DNA from: a candidate division WOR-3 bacterium
GTDB taxonomy: Bacteria > Hydrothermota > Hydrothermia > Hydrothermales > Hydrothermaceae
Direction: 5' to 3'
NCBI GenBank assembly: GCA_039803745.1
Contig: JBDRZD010000025.1
Span: 11,891 to 27,146 of the forward strand
DNA length: 15,256 nucleotides
In this document: in pieces, positions 1 to 15,256 of the stretch
How the letters are laid out: each line of letters begins with the position of its first letter
Numbering within the stretch: position 1 is the stretch's first letter
The notes under the pieces: model-generated
Database searches by the model: none
Seen by the model: the letters and a program-made list of their open reading frames with translations, nothing else
Told to the model about the DNA's origin: nothing
Position numbers and translations under genes: made by a program

Positions 1-1921
1 GGATACAGGTGTTGACGCATTCCATCCTGCATTGGAGGGGAAATTTGAAGGTCACTGGTATGATGCAGTGAATAATCAAACATTTCCTTATGATGACCAT
101 GGTCATGGAACCTTTACAATGGGAATAATAATTGGAGGCGATGGTTTAGGACCTTTTCCTGATGATATAGGTGTTGCACCTGATGCAAAATTTGTTTCAT
201 GCAAGTGTTTTGACCAGAATGGCTCGACATCTGCTTCCAGAATTCATACCTGTTTTCAAAAACATGGAGAATGGAAAGCAAATGGAGTTGATATAAAGGC
301 TATAAACAATTCATGGGGTGCAACTAATACAACTTCTTTAGAATTCTGGCAGGATTGTTTGAATTTAAGGAATTTAAAAATTGTTCCTGTGTTTGCTATA
401 GGAAATAATGGACCCGGTTCTGGAACAGCAAGCACTCCCGGTAATTTTCCAATTGTTATAGGAGTTGGTGTATCTGATCAAAATGATAATGTTCCATCCT
501 ATTCATCAAGGGGACCTGCACCAAATCAATATCCATGGAATGACCCAGTATATTGGCCAAGACCTGACTGGAACAGAACAAAGCCTGATATTGTTGCACC
601 CGGTCAAAATATAAGATCATCATGGCCGGGTGGTGGTTACCAGTATTCAACATGCACATCTACTGCAACTCCTCATGTAACAGGAGGAATTTTAATTTTA
701 TTCCAGAAGAATCCCTATTTAACTTTTAAAAAGGTTTATTCATTGCTTCTTGATTATGCAAGAAGACCCTCTCAGGGTTCTCCTTATCCAAATAATAGTT
801 ATGGATGGGGAATTTTAAATATATATCAATCACTTTTACATACTCCATCACCATGGGAGACACATGACTGCGGTGAAATTACCCTTGTGGTATCAAATAT
901 GGGTGTGTTCGGGGAATGCTCATATCCTCATGGTTCGCTATATCATCTTTATGCAGGTAGTTTTTCAATTGGAACAGTGATGCCCTATGTTATTGATAGA
1001 TATTATTATGATGAAGACTGGATACCAATTGATGGGGTTTATATGTATGAGCCTTATCCACCTTTCTGTGAATATTCCTATGCTTCTTATAGTGATTCTG
1101 GTGGTGAGGAGATAAAAGGGATAATAGTAAAACAAAAGGGATTCACGTTCAGTGAGGAGAATTTAAGGGATTTTGTAATAATTGAATATATTTTAAAAAA
1201 TACCTCATCACAGCCTGTCTTCGGTATTTATTCGGGCATTTTCCTTGACTGGGATATAAATCATTCAAACTTTGCTGATTATGGTGGAACAGATTCTTCA
1301 AGGAGTATGGCTTACCAATATTATGGAAATATATATATGGGTTCTGCAATTTTGTATCCTGAAAGGGGAAGTCCTTTGATAAGAAATCTTTCAATTATAA
1401 GGAATGAGGAATATGTTTATCCCTATTTAGATTTGCCTGATTCAATTGCAATTAAATTTTTAAACGGGACACTTTCTTTTCCCTATGCAGACAGTGCTTC
1501 TGATTTATCAACCTGTATTTCTGCTGGTCCATTTAATATAAATCCAGGGGATTCTATAAAAGTTGCATTTGCAATTGCTGGTGGGCTTAGTTTAGATTCT
1601 TTAAAAGAGCATATTGATTCTGCCTATTCAAGATATTTAAGTATCGGCTTTTCTGAAAGACCTTCTTTTGATAAAGAAGATTTAAGAATATATCCGCTTA
1701 TTTCTTCAGGGAAAATTTATGTTGATTACAATTTTAGTTATTTAATTAAAGGAAAGATTTCAATATACAATGTTTATGGCTCAAAATTAAAAATTTTGAA
1801 TTTTGAAGGAAAGAAAGGGTTAAAGGAGATAGATTTAAGGGATTTTGCTTCAGGAATATATTTCATAGAAATTAAAACGCCTTTTTTGAAAAAGAAAAAT
1901 AAATTTTTAATCTTAAAATGA
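1..1921 (+). CDS. S8 (subtilisin-family) serine peptidase with a central beta-rich domain and a T9SS type-A-like C-terminal sorting domain; 5'-truncated by the window edge
   Basis: The frame is open from nt 2 (DTGVDAFHPALEG), giving the catalytic Asp motif DTG, so the TTG at 32 is not the real start. His motif HGHGTFTMG (His at 104-106); oxyanion Asn in FAIGNNG; SSRGP and KPDIVAPG; Ser motif CTSTATPHV (Ser at 659-661); YGWG. C-terminal IYP...IYNVYG...SGIYF...KFLILK. Confidence 0.93.
   Translation, partial: DTGVDAFHPALEGKFEGHWYDAVNNQTFPYDDHGHGTFTMGIIIGGDGLGPFPDDIGVAPDAKFVSCKCFDQNGSTSASRIHTCFQKHGEWKANGVDIKAINNSWGATNTTSLEFWQDCLNLRNLKIVPVFAIGNNGPGSGTASTPGNFPIVIGVGVSDQNDNVPSYSSRGPAPNQYPWNDPVYWPRPDWNRTKPDIVAPGQNIRSSWPGGGYQYSTCTSTATPHVTGGILILFQKNPYLTFKKVYSLLLDYARRPSQGSPYPNNSYGWGILNIYQSLLHTPSPWETHDCGEITLVVSNMGVFGECSYPHGSLYHLYAGSFSIGTVMPYVIDRYYYDEDWIPIDGVYMYEPYPPFCEYSYASYSDSGGEEIKGIIVKQKGFTFSEENLRDFVIIEYILKNTSSQPVFGIYSGIFLDWDINHSNFADYGGTDSSRSMAYQYYGNIYMGSAILYPERGSPLIRNLSIIRNEEYVYPYLDLPDSIAIKFLNGTLSFPYADSASDLSTCISAGPFNINPGDSIKVAFAIAGGLSLDSLKEHIDSAYSRYLSIGFSERPSFDKEDLRIYPLISSGKIYVDYNFSYLIKGKISIYNVYGSKLKILNFEGKKGLKEIDLRDFASGIYFIEIKTPFLKKKNKFLILK
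1682..1918 (+). other. T9SS/Por-type C-terminal sorting domain-like region of the S8 peptidase
   Basis: About 79 aa at the C-terminus with LRIYP, ISIYNVYG, LRDFASGIYFIEI and a Lys-rich terminal strand KKNKFLILK; matches the type-A CTD pattern. Confidence 0.8.
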
Positions 1922-2902
1922 ACCTTTTAAAGGATAAACAGTATAGGGTGAAGCATCCAAATTTGTTTTTATTCCCTTTTTGAAAAGTGAAATTGCCCTT
2001 ATTCCTACCATGCAGGCATTATCAGAAGCATAAATTTTTGAAGGGAAATAAACTTCTTTAAAATTTTCCTTAAATTTTTCCCTTAATCTTTCATTTGCAG
2101 AAACACCACCAACAACTGCTATCTTTTCTATTCCTAAAATTTCTTTTGCCTCAATTGTTTTTTCAAGTAAACTATCAACAATTGCTTCCTGGTATGATGC
2201 GCATATATCTTCCAGATTTTCTCTTATAAATTTTTTTGGTCTTTTTTTAACAAAATAAAGTAAAGATGTTTTTAATCCTGAAAAACTGAAAGAAAATACT
2301 GGTGTTTTTGCTCTTGGAAAATTAAATTTTTCAGGATTACCTTTTTCAGCCATTTCAGCAATTCTTGCACCACCGGGATATGGAAAACCAAGAATTTTTG
2401 CCCCTTTATCAAAAGCCTCACCTGCTGCATCATCAAGTGTTCCTCCAAGATATTTTATTTCTTCATTTTCTTCCATTAAAAAGAATTCAGTATGACCACC
2501 TGATGCAAGTAAAAATAAAATTGGTGGTTTTAAAAAAGGAAAGTCAAGAAATATTGAATATAAATGGGCTTCAAGATGGTCAACTCCGATAAATGGTTTT
2601 TTATAAAAATATGCAAGAGATTTTGCAAAGGTAAAACCAACTAAAAGAGAAACAATGAGACCAGGCCCCTGTGTTGCTGAAATTATGTCAACTTCCTCAA
2701 TATTTATTTTTGAAATTTCAATTGCTGTTTTTAAACTTGGTAAAATTAATGCAGTATGAATTCTTGAGGCAATTTCAGGGACAACACCTCCATAATCTCT
2801 ATGAAGAATATGAACATTTGTTATATTTGCTAAAACCTTATTGTCTTCTAAAATTGCACAGGATGTCTCATCACAGGAAGTTTCAAAGGCTAATACTTTC
2901 AT
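1913..2902 (-). CDS. tsaD: tRNA N6-adenosine threonylcarbamoyltransferase TsaD (Kae1/YgjD family)
   Basis: ETSCDET, YGGVVPEIASRIH, GPGL, HLEAH, SGGHT, DDAAGEAFDK, FSFSGLKT, GGVSAN and SDNA motifs. The start is placed at the ATG at 2902 (MKVLAFETS) rather than 2920 because it matches the family N-terminus and lies 6 nt after a TATAAT. Confidence 0.97.
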   Translation of the reverse strand: MKVLAFETSCDETSCAILEDNKVLANITNVHILHRDYGGVVPEIASRIHTALILPSLKTAIEISKINIEEVDIISATQGPGLIVSLLVGFTFAKSLAYFYKKPFIGVDHLEAHLYSIFLDFPFLKPPILFLLASGGHTEFFLMEENEEIKYLGGTLDDAAGEAFDKGAKILGFPYPGGARIAEMAEKGNPEKFNFPRAKTPVFSFSFSGLKTSLLYFVKKRPKKFIRENLEDICASYQEAIVDSLLEKTIEAKEILGIEKIAVVGGVSANERLREKFKENFKEVYFPSKIYASDNACMVGIRAISLFKKGIKTNLDASPYTVYPLKGSF

Positions 2903-2938
2903 TTTTTTATTATAAACCATTATAATTAAATTATGAAA
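2897..2938. promoter_or_regulatory. Bidirectional sigma70-type promoter between tsaD and gmd, probably giving leaderless transcripts
   Basis: Minus-strand TATAAT (ATTATA at 2909-2914) lies 6 nt before the tsaD ATG, and plus-strand TATAAT (2921-2926) lies 6 nt before the gmd ATG. No Shine-Dalgarno on either side; the region has dyad symmetry. Confidence 0.7.
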
Positions 2939-3982
2939 ACAAAAAAAGCAATAATAACAGGTATTACAGGTCAGGATGGTTCATACCTTGCTGAATTCTT
3001 GCTTTCAAAGGGGTATGAAGTTCATGGAATAATAAGAAGGTCTTCAACAACATCAACAACAAGAATTGAACATATATATGTTGATCCCCATACACCCGGT
3101 GCAAAACTTTTCCTTCATTATGGAGACCTTTCAGATTCTTCATATTTAACAAATTTAATTTATGAGATAAAACCCGATGAAATTTATAATCTTGGTGCAC
3201 AGAGTCATGTAAAGGTTAGTTTTGATTTGCCTGAATATACAGGAGATATAACAGGTTTGGGAGCAGTGAGGATTTTAGAGGCAATTAAAAAAAGTGGTAT
3301 TTCCTGCAAATTTTATCAGGCTTCTTCATCAGAAATGTTTGGTTTCGCTTCTCCTCCTCAAAATGAAAATTCTGGATTTTTTCCAAGAAGCCCTTATGCA
3401 GCAGCAAAACTTTATGCATACTGGATGACAAGAATATACAGGGATGCTTATGGAATATTTGCAGTAAATGGTATACTTTTCAACCATGAATCACCAAGAA
3501 GAGGAGAAACATTCGTTACAAGAAAAATAACCCTCGGAGTCGTAAATATTCTTAAGAAAAAACAGGAATTTTTATATATGGGAAATATAGAAGCAAAAAG
3601 GGATTGGGGTTATGCACCTGAATACATTGAAGTTATGTGGAAGATGCTACAGAAGGAAAAGCCTGATGATTATGTGATAGGAACAGGTGAATGGCATTCT
3701 GTTAAAGAATTTCTTGAAGAGGCTTTCTCCTATGTTGGACTTAAATGGGAAAAATATGTGAAGATAGATAAAGAATATTTAAGACCTATTGATGTTGAAA
3801 ATTTAAGGGCAGATTTTTCAAAGGCAAAAAAGGAACTTGGATGGGAACCAAAAATTAAATTCAAAGAACTTGTTAAAATAATGATGGATGCAGAAATGAG
3901 AATGAATGGGCTTGAGCCAGTAGGTGAAGGAGATAGAATTTTAAAGGAAAAATTTCCAGATAGATGGTGGATTCGCGATTGA
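2933..3982 (+). CDS. gmd: GDP-mannose 4,6-dehydratase
   Basis: [30 protein letters not shown], catalytic SPYAAAK (YxxxK), [21 protein letters not shown]. Confidence 0.97.
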
Positions 3983-4014
3983 AATTGAAAATATTTTTAT
4001 TATATAATTAAAAT
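3979..4014 (+). promoter_or_regulatory. sigma70-type promoter for rpmB (probably leaderless)
   Basis: TTGAAA (3979-3984), 18-nt spacer, TATAAT (4003-4008), 6 nt, ATG (4015); no SD. Confidence 0.7.
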
Positions 4015-4200
4015 ATGGCAAAATGTTATAAGTGTGGAAAGCATACACAGATAGGAAGGAATGTATCCCATGCCCATAATGTTACAAGGAGATTTTTTAA
4101 ACCAAATTTACATAAAATAAGGATAAAGGAAGGAAATAAAATAAAAAGAGTTTATGTTTGCACAAAGTGTTTAAGGAAAGTAAATAAGGTAATTGGCTAA
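4015..4200 (+). CDS. rpmB: 50S ribosomal protein L28, zinc-binding (C+) form
   Basis: 61 aa basic protein with CYKCGK...GRNVSHAHN.TRRFFKPNL...VCTKCLR; two CxxC pairs. Confidence 0.97.
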   Translation: MAKCYKCGKHTQIGRNVSHAHNVTRRFFKPNLHKIRIKEGNKIKRVYVCTKCLRKVNKVIG

Positions 4201-4849
4201 AAAATTTTCATCTTTCTGGATAATTTATAAAGATATAATCCTTGAAATAAAAACAAAAGAAATAATAATACCTTTTTTAATTTTTTCCTTTTTATTGATA
4301 GTTTTTATTTCTTTTTCTATTCAAAACAGAGAATTTTCACCTTTTATTTTCTGGCTTTCCTTTCTTTTTTCAGGAATAATAAGTCTTTCAAGATATACTG
4401 TTAAAGAAACAAATGGCGGTTTTAAAGGATTGCTTATTTTACCAATTGACAGGGAAAGCATTTTTATTGGAAAAACAATTTCTCTAACCCTTTTTTTATT
4501 CTTATCAGGAATATTCCTTTACTTTTTATTTTTAATTTTTTTGAATTTCCCTTTTTCATTAAAAATATTTCTTTATTTTTTAATAATTTTATTTTTTACA
4601 TCCTTTTCCTTTTCTTCTCTTGGCATTTTAATCTCATTTTTAACAATGGGAACAAGAGCAAAAGAATTTTTCTTACCCCTTATTATAATACCTCTTTTTA
4701 TTCCTCCTTTTATCTCTGCAATCTCACTTACAAATAAAGTTTTATCAAATGAAAAATTTCTTTCCCCTTATCTTTATATTTTAATCTTTTTTTCACTCCT
4801 TTATTTTTTCTTAAACCAGGTTCTTTTTGAAGAAATTTTGATTGACTGA
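4193..4849 (+). CDS. ccmB: CcmB-like heme exporter / ABC-2-type permease
   Basis: About 6 TM helices; KDIILEIKTKE, FWLSFLFSG, E.NGGFKGLLILPIDRESIFIGK and TRAKEFFLPLIIIPLFIP match CcmB motifs. TTG start overlaps the rpmB stop by 8 nt. Confidence 0.8.
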   Translation: MAKKFSSFWIIYKDIILEIKTKEIIIPFLIFSFLLIVFISFSIQNREFSPFIFWLSFLFSGIISLSRYTVKETNGGFKGLLILPIDRESIFIGKTISLTLFLFLSGIFLYFLFLIFLNFPFSLKIFLYFLIILFFTSFSFSSLGILISFLTMGTRAKEFFLPLIIIPLFIPPFISAISLTNKVLSNEKFLSPYLYILIFFSLLYFFLNQVLFEEILID

Positions 4850-4850
4850 A

Positions 4851-5576
4851 ATGTTAAGCATGACAGGATACGGATATGCAAGAAGATATACAAAATATGG
4901 GAATTTTGAAGTTGAAATAATCTCTTTAAATTCAAGGGAAGTTGAAATAACCCTTTCAGGAAATAGGGATATAATTGGACTTGAAAGGGAGATAAGAAAA
5001 ATTATTAAAAAGTATTTAAAAAGGGGGAAGATAAAGATTAAGTTTTATTTTCCACCACCAGAAGATTATGTTGTTGATGAAAGGAAACTTAAAAGACTTA
5101 TAGATAGTATAAAAAAATTTGAAAAAAGAGAAAAATTAAACATATATTTTGATAATGCTGATATTTTAAGGGAAATTTTCATAAAAAAGGAGAATTTAGA
5201 GAAAAAGAAAAAGATATTCTTAAAAATTCTTGAGATTGCAGTAAAAAGACTTTTAAAATTCAGAAAAGAAGAGGGAGAGAATTTAAAAAAAGCACTTCTT
5301 GAAGAGGTTAAAAAACTTGAAAATTTATTAAATAATTTAAATGACGAAAAATGTAAAGAGGAAAAAATAAGAATTTTATCTCATGTTGAATCAATTATAA
5401 AAACTATAAATTCAAAAGGGTCATGGGGTAAAAAAATTGATTTTTTAGGGCAGGAAATTTTAAGGGAAGGAAATACAATTTCTCAGAAATCAGAAAATTT
5501 AGAAAATATAAATATTGCAATTGAAATAAAACTATGTGCAGAAAATATAAGAGAGATAGCAAGAAATATAGAATAA
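4851..5576 (+). CDS. yicC: YicC/YloC-family endoribonuclease (short form, 241 aa)
   Basis: N-terminal MLSMTGYG, SLNSR, L.RGKI; R.EEG..L; C-terminal EE..R..SH, GKKIDFLGQEILREGNT..K, E.IRE...NIE. ATG at 4851 is 1 nt after the ccmB stop (the ORF track's TTG at 4842 is an alternative). Confidence 0.9.
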   Translation: MLSMTGYGYARRYTKYGNFEVEIISLNSREVEITLSGNRDIIGLEREIRKIIKKYLKRGKIKIKFYFPPPEDYVVDERKLKRLIDSIKKFEKREKLNIYFDNADILREIFIKKENLEKKKKIFLKILEIAVKRLLKFRKEEGENLKKALLEEVKKLENLLNNLNDEKCKEEKIRILSHVESIIKTINSKGSWGKKIDFLGQEILREGNTISQKSENLENINIAIEIKLCAENIREIARNIE

Positions 5577-7040
5577 TTATAATTTTCTTTCTATATAAGG
5601 AAAAAATGGATTTTCTGGATATTTTAAAATTATTTCCTTATAAATTTCCTTTGCTTTATTTTTATCAATTTTTTCATATATTTCACCAATTTCAATAAGT
5701 GCTTTTACTTTAATTATATCCGGCAAATCACCTTCTTTAATTTTTTCAAAAAGTTTCAAACTCTCATTAATTTTATTTTTTTTCTTTAAATAAACTCCAT
5801 AAAGATAAGAATATAAAAAATCAATTTTTTCTCCTTTTAGATTTATTTCAACATCTTCTCCCTTAAAAATTTTATAATGGATAGGAACATAATCGTTTAA
5901 ATTTTCTTTAAAATTTTTTAAAATATAGGACAAGTAAAGAACTTCTGGTATTCTTTTATCTTTTGGAAAATTTGAAATAAATTTAAATGAGAGTGTTTCA
6001 GCCTTATCAAAATTCTTTGAAAAGTAATGTGTAAGGAAAAGATAAAAACTTGCATCAGAACTTTTTATCTCTTTTAAAATTTCAAAATTTTCTTTAAAAT
6101 TTCCAGTCAAAATATTGTAAAGACCCATAACCTCCAATTTTTTGTTTCTATCTTTTATCTTATCAATATTTTTCTTTGCCTCTCCCATTTCATTTTTCTC
6201 AAGATATATTTTTGAAAGAGAGTAGTATATCTCATCATTAAATTTTTCAACTTTATCCTTTATAATTTCATAAATATCTTTTGCCTTTTCCTTTTCCCCT
6301 TTAATTTCAAAAGCCTTTGCCCTATAATATAAAATTAATGGGTCATTTTCCTTTTCAGTGAATCTTATTATATAATCTGGATTTCTTTCAAGATATTCTT
6401 CTAATTTTTTTTCATCCTTTGATTTTATATAATAATTTATTCCTTTTTCATAAAGATTTTTTGAAATTGCTATCTCTGCAAGAACTGGGTAAAATTCCTC
6501 TTCTTGAAATTCATTTTCAATTGTTTCAAATGGTATATTTTTTGAAATTCTTTTGATTTCAACTTTTATAATTTCCTTATTTTCAAAATTTTTTAGTTCT
6601 TTAAAAGCATTCTTATAATCATTTTTTTCAATATAAATTCTATAAAGCATATCAGAAAATAATTTTTTATCCTTATTTTTTTCCCTTTCATATTTTATAA
6701 ATTTTTCTGCAAGTTCATAAAATTTTAAATCAATCATTGAAAAGAGTATCCTTTTTATTTCTTCTTTTTCAAAAAATAAATCAATTGAATCAATAAGAGA
6801 ATAAAATTTTCTATTTGTCAAATATCTTGAAATTAAAAAATCAGAATAGAATATATAATTTTTTCCAAGTTCACAAATTGCAACTTTTGATATTTTATAA
6901 AGTTTTTCAAATTCTTTATTATTAAGATATTTATCCCTTAACTCAAAATAAAATATTCTATATTTTTTTGGCTCTTCTAAAAATAGTTTCTCTTTTATTT
7001 CTATTTGATTTAAAAATATTAGAATAAAGAAGAAAGCCAT
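5577..7040 (-). CDS. Tetratricopeptide-repeat / alpha-solenoid protein with a short hydrophobic N-terminus
   Basis: TPR-like units LYYRAKAFEIKGEKEKAKDIYE, IYYSLSKIYLEKNEMGEAK and ALIEIGEIYE..DKNKAKEIYKEIILKYPENP; N-terminal FFFILIFL. Overlaps the upstream gene by 22 nt, so the start is somewhat uncertain. Confidence 0.8.
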   Translation of the reverse strand: MAFFFILIFLNQIEIKEKLFLEEPKKYRIFYFELRDKYLNNKEFEKLYKISKVAICELGKNYIFYSDFLISRYLTNRKFYSLIDSIDLFFEKEEIKRILFSMIDLKFYELAEKFIKYEREKNKDKKLFSDMLYRIYIEKNDYKNAFKELKNFENKEIIKVEIKRISKNIPFETIENEFQEEEFYPVLAEIAISKNLYEKGINYYIKSKDEKKLEEYLERNPDYIIRFTEKENDPLILYYRAKAFEIKGEKEKAKDIYEIIKDKVEKFNDEIYYSLSKIYLEKNEMGEAKKNIDKIKDRNKKLEVMGLYNILTGNFKENFEILKEIKSSDASFYLFLTHYFSKNFDKAETLSFKFISNFPKDKRIPEVLYLSYILKNFKENLNDYVPIHYKIFKGEDVEINLKGEKIDFLYSYLYGVYLKKKNKINESLKLFEKIKEGDLPDIIKVKALIEIGEIYEKIDKNKAKEIYKEIILKYPENPFFPYIERKL

Positions 7041-7684
7041 TCAAATAAGAGGAAATGGATTCTCCCAATTAAAAGTGAAACACGTGCCATTATTGTATAG
7101 CCAAAGGATGCACCAAATGCTATCATGATAAAGGTTATTCCAATTCTTGAAAAAATGCCAAGTGCACCTTTATGTTCTTTTGAAAAGAAAAAGTAAAATA
7201 AAGTTGAAATTGTTGCAACAATTATTATTAAGTTGTTAAAACTTGAAAATAAATCTTTGAAAGTTAAAGGTAAAATTGTTGCATGAATCTGGGGAACTAT
7301 GTAACCTTGAAGTGAACCTGTTACACCAAGTCCTGCTGCCATTCCAACTGTGAATGCTATTGCCCATCTTGAAAGCCATGCAACTGGCGGTATAAACCTT
7401 AAAAGCATACATATTGATAAAAATATTGGAATGAATAAAATCCACTGTTCGGGTGTAAAATGAAGCCACATCTTCCAGAATCCATAAGTTTTAAAAACAT
7501 TTTTAAATGGTCCTAAAATTTTTGGTTCAACATCAAAAAACCATAAATATAAAAACCAGAAACTTGCAGCGCTGCCTACATATATATGTTCTGCAAATTT
7601 ATAAAATGGATTATCCTTATATAAAAAAGAAAATATTGCCAATGTTAATCCTGCTGCAATCCATAAAAATATTATATCTATCAT
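7019..7684 (-). CDS. Uncharacterised polytopic membrane protein (about 6 TM, internally triplicated hairpin)
   Basis: Six hydrophobic segments; FSFLYKDNPFYKFAEH motif; SD GAGGAG 7 nt upstream; ATGA overlap with the 273-aa gene. Confidence 0.85.
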   Translation of the reverse strand: MIDIIFLWIAAGLTLAIFSFLYKDNPFYKFAEHIYVGSAASFWFLYLWFFDVEPKILGPFKNVFKTYGFWKMWLHFTPEQWILFIPIFLSICMLLRFIPPVAWLSRWAIAFTVGMAAGLGVTGSLQGYIVPQIHATILPLTFKDLFSSFNNLIIIVATISTLFYFFFSKEHKGALGIFSRIGITFIMIAFGASFGYTIMARVSLLIGRIHFLLFEWLSSLF

Positions 7685-8502
7685 TTTATTCTCCTCAATG
7701 CTATAAAACCAATATTCCCAATTATTATAAATATTAAAATTATAACATGTATAATTGTTTGGGCAGTCATTCCAGAATATGCAAATCCTCTTCTTTTTAA
7801 TAAGTTTTCATAATCAGCAGCCCCTCTTAAACCACCTATTAATCCTTCAATCTGTTTTGCCTGGAAATAGGGATATAAATCAGGAGCAACAACTGCTGTT
7901 GAAGTTAGAATTATTTTTTGTCCATATCTTGCCTGAGCAAATTGAACCCAGTAATCTCCAACAGCACCTGCTTCAAATCCTATTAAAAGAGCAATATCAT
8001 TATAATTATGGACATTCTTCATAAGTGGTAATGAATCAATTGGTGTTCCCTTATAATCAACATCAAATACCATTCTTATTTCCTTTCCCATATTAAGCAT
8101 AACTGCTGCTATTCCAGGTCTATATCCAAGAAATACATAATCCCTTCCATATTCTTTTTTCATCTCTTTTGCTATTTTTTCAAGGGCAATCTGTCCTAAG
8201 GGAAGACCAAGTGGCCAGTGCCCCATCATTATCACTTTTAAATCTTTTTTAAAAAGATGAACAAGCATAACTTCAAGAAGGGGCTGTAATTCTGGCATAC
8301 TTGCTGCATCATAGTCTATTGAAATTAAAACTCTTGAACCAGTTGGCAATTTTTCTATAAATTCATAAGCATTTTTAACTTCTGGAAGTGCCTCAAATTC
8401 AAATCCCTTTTTAATTAAAAGAGGAATTGTAATAGATATAAAAACTAAAAGGTATATTATTCTTCTATCAATTTTTGAAATTTTTTCAAAAAATTCTTTC
8501 AT
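7681..8502 (-). CDS. Uncharacterised membrane-anchored protein (N- and C-terminal TM flanking an alpha/beta domain)
   Basis: TM at about aa 15-30 and aa 248-269; soluble domain with YGRDYVFLGY and YPYFQAKQIEGLIGGLRGAADYE; ATGA coupling on both sides. Confidence 0.85.
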   Translation of the reverse strand: MKEFFEKISKIDRRIIYLLVFISITIPLLIKKGFEFEALPEVKNAYEFIEKLPTGSRVLISIDYDAASMPELQPLLEVMLVHLFKKDLKVIMMGHWPLGLPLGQIALEKIAKEMKKEYGRDYVFLGYRPGIAAVMLNMGKEIRMVFDVDYKGTPIDSLPLMKNVHNYNDIALLIGFEAGAVGDYWVQFAQARYGQKIILTSTAVVAPDLYPYFQAKQIEGLIGGLRGAADYENLLKRRGFAYSGMTAQTIIHVIILIFIIIGNIGFIALRRIK

Positions 8503-9284
8503 TTCAAATATGTTCTTTCAATTCCAAGAATAATCCTTAATGCCATTGCTATTGCACCAAGTGAAATTCCTATAAATAGTCCTCTTTTTGCACCAAGTTG
8601 TGGAACATTCATTATCCAGTCAGAAAGCAGAGGCAATTTTGTTTTTAAGAAAATCCCTATTGGAAAGATAAGGATTAAGGAAATAATTGCAAGCCCAAAA
8701 AATAAAACTCTTTCATATATTGAAATTCTTGGAAGTGCTTCAAGAATACAAACTATTGCAATTAAAATGAATGTAACAGCAATAAAATATGGGGAAAAAT
8801 CCTCTCCTTTTGGAACCCTTCCAAGCATAACAATTCCTGCTGATATTAAAAGTAATGTTGCATTTAATCCCCTTGCCCTGAATGCCCTATAAGCAGCGGA
8901 TGCTATGAAAAATGCGAGAAGAGAAAACATTGTTGCCTGAAGTGGAACAAATACATATGTATAAAAATATCTCAAAAATGTTGAGGTTGGGGCAAAGGGA
9001 TTACCATGCTTTATTCCTGAATATATCCCCCATAGAAGTGTTATTATGAATGTTAAAAGTAAGGCAAAAGAATAAGGTGCTTCTTTTTCCTTTCTTTTAA
9101 TTTTTCTATAATGGTATGCAAGGAGTGAATCAATTCCAAGAATAAGGGTGAATCCCGAAACAATTATATACCAGTCATTGAATCTTTCCTGTAAACTTCC
9201 AAATGGTTCATGGGGAATAAATAAGGCAACTATTAATATGAATCCTGAAATAAAGGTTATAAAAAGTGGGACTCCTTTTTTCAT
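8499..9284 (-). CDS. Uncharacterised polytopic membrane protein (about 8 TM)
   Basis: Eight hydrophobic segments; PLQATMFSLLAFFIASAAYRAFR and AKRGLFIGISLG...LRIILGIER; upstream GAGGTG; ATGA overlaps on both sides. Confidence 0.85.
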   Translation of the reverse strand: MKKGVPLFITFISGFILIVALFIPHEPFGSLQERFNDWYIIVSGFTLILGIDSLLAYHYRKIKRKEKEAPYSFALLLTFIITLLWGIYSGIKHGNPFAPTSTFLRYFYTYVFVPLQATMFSLLAFFIASAAYRAFRARGLNATLLLISAGIVMLGRVPKGEDFSPYFIAVTFILIAIVCILEALPRISIYERVLFFGLAIISLILIFPIGIFLKTKLPLLSDWIMNVPQLGAKRGLFIGISLGAIAMALRIILGIERTYLK

Positions 9285-10411
9285 ATCACCTCAAAAAAGT
9301 TTTTCAAAAAGTGGAATAAGGGATTTTTTGTTAAAAATGCAATTGTTTCAAGTATAAGTCCTGCTATTACTATTATTATAAGAAGTGCCTTTACATAATC
9401 TTCACCTTTTATTGTTGCAAGTGATAGAGGGTCTCTTGTTAAATATGCGCTTGCTGCATACATCTCTTCACCTATCAGTGTATAATCTGTTGCTGCTATG
9501 AAAAAGGGAAGCTGGGTTACAGCAGTTGTTCCTGATATCTGTATTGCCCCTATTGAGTTTCCTGTTTCTGCAAGAATTAATGATTCTGCATAAAAATATC
9601 CCTGTAAAAATATTGCACCAGGACGCTCCCTTACCATTATTCCATCACAACCAGCAGCATATCCAAACTGGTCATAGGATAAAAAGAATACATTCCCCTC
9701 TTTATAAAGGTCTGGTCTTCCTGCTTCAATAAAACCTTCTTTAACTGTTTCCTGTGCTGCAACAAATACAACAGGGTCATAACAAGGAACTATGATATCA
9801 ACTTCATATTCACCTGCCTTTTTTGAAACCCTTTTTAAAATTGAAAGACCTGCAATTGTTGGTATCTCGGCAATTGTTCCAAGACCAAGAATAAAAAGAA
9901 GGGGTCTTCCAAGTTCTGTTGATCTACCAACTGCTTCATCTATTGCATCAAGTCCTGTTATCTTTCTTATAAACAGTTCCTCTTTTTTTGCTCTCCTGAC
10001 AAAATATAAAAGGAAAGCAAGTATGATTATAAGAAGAATCAAAACACTTGTTCTCTTTTTATGAAACCATTCTGCATGGGCAACTGCTACATTTGAGAAT
10101 TCACTATCACTCCATATTTCCCCTTTTATCGCCCTTATAAAATACCTGTATTTAACCTTATTTTTACAATTTGAATCAAGAAAATAATTTGTCCCCCTTG
10201 GTAAAATTTCAAGTGTTTCAGGTAAACTCCACTTTCCTTCAATTTCCTCTTGCCTGAAAATTATATAATTATCTATTATTGAATCAGAAGGTGAAAGTTC
10301 CCATTTTATTTCTATTTTTCCTCCTGCATCATTTGGATAATCATTTGCTTTAATATTTGAAGGGGGGAGAGGAGGAATATAGAGAAAGAGAAATAAAATT
10401 ATTTTTATCAT
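9281..10411 (-). CDS. Fibronectin type III domain + DUF6754-like membrane protein
   Basis: Short hydrophobic N-terminus; FN3 pattern at aa 13-110 (PP.N...I.IKW...Y.IFR...Y.D...Y.Y.IRA...SN); TM at about aa 123-138; domain with IRKI.GL.AIDEAVGR.TE.GRP, QFGYA, AESL..AE.G and QLPFF...DYTLIGEE.YAASAYL, recognised from memory as DUF6754-like; C-terminal TM. Confidence 0.8.
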   Translation of the reverse strand: MIKIILFLFLYIPPLPPSNIKANDYPNDAGGKIEIKWELSPSDSIIDNYIIFRQEEIEGKWSLPETLEILPRGTNYFLDSNCKNKVKYRYFIRAIKGEIWSDSEFSNVAVAHAEWFHKKRTSVLILLIIILAFLLYFVRRAKKEELFIRKITGLDAIDEAVGRSTELGRPLLFILGLGTIAEIPTIAGLSILKRVSKKAGEYEVDIIVPCYDPVVFVAAQETVKEGFIEAGRPDLYKEGNVFFLSYDQFGYAAGCDGIMVRERPGAIFLQGYFYAESLILAETGNSIGAIQISGTTAVTQLPFFIAATDYTLIGEEMYAASAYLTRDPLSLATIKGEDYVKALLIIIVIAGLILETIAFLTKNPLFHFLKNFFEVI

Positions 10412-10450
10412 AAGAAATTAATTATAATACAAACTAAAACTTTAAAACAA
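10412..10450 (-). promoter_or_regulatory. Putative sigma70 promoter for the five-gene membrane operon
   Basis: Minus strand: TTGTTT (10450-10445), 18-nt spacer, TATAAT (10426-10421), 9 nt, ATG (10411); no SD. Confidence 0.55.
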
Positions 10451-11453
10451 TTTTACCAAATACTTTTCTTTCTTCAATTAATCTATGTGCTTCCTGTGCC
10501 TTTTCAAAATTCAAAACTTTACTTATTGATATTTTTATAAATCCCTTTTTTACATATTCAAGTCCCTTTAAGAGATGCCTCCTTGTTCCCATCGTTGAAC
10601 CAATTATCTGAATCTGTCTGAAAAATACATGTCTTAAATCAATTCTTGCATCATAACCACTTGTTGCGCCACATATAACTATCTTTCCTCCCCAATTAAC
10701 TATTTTTATTAATTTCTCCCAGAATTCTTTTCCAGTATGGTCAAATATAATATCAATTTTTTCGCAAATATTCTTTAATTTTTTCTCCCAGTTATCTTCT
10801 GTATAGACAATCCCGTCATCAGCACCAAACCATTTTGCCCTCTCAATCTTTTCTTTATTTCCTGCTGTAACAAAAACATTGCATTTTATCATCTTTAAAA
10901 TCTGTATCAAATTTAAACTTACACCAGAACCTGCTGCCATAACAAGGCAGTTCATTCCTGGCTCAAGGTTTGCCTTTTCAACCATTTGAACTGCAGTTAA
11001 AAGTGCAAGCGGAATTGCTGCTGCTTCAACAAAGGAAATATTTTCAGGAATTAAAAATACATTTTCCTTTGGAACATTTATATATTCAGACTCTACACCC
11101 TGTGTTCTCTCACCAAAAATTTTATATTCCTTACATAAATTTTCGTTTCCTGAAATACATTTCTCGCATCTTCCACAAAAAATTGCAGGATATATTAAAA
11201 CCTTATCACCTTTCTTTATTCCTTCAACATTTTCTCCTATCTCTTCAACAATCCCTGCTGCATCTGCTCCAAGAACATGGGGAAATTTTAAAGAAAGCCC
11301 TGGAAGCCCTTTTCTTACCCATATGTCAAGATGATTTATTCCTGCTGCTTTAACCTTTATCCTTACTTCATTTGGTTTTAATTCTCTTAAAGGGATTTCA
11401 CCAATCTTTATTACTTCAGGAGGACCATTTTCATTTATATAAACTGCCTTCAT
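10434..11453 (-). CDS. MDR-superfamily zinc-binding alcohol dehydrogenase / quinone oxidoreductase-like protein
   Basis: VKAAGINHLD, PHVLGADAAG.V, structural-Zn cluster CGRCEKC...NLC (11133-11177), EAAAIP, AAGSGV nucleotide-binding loop, FGKIVL. TAATG overlap with the htpX stop. Confidence 0.92.
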   Translation of the reverse strand: MKAVYINENGPPEVIKIGEIPLRELKPNEVRIKVKAAGINHLDIWVRKGLPGLSLKFPHVLGADAAGIVEEIGENVEGIKKGDKVLIYPAIFCGRCEKCISGNENLCKEYKIFGERTQGVESEYINVPKENVFLIPENISFVEAAAIPLALLTAVQMVEKANLEPGMNCLVMAAGSGVSLNLIQILKMIKCNVFVTAGNKEKIERAKWFGADDGIVYTEDNWEKKLKNICEKIDIIFDHTGKEFWEKLIKIVNWGGKIVICGATSGYDARIDLRHVFFRQIQIIGSTMGTRRHLLKGLEYVKKGFIKISISKVLNFEKAQEAHRLIEERKVFGKIVLKF

Positions 11454-12400
11454 TATATTCTATGAGCCATCCTTTTTAAATAAAATATTCTTTTTTCAAT
11501 TGGGGGATGCGTGCTCCATAAATCAGCCCATAAATTTTCCAAATTTTCTAATTTATTTTTTAATGGTGAAACTATAAAAAGTGGAGAGATTGCTTTGTTG
11601 CCAATAGGTATTCCCTTTTGATTTAAATAAATCTTTTCAAGGGCATTTGCAAGAGAAATTGGGTTCCTTGTAAGTTCTGCAGAGGTTGCATCAGCAAGAT
11701 ACTCCCTGCTTCTTGATATTGCAAGGAAAACAAGTTTTGCAATTATTGGTGCAATTACTGCAAGTATCAAAACAATTAATAAGACTATTATATTTCCTCT
11801 TGCATAAACTCTTCTTCTTTTATCTTTAAATCTCAAATTTCTTAAAGCAATATCCGATAAAATTATTATTATTCCAAGTAAGGTTGCTGCAACTGTCATT
11901 GTCAAAATATCTCTATTTTTTATATGGGCAATTTCATGTCCTATAACTCCCTGCATTTCTTCCCTGTTTAAAATTCTTAAAAGACCCCTTGTTACAGCAA
12001 TTGATGAATTGTGAAGGTCTTTTCCTGTTGCAAAGGCATTTGGAATATCAGTTTCCACAATATAGACTTTTGGCATAGGAATACCTGCTGCTATTTTCAT
12101 TTCTTCAACAATATTTATAAGTCTTTTTTCTTCAAAAATTTCTGGATTTGCAGGTCTTGCTCCAATTGAATTTAAAACTATTTTATCCCCATATCTATAA
12201 GAAATAAAAGATTGTGCTCCTGAAATTAAAATTGCAACACTTGTTATAAAAGGAAATTTTATATACTCAGGAAATCCCAAAAAGATATTATCAATTAGAA
12301 AACCTAAAAGACCTGCAATTAAAATAAAAAATAGAATTAAAAATATTGTTTTTCTTATATTTTTTTTCTGTAAATCGTAAAAAGTAATTATCTCAGACAT
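11453..12400 (-). CDS. htpX: M48 family membrane zinc metalloprotease HtpX
   Basis: PNAFATG, IAVTRGLL, HEIAH (HExxH), SRSREYLAD, STHPPIEKRI; 4 TM helices; lies downstream of lemA. ATG at 12400 overlaps the lemA stop (TTG at 12403 is an alternative). Confidence 0.95.
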   Translation of the reverse strand: MSEIITFYDLQKKNIRKTIFLILFFILIAGLLGFLIDNIFLGFPEYIKFPFITSVAILISGAQSFISYRYGDKIVLNSIGARPANPEIFEEKRLINIVEEMKIAAGIPMPKVYIVETDIPNAFATGKDLHNSSIAVTRGLLRILNREEMQGVIGHEIAHIKNRDILTMTVAATLLGIIIILSDIALRNLRFKDKRRRVYARGNIIVLLIVLILAVIAPIIAKLVFLAISRSREYLADATSAELTRNPISLANALEKIYLNQKGIPIGNKAISPLFIVSPLKNKLENLENLWADLWSTHPPIEKRIFYLKRMAHRI

Positions 12401-12959
12401 CAAGACTTACTCGTGGCGTTTCCTTTTCCTCCGGTTTTTCTATTACAAAAAATTCAAATGCCTTGAAATTGAAAATGTTTGCAATTATATTTTTTGGAAA
12501 AACCTGTATAGAAGTATTGTATTTCATAACCATATCATTATAAAATTGCCTTGCAAAGGCTATCTTATTTTCAGTATTTGTTAGTTCTTCTTGAAGCATC
12601 ATAACATTCTGATTTGCCTTTAATTCTGGATATCTTTCAAAAAGGGCAAAAAGTCTTCCAAGAAACCCTGAAAGTTCTCCTTCTGCTTTTCCAATTTCTT
12701 TTAAATCACCTTTATCCCTTACACTAACAGCCTTTGTCCTTGCTTCAATAACCTTTGTTAATGTTTCCTTTTCATATTTCATATATCCTTTAACTGCTTC
12801 AACAAGGTTTGGAATTAAATCATGCCTTCTTTTTAACTGAACATCTATCTGACTCCATGCATTTTTTACCTGCATCCTTTCCCTTACAAGAGAATTGTAT
12901 ATAGAGATTAAGAAAATTACAATTAAAATTATAAGAACTACAAGAATTATTCCCATCAT
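12393..12959 (-). CDS. lemA: LemA family protein
   Basis: N-terminal TM; YNSLV, AWSQIDVQLKRRHDLIPNLV, YPELKAN, ENKIAFARQFYN, FP.NIIA. SD AAGGAGG at 12970-12964; start is the ATG at 12959 (ATGA coupling) or 12956. Confidence 0.97.
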   Translation of the reverse strand: MMGIILVVLIILIVIFLISIYNSLVRERMQVKNAWSQIDVQLKRRHDLIPNLVEAVKGYMKYEKETLTKVIEARTKAVSVRDKGDLKEIGKAEGELSGFLGRLFALFERYPELKANQNVMMLQEELTNTENKIAFARQFYNDMVMKYNTSIQVFPKNIIANIFNFKAFEFFVIEKPEEKETPRVSLDV

Positions 12960-15037
12960 TTTTCCTCCTTTTTGATTTTTATTCTTGCATCAACTACGAC
13001 TGCATCTTTTTTATATACAAAAACAGGGTTTAAATCAATCTCCTCAATCTCTTCTATTTCCTTAACCATCTGTGATGTTCTCAAAATAATTTCTTTTATT
13101 TTATTTATACTTGTTCCTTTAAGCAAATTAAATCCCTTTATACTTTTAATCATCTTAATTGCTTCTCTTGGAAAGATAGGAACAATCCCAAAACTTACAT
13201 CCTTAATTATTTCCACATATATTCCACCAAGACCAAACATCAAAAGTGGTGGGAAAAAATTTGTTCTTTTTGCTCCAATTATAATTTCTTTACCAGGCTT
13301 TGCCATCTTTTGTATTATTACTCCTTTAAATCCTTCTTTTAAAAATTTCTCCTTCATTTTTTTAAATTTCTCAATTGCTTCTTTTTCAGAGTTTATATTT
13401 AAAATAACACCACCTTTTGCCATTTTATGAATTACTTTATCAGCAACAACTTTCATCACAATTGGAAAATTTATCCTTTTACATATTTTATAAACATCCT
13501 TTTCATTCTCAGCATATTCCCATTCAACAGCTTTAAATCCATAAAATTCAAGAATTTTTAGAGAATCCTGAGGAAGTAAAAATCCATCCTCATTTTTAAA
13601 AGAATTATCCAAAATTTCTTTTGCTTTTTCTTTTTCCACTTTAAATATAATTTCCTTTTCCTCTTTTATGCCCTTTTTTAATTCTGAATACTCATAAAGA
13701 CCAGAAACAGCATTTATTGCATCCTCTGGAAATGTATAAAAAGGAACATTTTCCCTTTTTAAAATTTCAACAGGTTTTAATACGCTTTTTTCTCCCAAGA
13801 ATGCAGGAATCAAAGGTTTTTTATTATTTTTAGCATATTTTGCCATCCTCTTTGCAACCTCTTCCATATCTATCATTTTTTGTGGAACCATCATTGATAT
13901 AACAGCATCAACATTTTTATCCTTTAAAAGATTTTTCATAACCCATTCGTATCTTTCAGCATCAGCATCTCCTATTAAATCAAAGGGATTCCCTAAGGAT
14001 GCATAAGGTGGAACCTTTTCTTTTAATTTTTCATAAGTTTTTCTATCAATTTTTGCAAGTCTTAATCCCCTTTTAATACATTCATCGGTTGCAATTATTC
14101 CTGTTCCACCTGCATTTGTTATTATTGCAACCCTATTCCCCTTTGGAAGTGGTTGAGATATTAATGCAAGTGCTTTAACAAGCATCTCTTCAAGTGAATA
14201 AACCCTTAAAATGCCTGCTTTTTTAAAAAGTGCTTCATATATTTCATCAATTCCTGCAATTGCTCCTGTATGGGATGAAACAGCCCTTGCACCTTCAGGT
14301 GTTCTCCCGACTTTTAAAACAATAACAGGTTTTTTCTTTGTTGTTTCCCTTGCAATTTTAAAAAATTCTTCACCCCTTAAAATTCCTTCAATATATAAAA
14401 GTATTATCTCTGTTTCAGGGTCATCTTTGAAATAAGAGAGGGCATCAATCTCATCAACATCAACCTTATTACCAATACTTAAAATCTTTGAAAAACCAAT
14501 TCCCTTTTCCCTTGCATGATCAAGAAGGGAAACACATATTGCTCCTGATTGTGAAACAAAACTCACTTTCCCCCTTTGAGGCATTGGGGTTGCAAAAAAT
14601 GTATTTAATCTTACATTTTGAGAAGTATTGATTACACCGAGACAATTGGGTCCAACGATCCTTATATTATATTTTTTACCAATTTCTTTAATTTTTTCTT
14701 CAAGAATTTCGCCTTCTTCTCCAATTTCCTTGAATCCTGCTGTTATTATTATAACTGCCCTTATTCCCTTTTTACCGCATTCCTCTAAAACAAAAGGAAC
14801 AATCCTTGAAGGAGTTGTTATAACTGCAAGGTCAATATTGTCCTCTATTTCAAGAACACTTTTATAAGATTTATAACCAAGAACATAGTCAGCGTTTGGA
14901 TTAACAGGGAAAAAGGCACCCTCAAATCCTGATTCTATCATGCTTTTAAATGTTTGATATGCTAAACTTTTTGGATCCCTTGATGCCCCAATTATTGCAA
15001 CCTTTTTCGGCTTAAAAAATAAATCAATTACATTCAT
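12956..15037 (-). CDS. ADP-forming acyl-CoA synthetase (acetate-CoA ligase family), fused alpha-beta form, no GNAT domain
   Basis: CoA-binding IIGAS...PVNP, GPNCLG, SQSGA, phospho-His SHTGAIAG (His at 14270-14272), NAGG.G, NPFDL.GDA; ATP-grasp region VMKV...HK..GGV, FGLGGIYVE, DLNP, VVDARI. Confidence 0.93.
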   Translation of the reverse strand: MNVIDLFFKPKKVAIIGASRDPKSLAYQTFKSMIESGFEGAFFPVNPNADYVLGYKSYKSVLEIEDNIDLAVITTPSRIVPFVLEECGKKGIRAVIIITAGFKEIGEEGEILEEKIKEIGKKYNIRIVGPNCLGVINTSQNVRLNTFFATPMPQRGKVSFVSQSGAICVSLLDHAREKGIGFSKILSIGNKVDVDEIDALSYFKDDPETEIILLYIEGILRGEEFFKIARETTKKKPVIVLKVGRTPEGARAVSSHTGAIAGIDEIYEALFKKAGILRVYSLEEMLVKALALISQPLPKGNRVAIITNAGGTGIIATDECIKRGLRLAKIDRKTYEKLKEKVPPYASLGNPFDLIGDADAERYEWVMKNLLKDKNVDAVISMMVPQKMIDMEEVAKRMAKYAKNNKKPLIPAFLGEKSVLKPVEILKRENVPFYTFPEDAINAVSGLYEYSELKKGIKEEKEIIFKVEKEKAKEILDNSFKNEDGFLLPQDSLKILEFYGFKAVEWEYAENEKDVYKICKRINFPIVMKVVADKVIHKMAKGGVILNINSEKEAIEKFKKMKEKFLKEGFKGVIIQKMAKPGKEIIIGAKRTNFFPPLLMFGLGGIYVEIIKDVSFGIVPIFPREAIKMIKSIKGFNLLKGTSINKIKEIILRTSQMVKEIEEIEEIDLNPVFVYKKDAVVVDARIKIKKEEK

Positions 15038-15075
15038 AAGTTTTAAGGATAATATAAAAAATATTGAAAAATCAA
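15038..15075 (-). promoter_or_regulatory. Putative promoter for the acyl-CoA synthetase-lemA-htpX-MDR operon
   Basis: Minus strand: TTGATT (15075-15070), 18-nt spacer, TATCCT (15051-15046), 8 nt, ATG (15037). The -10 match is weak. Confidence 0.4.
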
Positions 15076-15128
15076 ATAAATGTATACTCTTCTTTTTGTT
15101 TTCTCCTTATTTTAATTTATTTTTCAGT

Positions 15129-15256
15129 TTACCTCGTGATTATAACTTTAAAAGGTTTATTCTCTTTGTTATATTTTAAAAAGTAAATACCCGGGCAAAT
15201 TCCATCAACGGATAATGAAATTTTTGAATTTAATTTATTCACCATATAAGTTCTAA
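15129..15256 (-). CDS. 3' end of a T9SS type-A CTD-containing protein (partial; not in the ORF track)
   Basis: The minus-strand frame from 15254 reads RTYMVNKLNSKISLSVDGICPGIYFLKYNKENKPFKVIITR-stop (TAA at 15131-15129). PGIYFL followed by a terminal KVII strand is the CTD signature. Confidence 0.8.
   Translation of the reverse strand, partial: RTYMVNKLNSKISLSVDGICPGIYFLKYNKENKPFKVIITR

Follow-up and report, generated by a model that had tools for sequence, protein, structure and literature searches.

The usual ATP-driven solute transporters are powered by P-loop or P-type ATPases. In ECF and ABC importers, one shared energizing unit serves several interchangeable membrane modules with outer binding domains, and inverted-repeat secondary transporters are built from paired units of opposite orientation. 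Among actin/Hsp70-fold (ASKHA) proteins, MutL is described as a chaperone for the reactivation of glutamate mutase (PMC4682846), and the glycerol/diol dehydratase reactivase is presented as an Hsp70-like ATPase that uses ATP to release subunits and so remodel its partner complex (PMC7674605). The locus analyzed here is headed by a member of the DUF6754 family, a family with no assigned function. No published study of DUF6754 was found, and the literature on GlmL, “glutamate mutase L,” and ASKHA proteins yielded nothing on this system, in searches that covered main texts and few subscription papers.

Layout of the locus

The window (the whole 15,256-nucleotide stretch of a candidate division WOR-3 genome that was analyzed) contains a minus-strand run of five ORFs. 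Their coordinates and lengths, as given in an earlier sequence-only reading, were confirmed in the sequence.

10421..10450, minus strand: sigma-70-type promoter (-35 TTGTTT, 18-nt spacer, -10 TATAAT); the -10 ends 9 nt before the ATG of A
9281..10411, minus strand: subunit A gene, 376 aa
8499..9284, minus strand: subunit B gene, 261 aa
7681..8502, minus strand: subunit C gene, 273 aa
7019..7684, minus strand: subunit D gene, 221 aa
5577..7040, minus strand: TPR-repeat protein gene, 487 aa, TPR_6 match

The 22-nt overlap between the D and TPR genes and the ATGA overlaps at the three A-B-C-D junctions are present. Taken alone, however, ATGA coupling is weak evidence: no other junction type is as frequent in this genome (286/883 same-strand junctions; <300 nt, ORFs ≥150 aa), so that three consecutive ATGA junctions are expected ∼3% of the time. 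Reading of the five translations revealed neither a Walker A motif nor CxxCH, as had been claimed. Among the RNA data, one contig run yielded short pieces with 95 to 98% identity on several genes of the stretch, and no reads from three raw-read runs were placed on it.

The promoter assigned to the operon is present, with its -35 hexamer inside the final codons of the upstream dehydrogenase gene, and the A-D transcript is likely near-leaderless. A consensus promoter scan (47 sites found versus 34.7 ± 7.5 in shuffles) did not list this site, the -35 of which has 3/6 matches. The assignment is backed by orthologue comparison and by a genome-wide TATAAT peak 6 to 9 nt ahead of ATG starts: 4/4 orthologues of the same genus or family have the -10 TATAAT, likewise 9 nt ahead of the ATG, and orthologous -35 elements at the same 18-nt spacing read TTGACA (L085) and TTGAAA (L082). 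None of six more distant loci examined has TATAAT at that position.

A four-gene cassette that is inherited as a unit

The order A-B-C-D holds for 112 of the 128 A genes found in 98 loci, and 16 further A-bearing loci include 12 complete cassettes and 2 that are cut off. The exceptions to the order are lone A genes (L037 and L065), an A-B pair (L101), and one A-A-B-C-D arrangement (L097). This genome carries a second cassette, which shares 49, 36, 44, and 46% identity with the first for A, B, C, and D, respectively. For 72, 69, and 71 of the 89 cassettes compared, the closest cassette by A also ranks in the top three by B, C, and D, respectively, and 33 of 34 paralogues resemble a cassette at another locus more than their own neighbor; judged from these comparisons, cassettes duplicate whole. 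Furthermore, one B-C fusion was found, as well as one B with the domain of C inside its TM3-TM4 loop (E 1e-40). Synteny across lineages, joint duplication, and B-C fusions bear out the proposal that the four membrane genes behave as one unit, and this unit matched no characterized complex in the searches run.

The fifth gene likely lies outside that unit. The TPR gene follows D in 7 of 20 loci of the window's own class, all 7 from its own order, and in 0/78 loci from other lineages. Because it is confined to this order and is missing at the second cassette copy of this genome, the TPR scaffold suggested earlier is unsupported; although probably cotranscribed with A-D here, the gene likely represents a lineage-restricted neighbor and not a core subunit.

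Apart from the genes for two proteins, M and N, described below, no neighbor family recurs across lineages beside the cassette, which leaves no clue to a cargo, a point that sits uneasily with a role in uptake. By inspection rather than family scan, the second copy in this genome lies downstream of genes resembling methylmalonyl-CoA mutase genes; a B12 link through these neighbors was dropped because B12 genes do not recur near cassettes.

Co-occurrence with an ASKHA protein and its partner

M is a GlmL/MutL-like ASKHA protein that matches PF13941 (E 1e-127), has GlmL/MutL and hydantoinase/oxoprolinase as its nearest families, and shows 57 to 69% identity across distant lineages. Three motifs, D13-x-G15-S-T-T (DCGSTT), D286-I-G-G-A-T-T-D (DIGGATTD), and S421-G-G, are invariant in 90 sequences; we take them to be the phosphate-1, phosphate-2, and adenosine motifs. 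With its nucleotide-binding motifs intact, M likely uses ATP. N gave a weak match to the barrel-sandwich domain RnfC_N, below the cut-off; no family scored above cut-off for N or for two small proteins that accompany the pair, and neither M nor N had a sequence match among solved chains.

Within the window's own phylum (151 genomes), 139 genomes have both DUF6754 and MutL, 4 have DUF6754 only, 1 has MutL only, and 7, all of one genus, have neither; since the genomes are kin, such counts are not independent events, and this set holds a single joint loss; Fisher tests were given no weight for the same reason of kinship. Across a phylum with a patchy distribution (91 genomes), 25 genomes have DUF6754, M, and N, 2 have DUF6754 only, 0 have M or N only, and 64 have none. 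DUF6754 also occurs in 81/81 genomes of one class (that of G157; 2 to 6 copies, with N in 79/81) and, with M, in 4/4 genomes of another (that of G158); neither class bears on joint loss, the former being not patchy and the latter comprising 4 genomes. By the searches, M or N was missing from 4/143, 2/27, and 2/81 DUF6754-bearing genomes, which are drafts. M or N lies within 20 of the 78 cassette loci outside the window's class, in two gene orders, and at 2 loci A adjoins N without B-D; operons shared with M, N, and the two small proteins are frequent. Neither M nor N is found at the 20 loci of the window's own class, and this genome has the genes for M, N, and the two small proteins spread over four contigs other than that of the window. 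M and N are mostly single-copy, versus 1 to 7 cassettes. The suspicion that a GlmL/MutL-like ASKHA gene co-occurs with DUF6754 was thus borne out, including in shared operons.

These observations bear directly on the earlier proposal of an ATP-independent four-subunit channel or ion-driven transporter with a TPR scaffold. No ATPase gene lies in the operon or at the second copy, the predicted orientations of A/C and B/D are opposite, and the few draft genomes without M or N would fit such a device. It is nevertheless unsupported because the cassette is kept or lost with a motif-intact ASKHA protein, often in the same operon, and the label “ATP-independent” is probably wrong as judged from this co-occurrence. 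Given also the similar linkage to N, the restriction of the TPR gene to one order, and the scarcity of conserved charged residues within the A-D helices, we consider this proposal very improbable.

The families nearest to M suggest instead a membrane enzyme or cofactor complex (cobalamin, for example), in which M would be a reactivase-type chaperone or an ATP-dependent enzyme and A and C would have catalytic or cofactor sites in their alpha/beta domains. The chaperone role described for MutL (PMC4682846), the abundance of invariant polar residues in the inner domain of A, and the mutase-like genes upstream of the second copy are in line with this idea. However, although M matches the GlmL/MutL model PF13941, it scored below the cut-offs of all three NCBIfam models, NF040745 and TIGR01319 (GlmL/MutL) and NF040744 (Or-4), with score/cut-off pairs of 237/475, 218/600, and 174/204. 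Moreover, MutE (PF06368) was not found in this genome (93% complete) or in 5 other carriers (0/6), by a search that does recognize MutE in L142, and B12 genes are not recurrent near the cassette; an enzyme complex therefore appears improbable. PF09043 (lysine aminomutase) was likewise found in 0/6 genomes, in a search that had no responding control. M as a glutamate mutase reactivase in particular was rejected, given the scores below the equivalog cut-offs and the missing client, MutE, in the 6 genomes.

Variable domains predicted outside and a conserved domain predicted inside

A is a full member of PF20539 (DUF6754), as judged from a match over residues 112 to 361 (E 1e-107; 359 bits versus a cut-off of 27; profile positions 2 to 252 of 257). 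It comprises an N-terminal hydrophobic helix, an FN3 domain (12 to 116), TM 118 to 143, the DUF6754 domain, and TM 328 to 361. The DUF6754 domain, predicted to be cytoplasmic, is a six-stranded alpha/beta domain with strands alternating with helices, possibly resembling Rossmann-type domains, and is the most conserved part of A. The external FN3 domain noted earlier went undetected in a Pfam scan and is backed by the model of A (residues 12 to 116; Z 13.0, rmsd 2.1, 94 residues aligned to titin 2nzi) and by its predicted outside placement. B has six core TM helices (predicted N-in) and a lineage-specific two-helix insertion at about residues 161 to 215, C consists of an about 210-aa soluble domain, predicted outside, between two TM helices, and D has about six TM helices (predicted N-out). 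The DUF6754 domain is thus predicted to face inward, and the C domain, FN3, and the B TM3-TM4 loop outward.

Searches beyond these assignments gave little. B, C, and D had nothing above cut-off in Pfam or NCBIfam, Atlas searches returned only unnamed clusters for C and no usable match outside PF20539 for the inner domain of A, and sequence searches of solved structures with A and A-D profiles found nothing significant. Fold searches with the whole A model were dominated by FN3, and those with the B model (pTM 0.56) matched helical hairpins only (best Z 7.8). The positive-inside bias in 89 sequences indicates opposite predicted orientations within the pairs A/C and B/D, and the fusions agree. 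Homology within these pairs received an hhalign probability of <7%, and the collinear 196-column A/C alignment was equaled by 7/25 block shuffles, as was the B/D alignment (7/25).

Positions conserved at 90% number 62/198 in the inner domain of A, versus 1/105 in FN3 and 18/208 in the outer domain of C. The length of A ranges from about 260 to 1341 aa among relatives, with PQQ/BamB propellers in 13 of the 57 long forms scanned, and in relatives the TM3-TM4 loop of B, predicted outside, accommodates large insertions: 51/63 long forms are split at this point, in some cases by propellers of the FG-GAP, Kelch, or PD40 type. The outer side of A-D is modular, with swappable FN3 and beta-propeller modules predicted to face outward. 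In one relative, the same loop of B, predicted outside, contains an FHA-like domain; FHA domains are usually cytoplasmic, and this placement fits poorly with uptake.

Such variable outer domains over a conserved interior, along with many cassettes per single M and N and the FHA insertion, would also suit transmembrane signaling, with the outer domains binding ligand, the helices relaying, and M acting as a nucleotide-dependent switch, not a motor. GntR-M fusions, one of which immediately precedes N and two cassettes, hint at sensing rather than uptake; however, they represent a divergent clade of M (2 cases in 16 loci), and neither output domains nor regulators are recurrent neighbors of the cassette. 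The about 16 helices of A-D, with conserved small residues in those of B and D, also exceed what a receptor needs, and we regard signaling as unlikely.

The propellers predicted to face outward, of BamB-like, TolB-like (PD40), and FG-GAP type, are compatible as well with an ATP-linked envelope-biogenesis machine that exports, flips, or inserts lipid, glycan, or protein, using FN3 and propellers as scaffolds or acceptors. Ancient, stable paralogue classes and near-universal retention (143/151 and 81/81 genomes) point the same way; such retention, seen in two large groups, is as easily explained by a housekeeping role in the envelope as by nutrient uptake. Conversely, no glycosyltransferase, lipid, or secretion gene recurs beside the cassette across lineages, only 27/91 genomes of one phylum have the system, and one whole genus has lost it, which makes this machine fairly unlikely.

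Possible mechanism and significance

The retention and loss of the cassette together with the actin-fold M suggest what is likely a novel type of uptake machine driven by ATP, and an ATP-coupled uptake module made of A-D with M and N is our working reading, held at a little short of an even chance. A-D would likely assemble into one complex in the inner membrane, and M, as the only ASKHA protein and shared, would likely power it from the cytoplasmic side together with N. M would dock on the conserved inner domain of A and hydrolyze ATP, cycling the B/D helices, and solutes would likely be caught by the outward-facing domains and then imported. Cassettes that differ may differ in specificity, as one ECF energizing module serves many substrate components. 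More tentatively, M and N acting on DUF6754 may drive interchangeable, possibly pseudosymmetric four-subunit modules, a new class of primary-active transporter and a core machine of many uncultured phyla.

The four-protein membrane set is very widespread and unstudied. WOR-3 and an Ignavibacteria-labeled class have the system almost universally, and relatives occur under record titles that name Zixibacteria, Poribacteria, Cloacimonadota, Fermentibacteria, Eisenbacteria, Edwardsbacteria, and Latescibacterota; it therefore represents a sizable blank in what is known of the cell biology of poorly studied phyla. Its candidate parts (A-D, M, N, and two small proteins) are sufficiently defined for direct testing, many “glutamate mutase L” annotations are probably wrong, and an ASKHA protein driving a membrane machine, if true, would be a new mechanism.

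Comparison with known systems

M resembles GlmL/MutL in its PF13941 match and ASKHA motifs and differs in its about 130 extra C-terminal residues; it adjoins N and membrane genes, in contrast to the GlmL/MutL-type protein at L142, which has a mutS/mutE context. The glycerol/diol dehydratase reactivase may serve as a model for M and N acting on A, although it is soluble and has no membrane subunits, and M and N lack sequence matches to solved chains. A respiratory or ion-pumping complex (Rnf, Nqr, or Mrp) was rejected after a search for motifs of heme, Fe-S, or flavin binding and for known families of subunits found none. An ABC or ECF transporter proper was rejected too: the linked ATPase belongs to PF13941, and neither a P-loop ABC ATPase nor a known permease or S-component family was identified. 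A-D and M, unlike those importers, have no Walker A or ABC signature, and no family match or sequence match to a solved structure links them to such importers. Nevertheless, the opposite predicted orientations of A/C and B/D recall inverted-repeat transporters, and a single M and N facing several cassettes with outer domains follows the same logic as ECF and ABC importers.

A conserved unit of four membrane genes

The sequence-only reading described a five-gene operon, and its five open reading frames, three ATGA overlaps and 22-nt overlap with the TPR gene were all found in the sequence as claimed. The features of the window are as follows.

9281-10411, minus strand: gene A, FN3 and DUF6754 (PF20539) subunit
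8499-9284, minus strand: gene B, membrane protein
7681-8502, minus strand: gene C, membrane protein
7019-7684, minus strand: gene D, membrane protein
5577-7040, minus strand: TPR gene
10434-15037, minus strand: acyl-CoA synthetase (ADP-forming type), LemA, M48 peptidase and zinc-dependent dehydrogenase family genes, by family match, upstream of the cassette
32-1921 and 4193-5576, plus strand: S8 peptidase with Por-type C-terminal sorting domain; CcmB-like membrane protein; short YicC-like protein

Family searches identified A as a DUF6754 protein and gave no match above cut-off for B, C or D; the fifth product is TPR-like. The nearest named homologues come from Candidatus Hydrothermales/Hydrothermia and WOR-3. 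ATGA is the most frequent junction type in this genome (286/883), so coupling by itself is weak evidence. Contig C36 of the same genome carries another A-B-C-D set, which shows 49, 36, 44 and 46% identity to the window copy and has no TPR gene.

Synteny was surveyed in 98 loci, 78 from the genome-contig set and 20 chosen from relatives. Among their 128 A genes, 112 stand in A-B-C-D order and 12, less than 3.2 kb from a locus end, were set aside (one, in L065, really is a lone A); the four deviations are a start-calling artefact, an A-A-B-C-D, a lone A and an A-B. Twenty further loci yielded A in 16: 12 complete, 2 cut off and 2 with A next to N only (N is introduced below). The TPR gene follows D in four loci of the same genus or family (58-99%) and, as a weak match (25-31%), in three of the same order; it was not found in the remaining 91. 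The unit is thus four genes, A-B-C-D, and the TPR gene, formerly counted as a fifth member, is likely just a neighbor.

Divergence of the cassettes is unit-wise, and the paralogues are old. A tree of 89 cassettes of <80% identity plus the C36 copy (FastTree, midpoint root) groups the window copy with cassettes in which B mostly carries two extra helices and puts the C36 copy in a different clade. Single sequences show B fused to C and C's domain within B. A to D very probably form one complex.

The listed upstream genes stay beside the cassette only within the same genus. The CcmB-like gene has no adjoining ccmA/ccmC, and the YicC-like gene's stop abuts that of the TPR gene. On C36 (2093-10321; cassette in L105), the second cassette follows genes reading like meaB, methylmalonyl-CoA mutase subunits and an EF-G paralogue, with tol-pal-like genes downstream (putative names).

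The proposed promoter upstream of A was missed by a consensus scan; nevertheless, it is supported by its -10 box and 18-nt spacing, conserved in 4/4 close orthologues, where the -35 box is better in two cases, and by the position of its -10 (10421-10426) in a genome-wide TATAAT peak 6-9 nt before ATG. Among 1,221 ORFs, TATAAT ends at these distances in 39, 22, 19 and 18 cases, versus at most 11 at any other within 44 nt. This spacing suggests many leaderless-type transcripts in the lineage; a literature search linking WOR-3 with such transcripts found no paper.

Subunit anatomy and topology

The model of A is confident (pLDDT 95, pTM 0.81) and comprises an FN3 domain, which a fold search bore out as proposed, a transmembrane helix, a six-stranded alpha/beta domain and another helix. 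B modeled alone folds more poorly, with a pTM of 0.56 and no clear fold match. Positive-inside counts over 89 sequences place A's domain inside and C's outside, and predict B as N-in and D as N-out, with six core helices apiece. The fusions match this topology: B's C-end is linked to C's N-end, and C's domain can occupy the B TM3-TM4 loop. That loop is interrupted in 51 of 63 long B forms, the insert in some being an FG-GAP, Kelch or PD40 propeller; a single FHA-like insertion (L123, 4594-5856) contradicts its predicted outside position. The N-terminal part of A is exchangeable, its length ranging from about 260 to 1,341 aa, and PQQ/BamB propellers occur in 13 of the 57 long A forms scanned among 150 listed. 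Conservation peaks in A's inner domain (62/198 positions) and the later helices of B and D. Comparisons of A with C and of B with D did not establish that either pair is paralogous.

A putative ATPase partner

Genomes other than that of the window encode, in one operon with the cassette, M (a GlmL/MutL-like ASKHA protein of about 600 aa, PF13941, and putative ATPase), its partner N, of about 375 aa, and the small proteins s19 and s7. The gene order is s19-s7-M-N-A-B-C-D or s19-s7-A-B-C-D-M-N. M or N is present in 20/78 loci. The window's genome has a single copy of each of the four, on contigs C17, C11, C34 and C2. Diverged M-N pairs and M-N fusions tie M to N.

In L127-L130, L132, L133 and L135-L140, such pairs and single-chain fusions (856-993 aa) occur in stretches with no cassette. 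A GntR helix-turn-helix is fused to diverged M, followed by diverged N, in L131 (9101-11218) and L134 (3004-5181); in L131 they lie directly upstream of two cassettes. Gene s7 or the M operon often follows genes reading like glycine cleavage P protein (L033, L048, L053, L025, L036, L050, L055), and on C34 s7 overlaps such a gene, though M lies elsewhere in the genome.

Co-occurrence with an ASKHA gene, suggested earlier as a check, was borne out, in counts from related drafts that are not statistics: of 151 genomes of the own phylum, 139 have both DUF6754 and PF13941, 4 DUF6754 alone, 1 PF13941 alone and 7, from one genus, neither; of 91 in a second phylum (that of a genome whose record is titled Brocadiaceae), 27 have DUF6754, and M and N share one set of 25 within these. 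In a further class, DUF6754 is present in 81/81 genomes at 2-6 copies and N in 79/81, nearly always as one close copy. A to D are quite probably functionally dependent on M/N. An ATP-independent transporter with the TPR protein, as first proposed, is highly improbable, as M co-occurs and is often co-operonic with the cassette.

Proposed mechanism

An ATP-coupled uptake module is a tentative reading, with somewhat less than an even chance, and its cargo is a weak point. A to D would most likely be the membrane part of the machine, and A's inner domain a putative docking site for M/N. ATP turnover may move helices, perhaps through bind-and-release logic like that described for dehydratase reactivases (PMC7674605); the outer domains would determine specificity. 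The same membrane subunits and variable outer domains could serve envelope assembly, which is unlikely, or signaling, which is slightly less likely; uptake is favored over the other readings because one motor serves many variable modules.

Comparison with known systems

A literature search found no paper on the A-D/M/N system, which remains uncharacterized and unlike any known kind identifiable by these comparisons. Membership tests placed it neither among ABC/ECF transporters nor among respiratory complexes. An enzyme or cofactor complex would suit the family of M and has an outside chance. The ASKHA motifs of M are invariant. Nor is it a glutamate mutase operon by these tests: M scores under the GlmL, Or-4 and TIGR01319 cut-offs and MutE (PF06368), the client expected of a true MutL, was found in none of the six M/cassette carriers searched. 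In L142, by contrast, a true MutL lies between mutS and mutE.

Follow-up and report, generated by a model that had tools for sequence, protein, structure and literature searches.

Organization of the four-gene cassette

The window analyzed here is a 15,256-nucleotide stretch of a contig from a candidate division WOR-3 bacterium. It carries on its minus strand four genes that read A-B-C-D, and every junction between them is a 4-nt overlap (Table 1).

Table 1 Genes and domains of the A-B-C-D cassette, in window coordinates
Feature	Position	Strand	Basis or remark
Subunit A, 376 aa: leader, FN3, TM1, DUF6754 α/β domain, TM2	9281..10411	−	ORF
FN3 domain of A, residues 12-114, predicted outside the cell membrane	10070..10378	−	
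TM1 of A, helix 118-143, hydrophobic core 120-138	9983..10060	−	
DUF6754 α/β domain of A, residues 144-341, predicted cytoplasmic	9389..9982	−	conservation, model, charge bias
TM2 of A, residues 342-360	9332..9388	−	hydropathy 2.83
Subunit B, 261 aa, polytopic membrane protein	8499..9284	−	ORF, 4-nt overlap with A and with C
Subunit C, 273 aa: TM1, Rossmann-like domain, TM2	7681..8502	−	ORF
TM1 of C, helix 13-30	8413..8466	−	conserved D12-R13-R14 just before
Six-unit β-α (Rossmann-like) domain of C, residues 36-239, predicted periplasmic	7786..8397	−	
TM2 of C, helix 240-272	7687..7785	−	invariant polar Q248, H252, N263, then RRxK tail
Subunit D, 221 aa, polytopic membrane protein	7019..7684	−	ORF, overlaps C by 4 nt

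A search with the A profile yielded 78 loci, of which 65 contain the complete A-B-C-D run with order and strand kept. One locus (L035) reads ABDC because an over-long ORF was called, 11 of the 78 cassettes are interrupted by a contig end, and one by a run of N. At least two A genes are found in 16 of these loci, and the genes flanking the cassette vary between them. The computational comparison shows that the four genes form a fixed set and are translationally coupled. Downstream of D lies a 487-aa TPR gene, which was considered as a further member and rejected, its iterated search over the 78 loci having matched the window only.

The 1.67-Mb genome of the window's organism has a second cassette on contig C36. 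With PF20539 as the marker, the cassette is present in 141 of the 151 genomes sampled from the phylum, and further loci come from records titled Poribacteria, Zixiibacteriota, Stahlbacteria, Edwardsbacteria, Eisenbacteria and Ignavibacteriales. The window has the same four families in the same order and on one strand, its gene order and 4-nt overlaps are like those of the known DUF6754 (PF20539) gene sets, and nothing sets this copy apart. It is one more copy of the cassette and no new kind. Of the four subunits, Pfam catalogues A, as DUF6754, while B, C and D are without any Pfam or NCBIfam family; a full-text search of a literature library for 'DUF6754' and 'PF20539' found no paper.

Domain structure of the subunits

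Subunit A belongs to the DUF6754 family: residues 112-361 match PF20539 with 359.2 bits, where the cut-off is 27, all 32 aligned relatives match the family too, and 7930 of 8000 scored candidates are related to A at E ≤ 0.001. Across the 32 sequences about 80 columns are invariant, mostly inside the DUF6754 domain. The AlphaFold2 model builds this domain from β-α units, with pLDDT below 50 at residues 251-316 and of 50-67 at residues 150-190. Ahead of TM1 the protein has the β-sandwich fold of an FN3 domain. The structure search with A lists FN3 matches throughout, and a PDB sequence search with the A profile returned nothing else. A search of the ESM Atlas with the A domain, from which PF20539 was left out, gave no usable match, and a structure of neither A nor C was found in that resource.

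Subunit C has no match in Pfam or NCBIfam at E ≤ 1. Its relatives number 1355, and at E ≤ 0.001 it has 4660 representatives. Confidence in the model of C is high (pLDDT 92), and the C domain has a Rossmann-like three-layer α/β/α fold with parallel β-α units that match solved folds. These matches, obtained with Foldseek against the PDB, are generic Rossmann-like ones only (best E 2e-4), and a PDB sequence search with the C profile returned nothing significant. The 30 clusters found in the ESM Atlas with the C domain are unnamed, and none carries a Pfam family. MT0777 of Methanothermobacter (PDB 1kjn), known from structural genomics, is one of the nearest described systems. A CARDB-like insert is weakly indicated in one C-family protein of 838 aa (E 1e-6, no single stretch above threshold), which makes it a weak pointer to topology.

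Subunit B has eight hydrophobic segments in the window copy and six in the family consensus. No relative of B was found in Pfam, NCBIfam or the PDB; an assignment to DUF373 was dropped, as it rested on a weak match (E 0.017) in only one of 31 family members. D, which comes after C in related loci too, matches nothing in Pfam or NCBIfam. The idea that B and D form a second paralogue pair, which would make the cassette a duplicated two-gene unit, was likewise abandoned (hhalign P 0.3, over 19 columns only).

Predicted membrane orientation of A and C

An earlier note on this DNA had ascribed to A and C a common layout, in which an α/β domain is held between two TM helices, and had proposed that the two domains lie on opposite sides of the membrane. 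The layout is real, A having a leader and an FN3 domain in addition, and the proposed orientation is supported computationally by the distribution of lysine and arginine, by the A leader and by the FN3 domain ahead of A TM1. The topology of both proteins was read from the positive-inside rule only.

In the C family, the flanks on the side of the termini are richer in K+R in 320 of 334 near-full-length members, the reverse holds in 11, and three are ties. At TM1 the N-side flank has more K+R in 305 members and the C-side flank in six; at TM2 the excess is in the C-side flank in 277 and in the N-side flank in 27. The termini of C are therefore placed inside and its domain outside. In the A family the bias is opposite: the domain-side flanks are the richer ones in 209 of 214 DUF6754 proteins, with one reversal and four ties, which places the DUF6754 domain inside. 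Here the C-side flank of TM1 has more K+R in 195 members and the N-side flank in two, and the N-side flank of TM2 in 185 and the C-side flank in none. An N-terminal hydrophobic leader, present in 119 of 120 A homologues, agrees with this placement, as does the FN3 domain ahead of TM1.

These computations show a predicted arrangement in which the FN3 domain of A is exported and the DUF6754 domain, held between two TM helices, is cytoplasmic, and in which both termini of C are on the cytoplasmic side and its Rossmann-like domain is periplasmic. By the positive-inside rule, A and C are thus very likely oriented in opposite directions. An apparent DUF6754-Peptidase_S49 fusion in one locus (L068), considered as an independent pointer to topology, was discarded since only a run of N connects its two parts.

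Both soluble domains would lie on one side if residues 171-189 of A were a third TM helix, which would leave most of the DUF6754 domain outside. This segment has a hydropathy of 1.88 in a 19-residue window and belongs to a block that the model renders with a pLDDT of only 65-67. However, both its flanks are strongly basic (residues 139-170 contain eight K/R, and K190, R191, K194 and K195 follow it directly), it includes a conserved acidic residue, and AlphaFold2 folds it as a strand and the start of a helix within the domain. Furthermore, the flank preceding TM2 of A exceeds the C-terminal tail in K+R in those same 185 proteins and never the reverse, as fits a cytoplasmic domain. We consider a third helix very unlikely and retain the opposite orientation of A and C.

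Relationship between A and C

The earlier note had also viewed A and C as distant paralogues, a view that no sequence test supports, whether BLASTP, hhalign, profile alignment or genome searches. BLASTP of A against C gives E 6.7. Alignment of the two family profiles with hhalign, the check that the note had suggested, yields a probability of 1.4% with 32 sequences on either side, and 2.9%, over a TM helix only, with 345 and 215 sequences in profiles that are still shallow (Neff 4.4-4.8). A relaxed alignment of the domain profiles (P 0.39) scores 12.7, below the 14.5 of its reversed control; of 60 block-shuffled controls, 58 do as well or better. Across the window's genome at E ≤ 10, the C profile finds only the two C genes and PF20539 only the two A genes; at the same threshold, DUF6754 in Pfam is matched by none of 32 C-family members. 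By computation, no sequence method relates A to C.

The short motifs that had been noted to echo each other collinearly in the two proteins are no better than chance. Chained collinearly, the best four 8-residue windows of the two domains score 76, against 77.4 ± 5.6 for shuffles of the C domain, of which 306 in 500 score as high or higher; the top single window scores 21, which 442 of 500 shuffles attain. Few of the echoed residues are conserved in both families: L244 of A with L125 of C and, in the last motif, I313 with I222 and Y323 with Y231, to which A319-A320 and A228-A229 can be added only with a one-residue gap. The GHWP motif of C reads LTLNP in the second C-family copy of the genome.

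What A and C do share in the models is the order of secondary structure, since their domains are collinear through six β-α units and the TM helix that follows. This is the generic pattern of doubly wound α/β domains, and we infer that the resemblance between A and C is the general look of such domains and no evidence of duplication. The DUF6754 model being unreliable at residues 251-316, the two domains may nevertheless have a fold and strand order in common. The same features can be read as traces of an ancient duplication, in which both proteins would descend from an ancestor with a Rossmann-like domain between two TM helices. One copy would have been inverted by a reshuffling of its flanking charges and by acquiring an exported N-terminal domain, and similarity would have decayed beyond detection. 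Consistent with such a history are (i) the same gross build, collinear from helix α0 through the six β-α units to the TM helix, (ii) the like spacings of strand starts in A and C (32/35, 33/35, 25/24, 23/20 and 20/18 residues, C having a single insertion of 25 residues) and the very similar lengths of the first three β-α units, (iii) the constant occurrence of A and C within one operon, (iv) their opposite charge bias, (v) the conserved I, A-A and Y of the last motif, if one gap is allowed, and (vi) the relaxed profile alignment, which is collinear over 158 columns and pairs the first two motif echoes. Set against the uniformly negative sequence comparisons, common ancestry of A and C appears improbable.

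The explanation that accounts best for the data as a whole, to which we give a probability of roughly 0.65, is that A and C, between which kinship is unsupported, are opposite-facing subunits of a conserved four-gene module.

Comparison with inverted-topology pairs

Inverted-topology paralogue pairs of membrane proteins include the SMR proteins EbrAB and YdgEF/MdtIJ, as well as RnfA/RnfE and NqrD/NqrE. A and C are like these pairs in being two subunits of one operon with a predicted opposite K+R bias. In those pairs, however, the partners are clearly homologous, whereas no homology is detectable between A and C, and the part inverted is their membrane domain itself, whereas in A and C it would be a soluble domain between two TM helices. 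If A and C were paralogues nonetheless, homologous soluble domains would stand on both faces of the membrane as an inverted pair of whole extramembrane domains, which to our knowledge is the case in no described system. Such mirror-image paralogues would represent an unusual route of membrane-protein evolution, which is unsupported here.

Association with an actin-fold ATPase and a working model

In the 151 sampled genomes, PF13941, an actin-fold ATPase with a gene of its own, and a soluble protein of 374 aa are each found in 138. All 10 genomes of one genus (g26) lack both of these as well as PF20539, and no genome has PF13941 without DUF6754. DUF6754 without a PF13941 match occurs in three genomes, G023 (87% complete), G059 (94%) and G144 (94%). 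The gene order ATPase, 374-aa protein, A recurs in several families (G058 contig C62, G053 C95, G043 C3, G005 C127 and locus L042). The cassette thus co-occurs with the ATPase and the 374-aa protein, an association that is statistically weak because, within this one phylum, it comes down to one loss, that in g26.

As a tentative working model, against which the odds still lie, B and D would form the membrane core of the module. C would present an outward-facing ligand pocket at its strand ends (S61, D63, D65, E71 and R128), and its TM2 carries the conserved polar residues Q248, H252 and N263. The predicted cytoplasmic domain of A may be the docking site for the PF13941 ATPase and its 374-aa partner, and the module as a whole might couple events on the two membrane faces, in uptake or envelope work. 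Complex prediction of A residues 112-376 with C gave an ipSAE of 0.00 in two runs, which lacked folded controls, and speaks neither for nor against binding. ABC-type importers combine an outer binding protein, two membrane subunits and a cytoplasmic energizer. The likeness of the module to them is an analogy only: it has no ABC ATPase, no P-loop and no match to a permease family, and, unlike in these importers, the associated ATPase has an actin fold.

The four-protein membrane unit encoded by the cassette is very widespread and strongly conserved, with conserved domains that are predicted to lie on both faces of the membrane.

A conserved four-gene cassette around DUF6754

The DUF6754-bearing protein A is encoded together with proteins B, C and D, in genes whose neighbouring ends overlap by 4 nt on the minus strand of the window. 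No Pfam or NCBIfam family was matched by B, C or D, and a full-text literature search for 'DUF6754' or 'PF20539' found no mention of either. The source names attached to relatives indicate candidate division WOR-3 / Hydrothermae. The TPR gene after D was searched for over 78 related loci and matched in the window only. The remaining neighbours look like ordinary housekeeping genes, one of them assigned by a Pfam match and the others by reading of their translations alone.

Coordinates of the cassette, its second copy and associated genes in the window's genome (G000)
Feature	Location	Positions	Strand	Remarks
A	window	9281-10411	-	376 aa; DUF6754 (PF20539), 359 bits, residues 112-361
B	window	8499-9284	-	261 aa
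C	window	7681-8502	-	273 aa
D	window	7019-7684	-	221 aa
TPR gene	window	5577-7040	-	487 aa; 22-nt overlap with D
Flanking genes	window	10434-15037	-	these two regions together: zinc-type alcohol dehydrogenase (Pfam); HtpX-like protease, LemA-like, ADP-forming acyl-CoA synthetase-like, TsaD-like and GDP-mannose dehydratase-like proteins, subtilisin-like protease cut by window start (translation)
Flanking genes	window	2-5576		
Second A	L083, contig C36	2167-3255	+	362 aa
Second B	L083, contig C36	3258-3875	+	205 aa
Second C	L083, contig C36	3878-4699	+	273 aa
Second D	L083, contig C36	4699-5322	+	207 aa
PF13941 ATPase	L085, contig C17	4924-6753	-	actin-fold, 'MutL/GlmL' family, 608-609 aa; only one in genome
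Second TPR gene	L085, contig C17	3671-4930	-	overlaps end of ATPase gene
374-aa soluble protein	L086, contig C11	1501-2622	-	one homologue in genome; no Pfam family

The 78 loci were retrieved from species genomes with the profile of A, and the groups given in their record titles include Poribacteria, Zixiibacteriota, Stahlbacteria, Edwardsbacteria, Eisenbacteria and Ignavibacteriales. A complete same-strand A-B-C-D run is present at 65 of them; the cassette is interrupted by a contig end at 11 and by a run of N at one (L068), and the order ABDC at another (L035) stems only from an over-long ORF call. At least two A genes occur at 16 loci, mostly in tandem cassettes, and the flanking genes are unrelated between loci. 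An apparent 795-aa DUF6754-Peptidase_S49 fusion at L068 (5821-8205, plus strand) was rejected as not real, because its halves are joined only across unknown bases.

The 1.67-Mb genome of the window holds a diverged second copy of the cassette, whose C protein is without GHWP and retains S-x-D-Y-D-A-S and G-G-x-K-G-A-A-E-Y-E. As B is longer in the window (261 aa) than in this second copy (205 aa) or in the 218-position family consensus with its six hydrophobic segments, the window copy seems to carry an insert with additional hydrophobic segments. Some C-family proteins contain large soluble-domain inserts; examples (P0284 and P0389) are an 838-aa member with a weak CARDB-like match (E 1e-6) and a 643-aa member with HEAT repeats (E 4e-64).

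Layout and predicted membrane topology of A and C

The earlier note pointed out a TM-domain-TM layout in A and C and suggested that the two may be distant paralogues with their soluble domains on opposite sides of the membrane. The layout is real according to both hydropathy and AlphaFold2 models. Hydrophobic segments lie at residues 120-138, 171-189 and 342-360 of A and at 15-33 and 250-268 of C. C is modelled with confidence (mean pLDDT 92, pTM 0.86) as a helix (13-30), six beta-alpha units within residues 57-234 and a second helix (240-272). The model of A is of uneven quality (mean pLDDT 71): good over the FN3 domain and the TM helix, fair at residues 190-250 and poor at 150-190, with residues 251-316 falling below a pLDDT of 50 despite showing the strongest conservation in the family. 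The stretch 171-189 has basic segments on either flank and is modelled within the domain, and we read it as a buried element rather than a third TM helix.

Opposite orientations are probable, as predicted from the charges (K+R) flanking the TM segments. Among 334 near-full-length C-family members, means were 3.65 before TM1 (15 residues counted) versus 1.62 after it, and 3.85 in the tail after TM2 versus 1.86 before it; the excess is on the termini side in 320 members (lower in 11, tied in 3), which argues for termini inside and a domain outside. In 214 A-family members the mean rises across TM1 from 2.15 to 4.28 and falls across TM2 from 2.14 to 0.91; the excess is on the domain side in 209 (lower in 1, tied in 4), which points to a DUF6754 domain inside. 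This orientation is consistent with the exported FN3 domain and with a hydrophobic leader, present among the first 70 residues in 119 of 120 homologues.

Proposed common ancestry of A and C

The proposed paralogy, in turn, finds no support beyond chance in any sequence test. BLASTP of A against C gave a best E of 6.7, and hhalign of 32-sequence family alignments a probability of 1.4%; with larger sets (345 C-family sequences, Neff 4.6; 215 A-family sequences, Neff 4.4) the sole match was a TM helix, at 2.9%. At low stringency, the soluble domains alone aligned over 158 collinear columns that pair the first two of the four motif echoes (IIVPCYDP/VIMMGHWP and NVFFLSY/DYVFLGY), with a P-value of 0.39 and a score of 12.7, below that of a reversed control (14.5) and matched or beaten by 58 of 60 block-shuffled controls (10-column blocks). 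Searched against the window's genome at E<=10, the C profile found nothing but the two C genes, and PF20539 nothing but the two A genes; DUF6754 was matched by none of 32 C-family members (Pfam, E<=10).

All eight motif strings are located where they had been placed. Their resemblance does not exceed chance: four 8-residue windows chained collinearly score 76 at best, a value reached by 306 of 500 shuffles (77.4 ± 5.6). Few echoed residues are conserved in both families (L244/L125 and, with a gap, the I, A-A and Y of the last motif), and strand 1 is followed by different kinds of residue, S61-x-D63-x-D65 in C and G176-L177-G in A. Nor was a relationship detected between B and D (hhalign, P 0.3), so that a duplicated two-gene unit is likewise unsupported.

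The predicted elements of the two domains run in the same order, from a helix through six beta-alpha units to a TM helix, with similar strand-start spacings, half of the alpha/beta domain of A being modelled at low confidence; the structure-match list for A is filled by its FN3 domain. Such collinearity would fit a shared fold, yet is expected of any two doubly wound alpha/beta domains.

A possible link to an actin-fold ATPase and a 374-aa protein

Across 151 genomes of the phylum, PF20539 occurs in 141, PF13941 in 138 and the 374-aa protein in 138, and all three are absent from the 10 genomes of one genus (g26). DUF6754 occurs without a PF13941 match in three genomes (G023, 87% complete; G059 and G144, both 94%), and PF13941 without DUF6754 in none of the 151. 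This pattern amounts to a single loss event, and is thus suggestive only. In the window's genome the ATPase and 374-aa genes are unlinked to either cassette, and the two TPR proteins tabulated above show no similarity to each other (BLASTP, E 0.55). Elsewhere, the gene for the 374/375-aa protein adjoins the ATPase gene (L042) or is separated from it by one gene (L078), these two copies being 67% identical, and the order ATPase, 374-aa gene, A recurs in several families (e.g. G058 C62, G053 C95, G043 C3, G005 C127).

Working model

We tentatively propose, with a probability of about 0.3, that A, B, C and D form a single inner-membrane complex. B and D would make up its membrane core. C would contribute a periplasmic pocket, formed by residues at the C-terminal strand ends, and a TM helix bearing the invariant Q248, H252 and N263. 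A would direct its FN3 domain outward and its extremely conserved domain inward, where the latter may serve as a dock for the ATPase and its partner.
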